Shown: piece after piece, positions 1 through 64,000 of the stretch
Layout of the letters: each line of letters begins with the position of its first letter
How positions within the stretch are numbered: position 1 is the first letter of the stretch
Assembly (NCBI GenBank): GCA_947301965.1
Contig: CAMYUM010000004.1
Span: forward strand, 26,149 to 90,148
Reading direction: 5' to 3'
DNA: 64,000 bases
Origin: an uncultured Azospirillum sp.
Lineage (GTDB): Bacteria > Pseudomonadota > Alphaproteobacteria > RF32 > CAG-239
Made by a program: the position numbers and the translations under genes
Notes under the pieces: generated by a model
The model's database searches: none
Seen by the model: the letters and a program-made list of their open reading frames with translations, nothing else
Told to the model about the DNA's origin: nothing

Positions 1-66
1 CGAAACCTTGTGTTTCGGAGTTGTTTTGTTATTGACATCGTCCAAATTGATAATAAATTATATACC

Positions 67-1185
67 ATGAAACAAGAGCTTGATTTTTCCACATCCGGCG
101 AAACATTAACTCTTAACGTCAGCGGAGATTTTGTCTCTTATGATAATGAAGAGCTAAAAAGTCGTCTTTATGCAACGGCTGAAGATAATAATATTCAGTG
201 TATATCTGTTGATGCCCAAAAACTCGGGCAGTGGGACTCAACATTTGCCGTTATCATTTTTGAGTTGAAAAAAATCGCTCTCAAGCACCGAAAAACATTC
301 AAAACTCTCAATTTTCCCCAAAATCTGGAACGTCTTATCAATCTTGCTTTTTCGGTTGATCGCAAACCTGCTCAACCGGAGACCTCTTCCGGTAATTTCT
401 TCGAAAAAATCGGTGCTTGGGGCATCAATTTATGGAGCAGTGTGGACAAAGGTCTTAATTTTATCAAAAAATCCGGTTCTTCATTTTTTCGTTCCGTAAC
501 CGGTCGCTCCTTTATGCGTTCAATAGACCTCTCTTTTGCTTTTGAAGACTGTACTTATAAGGCTTTACCCATAGTATCGCTGATTAGTTTTATGGTTGGT
601 CTGATTTTGGCTTTTGTCGGCGCAGTTCAGCTCAAGACTTTTGGAGCCCAAATTTATGTAGCCAGCCTTGTAACCATCGGCATGACACGTATCATGGGCG
701 CAATCATGACCGGCATTATTATGGCCGGCAGAACCGGAGCCTCATACGCTGCCACCATCGGTACCATGCAAGTCAATGAAGAGGTTGATGCACTAAAAAC
801 CATGGGCGTTAACCCGATAGATTTTTTGGTTTCTCCCCGTATGATTGCCTTGGTTGTAACCATGCCGTTATTGACCATGTGGTCCGATTTTATGGGTATG
901 CTCGGCGGTGGTTTCGTCGGTGTTACAATGTTGGGTATTCCGTTTCAAAAATATTGGGAATTATCGATTGATGCCATCAGTCTTGATAACTTTTTGGTCG
1001 GAATCTTTCATGGTTTGGTTTTCGGTATAGTCATTGCCATCTGCGGTTGTTATTACGGCATTTTCTGCGGCCGCAATGCTGATAGTGTTGGTTCGGCAAC
1101 CACCAAAGCAGTTGTTTCCGCCATAGTTTGGATGATTGTTATGACCGGTATAATTACCGTTTGCTGTGAGGTTTTGGGCATATGA
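67..1185 (+). CDS. MlaE-family ABC permease with N-terminal STAS-like domain
   Basis: ORF 10..1185, first ATG at 67 (MKQELDF). N-terminal ~100 aa look STAS-like (TLNVSGDF...). The C-terminal multi-pass domain is typical of MlaE/Ttg2B (GMTRIMGAIMTGIIMAGRTGASYAA). ATGA overlap with the next gene. Confidence 0.8.
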   Translation: MKQELDFSTSGETLTLNVSGDFVSYDNEELKSRLYATAEDNNIQCISVDAQKLGQWDSTFAVIIFELKKIALKHRKTFKTLNFPQNLERLINLAFSVDRKPAQPETSSGNFFEKIGAWGINLWSSVDKGLNFIKKSGSSFFRSVTGRSFMRSIDLSFAFEDCTYKALPIVSLISFMVGLILAFVGAVQLKTFGAQIYVASLVTIGMTRIMGAIMTGIIMAGRTGASYAATIGTMQVNEEVDALKTMGVNPIDFLVSPRMIALVVTMPLLTMWSDFMGMLGGGFVGVTMLGIPFQKYWELSIDAISLDNFLVGIFHGLVFGIVIAICGCYYGIFCGRNADSVGSATTKAVVSAIVWMIVMTGIITVCCEVLGI

Positions 1186-1955
1186 GTACGGAAGTTCAAA
1201 TTGAGGCCAAAAATCTGACCATCGGTTATGGTGATTATGTCTTGATAAAAGACATGAATTTTACAATCAACAAAGGCGATATTTTCATTATTATGGGTGG
1301 TTCCGGCTGCGGCAAAAGCAGTTTGCTTCGGGTTATGACCGGGCTTGTTGCGCCCCTCAAAGGCAACATTTTTGTTGATGGAACCAACTTTACTTCTGCG
1401 TCCGCGGCTACCAAAGATAAAATTATGCAGAAAAACGGCATACTTTATCAAAGCGGAGCTTTGTTCAGTTCCATGACTTTGGCTGAAAACATTGCTATGC
1501 CCTTGCAACTTTATACCAAATATTCGGCCTCTCAGATTAAAGAACTGGTTTCGCTAAAATTAGCCCTTGTCGGTTTAACCGGTTTTGAAGACTATTACCC
1601 GTCAGAGATAAGCGGCGGCATGAAAAAACGTGCCGGTTTGGCGCGCGCTTTAGCGCTTGACCCCGAAACGGTTTATTTTGACGAACCTTCTGCCGGGCTC
1701 GATCCGGTAAGCTCTAAATTGCTTGATGATTTAATTTTAGAAATTAATCATAGTCTCGGCACAACGATTGTGATTGTAACCCACGAACTGAGCTCTATTT
1801 TTGCTGTCGGCAATAACTCAATCTTTTTGGACGGTGCCAGCAAATCCATATTGGCTCGCGGCAATCCTCGTGATTTGTTGCAAAATCCGCCCAATGACAC
1901 CATATTTGAATTTTTAACTCGAGGAGAGGGAAAAAATGCGCAAAAAACCAAATAA
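1182..1955 (+). CDS. MlaF-like ABC transporter ATP-binding protein
   Basis: Walker A GGSGCGKSS, ABC signature ISGGMKKR, Walker B VYFDEPSAGLD; operonic with the permease. Confidence 0.9.
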   Translation: MSTEVQIEAKNLTIGYGDYVLIKDMNFTINKGDIFIIMGGSGCGKSSLLRVMTGLVAPLKGNIFVDGTNFTSASAATKDKIMQKNGILYQSGALFSSMTLAENIAMPLQLYTKYSASQIKELVSLKLALVGLTGFEDYYPSEISGGMKKRAGLARALALDPETVYFDEPSAGLDPVSSKLLDDLILEINHSLGTTIVIVTHELSSIFAVGNNSIFLDGASKSILARGNPRDLLQNPPNDTIFEFLTRGEGKNAQKTK

Positions 1956-2706
1956 CAAAATGATTGGCATTTTTATTATATGCGGTGTGGCATTGTTTTT
2001 TGCCACAATCGGCATATTTGTATCCAATCGTCTTTTGCAAAACAGTGATCGCTTGGTTGTAATGTATTTTTCAGAATCAATCAAAGGACTGGATGTCGGA
2101 TCGCCTGTTGTATTCAAAGGAGTTTCTGTCGGTCGTGTTGTTAAGATTGACGTAATTACGGATTTGCAAAAGTTGGATTTTATTATTCCGGTTTACGTTG
2201 CATTCAACAGCAAAAAAATTGCTTCTCGCCAACATCGCGAGAGTGTTCATCAAATTCTTGAAGAAATGGTGGCAAAAGGTTTGCGTGCACGCCTCGGCAC
2301 TCAAAACTATCTCACCGGACAACTCATGATTGAGCTTGAATTTATACCTTCTGATGAAAAACCGGTTTATCGTCATCCTGCGGACGGCAAAATTCCGGAA
2401 ATACCTACCGTACTTTCTCAATTTGCCGAGATTTCTCAAGGTATACAGGAGCTCCCATTGCGAGAAACCATTCGTCAGTTCAGTTCATTTATGGATCGGC
2501 TTAACAACACAATTTTGCCGGATTTTAACAAACTCATCAATGATTTTGAAGTAATCCCGACACGTACTCGTACTGTTCCCGAGACATTAAACAACTTCAA
2601 TAAGGCAATACAAAACATTTCTAATGCCGCCAAATCGTTGGGCAATTTTACCGATTATCTTGAACGCCATCCGGAATCTTTGTTGCGTGGTAAAGGAGGA
2701 TATTAA
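1936..2706 (+). CDS. MCE/MlaD-domain periplasmic substrate-binding protein
   Basis: N-terminal TM (MIGIFIICGVALFFATIGIF) followed by an MCE-like core (GLDVGSPVVFKGVSVGRVVKI); overlaps the ATPase gene end. Confidence 0.8.
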   Translation: MRKKPNNKMIGIFIICGVALFFATIGIFVSNRLLQNSDRLVVMYFSESIKGLDVGSPVVFKGVSVGRVVKIDVITDLQKLDFIIPVYVAFNSKKIASRQHRESVHQILEEMVAKGLRARLGTQNYLTGQLMIELEFIPSDEKPVYRHPADGKIPEIPTVLSQFAEISQGIQELPLRETIRQFSSFMDRLNNTILPDFNKLINDFEVIPTRTRTVPETLNNFNKAIQNISNAAKSLGNFTDYLERHPESLLRGKGGY

Positions 2707-3264
2707 ATGAAAAAACACCTTATTTTGATGCTTTTTATGCTCAGTGCCTGTGCTTTTACGCAACAGTCTCGCTTTTATCGCCTGCAGGCGGCAACGGACA
2801 ACACTGCAATATCTCAACGAAAAGTCAATATTGGGGTTGAAGAAGTCTCCATTCCCCGTTATGTTGATCGCCCGCAAATTGTTCTGGTTGATAAAGATAC
2901 CAGCGAACTTACGGTTTCGGAGTTTGATCGTTGGGCAGAACCATTAAGCTCGTCAATCACCAGAGTTTTGGCGGATGATATTTCTCTGTATCTGCCCAAT
3001 GCTTTGGTAAAGCCGAAAAATTATTCAATGGAAAATTTTACCTTCACCATAAGTGTTGAAATTAATAAATTTGACTCTACAATTGATAAAAAAGCGACAC
3101 TTGATGCGTGGTGGACGATTTTTAAAAACGGCGGCGTAGCGGCACGCGGTCGCACCATTTTAAGCGGCACACCTACATCTGGTTATGATGGTGTTGTTAA
3201 CGAACAAAGCAAATTATTAAACCAAATGGCACAACAAATTGCCGAAAAAATAGCTAAACTATAG
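2707..3264 (+). CDS. ABC-type transport auxiliary lipoprotein (PqiC/YmbA-like)
   Basis: Lipobox LSAC, then FYRL... and DRWAEPL motifs typical of the ABC_trans_aux family; starts 1 nt after the MCE gene. Confidence 0.7.
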   Translation: MKKHLILMLFMLSACAFTQQSRFYRLQAATDNTAISQRKVNIGVEEVSIPRYVDRPQIVLVDKDTSELTVSEFDRWAEPLSSSITRVLADDISLYLPNALVKPKNYSMENFTFTISVEINKFDSTIDKKATLDAWWTIFKNGGVAARGRTILSGTPTSGYDGVVNEQSKLLNQMAQQIAEKIAKL

Positions 3265-3273
3265 AGGATAACA

Positions 3274-4584
3274 ATGCAAGACTTGACTGAAATACTTTCC
3301 CATTACGGGGTAAAAGGCGAGGTTACCGGCGTAAACGTCGGACCGATGGTTCAACAAATAGAGTTTTTGCCTGAAGCCGGCACCAAAATTAAGAGCATAA
3401 CTGCCTCATTGCCGGACATTGCGCGCGAGATGGGTGTTTCTTCTCTGCGTGTTGAGCCGATTGCCGGCACTCAAAAGCTGGGTTTTGAAATCCCGGCTGA
3501 AAAAATGGAAACCGTTGATTTTATAAAGATTGCCGAGAGTGAAGAATTTCAATCAGTCAAAGGCGAATTACCTATTTGTTTGGGCGTTGATATTGCCGGT
3601 CGTCCGGTTTATGCCGATCTGGCCAAAATGCCTCACTTGTTGATTGCCGGAACTACCGGTTCGGGAAAATCAGTCGGTCTCAATACCTTTATTTTGTCGC
3701 TTATTGCTCGCAAAAAACCGAACGAGGTCAAATTTGTGCTTGTTGACCCAAAACGTATTGAGTTTTCGGTTTATAACGACCAACGTTACATGCTTTGCCC
3801 GGTTGTTACCGACAATGCCTTAGCTTCAGCCACATTGGCTTATTTGGTTGAACAAATGGAAGAACGTTATTCTATTTTTGAAAAAGAACTTGTCCGCAAC
3901 ATCAGCGAATATCATGAAAAATGCGGTGCAATGTCATACATTGTTTGTGTTATCGATGAGTTTGCAGATCTTATTGCCGCAGACAAAACTGTTGATGACC
4001 ACGTCCAGCGTCTTGCACAAAAGGCACGTGCTGCCGGTATACACCTAATGTTGGCAACTCAACGTCCTTCGGTAGATGTCGTTACCGGCGTCTTAAAAGC
4101 CAATTTCCCGACCCGTATGTCTTATAAAGTTGCTTCCCAAGTCGATTCTCGCACCATTTTGGATATGCCGGGAGCCGAGGACTTATTGGGCCGCGGTGAT
4201 GCTCTCTATCTGCCTCAAAACGGCGAACTCAAACGTGTTCACGGCTCTTATGTGCCGGATGACGGCATTGCGAAACTGCTTGAGCCGCACCGTTGCAAAA
4301 TTGCCCCTCTAAAGCTGAAATTGCCGGAAACTGCCTCTTCAACCGCTGTTACCAAGACCGCAGACGGCAAAGTCGTCAAAAAGAAAGAAGGCTTTTTCCG
4401 CCGTTGCCTCAATTGGTGGAGTTCTCTCCGCGTTCGCGAACAAAAAGCCATTGTTCGTTGGGTAAAATATATTGTAGTTGGTATAATCAGCATTTTTGCT
4501 GCCAAAAAAGGAATAAGTATTCCAAAAACTACAAATACTACAAAAAGCACTACGAAGAGCAAAACCAAAAAACGTAGATATTAA
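3274..4584 (+). CDS. FtsK/SpoIIIE-family ATPase (alpha-beta motor only, atypical termini)
   Basis: Walker A GTTGSGKS, Walker B CVIDEFADL, ATQRPS motif. No N-terminal TM domain and no gamma winged-helix motif. The C-terminus is a hydrophobic stretch plus a K/T-rich tail. Confidence 0.85.
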   Translation: MQDLTEILSHYGVKGEVTGVNVGPMVQQIEFLPEAGTKIKSITASLPDIAREMGVSSLRVEPIAGTQKLGFEIPAEKMETVDFIKIAESEEFQSVKGELPICLGVDIAGRPVYADLAKMPHLLIAGTTGSGKSVGLNTFILSLIARKKPNEVKFVLVDPKRIEFSVYNDQRYMLCPVVTDNALASATLAYLVEQMEERYSIFEKELVRNISEYHEKCGAMSYIVCVIDEFADLIAADKTVDDHVQRLAQKARAAGIHLMLATQRPSVDVVTGVLKANFPTRMSYKVASQVDSRTILDMPGAEDLLGRGDALYLPQNGELKRVHGSYVPDDGIAKLLEPHRCKIAPLKLKLPETASSTAVTKTADGKVVKKKEGFFRRCLNWWSSLRVREQKAIVRWVKYIVVGIISIFAAKKGISIPKTTNTTKSTTKSKTKKRRY

Positions 4585-4588
4585 ATCA

Positions 4589-4618
4589 GAAAAGCCTCTC
4601 GAACGAGAGGCTTTTTTA
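4589..4618. terminator. Bidirectional rho-independent terminator
   Basis: agcctctc-gaac-gagaggct hairpin flanked by an A-run and a T-run, between convergent genes. Confidence 0.8.
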
Positions 4619-4620
4619 TA

Positions 4621-7600
4621 TTACCACGCGTAATTCAATCCGGCGCCGAACGCCAAAGCATCGTAGTCCGAGCCAAATGTATAATTAGCCCAACCATAGC
4701 CCGTCAATCCTTCGCTGATGGCAAATCTTCCGCCGATTTCAATGCGTCCTAATGTGTCATTTTCTTGAGTATTAACCTTGTTAACACCGGTAATAAATAC
4801 ACTATTACCATTTACAAGTGTTTTGATCACACTCGGTTTAATATAAACCTTGGCATGCCTAAACTGTTGCTCAAGTTTAGCTCCGACTTCCGCTTCCAAA
4901 TATTTTATATCTTCCCATTCATAATGTTTGCCCACATTGTCATCGGTGTCATCAAAGTTAACTTGAGTATAGTATAAACCGACACTCGGATCCAAAGTCA
5001 GTGTGCGTGTTAACGGCATTGCTTGTCCAAACTCTATACTCGCTCCAAATTCTGTACCTTGCGTGTCAAATTCTGCAACTCCGTCTCCGGTTCTAGTTTC
5101 TGTCTTTTGCATACCGCCATAAATGGTTGCAAACAACCACGCTAAGTTTCTATCATAACGATAATATAATCCTGCCAGATAACTGTCTATACTTGTGTCA
5201 GAGCTGTATCTTGAAAAATATTCCTCACCTTTGCCGGAGAATTCATATTCACCATTACGATATGATACAAAAACACCCAGCGTATTATGGAAATCTCCTT
5301 GGAAATCCAACCCCGCCTCAACCCCGTGAATTTTTGCTTCCACGTCTGAAGGAGCATCTATATTTGCACTCTCGCTTTGTGCTAAAACCCAACCGTTATT
5401 TAGTCTTCTGTGGTGCCAACCGTTATCATAAAAACCGCATTTCGGGCAAAAATCTCTTTCAACATCAACTTTGTTCTTCACATTGCGCACCACGCTGCGG
5501 GTTTGTTCAATTGCCGCACTTTGCAAACCTATTCCGGCGACAATCTCCGGAACTACCGGATATCCTTTCTGCGGAACATATTCAGGGTTTCTTTTATCCG
5601 TCAAATTAAGATACCAGGTTGCGCCCTCGGTCTCGCCTTCGGCATTAACCGCTCCGTCCCACATATAAGGACTTCCGATTACGCGAGCTACCGCAAAGCT
5701 TGATGCCGTGCCTTCGTCATCATTCGGAGCAAACAGGAACGGTACAACCGCATCTTCGGTCTTATTCAACACATCAGGTGTTAGTGCATTGACCAGCACC
5801 CGATATTCACCTTCAATGTCATTATCAACGTGAATTTGCCCGCTCTTAACCGTATTTTTATTTCTATCAACTTTTACATCTACCGTAATAATCGGGGAAT
5901 TTTCTGACAAAGATTCCGGTTTCATATTTTGCGCAAAAACCTTAGATTTAAGACCGATATGAGTAACGGAGTTGTCGCCTAAAACAAAATCTCCCACATT
6001 TTTGACCTCATTATCAAATCTGACCACACCTGTTCCATCGCCGGAAATGTTGATATTATACAATTGTCCGTCAATTGCATCATTAAAGGTTATATTACCG
6101 TTGTTCAGACTTGATAAATTCAAATTAATAATTTCTTTCTCAACCGGGTTTTCTTCATCTTCAACCGCCTCGGTTCCTTTCATATAGATCGCATTGCTTT
6201 TGCCGTTTGCGGTGTTACCCTCAAACAAGGCCACACCATTATCAGCGGTAATTAAAATGTCTTTGCTTGAATAAATAGCTCCTCCGGCCGATTCTTCATT
6301 GCCCTTGACCGAGTTGTTAATAAAACTTGAGTTTTTTATGTTGCCTAAGGTATTCGTGTTATATATAGCACCACCCAAAGCTTGACTGCTCTCGCTTTCG
6401 GCATAGTTATTAATAAAATCACCTGATATTTCACCTATGCCTAGTGCCGTTTCTGAGCTTGGTTCAGCATTTCTAATAGCTCCGCCGATTGCATTACCAC
6501 TTACAGATTTAGCGTAATTATTAACAAAATTTCCTATAATGCTGTCTATTTGATTGAAGTTTACAATTGCACCTCCGGTAGCATTACCTTCCCCAGTACT
6601 TTCGATATAATTATCTGTAAAGTTACCGATAATTTCCCCAATAACACCTTTGTTATTATTATTAATTGCACCGCCATTAGCACTATTTAGTCCGATGGCA
6701 TAATTGCTGTCAAAATTACCTTTGATAATATTGATGGTTGAACTATTATTATAAATAGCTCCACCAGCCACATTACCTTCATTTGACAATGCGTAATTTC
6801 TTTCAAAGTTTCCTATTATTTCATCTATTCCGTCACCGTTTCTGTTATAGATAGCGCCGCCACCTGCAGAATTTGATCCGGATGTATTTTCAACATAATT
6901 TCTGATAAAATTAGATTTAATAACTCCTATTTTGGCTTGATTCATTATAGCTCCTCCATAAGCAGAAAAAGCGGTACTGCCATCCCTGCTTGAAATAGCG
7001 TAATTGCTAACAAAATCAGCATAGATAGAGGCTATATTTGAGTTATTGTTATAGATAGCTCCTCCCAAAGCATTACTTCCAGTAGCTTTTGCATAATTTT
7101 TTTCAAAATTACCTATAATTTCGCCTATCCCTTCCCCATTCCGATTATAGATTGCTCCGCCCGCAGCACTACTTGCTCCAGATGTGTTTTCTGCATAATT
7201 TCCCACAAAAACGGAGTTAAGCGCCGCTATCTCTCCAAAGTTTACTATAGCACCACCATATGCACCAAAGTATCCACTTTCATTACGCTGTGCTTTCACA
7301 TAATTATTATAAAAAAATGCCGTTGTTGCGCCTATTTTTCCATCATTTTCAATTGCTCCTCCATACGCATATTGCATTGTAGATGATGCATAATTACCGC
7401 TAAATAATACATTTGTTATTTCACCTATTTCTGCGGATGTTGCTTCTCCACTGTTACCCGTAGCAATTGCCCCTCCCTGAGAGCTTCCTACCGATTCCAC
7501 ATGGTTATTTATAAATTTTGTATCAACTATTTTTCCTATATATCCGCTTGCTAGATTTGTATCCGTTACAAACGCCACGTTCATTATTGCCCCACCAGTT

Positions 7601-8481
7601 GTTGATGCAGAGACAGATTCTGCCGACGTATGATTTCCTTCAAACACACAACTCGAAATTTCACCGATATAGTGATAATTATCCATAGCCCCACCACTGG
7701 CATGATAATTAGTACTTGGGCTGAATTCTTGTGTCCCGGTGCGATAAGAATAATTGTTTCTAAAAGTCGAGTTAGTTATTTTTTCGATAAAACCACCCTC
7801 ATTATTGTCTATCCCCACACCGTGTGCCCCACCGGATTGATCAGACGGTCCGGTCATTGTATTATTTTCAAAAAGCACTTTATCAATCGTACCTATTTTA
7901 GCAAAAAGATTTAAAATTACACCTCCGTGCGGAGCTGCCTTTCCTGATAGTGTTGTATTATTCGTAAATGAAACATTTTCAATTAAATCAATAACCGCAT
8001 TAGTCATTTCGGTTTGACTTTTTCCATTTAAGACTATTCCTCCCCATAGGCTACCGGCACCAGAATTTTCAGCTATGTTTGAATCAAATACCGAGTTGGT
8101 TATTGCCACAACGTGAGAGTCGTTGTTTTTAAGCACGGAACCTACATAAGCATCCGTTGTTAAAGTATTGTTTTCCTTAAAGATCACGCTATCTATTTCA
8201 ACCGTACCTTTGTTTACAATATTACTAGTCGTATCTGTCCACGCACTCTGTCCTTCGGTACCGATATTTTTAAAAACCACCGTCTGACCTTCACCGATTG
8301 TAATCCCGTTACCGCCGTCAAGGTCTATCCCGGCGCCATTCATATCTAAAATAACATCAGCGTTTTCATTAGTCAGGGCAGTCAATAAGTCATCATAGCT
8401 ATAAACCGTTTCTGCTGAATTGGCAGAAACAGTGTTCAAAATCTGTAATAGCAAAGTGTATATGATGACCTTTTTAAACAT
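4621..8481 (-). CDS. Autotransporter outer-membrane protein with Pmp-type (GGAI / FxxN) passenger repeats
   Basis: Signal peptide (MFKKVIIYTLLLQILNTVSANSA), 14 GGAI motifs alternating with (F/I)xxNYA. The C-terminal ~280 aa is a beta-barrel-like domain ending in LNYAW. Confidence 0.85.
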   Translation of the reverse strand: MFKKVIIYTLLLQILNTVSANSAETVYSYDDLLTALTNENADVILDMNGAGIDLDGGNGITIGEGQTVVFKNIGTEGQSAWTDTTSNIVNKGTVEIDSVIFKENNTLTTDAYVGSVLKNNDSHVVAITNSVFDSNIAENSGAGSLWGGIVLNGKSQTEMTNAVIDLIENVSFTNNTTLSGKAAPHGGVILNLFAKIGTIDKVLFENNTMTGPSDQSGGAHGVGIDNNEGGFIEKITNSTFRNNYSYRTGTQEFSPSTNYHASGGAMDNYHYIGEISSCVFEGNHTSAESVSASTTGGAIMNVAFVTDTNLASGYIGKIVDTKFINNHVESVGSSQGGAIATGNSGEATSAEIGEITNVLFSGNYASSTMQYAYGGAIENDGKIGATTAFFYNNYVKAQRNESGYFGAYGGAIVNFGEIAALNSVFVGNYAENTSGASSAAGGAIYNRNGEGIGEIIGNFEKNYAKATGSNALGGAIYNNNSNIASIYADFVSNYAISSRDGSTAFSAYGGAIMNQAKIGVIKSNFIRNYVENTSGSNSAGGGAIYNRNGDGIDEIIGNFERNYALSNEGNVAGGAIYNNSSTINIIKGNFDSNYAIGLNSANGGAINNNNKGVIGEIIGNFTDNYIESTGEGNATGGAIVNFNQIDSIIGNFVNNYAKSVSGNAIGGAIRNAEPSSETALGIGEISGDFINNYAESESSQALGGAIYNTNTLGNIKNSSFINNSVKGNEESAGGAIYSSKDILITADNGVALFEGNTANGKSNAIYMKGTEAVEDEENPVEKEIINLNLSSLNNGNITFNDAIDGQLYNINISGDGTGVVRFDNEVKNVGDFVLGDNSVTHIGLKSKVFAQNMKPESLSENSPIITVDVKVDRNKNTVKSGQIHVDNDIEGEYRVLVNALTPDVLNKTEDAVVPFLFAPNDDEGTASSFAVARVIGSPYMWDGAVNAEGETEGATWYLNLTDKRNPEYVPQKGYPVVPEIVAGIGLQSAAIEQTRSVVRNVKNKVDVERDFCPKCGFYDNGWHHRRLNNGWVLAQSESANIDAPSDVEAKIHGVEAGLDFQGDFHNTLGVFVSYRNGEYEFSGKGEEYFSRYSSDTSIDSYLAGLYYRYDRNLAWLFATIYGGMQKTETRTGDGVAEFDTQGTEFGASIEFGQAMPLTRTLTLDPSVGLYYTQVNFDDTDDNVGKHYEWEDIKYLEAEVGAKLEQQFRHAKVYIKPSVIKTLVNGNSVFITGVNKVNTQENDTLGRIEIGGRFAISEGLTGYGWANYTFGSDYDALAFGAGLNYAW

Positions 8482-8555
8482 ACTTTTCCCCTACATGTAG
8501 CATAGCTTATTTGTCTTAATAAACCATTAAGGGTAAAGTATTAAACACTTTCAGC

Positions 8556-8583
8556 ACAAAAAAGGACGCCCGAAAGCGTCCTT
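8556..8583 (-). terminator. Rho-independent terminator of the sigma/Spy operon
   Basis: aggacgc-ccgaaa-gcgtcct hairpin, followed by a T-run on the minus strand (A-run 8557-8563 on plus). Confidence 0.75.
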
Positions 8584-8601
8584 AAATCACATTAAAAAAG
8601 A

Positions 8602-9114
8602 TTATTTATGCAAAATCTTTTCCGGTGCAGGATGCTCCATACCATGGTATTTGCCGAAGTGACGCATTCCTCTTTCACCATTTTTGCTTTTGTATTCTTC
8701 AACAATTTGTTTGAACTTTACTTGTTGTTCAGGGGTCAAAATTGCTTCAAATGATTTCATGTTTTCCTGACGCATAGCATCCATTTTTTCATGCAAAGCT
8801 TTCATTTCTTCCATCAAAGGTTTCATTTTTTCAAAATCAGCTTTGCGGATTTCTTCGGCTTTTTTGCGTTGTTCTTCACTCAAACCAAGTTCATTGGCAA
8901 ATCTTTCGGCACGTACTTTATGCATATCAGCTCTAGATACTTTCTCCATTGCTTGTGGCTCAACGCCGGTCAAACCACCTGTCTCAGCTGTTTTTTCCAC
9001 TGCCTGTGGTGACACCACTGAGGCAACTACGGGGCCTTCATCTGCTGCCCAAGCTCCGTTTGCGCCCAACAAAAGGACAGAAGCGCAAGTTAACATCAAA
9101 ATTTTCTTGTTCAT
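8602..9114 (-). CDS. Spy/CpxP-family periplasmic protein (LTxxQ repeats)
   Basis: Signal peptide ending AWA. Helical K/E/M-rich body with LSEEQRKKAEEI and LTPEQQVKFKQI (LTxxQ-type) motifs. Confidence 0.7.
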   Translation of the reverse strand: MNKKILMLTCASVLLLGANGAWAADEGPVVASVVSPQAVEKTAETGGLTGVEPQAMEKVSRADMHKVRAERFANELGLSEEQRKKAEEIRKADFEKMKPLMEEMKALHEKMDAMRQENMKSFEAILTPEQQVKFKQIVEEYKSKNGERGMRHFGKYHGMEHPAPEKILHK

Positions 9115-9116
9115 AT

Positions 9117-9611
9117 TTATTCTCCTTTCAAGTGTGCGAGTTTTTGACTCAATATTTTTTTGGCGTTAAATAATCGAGATTTTACGGTTCCGAGTGGGAG
9201 TCCGAGTTTTTTTGCTACTTGTTCCAGCGGCATATCCTCAAATTCGTGCAACACAACCACTTTTCGCATTTTATAAGGCAGCTCATCAACAGCTTTTAAG
9301 ATTATTTTTTGTCGTTGCTTAGCATCAATAATTTTTTCTTGCGAAAACGTATCCGGAATATTATTCAAGACATCTTCATCTCCGATTTCAGCCGATTGTT
9401 CGCGGCTTATTTTGGATCTGAAATAATCACGGCACACATTGGCGGTCAACATACCCAACCACTGCTTAAACTTGCCCTGTTCCTGATAATTTTCCAAATT
9501 ACGCCAGGTTTTAATATACACTTCCTGCTCAATATCTTCATTATACGAGCCGGTAACCTTGCGGATTACTGATCGTATAAAACCTCTGTTTTCTTGGATA
9601 ATATCTCTCAT
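9117..9611 (-). CDS. ECF (sigma-70 family group IV) RNA polymerase sigma factor
   Basis: Region 2 (EDIEQEVYIKTWRNLENY...FKQWL) and region 4 HTH (MPLEQVAKKLGLPLGTVKSRLFNAKK). Confidence 0.9.
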   Translation of the reverse strand: MRDIIQENRGFIRSVIRKVTGSYNEDIEQEVYIKTWRNLENYQEQGKFKQWLGMLTANVCRDYFRSKISREQSAEIGDEDVLNNIPDTFSQEKIIDAKQRQKIILKAVDELPYKMRKVVVLHEFEDMPLEQVAKKLGLPLGTVKSRLFNAKKILSQKLAHLKGE

Positions 9612-9862
9612 TAGCCGACCATCAATAATCCATATTCATCAACAGGCAGCCCCATATCCTCGAGAGGAGAGGTCTGACTGATATATTGCTCATAATCAAC
9701 CCATTCGCCATTATCAACAAAAGCTGATTTTTGCGGCATAAACGTGCCAATCATAACCACGCCGACCAACATACACAACACAGCCTTAATGCGGTTGCGT
9801 TGTTTTTTGCGGGCAACATATAACGGCTTTGCCTCTTGCAACAATTTTGAAATATCGTCCAT
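9611..9862 (-). CDS. Small single-pass membrane protein, first gene of the ECF sigma operon
   Basis: 83 aa with one TM (AVLCMLVGVVMIGTF). Its stop overlaps the sigma start codon by 1 nt (TAATG). No recognisable anti-sigma zinc motif. Confidence 0.55.
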   Translation of the reverse strand: MDDISKLLQEAKPLYVARKKQRNRIKAVLCMLVGVVMIGTFMPQKSAFVDNGEWVDYEQYISQTSPLEDMGLPVDEYGLLMVG

Positions 9863-10028
9863 TTTAACCTCCTTACACCAGCTAAAACGAAAAACCTGAC
9901 GACAGGGTTCATTTTTTTATAAAACATTTAAAAATTAAGGCTTTATTATAAAAATTTCAATAAAAATATGTTTAATTGTTGCGAGATTTAAAAAAACATT
10001 TTATATTTTAGGGGAAAAAGGAACCGCA

Positions 10029-10700
10029 ATGTCGCTTGAACTCAGACCTAACGAATATGTCAAAATCGAAGTTCACTTTAGCTATAAAGTGTTCGTTTTT
10101 CCGATGCTTTTGTTTTGCATTGGTTTTTTGATGATGCTGTTTGCTATGAGCGGAGCTGTCAGAGGCATCAACATTTCGTGGATGCACATGATAATCAGTC
10201 TTTCCAGCGTCATCGTCTTTGCCGGCATTTGCTTGTTTATTCCCTATTTTTATAAGAGTCTTGACAACCGCCTCAAAATCTATGCCGTTACCAACCAGAG
10301 GGTATATATTCGCCGTGGTATTATTAATATTCACGAAAAAGACATTCCTTTGGCAAAAATCAACGACGTGCAGATAACCCAAAACCTAGCCCAACGTTTT
10401 TTTGGTGCGGGAGACGTGGTTATTCAGGTTGGCAACGATGAAAGTCGCATTTGTATTGAAGATGTCAACTATCCGCGCCAATTTCGTGATACCATCATCT
10501 CATCAATCTATGATCTCCAGCAAGAAGAAGCCGAGCGCCAAAGAGAATATATGCAGCAACAGCAACCCAATGGTCCTCAAAACAACTATCCGCCATACGG
10601 CGGGCAGGGCGGATATCCGCAAAACGGCTATAACCAGGGAGGCTATAACAACCCTGACGGTTATAACAACAATGGCGGATTTAACCCCAACAATTTCTAG
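10029..10700 (+). CDS. Membrane protein with bacterial PH (bPH_2/YdbT-like) domain and Q/N/G/Y-rich tail
   Basis: Two TM helices, then YAVTNQRVYIRRGIINIHEKDIPLAKINDVQITQNLAQRFFGAGDVVI (bPH_2 pattern). The C-terminal ~50 aa are low complexity. Confidence 0.75.
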   Translation: MSLELRPNEYVKIEVHFSYKVFVFPMLLFCIGFLMMLFAMSGAVRGINISWMHMIISLSSVIVFAGICLFIPYFYKSLDNRLKIYAVTNQRVYIRRGIINIHEKDIPLAKINDVQITQNLAQRFFGAGDVVIQVGNDESRICIEDVNYPRQFRDTIISSIYDLQQEEAERQREYMQQQQPNGPQNNYPPYGGQGGYPQNGYNQGGYNNPDGYNNNGGFNPNNF

Positions 10701-11113
10701 ATTTTTAATATCCAAGCCACAGCATACGTCAAGTCGTCAGTGCTGACTTTTTCTTCAAAGTCTTCTTGGTCGATTATACGGTATTTTTTAGGCTCGTAGT
10801 CGTAGACCAAAAAATTTTGCTCATCTTGGCCCAAAATGATGCAAGATGTTTCCTCATCTTTCAAAATATGCGAGTTTACAACCACCAGATCCGGAAAAAA
10901 CATTGTTCCGGTATCAACGCCGAATATCACATTGCCGTTGCAAGACAGGCCATTATACCTTTTGAGCAATTCGCCAAATTCCGGCGGTATTTCATTAATA
11001 CTCTCTTTGCGCAGTTTTACGTTGGCAATGCTTATTTGCACCGCAGTTACGGGATCATTTTTGCCTACTTCTTCATTTTCATCTAAAATACTGACTAACT
11101 GTTCCAAACTCAT
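10697..11113 (-). CDS. SUKH (SMI1/KNR4)-like putative immunity protein
   Basis: 138 aa. IPPEFGELLKRYNGLSCNG...IILGQDEQNFLVYD resembles SUKH-1 motifs. ATGA overlap with the upstream nuclease-like gene. Confidence 0.5.
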   Translation of the reverse strand: MSLEQLVSILDENEEVGKNDPVTAVQISIANVKLRKESINEIPPEFGELLKRYNGLSCNGNVIFGVDTGTMFFPDLVVVNSHILKDEETSCIILGQDEQNFLVYDYEPKKYRIIDQEDFEEKVSTDDLTYAVAWILKI

Positions 11114-12507
11114 GATAATCTTGCTCCATAATTCTGAGTAACGGGCTGATTAATTTGCATACCTTGATCGGGGTGCAAATCTTTTCGGCAACGATGCTCT
11201 AGGTCAAATTCCTTTCTCTGCTCATCAATAATCACTCCATTAAGGCCAATCATACAAGTCACACCTGGTCCCGGTTCAACGCGCATGATTACGCCGTCAT
11301 CTGTCGGAGGTGTTTTTTCGCCCCATTTTGAAGGTTTATGCACTTGAGAATTACGAAAAGTCGTGTCGTGGTTGTGTGCTTCGCCATGTGTTCCTGCCAA
11401 CATGCGTACATATTTTGAGGCGTCATTTTGTTTTTCTTGCTGCGAAGCCACTGTTCCACAGTCCATAACACACAGATTGTCAACACTGTTCATATAACTG
11501 AAAGGCAATCCCATTTGATCCAACAATTTGGCATCTTTTTTAGCAACAATATGGTGCAGATTGATCGCAGTTTGGTCTTTCCAATCCGGATGATCTTTCA
11601 AATATCTGGTCATGTCGGTATTGCCGCGTTTCATCTCTTGAATGAGGGTATTAACATATCCTTGTTTGGCACCCGGCTGTTTCATCATCAAATCACGAAA
11701 CTCTTTTTCGTTTTTATTAATAAAAGCAATGGTCGCTTTTTGTTTGGCACTGGTGGTAAGTATTTCTCCGCGTTTGTTGCGCAAAACATTGCCTTTTTCA
11801 TCTGTTTGCGGAAAAATCTTGGCATAAGCATATCCGCCGCCAACGTTACAATGTACAGCCAAAAAGTGCTTAAAATCGTTTATATTCATTTCCGGTAACA
11901 CATCCGGCGGAATTCCGGCTTTCGCCATCTCGGAAACAACTTTTTTCTCAATAGCGGCAAACTCCGGCAACTCGCGCATTTTAGACCACAGACTTTTGCC
12001 CAAATCATAATCTTCTGGTTTATGCTGATTTACCGAATATTTATACGGAAAATCAACAATATCTCTATATCTGTTTGAAAAACCCGATCGCGGTCTTTCT
12101 ACCGTACCCGAAAAGGCAATATCAGCAATATCATGCCGAACATCTTTATCCACTTCTTTATACATACCCAACCTAAAATTATACTGCTCCAGGTGCTCGG
12201 CTAGGGCTTTTTCATCCTCGCGGCTAAAAGATGCTCTAAATTTGTTGGTCAGTTCACCAGTTTTGCGTGCAAACTCGCTTTGTTGCACCTCAAAACCTGT
12301 TTTTTGCTGAGATGTATGACCGTCTTCTTTGCGTGATTGAATTTTATCTCGGGCTTGGTCAATTCTGTCGCGAATGTTCTCGCGGGTATACGGCTGTTTG
12401 GCAAAACGTTGTTTCTGGGCATAAGCCGACGGTTGACCGCGTCCGTAGCCGAAACGCATTCCTTTTCTATTTCCGTCGTCAGGTATTTTATAATTATCGT
12501 CTGCCAT
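11110..12507 (-). CDS. Putative polymorphic-toxin-like HNH/EndoVII nuclease (LHH/AHH type C-terminal domain)
   Basis: ATG at 12507 with a GAGGA RBS (the track start at 12522 is TTG). The C-terminal region carries NLHHIVAKKD...NSVDNL...HGEAHNHD. No signal peptide. Confidence 0.5.
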   Translation of the reverse strand: MADDNYKIPDDGNRKGMRFGYGRGQPSAYAQKQRFAKQPYTRENIRDRIDQARDKIQSRKEDGHTSQQKTGFEVQQSEFARKTGELTNKFRASFSREDEKALAEHLEQYNFRLGMYKEVDKDVRHDIADIAFSGTVERPRSGFSNRYRDIVDFPYKYSVNQHKPEDYDLGKSLWSKMRELPEFAAIEKKVVSEMAKAGIPPDVLPEMNINDFKHFLAVHCNVGGGYAYAKIFPQTDEKGNVLRNKRGEILTTSAKQKATIAFINKNEKEFRDLMMKQPGAKQGYVNTLIQEMKRGNTDMTRYLKDHPDWKDQTAINLHHIVAKKDAKLLDQMGLPFSYMNSVDNLCVMDCGTVASQQEKQNDASKYVRMLAGTHGEAHNHDTTFRNSQVHKPSKWGEKTPPTDDGVIMRVEPGPGVTCMIGLNGVIIDEQRKEFDLEHRCRKDLHPDQGMQINQPVTQNYGARLS

Positions 12508-12623
12508 TTTAATAATCCTCAAACTATTATTTTAATTATAACTTATTTTTGTCCAAAATCAACGAAAATTCGGATTAATTATGCCAATTATAAAACATTA
12601 ATGTTTACCAAAATTTTAAACAC

Positions 12624-12657
12624 AAAAAAACACCCCCAAAATCGAGGGTGTTTTTAA
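12624..12657 (-). terminator. Rho-independent terminator
   Basis: caccc-N10-gggtg hairpin flanked by A7 and T5; downstream of the minus-strand gene 12670..13410. Confidence 0.6.
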
Positions 12658-12669
12658 AAATTAGACTTA

Positions 12670-13410
12670 TTATATTTTGTTTACGCTTTTAGTAACCGTC
12701 TCGTCTCTTGGTGCCATAAGTTTCAGGATCAAAACTTGCAGAACGATTACGGCAACAAAATACAACCATAACGGAGTATAAAGGTTGCACAGGCGTAATA
12801 TGGCCATCAAAACCGAGGTTAAGATATAAGCCAATGCGCTCAAACGCATCCCTGCCGGATAATCAAGATTGACTTTGCAAACCTTTGCTAATGCAACAGC
12901 AAATATTGCATAAAAAGCAGTCAAAGCCACATACAAAATAAACAGAAAGATCAAAGCCAAAAATCCGATTAACCATCCTGCATATACGGAAATCTGTCTG
13001 AACAAACCGGTATAATCGTCTTTGGGCAAATCTACAGAGCCTTCAAAGTTCTTAATTCTGGTTTGATCTTGGTTTACAAAATAAACGGCTTTTCTCGAAA
13101 TATATATACCGTCTCTCAAACCGGCGGTGTCAATTACATCAAGTGTCGTATCCAAAATAATCGGGAACCTGCTCAACTCTTCAGCATCGAGTTTAACTGC
13201 TTTTACGGTATCTTTCGGCTCAACAATAACGCCGTTTTCTACCTTGATAGGCAACAACTGGTCAGCTACATTTTGCAATGTAGGTGTAGCATAATATCCC
13301 ACCGTTTTTACGCTGATGCCCAGTACAATTGCGACAATAATCGCATATAAGAACAGCCATCTTGCACCGATGCCGCGCCCGAATTTAATGTAATTGATAA
13401 TGTTTTTCAT
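12670..13410 (-). CDS. Multi-pass membrane protein of unknown function (DUF1189-like architecture)
   Basis: N-terminal TM, a ~110-aa soluble loop, then 3-4 C-terminal TMs. No catalytic motif recognised. Confidence 0.6.
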   Translation of the reverse strand: MKNIINYIKFGRGIGARWLFLYAIIVAIVLGISVKTVGYYATPTLQNVADQLLPIKVENGVIVEPKDTVKAVKLDAEELSRFPIILDTTLDVIDTAGLRDGIYISRKAVYFVNQDQTRIKNFEGSVDLPKDDYTGLFRQISVYAGWLIGFLALIFLFILYVALTAFYAIFAVALAKVCKVNLDYPAGMRLSALAYILTSVLMAILRLCNLYTPLWLYFVAVIVLQVLILKLMAPRDETVTKSVNKI

Positions 13411-13491
13411 TTATGTTCTCCCAATAACAAAACTATGCAAAATATATTATATGTTTTGCATTTTGTAAATATCATAAAAACAAAAATCTTG

Positions 13492-14406
13492 TTATTGATG
13501 ATTAGATAAGCGTGTCCTTATCATTTGCGGGGTAACTTGCAAAGTATCATGCAAATTATCGCTTAGTTCGTTATCTATTTTATCCAACTTTGCAATTCTT
13601 GGTGCCAAAATTTCGGCCACGTCAGGATTAAGACAGCCCTTTTCGTACAATATATAACAAGTCCGTTCGTCAATCATGCAACTGGTCGGGACAAATACCG
13701 ACATTTTACCATAATGTTGACCAGACCTTCCTCTACTGTCATTTTCGGGCAAACTCCACTGACTAGACTGCCCACATCTTTGTACTTTTTTGCCTCGTTC
13801 TTCCGAAATCACAAATATATGTCCTGAGGGCGCATCTTTACCTTTGCCATGGTCCTGAACAACCACGGTTCCTTCCGGTAAATATGGCAATACGCTGTAG
13901 TCGCATTTTATTTCGGTGAACTTATCCGGCATATTACGTAAGTACGCCGCTGCCATATAAGCATGTTTACCACAATTATCAATATTAATACCGGAGCTGC
14001 GCAAAATGGACTTAACTCCGGCCAGACAGTGGCGTTCATCTTTATTAGTTCTATTTGTCGCCGCTTTGGCAGCAATCCGATCGCTGGTCTCACTGCCCGA
14101 AATTCCGCTCGCCATTTCGGCATTCCACTCAACATTTTTCAAGTCAAACATTTCCATAGTATTGAGCCCCATGGCCGCCGCTGCGGCTGCAGCTCTAATG
14201 CCTAGATTTTCTTCGGGAGTAAATTCAATATTGTTTTCCGGAGCCGGAGCAATCATTTCTTTGTTGTCTTGCTTAGGATCTTGCTCGGGAGTATTTGGTT
14301 GAGCCTTTGCGGTTTGCATATTCAAAACAACAGTCGCAGTCAGCGCAGCGGCTTTTATTTTAGCACGCAACTCATCAATTTTACGCTTTGTGGCCTGCTT
14401 AGTCAT
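13492..14406 (-). CDS. Secreted protein with putative papain-fold (CHAP/NlpC-P60-like) Cys-His domain
   Basis: ATG at 14406 preceded by AGGAG. Basic n-region plus AAALTATVVL...AKA signal. Candidate catalytic Cys (ERHCLAGVKSIL) and His (PSGHIFVISE). Confidence 0.4.
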   Translation of the reverse strand: MTKQATKRKIDELRAKIKAAALTATVVLNMQTAKAQPNTPEQDPKQDNKEMIAPAPENNIEFTPEENLGIRAAAAAAAMGLNTMEMFDLKNVEWNAEMASGISGSETSDRIAAKAATNRTNKDERHCLAGVKSILRSSGINIDNCGKHAYMAAAYLRNMPDKFTEIKCDYSVLPYLPEGTVVVQDHGKGKDAPSGHIFVISEERGKKVQRCGQSSQWSLPENDSRGRSGQHYGKMSVFVPTSCMIDERTCYILYEKGCLNPDVAEILAPRIAKLDKIDNELSDNLHDTLQVTPQMIRTRLSNHQ

Positions 14407-14443
14407 TTTTTGGCTCCTGTTGACCATTGTCTATTTTGTCTAA

Positions 14444-14471
14444 ATTATACCACATTCACACTATTATGCAA
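14444..14471 (-). promoter_or_regulatory. Sigma-70-type promoter for 13492..14406
   Basis: The minus strand reads TTGCAT-N16-TATAAT with TGg immediately upstream of the -10 (extended -10), ~35 nt upstream of the ATG. Confidence 0.5.
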
Positions 14472-14514
14472 CATTTTTCCTAAAAAATCGTATATATATA
14501 TATTTAAAAGAATT

Positions 14515-14544
14515 CATCCCCGATTTCAGATGAAAACGGGGATG
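14515..14544 (-). terminator. Possible terminator hairpin
   Basis: catccccg-N14-cggggatg 8-bp stem downstream of the minus-strand gene 14561..14986; weak T tract. Confidence 0.35.
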
Positions 14545-14560
14545 AACGATACTTTAAAGC

Positions 14561-14986
14561 TTAAGTTCTGCGACGATCAAGACAGGCTCCAATGGCCAGG
14601 GCTATAATGGACCCGATGATGATCGCAAAAGCAGGAAAAGCATACCAGGCAGTTATCATGGGAAGCTCGACACCAAAAAGATGAAGTGCCACCCAATCCA
14701 CCATGAGCTCGGTAACGAGCGCGGCCGCAAAGCCGAAGGCTGCAAACGCCATGACCTTGGGCAACTTTTCGGAAGTCTTGCCGCAGATCATGACGCACAT
14801 GACGACACAACCCACAACGTACACCACACAGAACAGTCCGGTGAAGAGGGCGTCAAAGACGAGACTTTTCACCCAGAATTCTCCGATAAGCGATCCGAAA
14901 ATGGCGCCGAACATGCCAATCAACGTGGCCAGAGCTGCCTTTTCCTCAGTGGACTTCTTGGCGAAGCTTTTAAAAATCTTACACAT
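14561..14986 (-). CDS. Small 4-TM membrane protein, compositionally atypical (G+C-rich)
   Basis: 141 aa, four hydrophobic helices. This is the only stretch where four long ORFs coexist in different frames and strands, as expected for locally high G+C. Confidence 0.55.
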   Translation of the reverse strand: MCKIFKSFAKKSTEEKAALATLIGMFGAIFGSLIGEFWVKSLVFDALFTGLFCVVYVVGCVVMCVMICGKTSEKLPKVMAFAAFGFAAALVTELMVDWVALHLFGVELPMITAWYAFPAFAIIIGSIIALAIGACLDRRRT

Positions 14987-15050
14987 GTTTTTTGAAAAGA
15001 TTTAAAAAATTAAACAAAGCTTACCCAATCCGGCGAACACGTCGCAGATT

Positions 15051-15090
15051 ATAATAATAAGCTGAAAAATAAAATATCAGTTATTATTAT
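15051..15090 (-). terminator. AT-rich hairpin downstream of the usher-like gene
   Basis: ataataataagctga-N11-tcagttattattat imperfect inverted repeat; no clear T-run. Confidence 0.3.
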
Positions 15091-15116
15091 ACTACAAAAT
15101 TGCCACTTAATCAATA

Positions 15117-18053
15117 CTAAAGCGTAACCACTTCTCCCAAAGTCTCACTCAACAGTTGTTTCAGTCGTTCGATTCTTTTGCTTAAGTCTGTGTCTTCTTC
15201 TTCCTCCTCATCTGATACCGTATATTCTTCGGCAAGTTTGTTATTGATAACTTCAAATTCTGCTAATTCCTCTTCTTCCTCCTCCTCATCATCGAAGTTA
15301 CCTTCGCTTTCGTCATAAAAATCAAGATCATCTTCTTCAATAATTTCTTCATCATCAGTTGTAGCCTCAAACACGACTTCTTCCTTCAGATATTCCGGAA
15401 TTTCGCTTTCAGCAACATCAAGTTCCATTGTGTCGAGCAAAATTTCACCTTCAAGATAGATTGAAATATCATCAACCTTAATATCTTTCTTTTCTGCTAA
15501 AATGTGATTGTCTTTACTGATTACGATTTTATAAGTTCCGTACGGCAAATCGTCCAAAATAAACATACCCGACGTATCGGCAAAAGTTCTGCCGATTTCG
15601 TTATCATTAGCATCAATAGCCGCAATCATATAGCCGAACATCATATTGTCATACGGGTTAAACAGTTGTCCTTCAACCGCACCTTTATGAACAAACGGCA
15701 TCTCAAGTGTGCGTATTGTTCCCGGTCTCAACACCAGTTTATATTCGTCATTCAAAGCCTGCAAAGCAATATCCGGCAACGTCTCGGGGTTAACGCGAAT
15801 ATTGGTTTTTTCATACGTTTGCAAATCCGAGAGCAGGGCGTTACCGTTTTCATCGGTATAAACCTCTTTTTCCAAGCCGTTAGCATCAACCCCCACGCCT
15901 TCTAGCGGTTGGCCATATTCATCTTTTACATTAACATACAAACTTCCCGTATCACCAAAGCGTGAGTTTCCGGTATAAAGAATACCCGCTGCTCCCGGTT
16001 CTTTGGCCAAACTGACGTTATAGGTCAAATAGGTGCTAAAGTTGAGGTCACGGTCCGTAGTCATTGACAGACTGAGGCCGCCAAAATCAAAAACTTTACT
16101 GCCTGACAACGACAAATAATCCATATCGGTCTGCAAGTCGTGCGTATATTCACCCGAAATATACGTTCGTCTTCCGGTTCTCCAATCGCCGCGGATTTTG
16201 ATTTCTTTGAATTCACTGTCCGGTTTAACATTATAGGTCAACCACGCCTCTGTGGTGAACGCACCCCACCACTTATACGCACCAAACCTCAAATCATCTG
16301 AAACTCCATCTTTGCGGTGAGTATTGAAATAGCTGTTTTCAAGAGTGAGGTTTACACCTTGCCCGACTTGTTTTGACAACCTTCCGAACAACTCGTCAAA
16401 GTGATAATTGCTGTTTTCGTACCGACCGTTTCTCCAGCTCAAATAGTATGGCACGCTATACGGCAACATACCGCTCAATCGCATTTCATAACTGTTTTTA
16501 ATAAAATCTCCGCCCACTTCCGATATTGGCGAATGTATGCCGTTATAATCATCAATTGCGGCATACAAAGTACCGATTCTCACATCGCCCTGGGCCTCGA
16601 TGTGATGACCGATTTTGTCATTGTCAAAGTTTCGTTCAAGATTATATTGCAATGACAAACCATCGATTGCATATTGCAAACCGGTCATGCCGAAGTTTTG
16701 TGTAATCAGTTTTTGTACATCTGGTGTTTCGGTATAACCGCCCATCAATGTCAAGTTGTCGCTCAAACCATAATATCCGACCAAATCGATTACCGACTTG
16801 TCGGTCTTGCGTTCATATGCAAACGGCTCATTGACTTCAACAATATATCTGTCGGGCTGATATGCCGCAAAAGTATATCCGAACTCACCTTGTTTTACCG
16901 GGCTTGTACCTGAATAGTAGCGTTTTTCTTCAGTCCTGATTTCACCATAAGGCCCGTAGAACACCAACTTAAACGTGTTCAAGCCGTATGACACAGGAAT
17001 ATTCGGAAAACTGTATTGTCCTTCTTTACCATTTTGACGATAGCCGAGCAATTGGTCGTTCCAATACAACTCAACCTGCCAACCGTCCTGCAACGGTCCG
17101 GTAATATCAATGGTTTTATCTGCAGATGTTACAAAGTTTTTGAAACTGCTTGCGCTGACACCGCGTCCGCTTGCCGAACTTGCAAAATATGAGTTTCCGA
17201 CACTTGATAAATCACCGACCTCAATTTTTTTCATATTGAGCGGATTTTTCGGATCATTAATAAACTCCTTGCTGGCACTAATTCGCATTTTAGGTTTGTG
17301 ATCATCATATGAATCGCCGTAAATATAGGCATTTACGTCCATGCCCCCGGTCAATCCGGCCAAATTCAACGAATAAGAGTCGGTGTTTACGGTTTTTCCG
17401 CTCTTATAGTGTGCCCAACCTTTTCCGATGGTTATATCTGCTACCGGCGTACCAAACAACCGATCATCAAAGCTATAGTTCTTAAAACTCTCGATTTCTT
17501 GGTGATAAATCCCTTTTGATCGACGTTTTTTAGCTATTTTTTGCTTTGTGGTCGGGAACTCGTACGGGCTGTCAAATTTGATCTGCATTGCCAAAGGTTC
17601 AACTTCGACCTCAATATTCATAATCCTTTTCAAAAAGTCGTCTGAAACAAACAATTCATTTTCAAAATATTTGAAATCACTGCCCTGCAAAGGTTCTTCT
17701 TTGCCGTCAACATTGATAGTTTTGTTTGCCAAATCAACGACCACATTTTCGGGATTATTGTTCCAATAACACTTAATTTCGCTGCCGTCCTTTTCATACG
17801 CAAAACCGAGCCATGTGGCTACTTGAGAGATAGAAACATACAGTTTTGAGTTGATTTCGTAGGCATAAGCATAGTCCGTTTCATAAAAATTCTGAATGAC
17901 AGGTTCCAAAATCAACGGACTGTCATCATCAAAATTTTGCGCAGACGCCAAATCCGTCGTAGGCCATACGCCCACGACGCCGAGAAAGATCAGAATAAGC
18001 CCTAGTTTAGAACTGCAGGTCCTTTCTGAGGATTTCTTTCTTCGTCTTAGCAT
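15117..18053 (-). CDS. Putative outer-membrane usher-like assembly protein with hyper-acidic C-terminal tail
   Basis: 978 aa with a signal peptide, beta-rich (Y/G/S/T/N), and a carboxypeptidase-regulatory-like segment (YGTYKIVISKD). Sits directly downstream of the PapD-like chaperone and next to the pilin genes. Confidence 0.5.
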   Translation of the reverse strand: MLRRRKKSSERTCSSKLGLILIFLGVVGVWPTTDLASAQNFDDDSPLILEPVIQNFYETDYAYAYEINSKLYVSISQVATWLGFAYEKDGSEIKCYWNNNPENVVVDLANKTINVDGKEEPLQGSDFKYFENELFVSDDFLKRIMNIEVEVEPLAMQIKFDSPYEFPTTKQKIAKKRRSKGIYHQEIESFKNYSFDDRLFGTPVADITIGKGWAHYKSGKTVNTDSYSLNLAGLTGGMDVNAYIYGDSYDDHKPKMRISASKEFINDPKNPLNMKKIEVGDLSSVGNSYFASSASGRGVSASSFKNFVTSADKTIDITGPLQDGWQVELYWNDQLLGYRQNGKEGQYSFPNIPVSYGLNTFKLVFYGPYGEIRTEEKRYYSGTSPVKQGEFGYTFAAYQPDRYIVEVNEPFAYERKTDKSVIDLVGYYGLSDNLTLMGGYTETPDVQKLITQNFGMTGLQYAIDGLSLQYNLERNFDNDKIGHHIEAQGDVRIGTLYAAIDDYNGIHSPISEVGGDFIKNSYEMRLSGMLPYSVPYYLSWRNGRYENSNYHFDELFGRLSKQVGQGVNLTLENSYFNTHRKDGVSDDLRFGAYKWWGAFTTEAWLTYNVKPDSEFKEIKIRGDWRTGRRTYISGEYTHDLQTDMDYLSLSGSKVFDFGGLSLSMTTDRDLNFSTYLTYNVSLAKEPGAAGILYTGNSRFGDTGSLYVNVKDEYGQPLEGVGVDANGLEKEVYTDENGNALLSDLQTYEKTNIRVNPETLPDIALQALNDEYKLVLRPGTIRTLEMPFVHKGAVEGQLFNPYDNMMFGYMIAAIDANDNEIGRTFADTSGMFILDDLPYGTYKIVISKDNHILAEKKDIKVDDISIYLEGEILLDTMELDVAESEIPEYLKEEVVFEATTDDEEIIEEDDLDFYDESEGNFDDEEEEEEELAEFEVINNKLAEEYTVSDEEEEEDTDLSKRIERLKQLLSETLGEVVTL

Positions 18054-18789
18054 CCTCTAACTTCAAAACAGCCTTTGCCGGCAGATCCTTTTCTGTTTTC
18101 ATTGTGATTGTTAATTGAGTGTTGGTCATATAAACTTTGACCTCGTTCAAACGACCGATTTGTTCGCCCTTTGGTGTTTCTACAACCAGGTTAACGCGAG
18201 ACGATTTGTTGCCCAAACGTTTGAGCAAAAACTCAATCTTGTCCGCACCGACTTTTTTGTAGTTTACCACCTCGGTTTTGCTGACCAAATTGTCGCCTTT
18301 TTCGATTGTTACCGGAATAGTAACGGCAAACAACGGTGTCAAAGTCATTGAAATGGTTTTAGCATCAACATCTCTCTTGCGATTCGGGTCGCCGAGCAAA
18401 ACCTCTTGCACTTTCAGGTGTGATACATATTCACCGTCAGGCAGACTTGAGAGGCTCTTACGTGCAATATTGACGGTTTGCATTTCTCTCGGTTTCAGGT
18501 GGAACTGACGTGGAGACCAGGTCAAATGCTTGCGAGCATAAAACTTGTCATCAGTATCAACCTCAACCAAAGAGCCGTCAGGCTTTTGCACATAGTTGAC
18601 CATTGAGACGCGATAAGTCTGTTCCTTGTCAGAAGTATTGATAACTCTGACCGTTTGCACTCTTTTACGGCCTGAGCTTTCAAAATCGATTCTGTAAGGA
18701 AAAACTGAAATATTGGCAGTTGCGACAACGGAGTATAAAACCCCTGACATCAAAACCAGCCAGAAAGTTATGAATTTATTAGACTTCAT
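18007..18789 (-). CDS. PapD-like periplasmic pilus chaperone
   Basis: Signal peptide, then ISVFPYRIDFESSGRKRVQTVRVINTSDKEQTYRV (chaperone N-domain pattern). ~240-aa mature two-domain size. Confidence 0.65.
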   Translation of the reverse strand: MKSNKFITFWLVLMSGVLYSVVATANISVFPYRIDFESSGRKRVQTVRVINTSDKEQTYRVSMVNYVQKPDGSLVEVDTDDKFYARKHLTWSPRQFHLKPREMQTVNIARKSLSSLPDGEYVSHLKVQEVLLGDPNRKRDVDAKTISMTLTPLFAVTIPVTIEKGDNLVSKTEVVNYKKVGADKIEFLLKRLGNKSSRVNLVVETPKGEQIGRLNEVKVYMTNTQLTITMKTEKDLPAKAVLKLEDAKTKKEILRKDLQF

Positions 18790-18834
18790 GATTAGTATCC
18801 CAGATAATTAAATAAAACATCACAAGATTACCAA

Positions 18835-18911
18835 CTTCGCGCGCACGCGTGTATATTTTAAATTTTTTATTAACAACTTTGTGCGGGCACATACGCGAGG
18901 GCGCGCGAAAG
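18835..18911. repeat. GC-rich imperfect inverted repeat in the divergent pilus promoter region
   Basis: Core ttcgcgcgc (18836-18844) and gcgcgcgaa (18901-18909) with partially matching extensions (acgcgtgtat / atacgcgagg), 56-bp AT-rich spacer. Confidence 0.6.
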
Positions 18912-19011
18912 AATCGCCTAAAACAAGGATTTATAAAAAAGTTGTGGATTAAAGATTTTTTTACTAATTGTGTTTTATGCTTACGCCAGAACTAAAATTA
19001 GGAGATCTCAG

Positions 19012-19530
19012 ATGAATAAAAATTTATTACCCTTAACTGCTGTTGCTCTGTGCTTTTGCGCATCACAGGCCATGGCAGCTAGCGACAGTGCCACAGGTAA
19101 TTCAAAGGCAAAAATTATTGAACCGATAACCATTACTGCAACTACTGGTACCGGTGGTGATTTAAACTTTGGTACCATGTTGTCATCGTCAGCTCACAAT
19201 GTTACAGTTAGTACTGCTGGTGCCAGATCAAGCACTGTTAGTACAATGCTGGTAGAAGATTCGGCTAATAGTCCTCATGCAGGTGTATTTACCGTAAACA
19301 ATCCTGGCACAGCCGCCAGAACTGTTACAATAGATCTGCCTTCTACAAGTACTGTAACAAGTGGCAGCACAAGTTTGGATGTTGATACTTTTACCTCTAA
19401 CTTCCCGTCAGGAAGCAACAATATTCCGGCTGGAAATACCACCGTCAATGTTGGTGCTACATTGCACGTAACTGCTAATGCTCCTGCTGGAGACTATACA
19501 GGCACCTACAACGTAACCATCAGTTACTAA
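19012..19530 (+). CDS. DUF4402-type secreted pilin-like subunit, paralog 1
   Basis: AGGAG RBS and ATG at 19012. Signal ...SQAMA, KAKIIEPITI...DLNFGTM, C-terminal GDYTGTYNVTISY. Confidence 0.7.
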   Translation: MNKNLLPLTAVALCFCASQAMAASDSATGNSKAKIIEPITITATTGTGGDLNFGTMLSSSAHNVTVSTAGARSSTVSTMLVEDSANSPHAGVFTVNNPGTAARTVTIDLPSTSTVTSGSTSLDVDTFTSNFPSGSNNIPAGNTTVNVGATLHVTANAPAGDYTGTYNVTISY

Positions 19531-19555
19531 ATTATTTTTCACATTCGAATGTTGC

Positions 19556-19584
19556 AAAAAGGCTGTTAACAAACAGCCTTTTTT
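19556..19584 (+). terminator. Rho-independent terminator
   Basis: ggctgtt-aaca-aacagcc followed by T6. Confidence 0.8.
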
Positions 19585-19719
19585 ATTTTATCCACAAGAA
19601 AATGAGCTGTTTTTACGTAATATTTTTTGCCCAAAATCGAGTCTTTTTTTCATAAAGTAATTATTAACCAATTCACGTTAAAATATACTCCGATTTTACT
19701 CGATTTTTATGCTTTTTTG

Positions 19720-19728
19720 TGATACAAT
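19720..19728 (+). promoter_or_regulatory. Extended -10 promoter element (TGaTACAAT)
   Basis: TGnTACAAT ~35 nt upstream of the pilin-2 ATG; no good -35. Confidence 0.35.
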
Positions 19729-19761
19729 AAACACATGTTGACTAGCCGAAGGAGACTACCA

Positions 19762-20271
19762 ATGAAAAACTTATCTTTATTATCTTTAACCGCGATTGCT
19801 GCATGCATGGTTGCCAATCATGCAATGGCAGTTGACTCAACTGGCCACGGCTATGCCAAAGCCAAACTTGTTTCAGCGGTTGAAGTTCAATCTGACTCAT
19901 CTACCGATGCCCTCAATTTTGGTACTATGTCGATTGGTGCCAGTGGCGTTGTGGTCAACCATGCTGGTCAACGCAGCGGTGGTGACGGTTATTTGATCAA
20001 CGACGGCAATACCCCGCAAGCCGCCCGCATCAAACTTGCTCACCAACCCGATGTCGCCGGACAAGTTGTTACCGTCAACCAAATTCCTAATACCACCATT
20101 ACTGACGGAAGTGCAACCATTCCGGTCACAACCTTGACCCCGTCTTCTACCACCACCACACTCACCACAGCCACACACGACGACTTTACCGTTGGTGGTA
20201 CACTTGGTGATACCACAAACAAACCCGGTGGTGAATATTCGGGTAGTTTTGACGTAACCGTTAGTTATTAA
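19762..20271 (+). CDS. DUF4402-type secreted pilin-like subunit, paralog 2 (divergent)
   Basis: AAGGAG RBS. Signal ...NHAMA, KAKLVSAVEV...ALNFGTM, C-terminal GEYSGSFDVTVSY. Confidence 0.7.
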   Translation: MKNLSLLSLTAIAACMVANHAMAVDSTGHGYAKAKLVSAVEVQSDSSTDALNFGTMSIGASGVVVNHAGQRSGGDGYLINDGNTPQAARIKLAHQPDVAGQVVTVNQIPNTTITDGSATIPVTTLTPSSTTTTLTTATHDDFTVGGTLGDTTNKPGGEYSGSFDVTVSY

Positions 20272-20296
20272 GCATAGTTTCTCTCGCACCTAGACT

Positions 20297-20326
20297 AAAA
20301 AAAGGCTGTTCAAAACAGCCTTTTTT
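20297..20326 (+). terminator. Rho-independent terminator
   Basis: ggctgtt-caa-aacagcc followed by T6; same stem sequence as the terminator at 19556. Confidence 0.8.
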
Positions 20327-20446
20327 CTTTTTCTATTAGCAAAAAATTCTGTTCTTTTTCGTGAAATTATCCACAAATCAACACATAACCCATTGTTTTT
20401 GCGCAAAACATTATTTCCGGTTTTGCTAGATTTTTGCTCAAATTTA

Positions 20447-20455
20447 TGCTACAAT
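20447..20455 (+). promoter_or_regulatory. Extended -10 promoter element (TGcTACAAT)
   Basis: TGnTACAAT ~36 nt upstream of the pilin-3 ATG; same element as upstream of pilin 2. Confidence 0.4.
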
Positions 20456-20490
20456 TAACCTATGATTAACAACTAACCAAGGAGGCCGCA

Positions 20491-21006
20491 ATGAAACATT
20501 TACTATCCTTGACTGCTATTGCCCTATGCTTCTGCGCAACACAGGCCATGGCAGCTAGCGACAGCGCCACAGGTAATTCAAAGGCAAAAATCATCGCTCC
20601 GGTTACTATTACTGCTGTTACCGGTGCAAGTGGTGACTTAAACTTTGGTACCATGCTGTCGTCATCGGCACATGTCGTTACGGTTGACAATGCAAACGGA
20701 CGAACAAGTACGGTTAGCTCAATGTTGGTAGATGACAGCGCCAACGCACCGCACTCCGGTGTGTTCACTGTTAACAACGGTGGCTCTGCCGCAGTTACTG
20801 CCACATTAGCTTTGCCATCATCTGCTACCGTATCAAATGGTACAGATACCTTAACAGTTAACAACTTTACCTCAAACTTCCCGACAGGAAGTGGCAACAT
20901 CAACACGGGTGACACAACTGTTATGGTCGGTGCCGACTTGAATGTAACAGCTAATGCCTCTTCCGGTGACTATACCGGTACATATAATGTAACACTTAGC
21001 TACTAG
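20491..21006 (+). CDS. DUF4402-type secreted pilin-like subunit, paralog 3
   Basis: AAGGAGG RBS. The N-terminal ~60 codons are nearly identical in DNA to paralog 1. C-terminal GDYTGTYNVTLSY. Confidence 0.7.
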   Translation: MKHLLSLTAIALCFCATQAMAASDSATGNSKAKIIAPVTITAVTGASGDLNFGTMLSSSAHVVTVDNANGRTSTVSSMLVDDSANAPHSGVFTVNNGGSAAVTATLALPSSATVSNGTDTLTVNNFTSNFPTGSGNINTGDTTVMVGADLNVTANASSGDYTGTYNVTLSY

Positions 21007-21031
21007 TTACATAGCTTGCGGTTCTCAATCA

Positions 21032-21077
21032 GGCGAGGAACTACTTGAACAAGTAGTTTTCTCGCCTGTTTTTTTTG
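21032..21077 (+). terminator. Rho-independent terminator
   Basis: aggcgag...ctcgcct outer stem with an inner stem actactt/aagtagt, followed by a T-run. Confidence 0.7.
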
Positions 21078-21146
21078 CCCCTTGATTTTTTGTTTGTTTT
21101 GTTGCACTCTATCAAAAGACTAAGCTTCACTAAAAGGATTATGATT

Positions 21147-22001
21147 ATGGAAAAGACTAAAACTCTGGCTTTAATGACCGCTCTTGTCTTGCTTTTTATG
21201 TGGGTTGGTAACCTTGTCGGCGGTGCTACCGGTACCAAAGTTGCTTTTTGGGCAGCACTGGGTACCAACTTTATCAGCTATTTTTTCAGCGACAAAATGG
21301 TTCTGGCTCACTACAATGCCACCGAAGTCAACTCCAAGACCTCTCCGCTGTTGTATGACACGGTTGAGCGTTTGGCTCATCGTGCAGGTCTGCCCATGCC
21401 CAAAGTTTACATAATCCCCGAACAAGTTCCCAACGCTTTTGCCACCGGACGCAGCCCGTCTCATGCCGCGGTTGCCGCCACTCAAGGTCTGGTTGACCTT
21501 ATGACCCCGCAAGAGATTGAAGGTGTTTTAGCTCACGAAATGAGCCATATTCGCCATTATGACATCCTCATCAGTACCATAGCCGCCATTTTTGCCGGCG
21601 CTATTGTCATGCTCGGCAACATTGCCCGTTCCGGTCTTGCCGGACGCAACGGCAATGGTCGTGCCAGGGGTATTGGCATAGTGGTTGCCGCCATACTTAT
21701 GCCTATTGCCGCTACCATCATCCGCATGTCAATTTCTCGTTCACGCGAGTTCAGAGCCGACGAGGGCGCTGCTCACCTGACCGAACACCCCGAATGGCTT
21801 ATGTCAGCTCTGGCCAAACTTGATGATTACGCTCATGCCAACCAACTTTCAAAAGCAACTTCACAAACCGCGCATATGTTCATCATCAACCCGTTGACCG
21901 CAACCGAGGCCATGACACAAATTTTCAGCACTCACCCGAGCACGGCACAACGTCTTGCCCGTCTTGAAAACATCCGTCTCGGACGCCCAGCTGACGCATA
22001 A
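21147..22001 (+). CDS. htpX: Zinc metalloprotease HtpX
   Basis: HEMSH zinc motif, TM helices, and the typical N-terminus MEKTKTLALMTALVLLFMW. The track ORF start at 21075 lies inside the upstream terminator. Confidence 0.9.
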   Translation: MEKTKTLALMTALVLLFMWVGNLVGGATGTKVAFWAALGTNFISYFFSDKMVLAHYNATEVNSKTSPLLYDTVERLAHRAGLPMPKVYIIPEQVPNAFATGRSPSHAAVAATQGLVDLMTPQEIEGVLAHEMSHIRHYDILISTIAAIFAGAIVMLGNIARSGLAGRNGNGRARGIGIVVAAILMPIAATIIRMSISRSREFRADEGAAHLTEHPEWLMSALAKLDDYAHANQLSKATSQTAHMFIINPLTATEAMTQIFSTHPSTAQRLARLENIRLGRPADA

Positions 22002-22131
22002 TTTTTGAGCTGTATAAGTCTTTATTTTATTGGCTTTATGCTGATTTTATAGTTTCCCTAAAGTAACTACTTTACACACCCTGTAAATTGTAATATACCG
22101 ATTGTATGTTTATTTTTGGAGAAAAAAGACT

Positions 22132-24312
22132 ATGATGCGTGACTTTGTGCGCTTTTGCTTGCGCTGTTTTTTCAGACTGTTTAAGGTTCGTTTTGAAATG
22201 CGTTTTGACCCTTCAAAACTTCCGACCAAAGGTTTATATATTTCCAACCATGTTTCTTATGTTGACCCCATAGTTTTGTTTGCCTTTTTGCCCGGCAACC
22301 CCATTTTTGCCCTCCACGGACAGCTTTATCGCAGCCCTTGGGTTCGCCTGTTGATGAAAACCGCCGATATTATGGAATACGGCAACATCGATGTTCCTGA
22401 CTTGAAACAACTCATTGCCAAAGTCAACGAAGGTCGCCTTTGCGTCATGTTCCCCGAAGGCCGCATGACCAACAACGGCAATATTATGAAAATTTACGAA
22501 GGTGCCGGTCTTCTTGCCGACAAAACCGATTCTCCGGTTATCCCGATTTGGATCAACGGTTTGCAATATTGCCATTTTTCACGCACCAGAGGCCGTTTGC
22601 CCCGCCGCTATTTTCCAAAAGTAAAAATTGTTGTTGATGAACCTCGTCCGCTCAAACTCAAAGACGAACTCCGCCATCAACGCAACCACATTTCCAACGA
22701 AATTTATATGATTATGCGTGAGCAGGCTTTTGAGTCAATGTATAACCCGCAAATGACGGTATTTACCCAATTGATCAAAGCCGCCAAAATCCATGCCAAA
22801 AGGGCTTTTGGTCTCAAACGCCCCAAAGTTTTGGAAGACATAACCCGCAAACCCAAAAGTTTCAAAGATATTATGCTGGCCTCATACGTTTTGGGACGCT
22901 ATTTTCACAAAGACGCCGCTCATCAGGAATCAATCGCCATCATGTTGCCCAACTCGGTTGCCGCCATTTGCACGTTTTTCGGGCTCAATGCGTATGGTCA
23001 AGTCCCGGTTATGATCAACTTTAGCGCCGGCGTTCAAAACATCGTCAGCGGGCTAAAAACGACCCTTGCAAAAAAGGTTATTACCTCCAAGATGTTTGTC
23101 AAAAAAGCCGGACTTGAGCCGGTGGTCGATGCCATAAAAGAAAACGGCTTTGAAGTCTGTTACTTGGAAGAAGTCGGCAAAAAAATCTCTTTAGGTGCTA
23201 AAATTTTGGCTTATTTGCAATACAAAATCAAATATGTTCCATACAAAGCCACACCCGATGACAGAGCCGTAATTTTGTTTACTTCCGGCTCCGAAGGTGC
23301 GCCGAAAGCGGTGGTCTTGTCCAACCGCAACGTCATTTCCAACGTATGGCAAATTGCCACTTTTGAAACCCTTAACCGCACCGATGTTGTATTGAATTCA
23401 ATGCCTATTTTCCACAGTTTCGGACTGGTTTTGGGCACGCTTTATGCCCTTTATCAAGGCGCCAAAGTTTTCCTTTATCCGTCGCCGTTGCATTTCCGTG
23501 TCATCAGCGACTTGCTGTATGAACTTGAAGCCACAGTCATGATTGGCACCGATACATTCTTCCGCAGTTATGCCAAAATCTCTCACCCGTTAGACTTTGG
23601 CACTTTGCGTTTGTGCTATGCCGGTGCCGAGGGCGTAAAACTTGACACTCGCAACATTTTGAACGAGCGTTTGGGCGTCCGCCTTATGGAAGCCTATGGC
23701 ACTACCGAATGTTCTCCTGCCGTTGCCGGCAACAACATGGTGTTTAACAAATTCGGCACCATCGGCAAACTTTGCCCCGGCATGCAGTGCCGTTTGGACC
23801 ATGTTGACGGTATCGAAAAAGGCGGAGAACTTGTGGTCAAAGGTCCGAATGTTATGGCCGGTTATATCTTTGCCGACAACCCCGGCGTTTTGGTTCCGCC
23901 GGTTGACGGTTGGTATCACACCGGTGATGTTGTAGAGATTGATGAAATCGGCTTTATCAGCATCAAAGACCGCATCAAACGTTTTGCCAAAATCGGTGGT
24001 GAGATGGTATCGTTGCGTGCGGTTGAAAATATGATTGCCAAAGCCTATGAGGGCAACGACGAGTTTGCCTGTGGTGTTGTGGCAATTCCGCACGAACACA
24101 AAGGCGAGCAGATTGTGGTCGTAACCAACGAGCCGAGCCTGACCATGGACAAGTTGCGTGATTTTATCAAACAGAACGGTTACCCCGAGCTCTATATGCC
24201 ACGCACCATTTTGTACAAGGATAAAATCCCGATGTCAGCCACCGGCAAAATCGACAACGTAACGCTGAAAAAAATGGTCTTGGAAGAGCTGCAACAGCAA
24301 GCCGCCGCATAA
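22132..24312 (+). CDS. aas: Bifunctional 2-acylglycerophosphoethanolamine acyltransferase / acyl-ACP synthetase (Aas-like)
   Basis: N-terminal PlsC-type H(x)4D (NHVSYVDP) and PEGR motif. The C-terminal adenylate-forming domain has TSGSEGAPKAV and GWYHTGD. Confidence 0.8.
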   Translation: MMRDFVRFCLRCFFRLFKVRFEMRFDPSKLPTKGLYISNHVSYVDPIVLFAFLPGNPIFALHGQLYRSPWVRLLMKTADIMEYGNIDVPDLKQLIAKVNEGRLCVMFPEGRMTNNGNIMKIYEGAGLLADKTDSPVIPIWINGLQYCHFSRTRGRLPRRYFPKVKIVVDEPRPLKLKDELRHQRNHISNEIYMIMREQAFESMYNPQMTVFTQLIKAAKIHAKRAFGLKRPKVLEDITRKPKSFKDIMLASYVLGRYFHKDAAHQESIAIMLPNSVAAICTFFGLNAYGQVPVMINFSAGVQNIVSGLKTTLAKKVITSKMFVKKAGLEPVVDAIKENGFEVCYLEEVGKKISLGAKILAYLQYKIKYVPYKATPDDRAVILFTSGSEGAPKAVVLSNRNVISNVWQIATFETLNRTDVVLNSMPIFHSFGLVLGTLYALYQGAKVFLYPSPLHFRVISDLLYELEATVMIGTDTFFRSYAKISHPLDFGTLRLCYAGAEGVKLDTRNILNERLGVRLMEAYGTTECSPAVAGNNMVFNKFGTIGKLCPGMQCRLDHVDGIEKGGELVVKGPNVMAGYIFADNPGVLVPPVDGWYHTGDVVEIDEIGFISIKDRIKRFAKIGGEMVSLRAVENMIAKAYEGNDEFACGVVAIPHEHKGEQIVVVTNEPSLTMDKLRDFIKQNGYPELYMPRTILYKDKIPMSATGKIDNVTLKKMVLEELQQQAAA

Positions 24313-24318
24313 ATTCAG

Positions 24319-24348
24319 AAAAACCCCGACATCAAGCCGGGGTTTTTT
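24319..24348 (+). terminator. Rho-independent terminator
   Basis: ccccg-N9-cgggg followed by T6. Confidence 0.75.
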
Positions 24349-24402
24349 AATAAATAAATAATTTTTCTGCGCTACATTACTCACAAATGGAGAAAAACTA
24401 AA

Positions 24403-24942
24403 ATGTCGCAAAACATCATTGCCAACAAAAGAATTGTTAAAAGCAAACTGCAAATGGCACAAACCATCATCTTGAGTTTGCAACAGGAACTGGCAACATA
24501 TATTGCCGAAGGTTCGGGACCGTTTTTGGCCGCCATTTATGATGATAAGGGCAATTTGATTGCCAAAGCCGCCAACAGCGTCGTATCCGAAAACTGCAGC
24601 CACAACCATGCTGAAATGAACACAATAAAAGCCGCAGAAAAAGCTCTCGGCACTTATGACTTGTCACCATACAATTTGAGCTTATATGTTACCTCAGAGC
24701 CATGCATGATGTGCCTTGGCGGCATAATGTGGTCCGGCATAAAAGCTGTCTATTACGGCGTACCATCTAAAGATGTTGAAAAAATCACCGGTTTTGATGA
24801 GGGGTTCAAACCCGATTGGTTCAACGAGTTCAAAAAACGCGGCATAACTGTTTATGGCAACATTGAGGTCGAAGTCGGTCAAAAAGTTTTGGAAGATTAT
24901 ATCAAAAAAGGCAAAAAGGTTTATAAACCGGAGCGCAAATAG
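24403..24942 (+). CDS. CDA-fold nucleoside/nucleotide deaminase
   Basis: Zinc motifs HAE (HNHAEMN) and PCxxC (EPCMMCLG). Confidence 0.8.
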   Translation: MSQNIIANKRIVKSKLQMAQTIILSLQQELATYIAEGSGPFLAAIYDDKGNLIAKAANSVVSENCSHNHAEMNTIKAAEKALGTYDLSPYNLSLYVTSEPCMMCLGGIMWSGIKAVYYGVPSKDVEKITGFDEGFKPDWFNEFKKRGITVYGNIEVEVGQKVLEDYIKKGKKVYKPERK

Positions 24943-24943
24943 T

Positions 24944-25213
24944 TTAGCGCTTTTTTACGCGTTGTGCCACAATCATATACAAAATGATAGCGGCAAAAAA
25001 CAGCGATATGGAGTTAAAAATCATCATCTGTACCGAGTGCAGATATACACCGTACAAAATCCACGAAACCATACCCACGCAATAGATAACGTAGGTCATA
25101 AGCGATAAACCGTCAATGTTACGCTCTCTGATGGTTTGTATTGTTTGTGGCAAAAAAACTATTGCCGTGCAAACGCCGGCCAAATAGCCCAAAAACTCTC
25201 CGATAAAATGCAT
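24944..25213 (-). CDS. SemiSWEET / PQ-loop small membrane transporter
   Basis: 89 aa, 3 TM, PQ motif (IVFLPQTIQTI). Confidence 0.75.
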   Translation of the reverse strand: MHFIGEFLGYLAGVCTAIVFLPQTIQTIRERNIDGLSLMTYVIYCVGMVSWILYGVYLHSVQMMIFNSISLFFAAIILYMIVAQRVKKR

Positions 25214-25331
25214 ATCACTTTTCCTTAATCAATTCCACTACTGCCGAAAATCTACCCCGCCAATGGCAAAAAGTCAAAGAAAAATGGGAAAATAAACATT
25301 GATAAATCAATATCTAAAAACAAAATAAAGC

Positions 25332-25359
25332 TTGAATTTAGTAGTATTTCAGATAAAAT
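25332..25359 (+). promoter_or_regulatory. Sigma-70-type promoter for the R-M gene
   Basis: TTGAAT-N16-TAAAAT, ~30 nt upstream of the ATG at 25388. Confidence 0.45.
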
Positions 25360-25387
25360 TTGAACGTAAATAATCTAGAGGTTAATC

Positions 25388-28153
25388 ATGGCACTATCTT
25401 GGAACGAAATCAGAAGCAGAGCTTTGGCCTTTTCAAAAGAATTTGCCGATGCATATTATGAAAAAGGTGAAACTCAAACATTTTACAATGAATTTTTTAA
25501 TGTGTTTGGAGTTAACCGTCGACGTGTGGCAACTTTTGAGGAACCGGTAAAAAAACTCGATGATAAACAAGGTTTTATTGATTTACTTTGGAAAGGTGTT
25601 TTACTCGTTGAGCAAAAATCAGAAGGACGAAGTTTAACCAAAGCAAAAAACCAGGCTCTTGATTACTTTCCAGGACTTAAAGAAAATGAACTTCCACAAT
25701 ATGTTTTGGCCTGTGATTTTCAAAATTTTGAACTTTATGATTTAGACAATAAAAAAGAATACAAATTTAAACTTTCCGAACTTTCCGAAAACATAGAACT
25801 TTTTGGTTTTATAGCCGGATATGAAAAAAAGGAATATACAGATTTTCAGCAGGCGAATATTAAAGCTTCTGAGTTGATGGGCAAGCTCTATGACCAATTG
25901 AAAGATAGTGGTTATGAGCAACATGATTCAGAGTTATTTTTGGTTCGACTGCTTTTTTGTATGTTTGCCGACGATACGGGTATTTTTGAACGTGATATAT
26001 TCAAACAACTGATTGAGCAAAGAACAAATATTGACGGTTCCGATACTGGAATGTGGATTGCTCAATTGTTTGATGTCTTAAATACACCGGTAGAAAAGCG
26101 ACAAAAAAATCTTGATGAGGATTTGGCTCAATTTCCGTATATCAATGGTTCGTTGTTTGACAAAACCGTTCGCATCCCCTCGTTTGACAGCAAGATGCGC
26201 AGAGCACTGCTTGATTGTTGCTACTACACATGGAATGGCGTATCTCCGGCTATTTTCGGATCGCTGTTTCAATGTGTTGCCGATAAGGAAAAACGGCGGA
26301 CACTCGGTGAGCATTATACTACCGAAAAAAACATTATGAAGACCATTTCACCATTGTTTTTGGACGAGTTGCGTGCTGAATTTGAAAAATTGAAATGCGA
26401 TAAATCAACCAATAAAAATGCCAGATTGAAAGAATTTCAACAAAAGTTGGCAAAACTAAAATTTTTGGACCCGGCCTGTGGTTGTGGAAACTTCTTGGTT
26501 ATCTCATATCGCGAACTCAGGCAATTGGAATTAGAAGTCTTAAAAGAACTTTATGTTAAAAAAGGGCAGATATATGAATTGTTTGATGCATCTCGTGTAT
26601 CTTTAATTGATGTTGATAATTTTTATGGCATTGAAATTGAGGAATTTCCGGCAAAAATTGCCGAAGTTGCCATGTGGATTTGCGACCACCAGATGAATAT
26701 TGAGCTTTCAAAAGCGTTTGGACAATATTTTGCACGAATTCCACTCAAAAAAACGGCACATATTCTTTGTGGTAATGCACTAACAACAGATTGGAAAGAT
26801 TTAGTTAAACCGGAAGAATTGTCATATATTTTAGGTAATCCGCCGTTTATTGGGGCAAGGATGAAATCTGAAGAGCAAGCCGAAGAAATGAAAAATATCT
26901 TTTACGATGTTAAGGGCTGTGGCGATTTGGATTATGTTTCAGCTTGGTATGTAAAGTCAGCAGAATATATAAAGAATACGAAGATAAAGGTCGCTTTTGT
27001 TTCAACAAATTCCATAACACAAGGTATCCAAGTCGGATTATTGTGGGGACATCTATTTACCAAATATGGAATTAAAATTCATTTTGCTCACCGCACATTT
27101 ATTTGGGATAGCGAGGCAAGCGGCAAGGCTCATGTTCATTGTGTCATTATAGGATTTGCTTGCTTTGATACGGATAAAAAACGCATTTTTGATTATCATG
27201 ATGTTAAGGGTGATGCCCATGAAATAGCAGTAAAAAATATCAATCAATATTTGATAGATGCCAAAGATATTACCATCTCTGCCAGAACAAAGCCGATTTG
27301 CAATGTTCCTGAAATGGGAATAGGAAATAAACCCATAGATGATGGTAATTATATTTTTACGACCGAAGAAAAGGAAAAGTTCTTACAACAAGAGCCAAAA
27401 GCAACCAAATTTATTCATCCTTTTATTGGTTCTGAAGAATTTATCAATGGTAAAATTCGTTGGTGCTTGTATTTAGGCAAAGCGGCTCCAAATGAATTGG
27501 CCCAAATGCCAACAGTGATAAGACTAATTAATAATGTTAAACAATTTCGCTTGAATAGTAAAAGTAAACCCACACAGATATTAGCAAACACACCAACTCG
27601 ATTCCATATAGAAAATATTCCAGATTCAGAATACATAATTGTTCCTCGTGTTTCAAGTGAGCGCAGAAAATATGTCCCTATGGGATTTTTAGATAAAGAC
27701 ATAATCACCAGTGATTCAGCTTTAATCATTCCCGATGCTACTCTCTACGAATTTGGTGTGTTAACATCCGTTATGCATATGACCTGGATGAAATATGTGT
27801 GCGGTAGATTAAAAAGTGATTACAGATACTCAAATAAGATTGTTTACAATAACTTCCCTTGGCCACTAGATCCAAGTGAAAAACAAAAAGAAAAGGTTAA
27901 GGAATTAGCACAAAAGGTGCTTGATGTGCGTGCCAAATATCCGGATTGTTCACTTGCTATTTTATATAACCCGGAAACCATGCCTGCAGATTTAACTAAA
28001 GCGCATAATGAATTGGATAAAGCCGTTGATGCTTGCTACGGTAAAAAATCTTTTGCTTCCGATGCAGAACGCATGGAGTTTTTGTTTAATCTCTACGAGC
28101 AATATACTGCCCCTTTAATAAAATCAAAAAATAAGAATAAAAAAATAGTGTAA
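25388..28153 (+). CDS. MmeI-like Type IIL/IIG single-chain restriction endonuclease-N6-adenine methyltransferase
   Basis: N-terminal PD-(D/E)xK-like IDLLWKGVLLVEQKSEG. SAM motif I FLDPACGCGNFLV and motif IV GNPPFIG. Long C-terminal TRD; 921 aa. Confidence 0.8.
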   Translation: MALSWNEIRSRALAFSKEFADAYYEKGETQTFYNEFFNVFGVNRRRVATFEEPVKKLDDKQGFIDLLWKGVLLVEQKSEGRSLTKAKNQALDYFPGLKENELPQYVLACDFQNFELYDLDNKKEYKFKLSELSENIELFGFIAGYEKKEYTDFQQANIKASELMGKLYDQLKDSGYEQHDSELFLVRLLFCMFADDTGIFERDIFKQLIEQRTNIDGSDTGMWIAQLFDVLNTPVEKRQKNLDEDLAQFPYINGSLFDKTVRIPSFDSKMRRALLDCCYYTWNGVSPAIFGSLFQCVADKEKRRTLGEHYTTEKNIMKTISPLFLDELRAEFEKLKCDKSTNKNARLKEFQQKLAKLKFLDPACGCGNFLVISYRELRQLELEVLKELYVKKGQIYELFDASRVSLIDVDNFYGIEIEEFPAKIAEVAMWICDHQMNIELSKAFGQYFARIPLKKTAHILCGNALTTDWKDLVKPEELSYILGNPPFIGARMKSEEQAEEMKNIFYDVKGCGDLDYVSAWYVKSAEYIKNTKIKVAFVSTNSITQGIQVGLLWGHLFTKYGIKIHFAHRTFIWDSEASGKAHVHCVIIGFACFDTDKKRIFDYHDVKGDAHEIAVKNINQYLIDAKDITISARTKPICNVPEMGIGNKPIDDGNYIFTTEEKEKFLQQEPKATKFIHPFIGSEEFINGKIRWCLYLGKAAPNELAQMPTVIRLINNVKQFRLNSKSKPTQILANTPTRFHIENIPDSEYIIVPRVSSERRKYVPMGFLDKDIITSDSALIIPDATLYEFGVLTSVMHMTWMKYVCGRLKSDYRYSNKIVYNNFPWPLDPSEKQKEKVKELAQKVLDVRAKYPDCSLAILYNPETMPADLTKAHNELDKAVDACYGKKSFASDAERMEFLFNLYEQYTAPLIKSKNKNKKIV

Positions 28154-28187
28154 TTGTAATTTATAACTGATATTAGGAAGAAGTATA

Positions 28188-28526
28188 ATGGAGCTAGATA
28201 TTTGCGGAGATGATATTCGGAAACAGATGTTACATATAAAGAAAAATTTACAGCGAGGGCGTAAATCTGTTCTTTATATTGAAATATATGATGATAGTGT
28301 TTTATTAGTTTATAGAGATATCGAACTTCCTGTTAAAATAATGAATGTAACCGGAAGACAGCATAAACTAAAAGAAAAATATGCTATCAGTGACCACACT
28401 TTGTTACAAAAAGCAATTATGAAATTTAAAGGTTGTGAATTTTATAAATTTATCTTTTATCCTAATTGCATTAGTATTGCAGTAGATAAATTACAGCTTA
28501 ACATCGCAGCTAAAATTTGCGATTAA
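28188..28526 (+). CDS. Hypothetical protein (112 aa) downstream of the R-M gene
   Basis: AGGAAG-type RBS, 34 nt after the R-M stop, same strand, very AT-rich; no motif recognised. Confidence 0.45.
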   Translation: MELDICGDDIRKQMLHIKKNLQRGRKSVLYIEIYDDSVLLVYRDIELPVKIMNVTGRQHKLKEKYAISDHTLLQKAIMKFKGCEFYKFIFYPNCISIAVDKLQLNIAAKICD

Positions 28527-28585
28527 TGGTATAATATTTTACTCCTCCCCATTTCTTTCGCGTTCAACAAATTTTTCTTGGCTTT

Positions 28586-30940
28586 TTACTTCTTCACCTT
28601 CACGCCAAGTTCGAGAACGTTTTGTTTGTTCAGCCATTTATAACTTGCGCTGTCTGCCAGTTTTTTCAACAGCAATACACCCCAGCCTCCGATTTCACGT
28701 TGTTTTAAGTCCAGCGTAATATCCGGCATTTTATTTTTGAGCGGGTTATATCTTCTTCCGTTGTCGGTAAACTTCACATAATACATACCGTCTTCTTTGC
28801 GGGTTTTTATCGTAACCGTTGCATTATCTTTTATGCTGTATGCATATTGTGCAATGTTGGCAAAAGCTTCTTCGGCAATCATTACCATATTAAACACAGC
28901 TTTTTTAGACAGACCTTGTTTGCCCATGTCGTCTTTCAAATACATCAAAAAGTCTTTTAGTCTTTCCACATTTGCCGGCATGATGATTGTGCCCGGTTCG
29001 TAACCTTTGAACACAAAATCCAACATCGTAATATCATCAGACTGCGGATTATTTTTTACAAACTTTTTAATATCTTTCAGCACCAAACTCAAGTTATTGG
29101 CTGCATTAGTACCTGCTGAATCAAACACTTTCATCAACCTCTTGTTTCCATAAAACTTTGTTGCAATATTTTCTGCTTCGGTCACGCCGTCGGTGTAGAG
29201 CAACAAATGCGCTCCCGGTTCAAGATCAATTTCTTCTTCAACAAAAGTCGCATCTTCTTTAACACCGAGTACAATATTGGTCTCAACGTCAAGGAACTTC
29301 TTTTCCCCATTGTTGGCCACGAGCGGTGGTGTATGTCCGGCATTGACATATTTGGTTTTTCCGGTCAACAGATCAATCACCGCCATAAAAGCCGTAACAA
29401 ACATACACGCATCGTTGCCTTCGCACAGTTGTTTGTTGACGTGGTCAAACACCTGGTCCAAACTCATCTTGCTTCGGCTAATGTTTTTGATTAGTGTAAT
29501 TGCTTTCATCATATACAACGATGCCGGAATACCTTTGCCCGACACATCGGCAATCACAACTGCAAATTTATTATCATCAATAAAGAAAAAGTCATAAAAG
29601 TCACCGGCAACTTGTTTTGCCGGAATCATCATGGTTGCAATGTCAAAAGCTTCGCTTTTCGGATATTTGTTTGACAATGCCGACTTTTGAATATGACGTG
29701 CAATCTCCAGCTCACTTTCGCCCTTTTGCTTTTCTGATGCTTCTTCTCTTTCTTTGTTAACATATTCCAAAATGTCTGATCTCATCTCAGATATTGCGGT
29801 TGCCAACCTGTTGATGTCGGATGATGTCGGCATTTCATCAAAGTTTTCCGAAAAATCACCTTTACCGTATTTTTCTGCCACATTACACAAAGTGTTCAAT
29901 TGGCTGACCGAGTGGTGACCGATTCTTTCTGTAAACAAAAACAGTAAAAGTACTGACAACAAAAGTGACAAACCCAAAACCCACTTAAACTGTCTGATTG
30001 GTTTTAATAACTCGTCTTTTGCATATACCAGGCAAAAACCCCATTTGATATTTTTTATCGGTGCATAAAAGAAAATTGCCGGTCCGTCAACTACTGACGA
30101 ATACGGAATTTCCGCTTGCCCAGACTGTCCGGCTGCCAGGTTTTTACCGACTATGCCGAGCTGCGGCAAATTCATTCTGCGTGACAACTGAAAGATTGTC
30201 ATTTGTAAAGCAATGTTGGGGTCAGGGTGGGTTACATATAATCCCGATTTTGAAATCAAAAGCAATCTACCGTTTCCATAAAAAGAAGAACCTTTCAAAC
30301 TGTTGCGTTGCATTTCTGACACATTAACCGTCAACGCAACCAAACCGGTAAACTCTTTTTGCCCCAAAAACTTAAACGGCATCAGACAGGTTACCACCGT
30401 CTCACCGCTTTCTACGTCTTGATAAGGTTCTGACCAATAAATTATTTCTTCTTTCGGAACTTGTTTGAACCACGGAAAACGATCATAAAAATTTGTAATT
30501 TTTTCGGTCTTAAAATCAATTATATCGTCATCACCGGTATCGGTTGCCAAATATAATTTACCTCTAGACACGTCTTCCGGCGGAAAAACATAAACCCATC
30601 CGTTGGTAAACGTTAACTCTGAATGATAAACGGTTTGCAACGCCGAGCTCAAAACCATGTTTAGAGTTTTTGTGTTGTCTTTAGAAATTTGGGTTAAGGT
30701 GTTTTTGGTGGTGATAATGATTCGTTCGGCATCGGTTATCAAATGTGCAAAATCCGTGGCATACATTTCAATCGATTTTTGTGCAATCGTATCAATCTGA
30801 TCTTTTATAATCGGTTCTGATTTTTTAGATACAATGTACATCAAACCTAAAAAGCACAAAAAAATACAGGTCAAAATACTCAAGTTTACCTTGAATTCTA
30901 TTGAGCGTTTACTAAGCCACGATTTTACAAAATTTTTCAT
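28586..30940 (-). CDS. Cache-HAMP-PP2C(SpoIIE) phosphatase fused to RsbW-like HATPase kinase domain
   Basis: Two TMs flank a ~290-aa periplasmic domain. PP2C motifs VIADVSGKGIPASLYM and LLLYTDGVTEA. C-terminal EEAFANIAQYAY...DNGRRYNP...GGWGV. Confidence 0.8.
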   Translation of the reverse strand: MKNFVKSWLSKRSIEFKVNLSILTCIFLCFLGLMYIVSKKSEPIIKDQIDTIAQKSIEMYATDFAHLITDAERIIITTKNTLTQISKDNTKTLNMVLSSALQTVYHSELTFTNGWVYVFPPEDVSRGKLYLATDTGDDDIIDFKTEKITNFYDRFPWFKQVPKEEIIYWSEPYQDVESGETVVTCLMPFKFLGQKEFTGLVALTVNVSEMQRNSLKGSSFYGNGRLLLISKSGLYVTHPDPNIALQMTIFQLSRRMNLPQLGIVGKNLAAGQSGQAEIPYSSVVDGPAIFFYAPIKNIKWGFCLVYAKDELLKPIRQFKWVLGLSLLLSVLLLFLFTERIGHHSVSQLNTLCNVAEKYGKGDFSENFDEMPTSSDINRLATAISEMRSDILEYVNKEREEASEKQKGESELEIARHIQKSALSNKYPKSEAFDIATMMIPAKQVAGDFYDFFFIDDNKFAVVIADVSGKGIPASLYMMKAITLIKNISRSKMSLDQVFDHVNKQLCEGNDACMFVTAFMAVIDLLTGKTKYVNAGHTPPLVANNGEKKFLDVETNIVLGVKEDATFVEEEIDLEPGAHLLLYTDGVTEAENIATKFYGNKRLMKVFDSAGTNAANNLSLVLKDIKKFVKNNPQSDDITMLDFVFKGYEPGTIIMPANVERLKDFLMYLKDDMGKQGLSKKAVFNMVMIAEEAFANIAQYAYSIKDNATVTIKTRKEDGMYYVKFTDNGRRYNPLKNKMPDITLDLKQREIGGWGVLLLKKLADSASYKWLNKQNVLELGVKVKK

Positions 30941-31254
30941 GCTTTAGGCTCTAAGAGACTATCCAATCCTGTACATTCAAAAATGCCGCGGATATCATCC
31001 GACACATTGGTCAGCTTGATGTTTCCGCCCTGGAACTCAAGCAATTTTTGCAGCATCAAGATAGAGCGTAATCCTGCGGAAAACACATATTCAACCCCGC
31101 TCATATCTATCACCAGCGACTTGATTCCGTTCAAATCGAGCTTGTTGACCAACTCCGGAGAAGTGTTGGGATCCAACCAACCCGACAGTTTGCAAACAAT
31201 CTTGTCGCCTTCCCGTTTTTGTTCGATTCGCAAATTTTTATTCGCTTCTACCAT
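30937..31254 (-). CDS. STAS-domain anti-sigma-factor antagonist (SpoIIAA/RsbV-like)
   Basis: 105 aa with VEYVFSAGLRSILML, which holds the phosphorylatable Ser context. 4-nt overlap with the downstream phosphatase/kinase gene. Confidence 0.85.
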   Translation of the reverse strand: MVEANKNLRIEQKREGDKIVCKLSGWLDPNTSPELVNKLDLNGIKSLVIDMSGVEYVFSAGLRSILMLQKLLEFQGGNIKLTNVSDDIRGIFECTGLDSLLEPKA

Positions 31255-31415
31255 GGTTTGTTCCTTTAATTTTTAATTTTCTCTCATCGTAATGATAAAT
31301 TACAAATGTTAAAATCTTGATAATTTTTTCTCGAGCCGACAAAAAATCTGCTTGTCAAAATAAAACTGTTTCAATAGACTGGTTTCGTTTAGTGCACTAT
31401 TATGGGAGAAAACAA

Positions 31416-31763
31416 ATGAAAAAATTCTTATTGGCATTGGTTGCAATCTTTGCATTTGCCGGTGTTTCAAATGCCCAGTTCAACGGTCCCTCTGCCGTTG
31501 CCAACACTCCGATGACCATCAAACAGGCTTTGAGCTTGCAAGACGATTCTAAAGTGGTTTTGCAAGGCCATATCATCAACAGCCTCGGTGATGAAAAATA
31601 TACTTTCTCCGATGGAACAGATCAAATCGTGGTTGAAATTGATGACGAAGATTGGGCCGGCAGAAAAGTTACACCCGAAAACACCGTTGAGATTTTTGGT
31701 GAGGTTGACAAGGATACACTCAAACCGACCGAAATCGATGTCGATTCGTTTACAGTCAAATAA
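31416..31763 (+). CDS. YgiW/YdeI-family periplasmic OB-fold (BOF) stress protein
   Basis: Signal peptide. DDSKVVLQGHIINSLGDEKYTFSDGTDQIVVEIDDEDW...VEIFGEVDKD is the family pattern. Confidence 0.8.
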   Translation: MKKFLLALVAIFAFAGVSNAQFNGPSAVANTPMTIKQALSLQDDSKVVLQGHIINSLGDEKYTFSDGTDQIVVEIDDEDWAGRKVTPENTVEIFGEVDKDTLKPTEIDVDSFTVK

Positions 31764-31789
31764 GCTTATTTAAAACTTTGTTTGCTGAT

Positions 31790-31817
31790 TGAGCCGCGTT
31801 TTGCGGCTCAATTTTTT
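31790..31817 (+). terminator. Rho-independent terminator
   Basis: tgagccgc-gtttt-gcggctca followed by aTTTTTT. Confidence 0.8.
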
Positions 31818-31853
31818 GTTTTTTATAAATTTATTATTGCTACAACAAATTTA

Positions 31854-31904
31854 TATGAATTTATTATATCAAAAATTTATACGATTTTTTATGAATTTAT
31901 TATA
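31854..31904. repeat. 15-bp direct repeat tatgaatttattata (x2) in the liv upstream region
   Basis: Exact copies at 31854-31868 and 31890-31904 (36-bp period), amid further AAATTTAT motifs. Confidence 0.7.
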
Positions 31905-32030
31905 ATTTTCAAAAGGTGAATTTTACCCCCTTTTTCGATTCGTTTTTTGCTTAATATTTTTAATTTTGTTGATGAAATTAAAAATATTTTAGTGTATAAT
32001 CCTTTCCGTCTTAAATATTGAGCGGATAAC

Positions 32031-32900
32031 ATGTTACTGCACTTGTTAATAAACACTTTGATTGTTGGTTCCGGCTATGCCTTGGTGGCTATGGCTTTCC
32101 GCCTGATGAACTCGGTCTCCCCGTTTTTTAATATGACTATCGGCGCCATCGCCGTCTTGGGCGGATATATTGCTTATGCCCTGCTAGGTTTCGGTTTACC
32201 GCTTTATTTGGTAGTTATCATCTCGTTATTGGCCAGCTCGTTATTCTCCGGTTTATTAGAAATCGGCATCTATACTCCCATGCGCAAACATGGTGCATCT
32301 CCAATGGTTTTGATGGTTGCCTCTCTCGGTGTTTATACCATTTTTGAATCAGTCATTCACCTCATTTTTGGTTCTCAATATCAAACCTTGGGCAGCATCA
32401 GCACCAGTCACATGCTCAATATCGGTTTTATGGAGATTCCTTTAGTCCAACTGTTGATCATAATCACCAGTTTTGTAGTTTGGATTTTCTTAAACTACTA
32501 TCTGCATCATACTTTTATGGGCAAAAAGATTCGCGCCGTTAATGACAGCGCAACCCTGGCTGACATCATCGGCTTAAAGAACAATCAAATCATTTTGACG
32601 GTTGCTTTTCTGACCGGCATAATTTTAGGTCTGGACGGCATATTGGTCGGTTATGATACCGGGCTTGAACCAACACTCGGTTTCAATCTGTTGTTCAAAG
32701 GTATGATCGGAGCCATCATCGGTGGCATTGCCACTTTGAACGGTGCTTTTTTCGGCGCCATGTTCCTGGCTTTGGCCGAAAACGTCGGTGTCGCACTCTT
32801 TGCTTCCGAGTGGCGTGACCTCATCGCCTTTGTTATTTTTATTGCTTTCTTATCATTACGTCCGCAAGGCATTTTTCAAAAAAAGGAGAACAATCAATGA
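32031..32900 (+). CDS. livH: Branched-chain amino acid-type ABC permease (LivH family)
   Basis: 289 aa, multi-pass, N-terminus LINTLIVGSGYALVAMAFRLM is typical of LivH. Confidence 0.85.
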   Translation: MLLHLLINTLIVGSGYALVAMAFRLMNSVSPFFNMTIGAIAVLGGYIAYALLGFGLPLYLVVIISLLASSLFSGLLEIGIYTPMRKHGASPMVLMVASLGVYTIFESVIHLIFGSQYQTLGSISTSHMLNIGFMEIPLVQLLIIITSFVVWIFLNYYLHHTFMGKKIRAVNDSATLADIIGLKNNQIILTVAFLTGIILGLDGILVGYDTGLEPTLGFNLLFKGMIGAIIGGIATLNGAFFGAMFLALAENVGVALFASEWRDLIAFVIFIAFLSLRPQGIFQKKENNQ

Positions 32901-33979
32901 AAAAACTTTTGCTTGGTTTGTGTGTTTTATTAGCACTTACTGCTTGCGACAACAAAAAAGAACAAACTCTCTCCAAACCGGTTATTAAAATCGGTGTTAT
33001 TGACGCCTTAAGCGGAAAATATGCTGAAAACGGGCAAAATGTTCGACAAGCCATAGAATTTGCCAAGCAAGATTTTGCTTCTTCTGACATTGATTTTGAG
33101 TTTGTTTTTGAAGATTACGGTTATGAGACCAAACGCGCCGCCGTTGCCACCAACAAACTGATCAATGTTGACAAAGTTGATGCCCTTATCAGCTGGAGCT
33201 CTATGGCCGGCAACGTGGTTTCGCCCCTTGCTGACAAGGCCAAACTTGTTCACTTTGCTATTTGTAACGATGCCAATGTTGCCAAAGGCAAATATAACTT
33301 TACACACTTCACGCCATCCGGTCCTTTGGCAGAAAAACTGGTCAAACAAATAGAAAATCAACAAGCCAAATCGGTTGCTTTGTTTGCGGTTTATCAACCG
33401 GCACTGCAAAAACACACCGACGCTGTTGAACAACTGTTGCAATCCAAAGGCATTGCCACCGAACGTTTCAACTTCAACATGGACAGTCTTGATTTTGACC
33501 TAATGTTGGAAAAAGCCAAACAACATAACTTTGATGTATGGTATATATGCGCTTTGCCGCCAAGTTTGGATATTTTCTTAAAAACATTTTTTCAAAAAAA
33601 TATAAATGTTCCGTTGGTTGCAATCGATTCGCTGTTGTTTGCTCAAGACAAAGCTATAGTAGAAGGCATGAGTTTTGTAACCACTCCGGACGGCAACAAA
33701 GAACTGTTGGATAGATTGACTGCCGCTAACGGTTCAACCAACTATTTTTCTGTCGGATATGCTTATGACGTTGCCAGTTTGTTGATGAAAGCTTATTCCG
33801 ATTTATATAAAACTACCGGCAAAATCCCGTCATCTGATGAAGTCGCTGACTATCTGCTTGCGCTTAAAGGTTATCATGGTGCTGTGGGCGAGCTGGTTAT
33901 GGACAAAGACGGAATTATCATGTCACAAGCTGTTGTCAAAAAAATGATCAACGGTATTCCGACCGAAGTTGAGGAGTAA
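32897..33979 (+). CDS. Liv-type (periplasmic binding protein type 1) substrate-binding lipoprotein, paralog 1
   Basis: Lipobox LTAC and IKIGVIDALSGKYAENG (Peripla_BP_6 pattern). Inserted between livH and livM. Confidence 0.8.
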   Translation: MKKLLLGLCVLLALTACDNKKEQTLSKPVIKIGVIDALSGKYAENGQNVRQAIEFAKQDFASSDIDFEFVFEDYGYETKRAAVATNKLINVDKVDALISWSSMAGNVVSPLADKAKLVHFAICNDANVAKGKYNFTHFTPSGPLAEKLVKQIENQQAKSVALFAVYQPALQKHTDAVEQLLQSKGIATERFNFNMDSLDFDLMLEKAKQHNFDVWYICALPPSLDIFLKTFFQKNINVPLVAIDSLLFAQDKAIVEGMSFVTTPDGNKELLDRLTAANGSTNYFSVGYAYDVASLLMKAYSDLYKTTGKIPSSDEVADYLLALKGYHGAVGELVMDKDGIIMSQAVVKKMINGIPTEVEE

Positions 33980-33981
33980 TC

Positions 33982-34848
33982 ATGGAATATCTGATAAACC
34001 TTGCCATTTTATTCAGCATTTATTCTATGTTAGCCCTGTCGCTCAACATGGTTATCGGCATGAGCGGTTTGGTCTCGCTGGCGCAGGCGGCATTTTACGG
34101 CATTGGTGCTTATGCCACTGCCATCGGCATGACATCTTTAGGCTTAGGTTTCTTTACCACCATATTGTTAGGCATTGTTATCAACGTTGCCATTGCTTTT
34201 GTTGTTGGTAAAATTTTGGCTCGTTTTCAATACGACTATTATGCTATAGTTTCTGCCGGTTTGTCGGTTATTGTGTTCTCGATTCTTCTTAACTGGAAAA
34301 AAGTCACCAACGGTGCACTAGGCATTTATGGCATCGGCAAACCTGTTGTTGCCGGCTATGCTTTTTATTCCAACAGTGCTTTTTTGGGCTTGGCCCTGCT
34401 GTTTACCGCCGCCATCTTTGCGCTTTATGTTTGGATAGATCGCTCATCTTTCGGTCGTGTGCTAAAAGCTCTGCGTGAAGACGAACGCTTAACCCATGTC
34501 ATGGGCTACAAAACCAAATATTACAAGAGTGTCATCTTTGTTTTGTCGGCGGCATTGTCAGGTATTGCCGGGGCATTTTTTGCCAGTTATATCGCGTTTA
34601 TTGACCCCACAACTTTTCAACTCAAGGAGGGCATTTTCCTCTTTACCATCATTATTGTCGGCGGGCTTTCTTCTGCTGTCGGTAGCATTGTCGGTGCACT
34701 CATTCTCATCTCGTTGCCAGAGGTTTTGCGTTTTGTTGGTTTGCCGTACGAAATTGCCGCTCAACTGCAGCAGATTATTTACGGCGCATTACTGGTGTTG
34801 ATGATGATTTTCAAACCTCAGGGATTTTTTGGTAAATTTAGGATGTAG
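33982..34848 (+). CDS. livM: Branched-chain amino acid-type ABC permease (LivM family)
   Basis: LSLNMVIGMSGLVSLAQAAFYGIGAYA is the LivM signature region. Confidence 0.85.
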   Translation: MEYLINLAILFSIYSMLALSLNMVIGMSGLVSLAQAAFYGIGAYATAIGMTSLGLGFFTTILLGIVINVAIAFVVGKILARFQYDYYAIVSAGLSVIVFSILLNWKKVTNGALGIYGIGKPVVAGYAFYSNSAFLGLALLFTAAIFALYVWIDRSSFGRVLKALREDERLTHVMGYKTKYYKSVIFVLSAALSGIAGAFFASYIAFIDPTTFQLKEGIFLFTIIIVGGLSSAVGSIVGALILISLPEVLRFVGLPYEIAAQLQQIIYGALLVLMMIFKPQGFFGKFRM

Positions 34849-34851
34849 AAG

Positions 34852-35655
34852 ATGAAGCTGACTGATTTTATAAAGAAAAAAACACCAAAAAGCGATTCTT
34901 CCGCCAAAGTTCTTCCTTATGGCGAAAACATCATAACTTGCACTCATTTGAACAAACAGTTTATGGGCATCAAAGCCATTGATGATTTGAGCCTGCAAAT
35001 CCCTCAAGCCAAAACAACCGGTTTGATCGGACCTAACGGTTCCGGCAAAACCACGTTGATGAACATTTTGACCGGTCTTATCAAACCCGATTCCGGCAAA
35101 ATCACCGTCCGTGACAAACACCGCACGCGCATCAAATCCAACGAACTCCGCACTTATCGCATTGCCCGAACATTCCAGGACGGACGTGTGATTGAGCAGC
35201 TTTCGGTTGAAGACAACTTGCTCCTTCCGGTTGCCAAAAACACTTTGTGGGGTGGTTTTACCGAAATTAAAACCGATGACTATCAATCCCGTCTTGAAAA
35301 GGTTTTGGATATTACTTCGCTCAAAGATCATCGTCACAAAAGAGCAGAGGAGTTGTCATACGGTTTGCGCAAACTTTTAGAAATCGGTCGTCTTTTGATG
35401 CAGGATGCCGACATCTACTTTTTTGATGAGCCTTTTACCGGCCTTTTTCCCGAAATGGTAGAGCAGGTGTGCGACATCATTTCCGGTTTGCAAAAACAGG
35501 GAAAAACCATCGTTATCATCGAACATAACATGGGTCTGATAAAACGCTTGTCTGATTATATAATCGTGCTCGACCACGGCACATTGTTGGCCGAAGGTGA
35601 GCCTGATGCCGTCTTAAAGAACAAAAAAGTCCGTGAGGCCTATTTGGGAGTATAA
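34852..35655 (+). CDS. livG: ABC ATP-binding protein (LivG family)
   Basis: Walker A GPNGSGKTT, signature LSYGLRK, Walker B IYFFDEP, C-terminal VREAYLG. Confidence 0.85.
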   Translation: MKLTDFIKKKTPKSDSSAKVLPYGENIITCTHLNKQFMGIKAIDDLSLQIPQAKTTGLIGPNGSGKTTLMNILTGLIKPDSGKITVRDKHRTRIKSNELRTYRIARTFQDGRVIEQLSVEDNLLLPVAKNTLWGGFTEIKTDDYQSRLEKVLDITSLKDHRHKRAEELSYGLRKLLEIGRLLMQDADIYFFDEPFTGLFPEMVEQVCDIISGLQKQGKTIVIIEHNMGLIKRLSDYIIVLDHGTLLAEGEPDAVLKNKKVREAYLGV

Positions 35656-35657
35656 AA

Positions 35658-36725
35658 ATGAAAAAACTTTTATCAGTTTTATGTATGGTCTTGGCTCTTA
35701 CCGCTTGTGACAACAAAAAGGATACAACAGACAGCAAACCGATAGTCAAAATCGGATTGATTGTGCCGATGACCGGAGAGTATGCTCACTTTGGTGATGC
35801 CATGAAAAAAGGCATCAAACTCTTTGAACAGGACGATGCAACCAAAGCCTCATCTTATCAATACAAATTCTTTATTGAAGACGGAGCTTTCAATGCCTCT
35901 CGCAGTGCAATCATGGCCAAAAAACTTATAGAAGTTGACAAGGTAGATGTCATCATAACTTTGAGCTCTGACATCGGTTCGGTCATTTCTCCGATTGCTC
36001 AGGAGAGCCATGTAATTCACCTTTCTATGGCAACCGAACCCAACGTTGCCAAGGGCGAATATAATTTTACGGTCAGCACCCCGCCCAACCGCAACACCGG
36101 CAAAATGATTGAAGAACTCAAAAAACAAAATCTCCATCGCATTGCTTTTGTCATTCAAAACACCGCCATGATGCAATCTGTCGGTGAATATATCCGCGAA
36201 GCCGGACGCAACGGTGATATTGACATTATATCAGACAACGCCATCAACAGCGGTGAACGTGATTTCAGAATTTTGATTTATAAATTGTTGGAAGACAAAC
36301 CTGATGCCATGATTGTACAACTGCAACCGCCAGAGTTACAAATTTTTGTAGAACAACTGCGTAAAGCCGACAAAAACATTACCATTACCTCGGTTGAGTC
36401 ATTCGGTTATCCCGAAGACAAAAGCCTGTTTGAAGGCACATGGTTCTCGGGAGCAGTCATCCCGACCAAAGCTTATATCAACAAGTTTAAGGAAGTTACC
36501 GGTACAGATGATACTTACTATTCCGAGCTGTTTTATGCCGCTTTTGAGGTCATCAGAGCTGCTTACACTTCATCGGATAAAACGGTTGTCATCAACAACA
36601 TTCTCAACCTTAAAATGCAGAGTTTTTCAATCGGCGATGTTTCGTTTGATCAAAACGGTATGATGCAGACAGATGCTTATCTTTACACCATAAAGAATGG
36701 GCAGATGGAAGCCATTGAGGAGTAG
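35658..36725 (+). CDS. Liv-type substrate-binding lipoprotein, paralog 2
   Basis: MKKLLSVLCMVLALTACDNKK lipobox; VKIGLIVPMTGEYAHFG. Confidence 0.8.
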   Translation: MKKLLSVLCMVLALTACDNKKDTTDSKPIVKIGLIVPMTGEYAHFGDAMKKGIKLFEQDDATKASSYQYKFFIEDGAFNASRSAIMAKKLIEVDKVDVIITLSSDIGSVISPIAQESHVIHLSMATEPNVAKGEYNFTVSTPPNRNTGKMIEELKKQNLHRIAFVIQNTAMMQSVGEYIREAGRNGDIDIISDNAINSGERDFRILIYKLLEDKPDAMIVQLQPPELQIFVEQLRKADKNITITSVESFGYPEDKSLFEGTWFSGAVIPTKAYINKFKEVTGTDDTYYSELFYAAFEVIRAAYTSSDKTVVINNILNLKMQSFSIGDVSFDQNGMMQTDAYLYTIKNGQMEAIEE

Positions 36726-36728
36726 TAA

Positions 36729-37805
36729 GTGAAAAAACTTTTATTCAGTTTATTTATTCTCTTAGCCTTAACTGCTTGTAAAGACAAGCAGACGGTGTCC
36801 CAGTCTGTGATAAAAATCGGTGCTCTTTATCCAATGTCAGGTGATGGTGCTGTATATGGAAAAGCCGCCACAAATGCGGTTAATATATTTTTTGAGAACT
36901 TTAATAAAAAATCATCAAAATTTAAATATGAGGTTATTTTTGAAGACAATCAAAACCAACTATCCAAACAAGCGACTTTGGCTAAAAAACTCATAGATAT
37001 TGATAATGTTGATGTTATTATTACGGTGATGTCCAACTTTGGAGCAGTCGTATCTCCTATGGCTGAAAAGAACAAAACATTACACATCTCAACAGCAACC
37101 GATCCGAGTGTGGCAATAGGAAAATACAATATTATTGCCTCATCTAATCCGATTGGAGAAATAGATTTACTTTATAAAACACTTCTTCAAAACAACGCAA
37201 AAAATATTGATGTAGTTCTTGCCAATGTATCAGGAACGGAGATATTGCTTAGATATCTCAAGCAAAAAAATGATGAAGAAAGAAAACTGAATATCAACCA
37301 AATACACTACACTAACGTTGATGAAAAAGATTTTCGTATTATGCTCCACAAAATAAAAGACAGCAAACCTGATTATATTATTGCATTGTTGGCGATGCCG
37401 ACAATTGATGTTTTTATGCGCCAATACCGTGAAAATCAAATTAACATTCCGGTCACCGGTATAGAAACATTCAGTTATTTGCAAAATAAAGAACTTGCGG
37501 AAGGAATGTGGTATGTTGACGCGGCTCCGGCAACTGATGATTATATCCAAAAATATCAAGCAAAAACCGGTAGTGAAACGACAGATTATGCCGAATACAT
37601 GGATTTTATTTTGCAAATGATAACTTTTGGATATGAAGGGGCGGCTACAACAGACAGGGAACAGGTGGCAAACTACATTGAAAACAATGCGGCAGGTCAG
37701 AATACAGCGGTTGGTATTATTTCAACTGCACCGGATGGCTTCTTAAATGCCCAACCAGTAATTAGGAAAATTATTAACGGACAATCTGTGATTGTTAAGG
37801 AGTAA
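36729..37805 (+). CDS. Liv-type substrate-binding lipoprotein, paralog 3
   Basis: GTG start; lipobox LTAC; IKIGALYPMSGDGAVYG; closest by eye to paralog 8. Confidence 0.8.
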   Translation: MKKLLFSLFILLALTACKDKQTVSQSVIKIGALYPMSGDGAVYGKAATNAVNIFFENFNKKSSKFKYEVIFEDNQNQLSKQATLAKKLIDIDNVDVIITVMSNFGAVVSPMAEKNKTLHISTATDPSVAIGKYNIIASSNPIGEIDLLYKTLLQNNAKNIDVVLANVSGTEILLRYLKQKNDEERKLNINQIHYTNVDEKDFRIMLHKIKDSKPDYIIALLAMPTIDVFMRQYRENQINIPVTGIETFSYLQNKELAEGMWYVDAAPATDDYIQKYQAKTGSETTDYAEYMDFILQMITFGYEGAATTDREQVANYIENNAAGQNTAVGIISTAPDGFLNAQPVIRKIINGQSVIVKE

Positions 37806-37809
37806 AGTA

Positions 37810-38895
37810 ATGAAAAAACTTTTATCAATTTTATGCATGGTTTTGGCACTTGCCGCCTGTGGTAAAAAAGAAGAAAACCAAAACAATGTTAAGCTGACCG
37901 TCAAAATCGGTGCCTCGTTCCCCTTGAGCGGCAACATGGCATCAATCGGTAATGCCGCACAAAAAGCTTTGAGCGCAGCTATTGATGAAGTCAACAAAAA
38001 CCCTGACAACAAATATTTTTATCAATTGATTGTTGAAAACGATCAGATGGATCCCAGACAAATAAACAGCGTTGCTAGCAAATTTATTTATCAGGATCAG
38101 GTCAATGTAATGTTTTCATATTTTTCAATTGCCAACCGTATCATGGCGCCTCTTGCCGCACAAAATCAAATCATCAACTTCAGTTTTGGTTTTGGAAACG
38201 ACGGGTTGCAAAGCAAATATAATTTTCAAAATTTCTTGACCGTAGAAGCTGAAAACCAAGCGGTCATAAAATTTTTCAAAGCTAAAAAAATAAAAAATGT
38301 TGATTTGGTTTATCAAAACATCGGTGCTGCCGACGAATTCTTAAACCCGCTTTTGGTGTTGCTGAAACAAGAAGGCATTGCTTATAATGTTCATCGTTTC
38401 AACAAAAACGAGCGTGACTTTTCGATTCTCGTTTCCAAAATCAAAAACAGTTCATCTCAAGCCGTGTTAGTTTATGCCTTTGAACCCGAGGCCGATATTT
38501 TGACCAAAGAATTTCGCCAACAAAGTTTGAGCAAAATTGTTGCTTATAACGACGGCTTGCCCATGACCAACGATTATGACCTTTACGAGGGTTATTATAA
38601 CATCGGCTCGGTTTTAACGCCAGAGCAATACAAAATGCTTTGGGGCTTAAAAGGGCAAAATGCTGCTTATGCCACCTATCTTTATGACAGCGGAAAAATC
38701 ATTGTTGACGCTTATGAACATGCCCCTACCACTCATAAAGTTCCGACCGCAGATGAAATTTCTGATTATCTGCATGCACACGAGGTTTATTCCGGCGTAG
38801 TCAACAGTTATAAACTTGACGCCAAAGGTCAGTTCCACTCTGCCGGTCAAACCACAATTATCAAAAACGGTCAGTTGACAGTTTATGGAGATTAA
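37810..38895 (+). CDS. Liv-type substrate-binding lipoprotein, paralog 4
   Basis: MKKLLSILCMVLALAACG lipobox; VKIGASFPLSGNMASIG. Confidence 0.8.
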   Translation: MKKLLSILCMVLALAACGKKEENQNNVKLTVKIGASFPLSGNMASIGNAAQKALSAAIDEVNKNPDNKYFYQLIVENDQMDPRQINSVASKFIYQDQVNVMFSYFSIANRIMAPLAAQNQIINFSFGFGNDGLQSKYNFQNFLTVEAENQAVIKFFKAKKIKNVDLVYQNIGAADEFLNPLLVLLKQEGIAYNVHRFNKNERDFSILVSKIKNSSSQAVLVYAFEPEADILTKEFRQQSLSKIVAYNDGLPMTNDYDLYEGYYNIGSVLTPEQYKMLWGLKGQNAAYATYLYDSGKIIVDAYEHAPTTHKVPTADEISDYLHAHEVYSGVVNSYKLDAKGQFHSAGQTTIIKNGQLTVYGD

Positions 38896-38896
38896 A

Positions 38897-39973
38897 ATGA
38901 AAAAACTTTTATCAGCGTTATGTATGATTTTGGCACTAGCCGCCTGTGACAACAAAAAAGAAACTGTGCAAGCAAGCGGGAAACCCATTATAAAAATAGG
39001 TATTATTGCTCCATTAACGGGCAATTTAGCCATGGTTGGAGAAGGAATTAAAAGTTCGATTATTCTGGCTGAAGAAGATCTGAAAGCGCGTAATCTTAAA
39101 AATAAATATGAATTTGTTGTTGAAGATGATGGTTATGAAGCTCGTAAAACTGCTGTGATTTACCCCAAATTAAAGTCATTAGACAAAGTCGATGCCATTT
39201 TAAGTACTTTCTCCCAAACCGGCAAAATCATCGCCCCTCGTGCCGAAGCCGATAAGATACTTCATATAAGCCTATCATCTGATGCTGAAATTGCCAACGG
39301 CAAATATAATTTTTTAGATTGGACAACGCCAAAATATACGGCGAAGCGTCTGTTTGAATTTTGTAAAAAACACGATATCAAAAAGATTGTCAGCTTCGTT
39401 CCTAACAATGCGGGAGCATTACCGCAAGAAGGCGCTTTTATGGAACTTGCTCGAGAAGACGGAGAAATTGAAGTATCACGTCACCTTATTGCACCTGAAG
39501 AAAAAGAATTCAGAACACTGTTTGTAAAAACAGCCAAAGAAAAACCCGATGCTTACTTGGCACTGATTTACGGTGCAAGTTTTGTTCCTTTTTTTGAACA
39601 ATATCAAGAAACTCGACAAACTGCACTAGTAACAAGTATTGAAACTTTCGCCACTTTATCTGATCCCTCAATTGCAGAAGGCGCATATTATACCGATGCC
39701 GCTGTTGCCAATGACGCTTTTATAGAAAGGCACAAACAACGTTTTGGCCAAATCTCCAGATACGGTGTAGGCACAATGTATGATATGATTATGTTGACGG
39801 TTGAAGCTTTTGAAAACGCCGCAGATAAAAGCTCTGCCGTTGATGAGCTGGCAAAAATAAAACAGTACGATGGCGTTGTTGGTACATTAACTCAGGATGA
39901 TGAAGGTATTTTTAATTCTGAGGCTGTTTTAATGAAAATCGAAAACGGAAAAGTAATAAAGGTTGAGGAGTAA
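38897..39973 (+). CDS. Liv-type substrate-binding lipoprotein, paralog 5
   Basis: MKKLLSALCMILALAACDNKK; IKIGIIAPLTGNLAMVG. Confidence 0.8.
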   Translation: MKKLLSALCMILALAACDNKKETVQASGKPIIKIGIIAPLTGNLAMVGEGIKSSIILAEEDLKARNLKNKYEFVVEDDGYEARKTAVIYPKLKSLDKVDAILSTFSQTGKIIAPRAEADKILHISLSSDAEIANGKYNFLDWTTPKYTAKRLFEFCKKHDIKKIVSFVPNNAGALPQEGAFMELAREDGEIEVSRHLIAPEEKEFRTLFVKTAKEKPDAYLALIYGASFVPFFEQYQETRQTALVTSIETFATLSDPSIAEGAYYTDAAVANDAFIERHKQRFGQISRYGVGTMYDMIMLTVEAFENAADKSSAVDELAKIKQYDGVVGTLTQDDEGIFNSEAVLMKIENGKVIKVEE

Positions 39974-39977
39974 ACAG

Positions 39978-41057
39978 ATGAAAAAACTACTTTTATGTTT
40001 GTGCGCATTTCTTGCATTCACTGCATGCGATAACAAAAAAGAGACAGCATCAAATATCAAGCCAACCATTAAGATTGGTGCAATCTTACCGCTAAGTGGT
40101 GATCTAGCCATTTGGGGCAATAGTGAAAAACAGGGGCTTCTGCTTGCAAAAGAAAACTTACCACCTGAACTAAAAAACCAATATGAACTCGTTTTTGAGG
40201 ATTCTTCAAACGCCAACAAAAATATCCAACACCTTGCCCAAAAACTGATAAGCATTGACAGAGTTGATGCTGTCATAACCATGTTTGATCCGGCTGCAAA
40301 CATCGTCGGTCCCATGGCTTCAGCCAACAAAATTATCCACTTTGGGCAGTCTTGGTTTCCGCAATATGTTACAGACGAGTACAATTATAATGTTTATGCA
40401 GACATGCGAGCAGAAGCTCATTTGATAGCCGATTATCTTGCGAACAAAGGCATTCAAAAAGCTTATTTGTTCACTGTCAATCAAACAGGGTTTATCGGAG
40501 GAACAGATATCTTAAAAAAATTCCTTCAAGAAAAAAACATTGCTTATCAGGAAACAACTTTCAATTTCGGACAAACCGATTTTAGAACAGACATTGTCAA
40601 AACACAATCTTTCGGAGCAGAAGCCTATATCATTGGTGCATTTGCGCCGGAAGCTGACATTTTAACCAAACAACTCAAGCAAATTAATGGAAAAAACATT
40701 ATCGTTACCGGACTGGACTTGGGACTAAACATTGCTAACAAAAGTCTTTATGAGGGGAGCGTTTTTGGTTCGCCGGCAATGCCGAATAAATCTTTCTTAA
40801 AAGCCTATCAGGCAAAATATAATGACGAGAACTACTTGTTTGGCGCAACAGTCGGATATGTTTCTTTCAACGCAATTGTCCATGCTTTTGAAAAAAACAT
40901 CGGTCAGGATAAACAAGTTATTGCAACTTTCTTGAACACTGAACCTGATATCCCGACAATTTATGATGAAAAAATCGTCAAAAACAACGGATTGATTTAT
41001 ATCCCATCAAAATTATTGACAATAACAAATGATCAAATTGTTACTTACGAGGAATAA
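39978..41057 (+). CDS. Liv-type substrate-binding lipoprotein, paralog 6
   Basis: MKKLLLCLCAFLAFTACDNKK; IKIGAILPLSGDLAIWG. Confidence 0.8.
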   Translation: MKKLLLCLCAFLAFTACDNKKETASNIKPTIKIGAILPLSGDLAIWGNSEKQGLLLAKENLPPELKNQYELVFEDSSNANKNIQHLAQKLISIDRVDAVITMFDPAANIVGPMASANKIIHFGQSWFPQYVTDEYNYNVYADMRAEAHLIADYLANKGIQKAYLFTVNQTGFIGGTDILKKFLQEKNIAYQETTFNFGQTDFRTDIVKTQSFGAEAYIIGAFAPEADILTKQLKQINGKNIIVTGLDLGLNIANKSLYEGSVFGSPAMPNKSFLKAYQAKYNDENYLFGATVGYVSFNAIVHAFEKNIGQDKQVIATFLNTEPDIPTIYDEKIVKNNGLIYIPSKLLTITNDQIVTYEE

Positions 41058-41061
41058 TCAT

Positions 41062-42087
41062 ATGAAAAAGCTACTTTTAAGTTTATGCATACTTTTAGTA
41101 CTCACCGCTTGCAAGGATGAGAACAAAACAACTGCCCAAGCACAAGCCAAACCAACCATAAAGATTGGCATAATTTTGCCATTGACCGGAACAAATTCTT
41201 ATATGGGTGCACAGATGCAAGAAGGGTACGAATTTGTTAAAGAATACGAACATCCTAGCATAAATTATCAACTGATTTATTTTGACGATCAACAATCTTC
41301 ATCAAAAGCGGCAGTAGGAATCAAAAAATTAATAGATGTTGACAAAGTTGATGCCTTGCTGACCGCAACATCTCAAACCTCCAGCATTGCTGCACATGCT
41401 GCCGAAAAAGCTAAAATAATTCATTTAGGTATATCTAGCGATACTCGTTTTACTGAAAGAGATTACAATTATACTATGGCTCCGGACGCACAGGATGAAT
41501 CAGCTGTATTACTGCAATATATGCAAGACCACGGATATCAAAAGATAGCACTGCTTACAGCTAACGAAATGTATGCCAATTTGGTAGAAGAGAACATAAG
41601 CAAACTGGCAGAAAAATATGGCATGCAGATAACTTTCAACGAAAAATTTAATCTCGGAGCAACAGACTATCGCATACTGTTGCACAAAGCTGTTCAAACC
41701 AACCCTGATATTTTTCTTATAGAAACTTTTCCGCCAGAAATTGATATTTTGACCAAGCAACTGCTAGAAATCAATCCTGAAGCCAAAATAACCTCTCAGT
41801 ATGCATTCTTCATATCGTCCAACCCGGATTTATACAAAGGACGTTTTTGCCTGAATGTCGGAAGCAAGAACGAGGTGTTTAAAAAAGCTTTTTATGAAAA
41901 ATACGGCAAAGGACTGGAACAAATGTCAGCCACAGCTTATGCTCAACTGTCATTAATACTGGACATTTTACAACACAAAGACAAAACTTTTGACGAAGTT
42001 GTAAAAGAAAATAACAGTATTTTCGGTCAATTGACATTAAACAATCGTTGCGTAAGATATCAACCTATTGTAGAAGTATTGGAGTAA
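41062..42087 (+). CDS. Liv-type substrate-binding lipoprotein, paralog 7
   Basis: MKKLLLSLCILLVLTACKD; IKIGIILPLTGTNSYMG. Confidence 0.8.
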   Translation: MKKLLLSLCILLVLTACKDENKTTAQAQAKPTIKIGIILPLTGTNSYMGAQMQEGYEFVKEYEHPSINYQLIYFDDQQSSSKAAVGIKKLIDVDKVDALLTATSQTSSIAAHAAEKAKIIHLGISSDTRFTERDYNYTMAPDAQDESAVLLQYMQDHGYQKIALLTANEMYANLVEENISKLAEKYGMQITFNEKFNLGATDYRILLHKAVQTNPDIFLIETFPPEIDILTKQLLEINPEAKITSQYAFFISSNPDLYKGRFCLNVGSKNEVFKKAFYEKYGKGLEQMSATAYAQLSLILDILQHKDKTFDEVVKENNSIFGQLTLNNRCVRYQPIVEVLE

Positions 42088-42091
42088 CACA

Positions 42092-43177
42092 ATGAAAAAA
42101 CTGATTTTAATTCTGTGTATGTTCTTGGTTCTTGCCGCTTGCAAAGATAAAAATGGTGCTCAGGCAGATACAAGACCGACTGTCAAAATCGGTATTCTGT
42201 ATCCTCTGTCAGGTGATGGCGCAAGTTTAGGAGAGGCCGGCAAAGCTGCCGCTGACATGTTCTTTGAGGAGTTCAATCAAAAACCGCACAAATTTAATTA
42301 TCAAGTTATTTTTGAAAACAATCAAAACAAACTCTCTCAACAAGCAATACTGGCACAAAAATTAATTGATGCTGACAAAGCAGATGTGCTAATTACTGCC
42401 ATGTCTAATTTTGGTGCTATAGTTTCACCAATGGCTGACAAACGCAAGGTCATGCATGTTTCCATAGCGACAGATCCGACAGTAGCCGAAGGAAAGTATA
42501 ACATAATTGCATCTTCAAACCCGACGGGAGAAGCTGAGTCGTTGTACGCACAACTAAAAAAACACAATGCAAAAAGTGTTGATGTTATTGTTATGAACGC
42601 AACGGGTTCTCAAACAATGCTTGATTATTTTGAAACAAAATTAAAAAAAGAACAAGATCTCACGATTGGTCAGATCTATCACGTTAATCCCGATGAAAAA
42701 GATTTTCGCCTAATGTTGGCAAAAATAAAAAAGAACAATCCTGACTATATAGTTGCGTTTTTATTCATGCCTACAATCGATGTGTTTATGAAACAATACA
42801 AAGAGTCTGACATAAATATTCCCGTAACAGGCATTGAAACTTTTACGTATCTGCAAAACAAAAAACTGGCTGAAGACCTATGGTACGTTGATGCGGCTTC
42901 TGCAACAAATGAATTTTCAAGCAAATATCGAGCAAAAACAGGCAAGACATCAACAGATTATGCTGAATACATGGATTTCTGCCTGCAGGTCATAACCTTT
43001 GGTTATGAAGGTGCAGGAACAACCGACAAAGAACAGGTTATCACATACATTCAAAACAACAGTACCGGACAAATAACCGCGGTCGGACAAATCACCACCG
43101 AACCCGACGGAATTTTGAACGGACAACCGGTTATCAAAAAAATCATCAATGGTGAACCCGTCATTATAGAGGAGTAA
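42092..43177 (+). CDS. Liv-type substrate-binding lipoprotein, paralog 8
   Basis: MKKLILILCMFLVLAACKD; VKIGILYPLSGDGASLG; aligns along its whole length with paralog 3. Confidence 0.8.
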   Translation: MKKLILILCMFLVLAACKDKNGAQADTRPTVKIGILYPLSGDGASLGEAGKAAADMFFEEFNQKPHKFNYQVIFENNQNKLSQQAILAQKLIDADKADVLITAMSNFGAIVSPMADKRKVMHVSIATDPTVAEGKYNIIASSNPTGEAESLYAQLKKHNAKSVDVIVMNATGSQTMLDYFETKLKKEQDLTIGQIYHVNPDEKDFRLMLAKIKKNNPDYIVAFLFMPTIDVFMKQYKESDINIPVTGIETFTYLQNKKLAEDLWYVDAASATNEFSSKYRAKTGKTSTDYAEYMDFCLQVITFGYEGAGTTDKEQVITYIQNNSTGQITAVGQITTEPDGILNGQPVIKKIINGEPVIIEE

Positions 43178-43180
43178 CTC

Positions 43181-43879
43181 ATGCTCGAACTCAAAAACAT
43201 CACCGCAGGTTATGGTAAAAAAGTTGTTTTAAGCGATGTTTCTGTTGCATTTAAGGACAACACCGTAACTGTTGTTATGGGACCGAACGGTGCCGGCAAA
43301 TCCACTTTGCTCAAAACCGCATATGGTTTGCTCAAAAAAAGTGCCGGTGATGTTTTTCTTGACGGTCAAAAAATAACTCCGTCACCGCAACATTTTGTGG
43401 AAAAAGGTATTTTTATGATACCGCAGGGCAAGCGCGTTTTCCGCCACATGACTGTGAGAGAAAATCTTGAACTTGCCACACATTTTTGGAAAGACAAATC
43501 AGTTTTTCCCGCTCGTTTAGAAGAAACTTTAACTCAGTTTCCTGATCTTAAAGATCGCCTTGATGGTTTGGCCGGTAACCTTTCCGGCGGTCAACAACAA
43601 ATGGTTGCCTTGGCTCGCGGCCTGTTGAACAAACCTAAAATGGTTTTTATGGATGAGCCGTCCATAGGTCTTTCCCCCAAACTGATCAACGATATTTTTC
43701 ACACCATAAAACAAATCAAAGACACAACCGGCACATCTTTTGTGATTGTTGAACACAATCTCAAAACCTTGTTACCATTGACCGATTGGGCGTATATTTT
43801 AGAGCAGGGGCAAGTAATTTACGACGGACCGTCTGAAGGCAAAACACTCGAAAAAATGCTCTCCGCCGTGTTCAAATAA
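43181..43879 (+). CDS. livF: ABC ATP-binding protein (LivF family)
   Basis: Walker A GPNGAGKST, signature LSGGQQQM, Walker B VFMDEPS; 232 aa. Confidence 0.85.
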   Translation: MLELKNITAGYGKKVVLSDVSVAFKDNTVTVVMGPNGAGKSTLLKTAYGLLKKSAGDVFLDGQKITPSPQHFVEKGIFMIPQGKRVFRHMTVRENLELATHFWKDKSVFPARLEETLTQFPDLKDRLDGLAGNLSGGQQQMVALARGLLNKPKMVFMDEPSIGLSPKLINDIFHTIKQIKDTTGTSFVIVEHNLKTLLPLTDWAYILEQGQVIYDGPSEGKTLEKMLSAVFK

Positions 43880-43887
43880 AAAAACAA

Positions 43888-44340
43888 TCACAACTGGGAA
43901 ACCAACTCTTTAACATAGACTCTTGTGGCTTTGCCTTCGCGGTTGGTCATTATCTTCCAAAACGTAAAACCATATTTTTCATACAGACCGGTTTCTTCCG
44001 TTGAAATATAGATTCTTTCGGTTTTTGCTGTCGAGCAAATATGCTCAATCAATTTACCTGCATTATGCTTGCCTCGATACTCAGGAAAAGTGTATACAAA
44101 ACCGATCCAGGGCGACAATTCCGGTGCATCAATTTCATCTTGCTCAGCCAAGACCGCAAAAGAAATCAGTTTATTATCATCTTCTAAAAGGTAAACTTCT
44201 GCCGAATTTCCGCACGCCTTTTTCAGCTTGTTTTTATCAAGCAGAGTATAAAGAAGTTTAGCGGCAGACCAATCGCTCTTGCCGATTTCGTTTTTCCAAT
44301 GTTCTTTGTCTTGAGATTGATAATACCTGATAATTCTCAT
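43888..44340 (-). CDS. GNAT-family N-acetyltransferase
   Basis: Acetyl-CoA motif FVYTFPEYRGKHNAGKLIEH; 150 aa. Confidence 0.7.
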   Translation of the reverse strand: MRIIRYYQSQDKEHWKNEIGKSDWSAAKLLYTLLDKNKLKKACGNSAEVYLLEDDNKLISFAVLAEQDEIDAPELSPWIGFVYTFPEYRGKHNAGKLIEHICSTAKTERIYISTEETGLYEKYGFTFWKIMTNREGKATRVYVKELVSQL

Positions 44341-44356
44341 CTGCTCTTGCTCGTTT

Positions 44357-44851
44357 TTATAGGCACCGCGGACAGTCGTTTATTTTCCCAGTACATCTCT
44401 GCAGGAAAGAATGGCAACAATCAGGCACGCTCAAAGGATATTCTTTCAACTGATATTTTCCGCATTGTCTTTTGGCGAGGATTGTAACACAGTCTCTTCC
44501 CTCAAAATCCTTACAACACATCTTTGTCGGGGAATACGGATATTCTCTGAATTCACCTCTTCCGCAATAGTCTTTATAGGGCAAAATACGACAGTCGTTT
44601 TCAGTTTCGTCTGTACAGCATTTTTTAGTAGTAAAAGGCAGCGAATTAGGATATTCACTCCATTGTCCCACGCCGCAATCCTCGATTTCATTACCGGGAA
44701 AAATACAATCGTTTTTGTCAGTACTTTTACAACATTTATTTATCAGATCATAACCTTCGGGGCAAGGCTTGCAGTTTGAGCCGATGCAGGCGACGGCTTC
44801 CGTTGACACTACACAAAGAACGGCAACGCAAAACAACAATATCTTTTTCAT
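44357..44851 (-). CDS. Secreted cysteine-rich repeat protein (unknown family)
   Basis: ATG at 44851 with a GGGGGA RBS (the track ORF extends to 45025). Signal peptide, ~20 Cys, three CG-x-G/Y-x-(W/F/L)-x-EYP...CC...C repeats. Confidence 0.65.
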   Translation of the reverse strand: MKKILLFCVAVLCVVSTEAVACIGSNCKPCPEGYDLINKCCKSTDKNDCIFPGNEIEDCGVGQWSEYPNSLPFTTKKCCTDETENDCRILPYKDYCGRGEFREYPYSPTKMCCKDFEGRDCVTILAKRQCGKYQLKEYPLSVPDCCHSFLQRCTGKINDCPRCL

Positions 44852-45030
44852 TTTTCCCCCTGACAGAGTGGCAAACAACACGGAATTATAACACGAAAAA
44901 AATAAGTTAATCAATTGAAATTTGGAAACTTGTTTTAAGTTTATCGATGTAAAATAAACAAAATTGTTGCAAATTAGCAGAAAAAGGTGTATAAGACACC
45001 ATACTTTGACAATAAATAAAGGCAATACAA

Positions 45031-46698
45031 ATGGATAATCGTTTGGAAACTAAAAACTTTTTGTCAAAAAGAGGGGCGAGGCAAGGCGCTTCTACCCCTA
45101 AAACCTCCGCCCCCCTATCGATACAAAGATTACTTGAAGAACGCAACGAGCTTGCGATAAAACACGACGGTTTGCCTCATGTCGGTTCAAGACCAGATTC
45201 TCAAGAATTTTATACCGAAGTCAAAAAGGTTAAAGAAGCCTTTGATCTGTACGGTTTTTCAGAAAACTTGATGAGCAGGGATCTTCCTTCTCCTCCGCAG
45301 GAAAAAGTAAGGTTAGGTGCAGGCAGTCCTGCCGCTTTTCCGGCTTTTCCTACCGCCAAAAAGAAAATAATTGAAGCTCTTGAAAGTGATAAAATACACG
45401 AATATCCGCTAGCTGCAGGGAACGATACAGCCAGAGAAGAATTTGTAAAATATCTTGCAAGCATAGGTTTCAAAAACGATACCCCGTATGCCGACAGCCA
45501 AACGGTTGAGAGCGGCTTGTCTAAAGAAAACGTAATTTTTACTTCGGCATCGACACAAGCCTTTGACCTCATTCTTAAGGTTATCGCTCGTAAAGATGAC
45601 ATTGTTTTAATGACCGCTCCTAACTACGGTCTTTTTTCTTTTATGCCGGAGAGAATGGGTGCGAGAGTGGAACTGGTTGCCTTAAAAGAAGAGAACGATT
45701 GGTTGCTTGATCCCAAAGATTTGGCTCAAAGAATAGATTACTTAAACCACAAATATGCGCAGTTACACAAAAACAAAAAAAAACGCGCTCCGAGAGTGGT
45801 GGCCTTTTTCAACATGAACCCGCACAATCCCCTCGGTAAGGTTATGGGCAAAAGCCGCTTAAAACTTCTGACCGAAATCAGCCAGGTTTGCAAACAACGT
45901 GGTGTTTTTGTAATTGATGATCTGGTTTACAGAGACCTTACGTTTGATCGTAACGAATTGTCGGTACCGGTTTCTTCAATCAAAGGAATGTTTCAAAATA
46001 CAATATCCCTGTTTAGTCTTTCCAAAGCATATAGTCTAGCAAGTATTCGTGCCGGTGCTATTGTTGCGGACGAAACCGTCATAAGAGGAATAAGAAACTC
46101 AATTTTTCAAACTTTAGATTCGGTTTCGACCCTGCAAGTTGCTGCCATTGCCGGTGCTTTCAATACCTCGACGGAAAGACAAAAAACATATGATAAATAT
46201 TTTTCAAAATTGATACCCGAATATCAGTATAGATACCAACTGATAAAGGCTCTTGTTGAAGGACTTACCTCCGTTCAAGATAAAAATTTGCAAAAACGAA
46301 TTATACAAGATGTCGAAAAATATGCCGGAAAATCTGCTGCCCCCAAACTTCTGCAGGGGATCAAAGGTGTTTGTCTGGCGGCCAAGACAACTCCCGAAGC
46401 CGGATTTTTTGCATTACTCGATTTTTCGGCACTAAAAAACAAATACTATTACGGTTTGCAAATCAAACAGGAAAAACACCTGATGAAGTTTTTGTTTAAT
46501 GACAACAACATCAAATTTATTTCAGGAGAGTCTATTTCTTGGCCCGACAATCAACAGTTTATCGGCAGAATTACATTTGCCTTAGTGCCTGAAGATTTAG
46601 TTTTGGCCTTTTCAAAAATAAAAGAATCAGTCGAAAAACTTAAAGATTACAAACAACCATATAAACCCGTTCTCAAAGGTGAAAACAGTGGCATATAA
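45031..46698 (+). CDS. Class I/II PLP-dependent aminotransferase with ~100-aa N-terminal extension
   Basis: NMNPHNPLG and SLSKAYSLASIRAG (PLP lysine) motifs. Confidence 0.8.
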   Translation: MDNRLETKNFLSKRGARQGASTPKTSAPLSIQRLLEERNELAIKHDGLPHVGSRPDSQEFYTEVKKVKEAFDLYGFSENLMSRDLPSPPQEKVRLGAGSPAAFPAFPTAKKKIIEALESDKIHEYPLAAGNDTAREEFVKYLASIGFKNDTPYADSQTVESGLSKENVIFTSASTQAFDLILKVIARKDDIVLMTAPNYGLFSFMPERMGARVELVALKEENDWLLDPKDLAQRIDYLNHKYAQLHKNKKKRAPRVVAFFNMNPHNPLGKVMGKSRLKLLTEISQVCKQRGVFVIDDLVYRDLTFDRNELSVPVSSIKGMFQNTISLFSLSKAYSLASIRAGAIVADETVIRGIRNSIFQTLDSVSTLQVAAIAGAFNTSTERQKTYDKYFSKLIPEYQYRYQLIKALVEGLTSVQDKNLQKRIIQDVEKYAGKSAAPKLLQGIKGVCLAAKTTPEAGFFALLDFSALKNKYYYGLQIKQEKHLMKFLFNDNNIKFISGESISWPDNQQFIGRITFALVPEDLVLAFSKIKESVEKLKDYKQPYKPVLKGENSGI

Positions 46699-47641
46699 CA
46701 AAAAAATTGCTGTCATATCTTCTGATCGCTTCGCAGGAAAAATAAACGAAGACATATGGTTGCGCGATGCTCTCTTAACTCTCGGGGAACAATCCGAAAT
46801 TGTATCATGGGAAAATAAAGACATCATCTGGTCAGACTATAAAAGCGCTGTTTTAAGAAGCTGCTGGGGATACCACAATCGTATTGATGATTTCCTAAAG
46901 TTTTTAGAAAAGCTAGATATTTTGCAAATCAGCCTGTTTAACGACACGCAAATTGTCAGATGGAATATTCGGAAAAACCTGCAGTTTAATGACCTAAACC
47001 TTTTGGGAATCAAAACCGTTCCGACAATATTTCTTCAAAACGATTCGCTAAATTTCAAAAAAGCAATTGCCGATAACGGTTGGGAAAAATACGAAAGTCT
47101 AGTCATCAAACCGAGCATATCGGGCAGCGGGGACAGAACGTACCTTATTTCTCAAAACGAAAAATTCTCTGGTTTGAAAAACAGTTTATCACTTGAAGAA
47201 GCGGAACATATTTTTCAAACATTTGCTACCGAAAAACAGATTCGTGGTGTTATGATTCAACCTTTCATGTCAGGTATTTTCGAAGGTGAATATTCGTTTG
47301 TGTTTATAGATTCTGAACTGACACATATTGCAATCCGTCATCCGGGAATTTTTGGTGACAAACAAGATCCTGTAGAAATAAAAAAATCACAGATTCCCGA
47401 CGATATGATGCTCTTTGCCAATCAATGCTGTAAAGCTCTCAATCACATATCGGACACAATAAAAAAAGGCTATGTTCCTTTATATTTGCGCTGTGATATT
47501 GTCAGAAGCGGTTCTCAACTTTTTTTGATGGAAGCGGAAATGGCCGAGCCAGATTTGTTGATTAAAACAATTTCCTCGGATCAAGAAAGAGAAAGTGTCA
47601 TCAAAAAAATTGCTAACTCAGTTGTTGAGAGGAGCCGATAA
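46679..47641 (+). CDS. RimK/glutathione-synthetase-like ATP-grasp ligase
   Basis: LRSCWGYHNRIDDFLKFL...RWNIRKNLQFNDL...LVIKPSISGSGDRTYLI...FLMEAEMAEP follows the ATP-grasp pattern. The GTG start overlaps the aminotransferase gene end. Confidence 0.55.
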   Translation: MKTVAYNKKIAVISSDRFAGKINEDIWLRDALLTLGEQSEIVSWENKDIIWSDYKSAVLRSCWGYHNRIDDFLKFLEKLDILQISLFNDTQIVRWNIRKNLQFNDLNLLGIKTVPTIFLQNDSLNFKKAIADNGWEKYESLVIKPSISGSGDRTYLISQNEKFSGLKNSLSLEEAEHIFQTFATEKQIRGVMIQPFMSGIFEGEYSFVFIDSELTHIAIRHPGIFGDKQDPVEIKKSQIPDDMMLFANQCCKALNHISDTIKKGYVPLYLRCDIVRSGSQLFLMEAEMAEPDLLIKTISSDQERESVIKKIANSVVERSR

Positions 47642-47642
47642 A

Positions 47643-49412
47643 ATGCAGAAACTGATCATTACAATCGATGGACGTGTTTGCAGCGGCAAAAGCTCGCTCA
47701 TTGACGGACTGTTGAACAAACTGTCCGAACACTACGGATACTCAATCCCTCACTACTCCTGCGGAAAACATTACAGAGAAACTTTAAGAGATGCTCTTCC
47801 CAACGAGTTGGTTGATGATGCTATGGTTGACTTTGTTCATCAGGCTTATCAAAACAATGATGTTGCTGTCATTGACGGCAGAAGCTCGGGGTTTTCTCTG
47901 CAGGACTGGGAGGGTTTATCTGACGATAAACAGCTGATTTCAGTTTTGTGTGACGTCAACAAAGTAGAACAGGTTGAAAGAATAAGAGAGCGAAAACTCA
48001 ATACCACATTGAAGAGTATCGGCGAAGAATTAGACCGCGACCGCAGAGACAAAGCAAGATGCTTTGCCCGTTTTGGAAAAGATATTTTTAATTCTAAAAA
48101 CTATGACATATACATTGACACAACCGGCAAAACAACAGAAGAGAGCCTAGAATATTTGTTGAGCGAGGTCAACAAAAAGACAGGCATTACAGCTGAAAAA
48201 CAAACTTTGCTTTTTGCCGAAGAAACCGAGACCACATTGAGCAACAAAATGCTTGAGAGAAAGGATATCATACCGATTTATTTACGTTTCTCCAAGCATT
48301 GGAATTTCTCTCAGTCATATTTGGAAAAGACGAAAGACTGTCTGTCTTTTACGGTTAATACGGAGCGTCCGTTGGAAGAAGAGGTTCAAAGATTCCATCG
48401 CTGGCTTAAAGATAAAGGCGTATCGGTTCATCATTTTTGCAATGATTCCGAATTTTTGCAGGAAAAAGCCCAGGCTTTCGCGCGTGCGGCAGGGCTTCCC
48501 AGCCTGTCGGAAGAGCAAGTTCAATGGGTTCGCGATAAGGTCAAAATGAAAGAAAAATTGCGTGCCATCGGTTTAGATGTTATGGATTTCGCACCGATTA
48601 ACACGCCTCAAGACATTGCTGAATTTGCCAAAGAACACGGTTTTCCGATTATGTTTAAGCCGAGAAAAGGTTTTTCGAGCATTAACACTTACAAGTTGAG
48701 CAATTTTGACGACATCAAACAGCTTCCGGTTGAGTTAAAACCCAACAAATTTATGGTTGAAGTATTTAATCCGAACAATGAGTGGGTAATTGACGGTTTG
48801 GTTCAAAACGGCAAAGTCATAGATACCTACACCTCTCACATTCCGGTTTCGCCGTTGTGGGCTGTTGTTGAAAACCGGATAAACGCACACATTACAACTC
48901 CGCAAAAACCGAGACTTTTCCGCTTCAGCCAAAACGAATTGTTGCAAAACATAGCCTCCGGCATGGATTTGAAAAACGGTTATATTCACTTGGAAACCTT
49001 TGTTGACAAAGAAGGTCAGCCGACAATCTGCGAGTTTGGCTGGCGCATGGCGGGTTGCAAAATTCCTGAGAGTCACTCTCTGGCTTATGGATTTGATATT
49101 TACGATGTTCTTCTGGACATTCACCTTGGCAAAGAGGCTCACCTCAATTACGCCAAAAAGAAAAAATGTGTCGGTGATCTTTATTTGCCAAACAAACCCG
49201 GCGTAATTGAAGAGATAACACCGATGGAAGACCTTTTGCATCACGAGGGAGCTCTGACCGGCGGTATGTTTGTCAACGAGGGCGATACGGTCAAGCCTCG
49301 CCGCGCGGGGAACGAAGCCTCCGGCTACGTTATTGTTGAGGGTACGACTTTCCCCAAGGTCAGAAAACGTATGGATGAAATCTTGCGTGATTTCAAAATC
49401 GTTTCCCGATAA
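47643..49412 (+). CDS. Fusion protein: P-loop (cytidylate-kinase-like) NMP kinase domain plus ATP-grasp ligase domain
   Basis: AGGAG RBS. Walker A DGRVCSGKSS at the N-terminus. The C-terminal half has PIMFKPRKGFSSINTYKL and ICEFGWRMAG ATP-grasp motifs. Confidence 0.6.
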   Translation: MQKLIITIDGRVCSGKSSLIDGLLNKLSEHYGYSIPHYSCGKHYRETLRDALPNELVDDAMVDFVHQAYQNNDVAVIDGRSSGFSLQDWEGLSDDKQLISVLCDVNKVEQVERIRERKLNTTLKSIGEELDRDRRDKARCFARFGKDIFNSKNYDIYIDTTGKTTEESLEYLLSEVNKKTGITAEKQTLLFAEETETTLSNKMLERKDIIPIYLRFSKHWNFSQSYLEKTKDCLSFTVNTERPLEEEVQRFHRWLKDKGVSVHHFCNDSEFLQEKAQAFARAAGLPSLSEEQVQWVRDKVKMKEKLRAIGLDVMDFAPINTPQDIAEFAKEHGFPIMFKPRKGFSSINTYKLSNFDDIKQLPVELKPNKFMVEVFNPNNEWVIDGLVQNGKVIDTYTSHIPVSPLWAVVENRINAHITTPQKPRLFRFSQNELLQNIASGMDLKNGYIHLETFVDKEGQPTICEFGWRMAGCKIPESHSLAYGFDIYDVLLDIHLGKEAHLNYAKKKKCVGDLYLPNKPGVIEEITPMEDLLHHEGALTGGMFVNEGDTVKPRRAGNEASGYVIVEGTTFPKVRKRMDEILRDFKIVSR

Positions 49413-49498
49413 ACCGGCGTGCAGCAACAAACAATTTTCTTGATTTATAAGTCGTTCTTAGATAGAAATAGAATAATACAAAAGTTAAAGAGGTTCTC

Positions 49499-49939
49499 AT
49501 GACAGAAAGAGTAAAATTCAACGCAAGTGTCAGCTTTTTGGTTGAAAAAGACGGCAAATTCTTGTTGTTTTATCGCACCGACGGTTATTTTAAAGACGGT
49601 TGGTGGGTTTTGCCCGCCGGACATATTGAAGCCGGTGAAACAGCCACTCAAACCGTTATCCGCGAGGCAAAAGAAGAGCTGGATATAGATGTTGATACCA
49701 AAGATGTTTCTTTTGGGCATCTTGTCCATAATTTGGTTGGCGAAAATAAGCGAATGGACTTTTATTTCAAAGTAAAAGATTTTAAAGGCGAGATAAAAAA
49801 TATGGAACCGACCAAATGCGCCAAAATGGAGTTCTTTAGCAAAGATACAATGCCACCGGCAGAAAAAATTGCCCCCACCACATTGCAAGCCCTGAAAAGT
49901 ATGTGGAACAATGTTTGTTACTCAGAAAGACAGGAATAA
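49499..49939 (+). CDS. NUDIX hydrolase
   Basis: Nudix box GHIEAGETATQTVIREAKEELDI. Confidence 0.85.
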   Translation: MTERVKFNASVSFLVEKDGKFLLFYRTDGYFKDGWWVLPAGHIEAGETATQTVIREAKEELDIDVDTKDVSFGHLVHNLVGENKRMDFYFKVKDFKGEIKNMEPTKCAKMEFFSKDTMPPAEKIAPTTLQALKSMWNNVCYSERQE

Positions 49940-49965
49940 AATTTCCATAAAACAAGGAGCCAAAT

Positions 49966-50418
49966 ATGAAAAAAATATTGTTTTTAATGATGATGTGTAT
50001 ATCTCATATGGCCTTTGCCGGAGAAGATGTTACGGGCTATTGGACCACAATTGATGATGAAACCAATACGGCCAAAAGCGTTGTTCAAATCTATGAGTAC
50101 CAGGGAAAAATTTACGGTCGTGTAGTTGAGCTGTTTCAGAACAAACAAGCTGTGGCAAAGTTGCCGGATAATCCCTTAATTAATGGCTTAGACGTTATCT
50201 GGGATATGGAAAAACAAAAAGATAAATATACCAACGGAAAAATTCTCGATCCTAAAACAGGTAAAGTTTATGCGTGTGATTTGTGGCGTGAAGGTGACAA
50301 GCTGATTGTTCGTGGAAAAATAGCCTTTTTAGGCCGCAATCAAACTTGGGAACCCAACAGAACTTTTAAACCTGAAACAACCGCCAAACCGATTCCCAAG
50401 AAACCCCGTCTGAAATAA
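49966..50418 (+). CDS. DUF2147-family secreted protein
   Basis: Signal peptide; GYWTTIDDETN...IYEYQGKIYGRVV...DPKTGKVYACDLW...LIVRG pattern. Confidence 0.75.
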   Translation: MKKILFLMMMCISHMAFAGEDVTGYWTTIDDETNTAKSVVQIYEYQGKIYGRVVELFQNKQAVAKLPDNPLINGLDVIWDMEKQKDKYTNGKILDPKTGKVYACDLWREGDKLIVRGKIAFLGRNQTWEPNRTFKPETTAKPIPKKPRLK

Positions 50419-50498
50419 CACTGACTGCCAGGTTGAATTTTATATTGAGTTACAGCCAAAAATAGCGTATATTTTACCACTAGAGGGGGAATCAAAAT

Positions 50499-51494
50499 AT
50501 GTCACATAGAGATCCGATGGAATGGGAAAGAGGAGCATTTCCTTTTTTAAAAAAGATTTGGTACAAAATAAAGTCGTCCAAACCGTTTACCGAGTTTCGT
50601 CATTCCAACTTAAACCCGTATCATCGCGGTGTTATGGAAGTCAAAGCTGATAGCTTGGAAGAGGCAAGAAAAATTGCTCGTCAGGAAATTGTCGAACGCA
50701 TAAAACATCCCGAAACCCAAAAAATCAGCAAACATAAGGCTGAAAAACGCAGTAGCCAAAGCAAAGGCATCGATTTTATTTATAACGGTGTTCGTTACAA
50801 TGTTGAACAAAAATGCTCCGTACAAGAAGAGTTTGAGCGTGACGGCGTAGTGTTGCGTGGAGCAGGTGATGTTTCCGGACGCATTCCGCGAGATAAAAAC
50901 GGTAAACTTGACTTATTGGCCGAAGAACCAATTGTTATGGCCATAATCCCGATTGAAGGTCCGGCATTAATCGGACACGTGTGCATGCAATACCAAGATG
51001 TTGTCGTCAACCGTCTTATTCCTTCTATCCATACTGATCCGTTATACCCAAAATACAAAAATGAGGCACGATACTATTTTGTTTATCCGAGCCAACTGGG
51101 TATTGAACCACACAAATTAAAACGAGAAATGGAAAAGCACAACATCAAATATGCTCGTAAAAGATACGACCTCTTAACCAACAATTGCGCCAAAAATGTG
51201 GCAGATATCTTAAAAAGAGTTGGTGTAAAAGACATAGACTTCTACGGTTGGGACGATGCCGGTCTGGTCTTTACCAATCCGGGGAACAATCCGTGGGGCA
51301 AAGGCGTGAAAGGTTGGTGTCTAAGACACGGTGTACATGTCAACCTGCAAGAGATGGAAGCTTATAACGAAGGTCATAATTTTACCGATGTCAAAGAGCG
51401 TCGCAAAGAAATGGACGAAACCCATCAACGATATGAACAATACAAAAAAATCAATCGCCAAATGTTGTTGCAAAAAAGGCAAAACAGCCGTTAA
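50499..51494 (+). CDS. Hypothetical protein with possible permuted papain-fold (His...Cys) domain
   Basis: AGGGGGA RBS. Candidate His (LIGHVCMQY) lies upstream of candidate Cys (YDLLTNNCAKNVADIL), as in PPPDE/LRAT-type folds. No signal peptide. Confidence 0.35.
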   Translation: MSHRDPMEWERGAFPFLKKIWYKIKSSKPFTEFRHSNLNPYHRGVMEVKADSLEEARKIARQEIVERIKHPETQKISKHKAEKRSSQSKGIDFIYNGVRYNVEQKCSVQEEFERDGVVLRGAGDVSGRIPRDKNGKLDLLAEEPIVMAIIPIEGPALIGHVCMQYQDVVVNRLIPSIHTDPLYPKYKNEARYYFVYPSQLGIEPHKLKREMEKHNIKYARKRYDLLTNNCAKNVADILKRVGVKDIDFYGWDDAGLVFTNPGNNPWGKGVKGWCLRHGVHVNLQEMEAYNEGHNFTDVKERRKEMDETHQRYEQYKKINRQMLLQKRQNSR

Positions 51495-51519
51495 TGGTGT
51501 GTGAAATACGGAGCAAAAT

Positions 51520-51927
51520 ATGAACGAAGCGATAATCAATTATCACGAACAACGTCGTCCTTTTGTAATTATCCCCGAAATCGGAATAATTTTAAGTCGT
51601 GCCGGCAAAGCTTTTGCTCACAACGAATTATTGCAAAATTGCGGTTTTTCTGAAGAGAAAGTCCATGAAATAATTCAAAACTATCCGCGAGGTTATTTTT
51701 TGAACAATCGACTGGTTATCTATCAGGGTGAAAATGTCGCAGAAGGAGAAAGCTGGGAATTAAAACCCGAAAATTACAAATTTGTTCGTAGCTTTTATCC
51801 GGATTTATGCCGCATTTTTGAGATTAATGCTAAAACCAAAATTTTTCTCGGTGTCAAACGCGGACGCCTCGGCGAGCTATGGCCGGTGGTCAACGAAGTC
51901 AGCGTAGATTTCTTTGCCGAAAAATAA
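51520..51927 (+). CDS. Hypothetical protein (135 aa)
   Basis: Starts 25 nt after the previous gene on the same strand; no motif recognised. Confidence 0.5.
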   Translation: MNEAIINYHEQRRPFVIIPEIGIILSRAGKAFAHNELLQNCGFSEEKVHEIIQNYPRGYFLNNRLVIYQGENVAEGESWELKPENYKFVRSFYPDLCRIFEINAKTKIFLGVKRGRLGELWPVVNEVSVDFFAEK

Positions 51928-52063
51928 GTTTTACTTTTCGTTATAAATCGTTTCCTTCAGGGCGAGGTTTTTACCGCTTTCCCTGACCATTGATGTTACA
52001 CCTTGCAAAATATTTATTTATGTGTTATAGACACTTCTACCAAAAATATATTTATGTCATATT

Positions 52064-52891
52064 ATGAAAAAACTTGTAGAAGTAGCTATATGCTACGATT
52101 TCGATGGCACTCTTGCAGCTGGTAATATGCAAGAATATGGTTTCTTAAAAAGACTTAACATCTCACCTAAAGAATTTTGGGCTAAATCCGATGCTATGGC
52201 CGCCAAATATAATGCTGACAACAACTTGTGTTACATGAAGTGTATGCTTGAGGAGGCAAAGGCCAGAAAGCAGGCTTTCAAACGGGAAGATTTTGTGGAC
52301 TGCGGCAAAGATGTAACCTTTTTCGAGGGAGTTGAAGAGTGGTTCGAAAGAATTAATGCGTACGCGCTTTCCAAAGGCATTTTGCTTTCTCACTACATCA
52401 TCTCTTCCGGTTTGGAGGAGATTGTGGAAGGCACAAAAATTGCCAAGCATTTCAAAAAGCTTTATGCATCAACTTTCATCTACAACGAGTATGGTGAAGC
52501 CGAGTGGCCGGCCAGGATTGTGAATTATACGGATAAAACACAATACCTGTTCCGCATTAACAAAGGTTGCCTTGACCCTTCTGACCGAAGCGTTAACGCG
52601 GTAATGTCTCACGATGACAGGCCGGTACCGTTCAGCCATATCATTTACTTCGGAGATGGGGATACAGATGTACCTTCCATGTCCATGGTGAAAAAGTTTG
52701 GCGGTTACGCAGTTGCCGTTTATCAACCCTATCGCTCAAAATCCAAAGCGAGAGCCAAGAAACTTTTTGAAGACGGCAGAGTCAACATCTATGCTCAGGC
52801 CGATTATTCCGCCGGCAAAAAAATTGACCGCTTTGTCAAAAATGTTCTCGGCAAAATTGCGTCTGATAAGAAACTTGAAAACTTCAAATAA
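52064..52891 (+). CDS. HAD-superfamily hydrolase (paralog A)
   Basis: Motif I YDFDGTL and motif IV GDGDTDVPS. Alignable along its whole length with 55037..55897. Confidence 0.75.
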   Translation: MKKLVEVAICYDFDGTLAAGNMQEYGFLKRLNISPKEFWAKSDAMAAKYNADNNLCYMKCMLEEAKARKQAFKREDFVDCGKDVTFFEGVEEWFERINAYALSKGILLSHYIISSGLEEIVEGTKIAKHFKKLYASTFIYNEYGEAEWPARIVNYTDKTQYLFRINKGCLDPSDRSVNAVMSHDDRPVPFSHIIYFGDGDTDVPSMSMVKKFGGYAVAVYQPYRSKSKARAKKLFEDGRVNIYAQADYSAGKKIDRFVKNVLGKIASDKKLENFK

Positions 52892-52907
52892 TTATGTCTG
52901 TTTTTAC

Positions 52908-52940
52908 AAAAAACCGTTGTCCGAAAGACAACGGTTTTTT
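52908..52940. terminator. Bidirectional rho-independent terminator
   Basis: aaccgttgtc-cgaaa-gacaacggtt flanked by an A-run and a T-run. Confidence 0.8.
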
Positions 52941-52965
52941 GTGTTTAATAAATTATTTTGAACTG

Positions 52966-52995
52966 TGGCTGGAGTGAGCTTGCGGTTCTCGAACC
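52966..52995 (-). repeat. Degenerate duplicate of the tRNA-Gln 3' end (putative att remnant)
   Basis: tggctggagtg is identical to 54903-54913 (CCA, discriminator and 3' acceptor strand). It is followed by gcggttctcgaacc, against gcaggattcgaacc in the tRNA. Confidence 0.6.
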
Positions 52996-53031
52996 AAATT
53001 TGATGATTTTTTGAACCTGCTAACTTCGGGA

Positions 53032-53052
53032 TGTTAGGAACCCGAGGTTAAG
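53032..53052 (+). repeat. 21-bp motif tgttaggaaCCCGaggttaaG, copy 1
   Basis: Matches 54182-54202 at 17 of 21 positions (cores tgttaggaa and aggttaa identical); ~110 nt upstream of ORF 53163. Confidence 0.6.
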
Positions 53053-53162
53053 TACATGTAAGTTTTTGACCATTATTTGTTAATGAATCAATTATTTATG
53101 TTGAGAGATTTACATTTGAATATAACATACTAGCATATTATAACATTCAGAGACTAAATAAA

Positions 53163-54173
53163 ATGAACCATAAGAACGAAGAATCTTTTCAGGAAGAATT
53201 ATGTATCCATTTTGATACAGATCAACATCAAATACCATTAGATGTCTTCTTAACGACAGGTATATCTATAAATAAAATATCAAAAGAATTTAGTAAAAAA
53301 TTTTTTGATAATAAATTAAATCCAGAGATTTATGTTGTTCCACCTGAAAATGGTGGTTTTTTGGAGATTTTGGATTTGATTGTATCAAATCACCCAGTAG
53401 AAGTTGCTGTATCAGGATGGTTTTTAAATTTTTTATCTGAGAGATATACAGATAATAGCCTTAAAGCTTGGGCGGATAAAACAGGGTGTTTAATATTTGA
53501 TGAATTAGAAAAAGAAATAAAGAGGATATTAAAGGCGAAAGATAACATGCTAATGGATGCCAAAATAGCACTAAAATTATATATGTATTCATTAAGTAAT
53601 TTTATTTTAGCAGATATTAATACTTTGAAAAATTGGAATATGACTCCAAGGGAATTCAGAGATTCTTTTGAGGCTAAAAACAATTTTTACGAAAGCTGTT
53701 TACAGCCTAATACAGGTATAAAAGGAGTTGGATGTTGTAGAAAACATTATTTTGCTGTAAAAAGAAATGAGTTTTCCAATCATATAACAAAATTACCTGC
53801 AAATGACGATGATGTTTATTATAAATTACAAAAAGTTATTATAACTAATCCAACTATTGTAGATGATAATACACCTTGGACAGGCAGACTTGTATCAAGC
53901 AACAAAAAAATAACATTTTATATGAAAGATGAAAATTTTAAGGATAAATTAATCAAGGGGTTATGTCCCCTCAAGTCAAGTAATCTAGATGATGAAATGC
54001 TAATATACTTTGAATATAGAACTGTATACGGAAAAAATCTCAAACCACGAGTAATCACTTCGGCAAATATTGTATATTCCTTTAATGAAAAACAATTAAT
54101 TCCAATTCCTGATGGACTTATGATTGAATTACCTCAAAAAGATGAAAATCCTGCACAAATGAAATTGTTATGA
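53163..54173 (+). CDS. Orphan hypothetical protein (336 aa), islet cargo
   Basis: Long uninterrupted ORF in very AT-rich DNA. No signal peptide, TM or catalytic motif recognised. Confidence 0.6.
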   Translation: MNHKNEESFQEELCIHFDTDQHQIPLDVFLTTGISINKISKEFSKKFFDNKLNPEIYVVPPENGGFLEILDLIVSNHPVEVAVSGWFLNFLSERYTDNSLKAWADKTGCLIFDELEKEIKRILKAKDNMLMDAKIALKLYMYSLSNFILADINTLKNWNMTPREFRDSFEAKNNFYESCLQPNTGIKGVGCCRKHYFAVKRNEFSNHITKLPANDDDVYYKLQKVIITNPTIVDDNTPWTGRLVSSNKKITFYMKDENFKDKLIKGLCPLKSSNLDDEMLIYFEYRTVYGKNLKPRVITSANIVYSFNEKQLIPIPDGLMIELPQKDENPAQMKLL

Positions 54174-54181
54174 TTTATGGT

Positions 54182-54202
54182 TGTTAGGAAACATAGGTTA
54201 AA
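54182..54202 (+). repeat. 21-bp motif tgttaggaaACATaggttaaA, copy 2
   Basis: See copy 1. A further gaggttaa lies at 54226-54233. ~160 nt upstream of ORF 54361. Confidence 0.6.
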
Positions 54203-54360
54203 ACAACTTTTATTTTTCGATAATAGAGGTTAATTTTTCTGCCCTGTATGAGTGATTTTATATAGGCTAATGTAATATGAACAATTATTACATTGTTTAT
54301 TGATATTTTACTATTGATAATTTATTATTGCTATAGAATTTAATTTTGAGGAAATGCAAA

Positions 54361-54744
54361 ATGTGGAATATTTTTATTGCTGTTGTTTTCGTGCTTATTT
54401 GTTATGAAACAAATAAATATCGCAAAGAAATATATCGACTTACAAATGAAAATTATAATCTTAAAAAAGAAAATGAAAAATTAAAAGTAGGTAGAACCGC
54501 CTATTCTATAGGTGATAAAATTGTATATTTTACCCCAGATGAAGATAAGCGATATGCAAAATGGCATGATTATTATTACTTTGACCACTGTAAAGAAGTA
54601 AGTCTAAGTGATGAAGAAGAATTGGATATTGTTATATCTGGTATCATAACAAACAAATCTAACCAACAAATTTTGAAAGAATTAATAGATAAAACTAAAT
54701 GCAACCAACAAGCTCTCGAAAAGAGAACAGAAGAGACTGAATAG
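54361..54744 (+). CDS. Orphan small membrane-anchored protein (127 aa), islet cargo
   Basis: ATG at 54361 with a GAGGAA RBS. N-terminal TM (WNIFIAVVFVLICY) then a coiled-coil-like NENYNLKKENEKLK. Confidence 0.5.
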   Translation: MWNIFIAVVFVLICYETNKYRKEIYRLTNENYNLKKENEKLKVGRTAYSIGDKIVYFTPDEDKRYAKWHDYYYFDHCKEVSLSDEEELDIVISGIITNKSNQQILKELIDKTKCNQQALEKRTEETE

Positions 54745-54864
54745 ATAGTAAAACTTCCCAACACCTTGATTTTCTTATCTTCTTTGTGAAATTAGTTCGA
54801 AGATTGTCTGGTGTAAGGCATATTTAGTATCAAACATTCGAACTCGCCGAAAGCCTTGCAAAAT

Positions 54865-54893
54865 AAAGAAAAAAGCCACCTAAAAAGGTGGCT
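54865..54893 (-). terminator. Rho-independent terminator downstream of tRNA-Gln
   Basis: agccacc-taaaaa-ggtggct, followed by a T-run on the minus strand (A-run 54865-54873 on plus). Confidence 0.6.
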
Positions 54894-54902
54894 TATCTGC
54901 TC

Positions 54903-54977
54903 TGGCTGGAGTGGCAGGATTCGAACCTACGAATGTCGGCACCAAAAGCCGATGCCTTACCACTTGGCGACACTCCA
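54903..54977 (-). tRNA. tRNA-Gln (anticodon UUG)
   Basis: The reverse complement reads TGGAGTG-TC-GCC-AAGTGGTAA-GGC-A-TCGGC-TTTTGGT-GCCGA-CATTC-GTAGG-TTCGAAT-CCTGC-CACTCCA-G-CCA. This is a cloverleaf with an encoded CCA and resembles E. coli tRNA-Gln. Confidence 0.9.
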
Positions 54978-55036
54978 ATTTTGATGCTCCCATATATCTA
55001 TGCTAAAAAAATCTTTTTTGCAAGCAATTTTTTCAC

Positions 55037-55897
55037 TTATTTTTTGTGGGGTAGCTTTTTCTTATCTTCTTTTTCCTGCAAAACTTGCAAATCGCGCTCG
55101 GTCGCCAACTTTACCAAAATTGTTTTGATAACGGTGTCAATCTGTCCGTCTTCCGAATAATCCGCCGGCAGCGCAAAGTTAACTCTGTCATCGCTCAAAA
55201 GTTTGATTGCCTTGCGTTTGTGGTGGCTCTTCGGGCGATAAACCGCCACCGAATACCCGCCGTTTTTCTTAACCAGCCGCATTGACGGAATATCGGTATC
55301 TCCATCTCCCAGATAAATCATGCGTGAGAACGGTATCGGCCTATCTTCGTCGGGCATAAACTCATTTACCGCACGGTCTTCCAGCTTGCCCAGACCTTTG
55401 TTAATCTTTGACAGATATTGGGTCTTGGTTGAATAATTAACCACTCTTGCCGGCCAAATAGGATGTCCTTTGCTGTCATAGGCATAAGCACAGCCGAAAA
55501 CTTCCTTAAAATACTTGCGGATTGAGCAACCTTGAATAATTTCCTCATAACCTGATGAAATAATGTAGTGCTCAATATCAAGTTCCAGCCTTTTACCAAA
55601 ACGATTAATACGTTCAAACCATTCCTCCACGCCGTCATAATATTTTATGCCTTTGGCGCAGTCGGCAAAAACCTGTTTACTCAAAGGAATTTTTTTCTGC
55701 TTTGACATTTTTACGAAATAATACATGGAGCTTGTAATTTGGTCGGCATCGTTGTCATGCCACCATTGGTTAGCCTGTTTCCAAAAAGTCTTCGGTCTCA
55801 TCTTAAACAGCTGAATTAAGCCAAAATTCTGCATATCTGTTGTGCTTAAGGTGCCATCAAAGTCATAAACAAGCGCAACTTTTACTTTTTTTACCAT
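55037..55897 (-). CDS. HAD-superfamily hydrolase (paralog B)
   Basis: YDFDGTL, GVEEWFERIN, WPARVVNYSTKTQYL and GDGDTDIPS are shared with paralog A. Confidence 0.75.
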   Translation of the reverse strand: MVKKVKVALVYDFDGTLSTTDMQNFGLIQLFKMRPKTFWKQANQWWHDNDADQITSSMYYFVKMSKQKKIPLSKQVFADCAKGIKYYDGVEEWFERINRFGKRLELDIEHYIISSGYEEIIQGCSIRKYFKEVFGCAYAYDSKGHPIWPARVVNYSTKTQYLSKINKGLGKLEDRAVNEFMPDEDRPIPFSRMIYLGDGDTDIPSMRLVKKNGGYSVAVYRPKSHHKRKAIKLLSDDRVNFALPADYSEDGQIDTVIKTILVKLATERDLQVLQEKEDKKKLPHKK

Positions 55898-55981
55898 TTT
55901 TATTTATCTCCACTTGCTATTTTATCTTAAATATCTTATAAGACAAAGAAGTTAACAAATTAACAACAAAGGATAAAAACA

Positions 55982-57340
55982 ATGCCTGCAACTACAATGG
56001 ACCAACTTGTTTCTTTATGCAAACGCCGCGGCTTTATCTATCAAAATGCCGATATCTACGGCGGTTTACAAGGTGTTTATGACTATGGTCCACTGGGGGT
56101 TGAACTCAAAAATAACCTCAAGGCCGCTTGGTGGCGCTCTATGGTCTATGAACGCGACGATGTAGAAGGTTTGGACGCCGCAATCTTGACCAACCAAAAG
56201 GTTTTGCACTATTCCGGACACGAGGACACTTTTTCTGACCCGATGGTTGACTGCAAAAAGTGCAAAGGTCGTTTCCGTGCCGATCACATCAACGGCAAAT
56301 GCCCCAACTGCGGCTCCACCGAACTGACCGAACCGCGTCCGTTCAACCTTATGTTCAAAACCGCAATCGGTCCGGTTGATGACGGCTCATCTTTCGGCTA
56401 TTTACGCCCGGAGACCGCACAGGCAATTTTTACCCAATTCAAAAATGTTGTCGATTCTACCTCGCGTAAACTTCCGTTCGGTATAGCCCAAATCGGTAAA
56501 TCTTTCCGCAACGAAATTACCCCGCGTAACTTTATCTTCCGTGTACGTGAGTTTGAACAGGCCGAACTTGAGTTCTTTATTGAACCCGGTGAAGACGAAA
56601 AATGGCACGAAATCTGGAAAGAAAATCGCATTCAATGGTGGCTTGATCAAGGCTTGAAAAAAGAACATATGAACATCTATACCACTCCGAAAGAAGACCT
56701 CGCTCACTACGCTAAAGCCTGCTATGACATTGAGTATCAGTTCCCGCACGGTATGGAAGAGCTTGAAGGTATTGCCAACCGTACCGACTATGACCTTGGC
56801 AACCACACCAAAGCTCAAGAAGAGATGAACCTGACTTCCCATTGCCACGCCAATCCCGATTCGACACAAAAACTATGCATAATGGATGACAATAACAAAT
56901 GGGTAATTCCGTTTGTAATTGAGCCGTCTATGGGTATTGATCGCGGTGTATTGGCAGTTATGACCGAAGCTTATACCGAAGAAGATTTGGGTGAGGGCAA
57001 CAGCCGTATTGTGTTGAAACTCAAAAAACACCTTGCTCCGATTAAGGTTGCGGTTATTCCGCTCAAAAAGAACAACGAACAGATTATGAGCAAATGCCAC
57101 GAAATCAAACAAAACCTGCTCAAACTCGGCATCGGTCGTGTGGCCTTGGAAAACACCGGTAACATTGGTAAAGCTTATCGCCGTCATGATGAAATAGGTA
57201 CTCCTCTTTGCATAACCGTAGATTTTGAAACCATTGAGCAACAGCCGGAATCTGTTACCATTCGCGACCGTGATACCATGGAACAGCATCGAGTTAATGT
57301 TGCTGATTTGCCAAGCTATCTGAGAGAATATTTTTTATAA
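55982..57340 (+). CDS. glyQS: Glycine--tRNA ligase (alpha2 homodimeric type)
   Basis: N-terminus [37 protein letters not shown] is typical. 452 aa with class II motifs. Confidence 0.9.
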
Positions 57341-57364
57341 TTAACAAAACTAAGGACAAATAAA

Positions 57365-58642
57365 ATGTTGGATATTAAGTTTATCGTTGAAAACCCGGAA
57401 GTAGTTAAAGAGGGTTTTGCTAAAAAAGGTTGTAACATTAATGTTGATGAACTCATCAAGCTTTATCTTGATGTTAATAAACTTAAAACCTCGTCCCAGT
57501 CCTTAGCTGAAGAAAAAAATCGCTTGAGTAACTCCATAAAATCTGCTTCTGCAGAAGATCGCCCGGCCATAATCGCAAAAAGTAAGGCAATCGGTGACGA
57601 GTTCAAACTCGAGCAGGAAAAACTCACCGCAGCTCAGGCTCGCCTTGATGAAATTATGTGGCGCACGCCTAATCTGCCCAGTGCTGAAAGTCCGGTCGGC
57701 GTAGATGACACCGAAAATGTCGTTCGCCGCAAAGTCGGTGATATTCCGCATTTTGATTTTACTCCTCGTGATCATGTTGAATTGATGGAAATGAACGGTT
57801 GGAGTGAGTTAGAACGTATTACCAAAGTTTGCGGTTCGCGCACCTATGCTATTACCGATGATTTGGCACGCCTTGAGTTGGCTATCCACCTCATGGTTAT
57901 AGATAAATTAGCCGCCAATGGCTTTAGGGTTATTAATGTGCCGTCAATTTCTAAAGAAAAACCGCTATACGCTCAAGGTTATCTGCCCTTTGCCAAAGAC
58001 GAAATCTATTATATGCCTGAAGACGATGTTTATTTGTCAGGTACTGCCGAGTTGATACTTAACTCCCTCCGTGCTGATGAAATTTTGTCTGAAAATGAAT
58101 TACCGATTCTCTATGCCGGATTTTCTCCGTGTTTTCGTCGTGAGGCCGGAGCTGCCGGCAAAGATACACGTGGTCTGACCCGTGTTCACCAGTTTATGAA
58201 AACTGAGCAATTTGTTATTTGTAAAAACGATATTGCCGAAAGCGAAAAATGGCACCAAAAGTTACTACAAATCTCGGAGGAAGTTCTGCAGGATTTGGAA
58301 TTGCCTTACCAAGTATTGGAAGTTTGCACCGGCGATATGGGAGCTCCCAAATATCGTCAATACGACCTTGAAGCCTGGGTTCCGACACAAAACTGCTATC
58401 GTGAAACCCACAGTTGCTCCAATATTACCGATTGGCAGGCTCGCCGCACCAATTTACGTTATCGCGATAACGCTGACGGCAAGGTCAAATTTGTTCACAC
58501 CCTTAACAATACCGGTATTGCTACTCCGCGTGCTTTGGTTCCGTTTTTGGAAAACCATCAGCAGGCCGACGGCTCAATCCGCATACCGGAAAAACTGCAG
58601 CCTTATATGATGGGCAAAAAGTTTATCGGTGGTAAAAAATAG
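57365..58642 (+). CDS. serS: Serine--tRNA ligase
   Basis: MLDIKFI... N-terminal coiled-coil arm; class II core (FRREAGAAGKDTRGLTRVHQF, TLNNTGIATPRAL). Confidence 0.95.
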   Translation: MLDIKFIVENPEVVKEGFAKKGCNINVDELIKLYLDVNKLKTSSQSLAEEKNRLSNSIKSASAEDRPAIIAKSKAIGDEFKLEQEKLTAAQARLDEIMWRTPNLPSAESPVGVDDTENVVRRKVGDIPHFDFTPRDHVELMEMNGWSELERITKVCGSRTYAITDDLARLELAIHLMVIDKLAANGFRVINVPSISKEKPLYAQGYLPFAKDEIYYMPEDDVYLSGTAELILNSLRADEILSENELPILYAGFSPCFRREAGAAGKDTRGLTRVHQFMKTEQFVICKNDIAESEKWHQKLLQISEEVLQDLELPYQVLEVCTGDMGAPKYRQYDLEAWVPTQNCYRETHSCSNITDWQARRTNLRYRDNADGKVKFVHTLNNTGIATPRALVPFLENHQQADGSIRIPEKLQPYMMGKKFIGGKK

Positions 58643-58650
58643 TTTATAAA

Positions 58651-58674
58651 GGCTCTCATTTGAGAGCCTTTTTT
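58651..58674 (+). terminator. Rho-independent terminator
   Basis: ggctctca-tt-tgagagcc followed by T6. Confidence 0.8.
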
Positions 58675-58733
58675 ATGTTATTCCCTTGTATTTTTATCCG
58701 ATTGGTTTATTTTATATGCAGGGAGCGGTTTGT

Positions 58734-59393
58734 ATGAAATTAAACACAAACAAGTTAAAAGTTGTGATTTTTGATTGGGACGGCACTTTGGCTCAAAGCG
58801 ACCGACCTCGTGTTCAGGCAATTAATCAGATTTTGCAAAAACATAATTTGCCCTGTTGGAATGATGTCAAACGGCTTCGTGATGAAAATCTGTCGTTTAT
58901 GGATAATTTCCCCAAAATTTTTGGTACAAATTCAGACATAGCCTATCGTGAATTTTGCAAACAATATCTTACAATCATAAAACAAGGAATTCTCGGTTAT
59001 GACAAAGCTCAAGAAGTAATAAAGCTTTTGCGCCGGCGCAATGTCAAAATAGCTATCATGACTAACAAAGACCGCTCTTTGCTTGAGGCTGAATTGCCCC
59101 AGCTTTTTCCTTCCGAATATTTTGATCGTATAGTCTGCGGTCACGAAGCTCCGCGCGATAAGCCTTGTGCCGAACATGCACTTTACACACTTAACGGACT
59201 GATAGATGTTGACTCAATATCTCCTGATACTGTATGGATTATAGGTGACAGCAAATTGGATAATCTTTGCGCGGAAGCAATTAATGCCCGCCCGATTCGT
59301 ATTAATGCCGTCATTGATAAACAAGAACAATGCTTATGCCAAAACATGGTTTGTTTTAAAGATTTTGCAACTTTGTACAAAGCCATTGACTAG
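58734..59393 (+). CDS. HAD-family phosphatase (phosphoglycolate phosphatase-like)
   Basis: Motif I VIFDWDGTL, motif II MTNK, motif IV GDSKLD. Confidence 0.75.
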   Translation: MKLNTNKLKVVIFDWDGTLAQSDRPRVQAINQILQKHNLPCWNDVKRLRDENLSFMDNFPKIFGTNSDIAYREFCKQYLTIIKQGILGYDKAQEVIKLLRRRNVKIAIMTNKDRSLLEAELPQLFPSEYFDRIVCGHEAPRDKPCAEHALYTLNGLIDVDSISPDTVWIIGDSKLDNLCAEAINARPIRINAVIDKQEQCLCQNMVCFKDFATLYKAID

Positions 59394-59404
59394 AGGATCC
59401 GACT

Positions 59405-60964
59405 ATGAAACAAAACCCCGAAACTGAAAAACAGCAACGCTGGCGACGGATTATATGGGTAGCCGCAATCATTATTGTCCTTGGCGTGGCCAACTATTTA
59501 TATTTCATTTACAAAGTTTCATCTAACCATACTCTTGCTTCCCATTACACCGTAGAAGGAGATCCCATGGAGCAATACCGCAATCCTGCCGTTGCCGGAC
59601 TTTTTTATCCGGCGGAAGCTGAAAATTTGAATCATATCATCGATTCGCAATTAAATTCTGATTATCAAAAACACCTTTCACAACCCAAAATCATAATTGT
59701 TCCCCATGCCGGCTATCAATATTCAGCGTCGGCAGCTGCCCAGGCTTATTTGCCGCTTAAGGACTATGCTGAACGGATCAAAACAGTAATTCTAATTGGT
59801 CCGTCACACTATGTTGCCCTAAACGGAGCGGCTCTGTCAAATGCCGAATATTTCAAAACCCCGCTCGGCTCGATTCCTCTTGATAAAGAAATTATACACG
59901 AACTCAAACAGCACAAATCATTTGCTTTCAATGTCAAGGCTCATGAAAAAGAACATTCACTTGAAGTCCAGTTGCCGTTTTTACAGAAAGTATTATCCAA
60001 ATTTACCATTGTTCCGATTGTTTACGGCTACATCAGTCCGGAAGAAATGGCTGACGCTCTGTCAAAATATGTTGCTCGCTCTGATGTTTTGCTGGTAGTC
60101 TCGGCCGATTTATCGCATTATCACGAATATGGAGATGCCGTCCTGCTTGACAATGCCACAGCCGAAAAAATATCAGAAGGCAAAGCCGAGGTTGATTATT
60201 ACCACTCATGCGGTGCAGGTGGTATAAACACCGCCTTGTTGCTAAGTTCAAGACTTCACCTGAAACCCGAAGTGTTAGCCCTGATTAACTCCGGCGATAC
60301 CGGCGGTGACAAAAGTCGTGTTGTCGGATACGGAGCATGGTCGTTTAGTAGCGATGGTGTTGAAGTCAGCCGCATAGAGCGTGAATATAGTGGTCTTCAG
60401 GGATTTGTTTCTGAATATGGGAGTCAAATCTTAAGCGCAGCGCGCAAATCTTTGGAGTTGGCTGTTCAGGGCAAAAAATACCGTCCTTCACGCAAAGAAT
60501 ACGATGATCATCTGTTCGATCGCGGAGCTGTTTTCGTAACCTTAAGCAAAAACGGTGACCTGCGAGGTTGTATCGGCTCGCTTTATCCTCATCAAGCAAT
60601 AGTTGCCGATGTTGCTGACAATGCTTATAACGCTGCCCTTAATGACAATCGTTTTTCAGCCATAAACCAAGATGAGCTTAAGGATATCAAAATTTCTGTT
60701 TCATTGTTAACCGGATACGAAAGAATAGATTACAAGGACGAGCAACATTTGTTATCTCAGCTGCGCCCTGAAATTGACGGAATAGTTATTCGTGACGGAA
60801 ACAGACAAGGTTTGTTTTTGCCATCTGTATGGAAACAAATCCCCGACCGTAAAGATTTTCTGAACAATCTGAAATTAAAAGCCGGTATGAGCCCGAGTTT
60901 TTGGTCAAATGACATTAAGGTTTACCGTTTTAGAACCGTGGAGATAAAAGAAGATGCAAATTAA
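59405..60964 (+). CDS. Membrane-anchored MEMO1-like (AmmeMemoRadiSam B) / AMMECR1 (A) fusion protein
   Basis: N-terminal TM. MEMO motif IIVPHAGYQYSASAAAQAY. The C-terminal AMMECR1 domain has GAVFVTLSKNGDLRGCIGS. Confidence 0.8.
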   Translation: MKQNPETEKQQRWRRIIWVAAIIIVLGVANYLYFIYKVSSNHTLASHYTVEGDPMEQYRNPAVAGLFYPAEAENLNHIIDSQLNSDYQKHLSQPKIIIVPHAGYQYSASAAAQAYLPLKDYAERIKTVILIGPSHYVALNGAALSNAEYFKTPLGSIPLDKEIIHELKQHKSFAFNVKAHEKEHSLEVQLPFLQKVLSKFTIVPIVYGYISPEEMADALSKYVARSDVLLVVSADLSHYHEYGDAVLLDNATAEKISEGKAEVDYYHSCGAGGINTALLLSSRLHLKPEVLALINSGDTGGDKSRVVGYGAWSFSSDGVEVSRIEREYSGLQGFVSEYGSQILSAARKSLELAVQGKKYRPSRKEYDDHLFDRGAVFVTLSKNGDLRGCIGSLYPHQAIVADVADNAYNAALNDNRFSAINQDELKDIKISVSLLTGYERIDYKDEQHLLSQLRPEIDGIVIRDGNRQGLFLPSVWKQIPDRKDFLNNLKLKAGMSPSFWSNDIKVYRFRTVEIKEDAN

Positions 60965-62669
60965 CGGCTACAAAATCAAATATAGCGAACAAGAACTTGC
61001 CGATATGATGGATAACAAAACCATCAATATTGACTTGGCCGGACCTGATCTTCCGTCATACCAAGAACTTTCTGAAGGTAACCGCAAGGCTCTTGAGCAC
61101 TTGCTTATTGCAGCCAAGATGATGAACAATGTTGCCTTGGAGCAAGACAATCCCCATAATCTCGAAATGAAAAAGGCTTTGGAAAAAGAGGCCGCTCACA
61201 GTACTCATGCTGCCAGAGCCCTTGAATTGTTTAATTCCTTAAACGGTGTCGCCGGTTTTAACGGTGTTGACAAACAACCGATAGAAATCTTTGAAGGGCT
61301 TCCGTTACTCAAAGGGCACAATTTTTATCCGCAGGATCTTACCGAACAAGAGTTTCAAGATATATTGATTGATATGCTGACTTCCGGAAAAATTGATGAG
61401 GTCAAAAAGATTTTGAGCGCGCGCACTATGGTTCGCCGTAACGGTGCAGAATTAGAGGCAATCGACTATACCGAATATTTTGCTAAAGATTTTTCAGCCA
61501 TTGCCAATGAACTTGAAGTCGCCGCACATTATACGGATGATCACGCTTTTGAGGATTATCTCGGTTGGCAGGCGCAGGCGCTTTTGCAAAACAATCCTGA
61601 AATGGACAGCTTGGCCGACAAGCATTGGGCTGTTCTGCAGGACTGTCCGCTTGAGTTTACCATCAGTCGCGAAAACTACGATGACGAAATCACACCTTCA
61701 GTCTACAACAACAAAGAACTTACTTCTCTGCTTGAGCAACACAATATCGAAGCGGTTTCAAAAGATATGCTCGGTGTCAGAGTAGGGCTCAACAACTTTG
61801 AAGGTACGGAGCTCATTTTAAAGTTTAAGCAATATATTCCCGTCCTTGCCAAGATGATGCCCTATTATGATCAATATCATCAATCTATTCTTGACGGCGA
61901 AAAGCTCAAACAAACGATGATAGACGCGGATATTTTGGATCTTGAAGGTGATTATGCCCAATGCCGCGGTGGTATCACCACAGCGCAAAACCTGCCCAAC
62001 AACGACAAACTGTCGGTAAAAACCGGAGGTGGGCGACGTAATGTTTATCACCGCCAGGTTCGTATGAGCGGCGACAAAGAAAAACAGCAAAAAATTCTGC
62101 AAAGACTGGTTTCTCCCGAACTCCATGCTTATTATGACAAAGAGGCTGACCACATTTTTGTCATCGGGCACGAAAACGGTCATTCTTTAGGCCCGAACAG
62201 CGAATATCAAAACGCGCTCGGCAGTTATAAACACATCATTGAAGAACACAAAGCCGACACTATATCGCTGACTTTTATGCCGCAATACGTCAAAAACGGT
62301 GTTATTGATGCCGAAACTCTCAAAAAAGTCTATGTCAGCTACATTGTCGGACGTATGTTTTTAACTGCCCGCCCGCACCAAATGCTGCCTCACCGTATGG
62401 GAGAACTGATTCAGTTTAATTATCTTTTACAGCACGATGCCATCAGTTTCGACTCCAAAGGCTTATTGCACATTGACTTTGCTCGGCTTGATCCGGTTTT
62501 GCATAATCTTCTTGATGAGACGATTCGTATCCAATTATCAAAATCGCCGCATGCCGCCGAAGAATTTGTTAATAAATATACGGTTTGGACAGATGTTTCA
62601 GAGCGAATTGCTTCAATTCATCGTGAACTGGGATTGAAACCCTATAAAAGAATCATCCACCGCTTTTAA
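60954..62669 (+). CDS. M49 (DPP III)-like zinc metallopeptidase with pentapeptide HExxH
   Basis: HENGH zinc motif followed ~25 aa later by EEHKAD (EExxAE/D-type second motif). 571 aa, no signal peptide. Confidence 0.5.
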   Translation: MQINGYKIKYSEQELADMMDNKTINIDLAGPDLPSYQELSEGNRKALEHLLIAAKMMNNVALEQDNPHNLEMKKALEKEAAHSTHAARALELFNSLNGVAGFNGVDKQPIEIFEGLPLLKGHNFYPQDLTEQEFQDILIDMLTSGKIDEVKKILSARTMVRRNGAELEAIDYTEYFAKDFSAIANELEVAAHYTDDHAFEDYLGWQAQALLQNNPEMDSLADKHWAVLQDCPLEFTISRENYDDEITPSVYNNKELTSLLEQHNIEAVSKDMLGVRVGLNNFEGTELILKFKQYIPVLAKMMPYYDQYHQSILDGEKLKQTMIDADILDLEGDYAQCRGGITTAQNLPNNDKLSVKTGGGRRNVYHRQVRMSGDKEKQQKILQRLVSPELHAYYDKEADHIFVIGHENGHSLGPNSEYQNALGSYKHIIEEHKADTISLTFMPQYVKNGVIDAETLKKVYVSYIVGRMFLTARPHQMLPHRMGELIQFNYLLQHDAISFDSKGLLHIDFARLDPVLHNLLDETIRIQLSKSPHAAEEFVNKYTVWTDVSERIASIHRELGLKPYKRIIHRF

Positions 62670-62753
62670 CATAGGTAAAACTGGCAAAATTTGCTTGCAT
62701 GACAGGTGCATTTGACGCAATATATTTCCTATGGGTAAGAGGGGTTTTTCGTC

Positions 62754-63122
62754 ATGTTAAAAAAACTTATGAATGGTGAGTTGAGTCTGCGTGACACTTT
62801 TTGGATGTTCGGCTTTTTAGGACTTCCGGCGGTGACCATTATTGTGAGGGTACTCGGCATAATGTTGGCTCGCAAGCTTAATAACCATTCAATTTTGTCT
62901 TATTTCCTTTCGCTTGGTGTCGGAAGTGATTTTTCGACATCAATTTTGATTATATTTTACCTGTCGGCGCTGAGCTTTTTTATATTCTATGCTGTTACAC
63001 TGCTGTTGGGGACTTGGCGGAGCTCGGCAGAATATAATCGTAGCTTATGGTTCAGACATCTATCACGGATTTTTATGGTGCTTATGGTTTTTATGGCTTT
63101 CAAATATGTTTTCAAATTTTAG
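62754..63122 (+). CDS. Small multi-pass membrane protein, unknown function
   Basis: 122 aa with 3-4 hydrophobic helices. Confidence 0.5.
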   Translation: MLKKLMNGELSLRDTFWMFGFLGLPAVTIIVRVLGIMLARKLNNHSILSYFLSLGVGSDFSTSILIIFYLSALSFFIFYAVTLLLGTWRSSAEYNRSLWFRHLSRIFMVLMVFMAFKYVFKF

Positions 63123-63131
63123 GAATTGTCT

Positions 63132-63287
63132 ATGAAAAAACTTGTATTTTTAGTATCAATATTGCTCTTAGCTGGCTGTGTTGCCGGCGATTTTGGCGAG
63201 AAGCGCGAACGTCTTTATGATATAAACTCTGATAAAGAAATCTGCGCCAAACATCCCGAACGATGCACCAGCGGTGTCTCCTGGTAA
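63132..63287 (+). CDS. Small lipoprotein (51 aa), not in the ORF track
   Basis: My own translation gives MKKLVFLVSILLLAGCVAGDFGEKRERLYDINSDKEICAKHPERCTSGVSW. Lipobox LLAGC. Confidence 0.5.
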   Translation: MKKLVFLVSILLLAGCVAGDFGEKRERLYDINSDKEICAKHPERCTSGVSW

Positions 63288-63302
63288 TTTAGGCATAATT
63301 TT

Positions 63303-64000
63303 ATGATTGAACCGCAGTTTATCCATCTTCGCGTACACTCGGCGTACTCATTGCTTGAAGGAGCAATGAAGATGCCGGCGTTGACCAAAAAAATTGCGGA
63401 TATGGGTTTTCCCGCGGTTGCTGTTACTGATACAGCCACAATGTTTGGAGCCAAAGCTTTTTCCAAAATGGCGCCTGAAAACGGTGTTAAACCGATTCTC
63501 GGTACACAAATGTACCTTCGCAATCCCGATGCTGACGATGTTTTAAAATCCAAAGGACGGATTATCGAGCCGGATAAAATTGTTTTACTCATTCAAAACA
63601 AAACCGGTTATATGAACATCATTAAACTGATGAATAAATCTTATCTCGGAGGACTGACCGGCACTGCCGAAAAACCGCAGATAACCCTTCAAGATCTTGA
63701 AACTTATAACGAAGGATTGATTGTTTTAACCGCCGGAGCTGACGGGCAAATCGGTCGCTTAATTTTGGAAAACAGATTACAAGAGGCAGAGGAACTGGTT
63801 CTGAAACTGCAGAGCATTTTCGGCAATCGTCTTTATATGGAAATATCGCGCATTGGTCTTGAAAAAGAGGCCAAAACCGAACCCAAATTTTTAGAATTTG
63901 CCTACAAGCACAATATTCCTTTGGTGGCTACCAACGAGGCCCTCTTTTTTGATGCCGGTATGTACGAAGCACATGATGCTCTAGTTTGTATTGCCGCCGG
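63303..64000 (+). CDS. dnaE: DNA polymerase III alpha subunit, N-terminal PHP domain (partial, runs off the window)
   Basis: My own translation gives MIEPQFIHLRVHSAYSLLEGAMKMPALTKKIADMGFPAVAVTDTATMFGA...LYMEISR...NIPLVATNEALFF. The frame is open to the end of the window. It is absent from the track because it has no stop. Confidence 0.9.
   Translation, partial: MIEPQFIHLRVHSAYSLLEGAMKMPALTKKIADMGFPAVAVTDTATMFGAKAFSKMAPENGVKPILGTQMYLRNPDADDVLKSKGRIIEPDKIVLLIQNKTGYMNIIKLMNKSYLGGLTGTAEKPQITLQDLETYNEGLIVLTAGADGQIGRLILENRLQEAEELVLKLQSIFGNRLYMEISRIGLEKEAKTEPKFLEFAYKHNIPLVATNEALFFDAGMYEAHDALVCIAA

Follow-up and report, generated by a model that had tools for sequence, protein, structure and literature searches.

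The window, that is, the whole 64-kb stretch of DNA that was analysed, contains one tRNA gene, a tRNA-Gln(ttg) on the minus strand at 54903-54977, which was located by ARAGORN and with which Rfam concurs (62.2 bits); an Rfam scan of the region returned nothing besides the tRNA. Beside it lies an islet of about 1.9 kb, set between two copies of a short repeat, whose GC content is 0.282 against 0.405 for the window. Along the sequence, GC drops to 0.25-0.30 over about 52950-54800, as compared with 0.40-0.48 in the flanks. Two ORFs occupy the plus strand of the islet, at 53163-54173 (336 aa, referred to here as X) and at 54361-54744 (127 aa), and hairpins stand near each of the two repeat copies, of which the one at 52906-52942 is conserved in two loci from sibling strains (L012 and L014). 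In naming the tRNA, the AT-richness relative to the flanks, the two same-strand ORFs and the two hairpins, the original prediction described the locus accurately. The features run as follows.

52064-52891, plus strand: HADa, HAD-like phosphatase, left conserved flank (PADLOC PDLC05002, PDC-S34, E 3.9e-116; Pfam HAD, E 1.3e-7)
52906-52942, no strand assigned: strong bidirectional terminator-like hairpin 3' of HADa (16-bp perfect arms; dG -17.7 kcal/mol, z -6.2)
52956-52976, minus strand: putative displaced original tRNA-Gln 3' end, the distal att-like repeat (11 nt at 52966-52976 plus 10 nt of native flank at 52956-52965)
52977-53040, no strand assigned: border segment (AGCTTGC, common to all cargo alleles, then GGTTCTCGAACC, which is T-arm-like, and at 53020-53053 a weak hairpin)
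53066-53162, plus strand: promoter-like 5' region travelling with the X gene (sigma-70-like hexamers at 53066-53136)
53163-54173, plus strand: X, a PDC-S42-like, RM-associated candidate defence protein (from PADLOC, superfamily, AlphaFold and genomic contexts)
54174-54360, plus strand: intergenic region between X and the 127-aa ORF (second TGTTAGGAA copy at 54177-54205, promoter-like site at 54300-54328)
54361-54744, plus strand: 127-aa ORFan (N-terminal hydrophobic segment and coiled-coil-like stretch; 132 aa from an upstream TTG)
54745-54865, minus strand: putative ancestral tRNA-Gln downstream flank (homology with the region 3' of tRNA-Gln in L096 and L028, which are of other lineages)
54873-54894, minus strand: intrinsic-terminator-like hairpin for the intact tRNA-Gln (9 pairs, then a T-run; dG -10.1, z -4.8)
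54903-54977, minus strand: intact tRNA-Gln(UUG) (ARAGORN, Rfam tRNA), whose 3' end is the proximal repeat
55037-55897, minus strand: HADb, paralogue of HADa, right conserved flank (PADLOC PDC-S34, E 1.1e-107; BLASTP 46% identity to HADa)

The bounding repeat, TGGCTGGAGTG, has exactly two copies in the 64 kb, one at 52966-52976 and one at 54903-54913, each on the plus strand, and represents the exact 3'-terminal 11 nt of tRNA-Gln, CCA included, in the same orientation. Taken by itself an 11-mer repeat would be weak evidence and not significant: 10 of 100 shuffles gave at least two matches at no more than one mismatch, and ten other direct-repeat families of at least 11 nt exist in this AT-rich 3.1 kb. 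What gives the duplicated-repeat reading its weight is the exact correspondence to a tRNA 3' end including the CCA, together with the junction in which the repeat sits. Four more independent contigs (L010, L012/L013, L014 and L015) carry the identical 21-nt junction, ttttgaactgTGGCTGGAGTG, and the longer junction found in L010, tttctgacgatttttgaactgTGGCTGG, matches at 28/28 positions the native 3' flank and 3' end of the intact tRNA-Gln in another species (L028). The left repeat is best read as what was originally the 3' end of the tRNA, since displaced and still attached to its native downstream flank, so that direct repeats from the tRNA 3' end stand at both borders. The proposals that a duplicated tRNA 3' end of 11 nt, in the same orientation, bounds the islet, and that the displaced copy adjoins the sequence that lay downstream of the tRNA before insertion, are both upheld. 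The rival view, that the repeat is a product of chance and the AT-rich stretch a pair of fast-evolving native genes, draws on the fact that 11-mers do recur by chance in this AT-rich region. It can practically be dismissed, as presence and absence of the cargo across strains already refutes it, and as the conserved junction with its 28/28 match to native tRNA flank and an X gene that is 80% identical at the nucleotide level to genes in unrelated islands both speak against it. The length of the repeat differs between alleles, from 11 exact nt in the window to 19 nt in L010 and an inferred length of at least 44 bp in the strain of L015, a contig that ends within this repeat, which is composed of 33 nt of flank and 11 nt of tRNA.

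At the left border of the islet, 52977-53040 has diverged from L015 by 15 differences, as against none in the next 1.1 kb. The stretch at 52977-52995 was originally described as a degenerate T-arm, and it is indeed T-arm-like, but GGTTCGACTACAAGCG, which belongs to a tRNA-linked repeat unit of related loci, is no worse a match to it than a real T-arm is. The weak hairpin that follows, at 53020-53053, has a dG of -6.6 and a z of -2.0, and a 23-nt direct repeat at 54177-54205 is 83% identical to 53029-53051, giving the second TGTTAGGAA copy. These TGTTAGGAA hairpins were considered as attC-like cassette junctions and rejected, being weak folds of about 34 nt (z -2.0 and -1.0); nor does the motif qualify as an integron cassette site, as L015 does not conserve it and the window shows no enrichment of it. 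Defining attC sites as 55-140 nt with paired R''/L'' and L'/R' cores at cassette ends, no integron cassette or attC array (CALIN) and no IntI were found at the islet. On the right, the original extent of the islet has to be shortened by its last 120 bp or so, since 54745-54865 is homologous to the tRNA-Gln flanks of other lineages. This segment is only about 88% identical to L015 while the cargo itself is identical there, and on such comparisons it is to be regarded as ancestral tRNA flank and not as cargo.

How the locus varies between strains was assessed from the five recovered alleles (window/L015, L012/L013, L014 and L010), which are too few for statistics. The flanking HADa, tRNA-Gln, HADb and GlyRS sequences are 96-98% identical at the nucleotide level across the sibling-strain contigs, and the HADa protein is identical in L012, L013 and L014, contigs of the same species that bear other cargo. 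Between these flanks the contents change. The L012/L013 allele holds a type II RM system and a GHKL ATPase (in L012, two type II methyltransferases, a PD-(D/E)XK nuclease and the ATPase), whereas L014 carries a 370-aa gene of unknown function and the start of a C5-methylase, and L010 is near-empty, with only a unit of about 175 bp between the left junction and the tRNA, its link to HADa resting on a 32-nt overlap. All cargo alleles are AT-rich. Homology between the window and L012 ends at 53010 and restarts at 54869, that with L014 ends at about 52983, and two or three tRNA 3' copies are present in the sibling strains (three in L012). The cargo of the window and of L015 is essentially identical, with two substitutions, both in the 127-aa ORF, and the borders have diverged. 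Presence/absence polymorphism thus coincides with breakpoints at the repeats and a deviant base composition, and conserved core flanks enclose alternative defence systems according to strain. The islet is one of several alternative loads in a strain-variable slot at tRNA-Gln, as the proposed tRNA hotspot would have it: sibling strains hold different cargo there, mostly RM genes, or almost none. A search for an empty allele was answered in part, by the near-empty L010; an exact empty site within the same species was not seen among the recovered alleles. An exact look-up with GlyRS for extra alleles yielded short contigs only, and HAD homologues occur in many different contexts across 80 GTDB genomes, so that other species offer no straightforward empty site. 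HADb is linked to GlyRS in L010 and also, in another species, in L118. The locus also carries a caution, namely that HAD-like 'PDC-S34' genes may be hotspot neighbours and not defence genes.

Nothing that could move the cargo appears to be encoded with it. Neither islet ORF matches a recombinase in ORF, Pfam, PADLOC and family searches, and phmmer with eight tyrosine and serine recombinases found no match among all ORFs of the window and of the same-species loci. There is no recombinase within about 8 kb on either side, the alternative alleles likewise encode none, and neither a tRNA-Gln-specific integrase (in the loci retrieved) nor an excised circle (within the same species) was seen. The description of the islet as integrase-less therefore stands, and the locus differs from a tRNA island that carries its integrase inside the element. 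Related genomes do contain minimal units of about 175 bp, placed directly after tRNA-Gln, -Ser, -Met, -Trp and -Gly, each with a conserved GC-rich structured core, a copy of the T-stem of its own target tRNA and a pseudo-copy of the last 19 nt or so; these units have no match in Rfam. The defence cargo of L012 sits within a unit of this type, and the left border of the islet in the window looks like such a unit minus its core. It is conceivable, if improbable, that an undescribed family of non-autonomous elements targets the tRNA T-loop/3' end in gut Alphaproteobacteria and that the islet is its cargo-bearing form, the units serving as a programmable or trans-mobilised cassette platform for delivering defence genes, in this instance a new RM-associated OB-fold immunity protein.

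The history we propose begins with the insertion of DNA into the 3' end of tRNA-Gln, most likely through site-specific recombination, which would have regenerated the tRNA and moved its original 3' end and native flank out to the far border (52956-52976). Such insertion would have occurred more than once. As no allele encodes a recombinase, the present islets would be att-bounded, non-autonomous cargo akin to cis-mobilizable elements (CIMEs), and their exchange between strains would depend either on a recombinase acting in trans or on recombination within the conserved borders. One aspect fits poorly: the tRNA-proximal border at 54745-54865 resembles native flank and not element DNA, which is unexpected under a single simple integration. 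Since the cargo has native-type flank to its left and to its right, several events have to be assumed, or a duplication; no single-event history proved consistent.

Could the locus have arisen with no site-specific integration at all? The left fragment would then be a decayed tandem duplicate of the tRNA-Gln region, and cargo would turn over by homologous or illegitimate recombination between the conserved flanks. We consider this rather unlikely. It would account for native-type flank to the left (F-prox) and to the right (full F), for a repeat in L012 of about 65-75 bp that includes the terminator and so extends beyond the tRNA sequence, and for the want of an integrase, and there are documented hotspots for which no means of mobilisation can be identified (PMC10121019). 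Yet every copy is cut off sharply within the tRNA and takes in just its 3' portion (11 nt, or 18-19 nt running from T-loop to CCA), as expected from recombinase crossover and not from random decay; L012 differs from L010 by a clean insertion with the 11-bp repeat at its bounds; related species have the same type of 3'-end duplication at five different tRNAs; and essentially identical cargo in two strains whose borders differ argues against transfer by flank homology. The site-specific reading is accordingly the one retained, with the islet as a real integrase-less, att-bounded defence hotspot allele.

The cargo proper, about 53041-54744, would consist of a self-promoted single gene, X, and a hitchhiking, species-specific membrane ORFan of 127 aa. 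The original prediction saw in the two genes one module, possibly a novel toxin-like, abortive-infection or defence system. Such a partnership, which we rate as very improbable, would agree with their position on the same strand 187 bp apart, with their joint movement as a nearly identical block in the window and L015, and with the membrane-anchor-like N-terminus of the 127-aa product, a property of some effectors. Against this, tblastn found a homologue of the 127-aa protein in 0/13 other X loci with downstream DNA (four more loci have none), and the neighbours there vary by subfamily. Relatives of X stand as single genes in non-tRNA contexts with no 127-aa gene, and the conserved co-occurrence that marks a two-gene toxin-antitoxin or abortive-infection system was not observed. 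In 5.8 billion proteins the 127-aa ORF has one other cluster, which is 98% identical and likely to come from the same species, and family searches gave no significant match. It has, moreover, its own promoter-like site at 54300-54328 (TTGATA-17-TATTAT), and both of its differences from L015 are non-synonymous, so that purifying selection is not apparent, albeit on very small numbers. Within the intergenic region, 54175-54259 shares 76% identity with intergenic DNA of the L014 allele. By these comparisons the 127-aa ORF is to be classed as a species-restricted ORFan and not as a conserved partner of X.

X has a family, in contrast to its initial description as an orphan. Its superfamily numbers some 292 representatives at 50% clustering, is Pfam-less, and overlaps both PDC-S42 and phrog_3243, a phage protein family of unknown function. 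X itself matches the PADLOC PDC-S42 models PDLC05016 (E 4.4e-9 over residues 39-267) and PDLC05017 (E 3.7e-7) as raw HMM matches, outside the PADLOC coverage and score rules. Among 138 superfamily members, 51 match PDLC05016 and 29 and 12 match the other two PDC-S42 models, so that the link to PDC-S42 is solid at the level of the superfamily; 59 of the 138 match phrog_3243. The clade to which X belongs is a divergent branch of nine clusters at 62-79% identity. Nucleotide homology to loci L001-L009 begins at 53073-53077, 86-90 bp upstream of the X ATG, and an upstream hairpin is conserved in L001 and L005. Apart from one RhuM fusion, neither X nor its relatives have a match in Pfam or NCBIfam; PDB sequence-profile searches returned nothing, and a further homologue search from the broad alignment added little. 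X has no match in GenBank phages, no close relative in IMG/VR (2.9 million viral contigs), and one weak match, from Paracoccus, among plasmids.

An AlphaFold model made from 138 sequences has a pLDDT of 85.2 and is the one quoted here; a run with the nine close homologues alone reached a pLDDT of 45 and was unusable. In the predicted architecture, a helical linker joins an N-terminal alpha/beta domain to an OB-like domain. Residues 218-307 adopt a b-b-b-a-b-b topology in the model, with recurring weak SSB/OB matches in Foldseek, where all PDB matches have E > 0.01 and the best structural matches are uncharacterised phage proteins. The C-terminal region is thus predicted to have an OB-like fold, and this conserved domain would bind nucleic acid.

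What makes X a plausible anti-phage candidate is the company that its relatives keep. In 5/6 informative contexts these lie in or beside type I, II or III RM operons. The type I arrangement is HsdR-X-HsdS-HsdM with overlapping ORFs, seen in two distant subfamilies; in type III it is Mod-Res-X, with X directly after res in two subfamilies; and in type II it is X-M.HaeIII-R.HaeIII. The position embedded in or adjacent to RM, BREX or DISARM that is associated with PDC-S42 is accordingly found for the relatives; the window copy is solitary, its nearest RM gene (MmeI family, 25388-28153) lying about 25 kb off. The expectation of defence-type cargo is plausible for the larger gene, given its RM-linked relatives and the defence genes in the same slot. 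The billing as a best candidate for an undescribed module goes too far, as both the locus type and the gene family have already been flagged by others, the family with candidate status only. No paper naming either PDC-S42 or PDC-S34 was found, and the supplementary files of the source preprint contain neither name.

X might instead be a phage- or MGE-derived gene with no role in defence, for instance an anti-restriction or counter-defence factor, a regulator or assembly factor of RM, or an addiction gene or hitchhiker, brought beside RM systems through shared islands. This is possible, albeit unlikely. The phrog_3243 matches of the superfamily and the phage proteins at the head of the structural matches would suit it, as would the lack of any recognised enzymatic or toxin domain, the status of PDC families as candidates by their authors' own statement, and a window copy with no RM system at its side. 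It sits less well with the operon positions of the relatives: two distant subfamilies have X embedded, with translational coupling, between hsdR and hsdS, and another two have it immediately behind type III res, a kind of embedding from which validated defence genes have come. Nor does it suit the lack of a close relative among viral contigs or GenBank phages, or the defence genes that other strains keep in this slot. On the defence reading, X would be a cytoplasmic, accessory anti-phage protein that acts alone or as a back-up to restriction. The account as a whole, a strain-variable, att-bounded slot with an RM-associated X as an accessory anti-phage protein, is one that we think probable, with modest confidence.

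The islet may be described as a good but fairly ordinary candidate phage-defence islet, and it extends current views and overturns none. It provides a population-backed miniature defence hotspot in an uncultured gut/rumen lineage in which immunity is almost unstudied, and a compact Pfam-less family (about 340 aa, its C-terminus OB-like) whose members turn up repeatedly within type I RM operons and next to those of types II and III. That recurrence makes the candidate PDC-S42 a sharper experimental target, and X is in addition a single gene with its own promoter-like region.

Several known systems invite comparison. In Escherichia coli, 18/41 integration hotspots lie at tRNA loci, some with occupants that have no identifiable means of mobilisation (PMC10121019), and the core defence hotspots of Pseudomonas aeruginosa are core-gene-flanked defence islands (PMC10250203). 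The present slot shares with these its conserved flanks, strain-varying defence cargo, tRNA gene site and AT-rich cargo; it differs in being very small (1.7 kb, one candidate gene), in its host, an uncultured gut or rumen alphaproteobacterial lineage, and in the two HAD-like paralogues on either side of it, which are PADLOC candidates in their own right. CIMEs are elements that keep attL and attR and have lost their integration and transfer genes (PMC6323972). The islet is like them in its direct repeats of the target 3' end and its lack of recombinase or transfer genes, and the sibling strains are so in their tandem unit accretion, exemplified by the three tRNA 3' copies of L012. It is unlike them in that a cognate ICE or integrase was not found in the retrieved loci and the repeat in the window is down to 11 exact nt; furthermore, CIMEs have been described mainly in Firmicutes and at protein-coding targets, whereas the islet occupies a tRNA gene in an alphaproteobacterium. 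PDC-S42 is one of 145 'phage defence candidates' derived by guilt-by-embedding and termed candidates by the authors (bioRxiv 10.1101/2024.01.29.577857). X resembles it in matching two of its HMMs and in having relatives embedded in type I RM, in keeping with the PDC definition, and departs from it as a divergent clade matched over residues 39-267 only, with a window copy that is embedded in no system. Genes of the PrrC/RloC type are embedded in type I RM loci (as in EcoprrI-PrrC), where they act as a back-up when restriction is blocked. The distant relatives of X similarly lie between hsd genes as coupled ORFs, although neither X nor the 138 relatives have a Pfam or PADLOC match to an ABC-ATPase or anticodon-nuclease domain, and X has no PADLOC match to PrrC or RloC. 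The analogy suggests that relatives of X may follow a 'second line' logic comparable to that of PrrC/RloC, in which they would guard restriction by a mechanism that we purely infer.

The 3' side of the tRNA-Gln(UUG) gene, between the HAD-like paralogues HADa on the left and HADb on the right, is a polymorphic, att-bounded and recombinase-less slot with defence-type cargo, and the model of the locus as a whole is considered probable. The tRNA, the 11-nt repeat, the AT-rich DNA and the two ORFs of the original prediction were all recovered, through ARAGORN, repeat search, GC content and ORF analysis, respectively.

Features of the slot in the window
52906-52942: strong hairpin
52966-52976: left copy of the 11-mer TGGCTGGAGTG
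53163-54173, plus strand: ORF of 336 aa, here called X
54361-54744, plus strand: ORF of 127 aa
54873-54894: strong hairpin on the tRNA side
54903-54913: right copy of the 11-mer, in the same orientation
54903-54977, minus strand: tRNA-Gln(ttg)

The tRNA is the only one in the window (ARAGORN; Rfam 62 bits), and the 11-mer, which is the complement of its last 11 nt including the CCA, occurs exactly twice in the 64 kb. The GC content is 0.25-0.30 over approximately 52950-54800 against 0.40-0.48 outside, with overall values of 0.282 for the islet and 0.405 for the window. Judged within the window only, the repeat is weak evidence: two matches with at most one mismatch arise in 10 of 100 shuffled controls, and the AT-rich 3.1 kb around the islet hold ten further families of direct repeats of at least 11 nt. 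It is the comparison with other genomes that gives it meaning. A perfect 16-nt direct repeat, TTTTCTTATCTTCTTT, also lies either side of tRNA-Gln and its terminator (54770-54785 and 55057-55072), with the second copy falling within the 3' end of HADb; it may be a chance match, the sequence being pyrimidine-rich and of low complexity.

Contigs of sibling strains were retrieved by exact-protein look-up using the flanking genes; they are of the same species, and their flanks have 96-98% nucleotide identity to the window.

Alleles of the slot
L012/L013: 4.6 kb from left junction to tRNA-Gln; GHKL ATPase, two type II methyltransferases, PD-(D/E)XK nuclease
L014: uncharacterised 370-aa gene plus the beginning of a C5-methylase, for which the DLFAGIGG motif was read from the sequence
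L010: only a ~175-bp unit from left junction to tRNA-Gln
Window and L015: 336-aa and 127-aa genes

All cargo-bearing alleles are AT-rich (0.28-0.32 GC), and homology between the window and L012 ends at 53010 and restarts at 54869. L015, a 1942-bp contig from a different sample, has both islet genes on board and ends that coincide with the islet borders, as would be expected if variation between strains had opened a bubble in the assembly graph. The islet had been described as integrase-less, and this holds throughout: none of the alleles encodes a recombinase, and there is none within ~8 kb either side of the slot.

The sequence ttttgaactg followed by the 11-mer is identical across the window, L010, L012, L014 and L015. 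The copy of the tRNA 3' end in L010 is longer, at 19 nt (TGGCTGGAGTGGCAGGATT), and the longer junction of this contig, tttctgacgatttttgaactgTGGCTGG, matches at 28 of 28 positions an intact tRNA-Gln of L028, from a different species, across its 3' end and the flank beyond it. The copy on the left is thus where the tRNA gene originally ended, with its native downstream flank still attached, exactly as the original prediction had proposed. Relative to L010, L012 has a clean insertion with the 11-bp repeat at its bounds, and the tRNA 3' end is present in three copies in L012. The right end of L015 continues into left-junction sequence, which indicates that in that strain a repeat of at least 44 bp (33 nt flank, 11 nt tRNA) lies on either side of the islet. 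The whole stretch between the repeats had been assigned to the islet; window 54745-54865, however, shows homology to the DNA that natively flanks tRNA-Gln in L096 and L028, and is therefore not cargo. Between the window and L015, positions 53041-54744 are identical except for two substitutions, both in the 127-aa ORF, whereas the borders have diverged: 52984-53040 differs at 15 positions, and the right border is ~88% identical. Near-identical cargo within differing borders indicates recent movement of the cargo between diverged versions of the slot, for which the predicted empty-site junction is ttttgaactgTGGCTGGAGTGGCAGGATTCGAACC.

A motif with a conserved TGTTAGGAA and partly complementary arms lies just before X (53020-53053) and just after it (54177-54205), the two copies forming a 23-nt repeat that is 83% identical; the left copy is the start point of the window-L015 identity. 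A third, intergenic copy is found in L014 (2836-2865), where a stretch of ~85 bp has 76% identity with window 54175-54259. The motif folds weakly, and its loop is not kept in L015.

The HAD-like paralogues, which share 46% identity, are convergent on either side of the slot and tRNA (52064-52891, plus strand; 55037-55897, minus strand), and both match the PADLOC phage defence candidate (PDC) PDC-S34 (E 1e-108 to 1e-116). Their homologues are widespread in gut Alphaproteobacteria, with 232 matches among species-representative genomes; a tRNA gene (Ser, Gln, Val, Arg or Leu) lies within 2 kb in ~18 of 80 loci, and the HADb-GlyRS linkage also occurs in another species (L118). These genes may be hotspot neighbours and not defence genes. 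A second presence/absence polymorphism is a 469-bp segment (51500-51968) with a 135-aa ORF (51520-51927), found in the window and L014 and missing from L012, L013 and L099. It adjoins a 331-aa ORF (50499-51494) with weak PPPDE/papain-like matches around an 'NNC' motif (E ~0.01-0.04), and the two ORFs could be an effector-immunity pair.

X itself, originally held to be an orphan, belongs to a sizeable family. A word-indexed search returned only nine clusters (62-79% identity), all of 336 aa but for one truncated at 236 aa; an exhaustive profile search gave 292 representatives at E <= 1e-3, mostly of 300-350 aa. X has a partial match to PDC-S42 (E 4.4e-9, residues 39-267), whose three models match 51, 29 and 12 of 138 superfamily members; 59 of the 138 match phrog_3243, a family without assigned function, and Pfam gave no family among them except in one RhuM fusion. 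The PDCs number 145 and are candidates defined by their position inside BREX, DISARM and type I restriction-modification (RM) systems (bioRxiv 10.1101/2024.01.29.577857), and PDC-S42 is named in no paper found in the literature. The contexts of the relatives of X agree with this definition.

Genomic contexts of relatives of X
P0002, 79% identity to X: X-M.HaeIII-R.HaeIII block in four different islands; integrases, HipA and McrBC nearby
P0004, 67%: type III Mod-Res-X; AbiE nearby
P0011, 34%: no RM seen, with X at the contig end and the downstream side unread
P0012, 29%: HsdR-X-HsdS-HsdM, overlapping ORFs
P0014, 28%: HsdR-X-HsdS-(AAA_15/DUF4276)-HsdM
P0157, 24%: Mod-x-Res-X, gap 14 bp

In the window X is solitary; the RM gene closest to it, at 25388-28153, encodes an enzyme of the MmeI family. 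This type IIL/IIG enzyme (plus strand) is complete, with all five MmeI Pfam domains (E down to 6e-95), and is the only RM gene among ten large window ORFs scanned. Nucleotide homology between the window and loci L001-L009 is limited to X and the 86-90 bp in front of it (53073/53077 to 54112/54166), which means that X moves as a single gene with its own promoter. The GC content of X genes is below that of their surroundings in every locus examined. X homologues have a conserved inverted repeat upstream, GACTCAA..TTGAGTC, with a T-run after it (L001 7900-7960, L005 7915-7960); a -35-like TTGTTA/TTGACG precedes this repeat and the gene comes after it. The window version (53078-53112) is degenerate. 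The repeat may serve as an insulating terminator or as an operator.

The 127-aa ORF has one related cluster among 5.8 billion proteins, on L015 at 98% identity; a family search gave no significant match, and a homologue is absent from all other X loci compared. Its co-occurrence with X, originally read as a two-gene module, is confined to the window and L015. It is treated as a lineage-specific passenger; the sequence offers GAGGAA as a plausible ribosome-binding site, and a promoter-like site lies ahead of the ORF at 54300-54328. Short ORFs of ~127 aa lie ~2 kb upstream of the HAD homologue in human-gut loci L150, L154, L159, L163, L165, L168 and L169; they match the X-superfamily profile weakly (E 1.6e-6 to 3.5e-5) and may be fragments or a small-domain relative.

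The AlphaFold model of X, built from 138 sequences (pLDDT 85.2, pTM 0.68), comprises an N-terminal alpha/beta domain, a helical middle, with lower confidence at residues 60-130, and a C-terminal b-b-b-a-b-b unit (residues 218-307), which is the classical order of an OB fold. Foldseek gave no PDB match at E < 1e-3, with SSB, Rim1 and uS17-type matches recurring above that value; against BFVD, full-length phage proteins that are themselves uncharacterised rank first (E 4e-6 to 7e-4), and numerous SSBs come next. Conservation is highest mostly within the OB-like domain: W239 is invariant, D256, F259, D277 and N308 nearly so, and H16 stands out near the N-terminus; no catalytic motif is evident. 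X may be an accessory anti-phage protein whose predicted OB-like domain would bind nucleic acid, acting alone or backing up restriction, a role suggested by the analogy of genes that lie inside type I RM loci, and its standing as a true defence gene is tentative and somewhat doubtful.

Units of ~175 bp, like that filling the slot in L010, occur in different species directly after five tRNAs: tRNA-Gln, -Ser(tga), -Met, -Trp and -Gly.

Copies of the ~175-bp unit
L010 7994-8169
L012/L013 12584-12761, minus strand
L118 13782-13953 and 13955-14127, in tandem
L046 7070-7239
L045 7170-7282, minus strand
L063 4738-4872
L103 1524-1703
L119 10478-10651, minus strand

In the tRNA sense each starts with a terminator and then a hairpin, whose 3' strand together with TTCGA copies the T-stem of the local tRNA, continues with a conserved GC-rich core (CTACAAGCGAAAGGCG..CGGAAG..CGCCGGTGAG...GAGCGCAGTGGAAT) and ends in a pseudo-copy of the last ~19 nt of its own tRNA. 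Rfam has no family for the units, and RNAalifold on seven copies gave 18 pairs, five with compensatory changes, with a weak covariation term. The window has no copy of the core, and 52977-52995 resembles the unit start. The unit may represent either a non-autonomous element or an att scar, targeting tRNA T-loops, and may be the minimal form of the element that services these slots; it is the most interesting loose end, located outside the window.

The slot in the window would have been built up as one site-specific insertion after another entered the 3' end of the tRNA gene. The original prediction saw here its best candidate for an undescribed module, a claim that gives way to precedent: tRNA-linked defence hotspots are established, some without identifiable means of mobilisation (PMC10121019; PMC10250203). 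The locus type is already known and the family of X already flagged, as a candidate only; the islet is therefore a real, well-delimited case of a known kind, useful as an experimental lead and not surprising. The islets would now be mobilised by a recombinase supplied in trans, in the way of the cis-mobilizable elements (CIMEs; PMC6323972), which are att-flanked and without integration or transfer genes, or else by border recombination.
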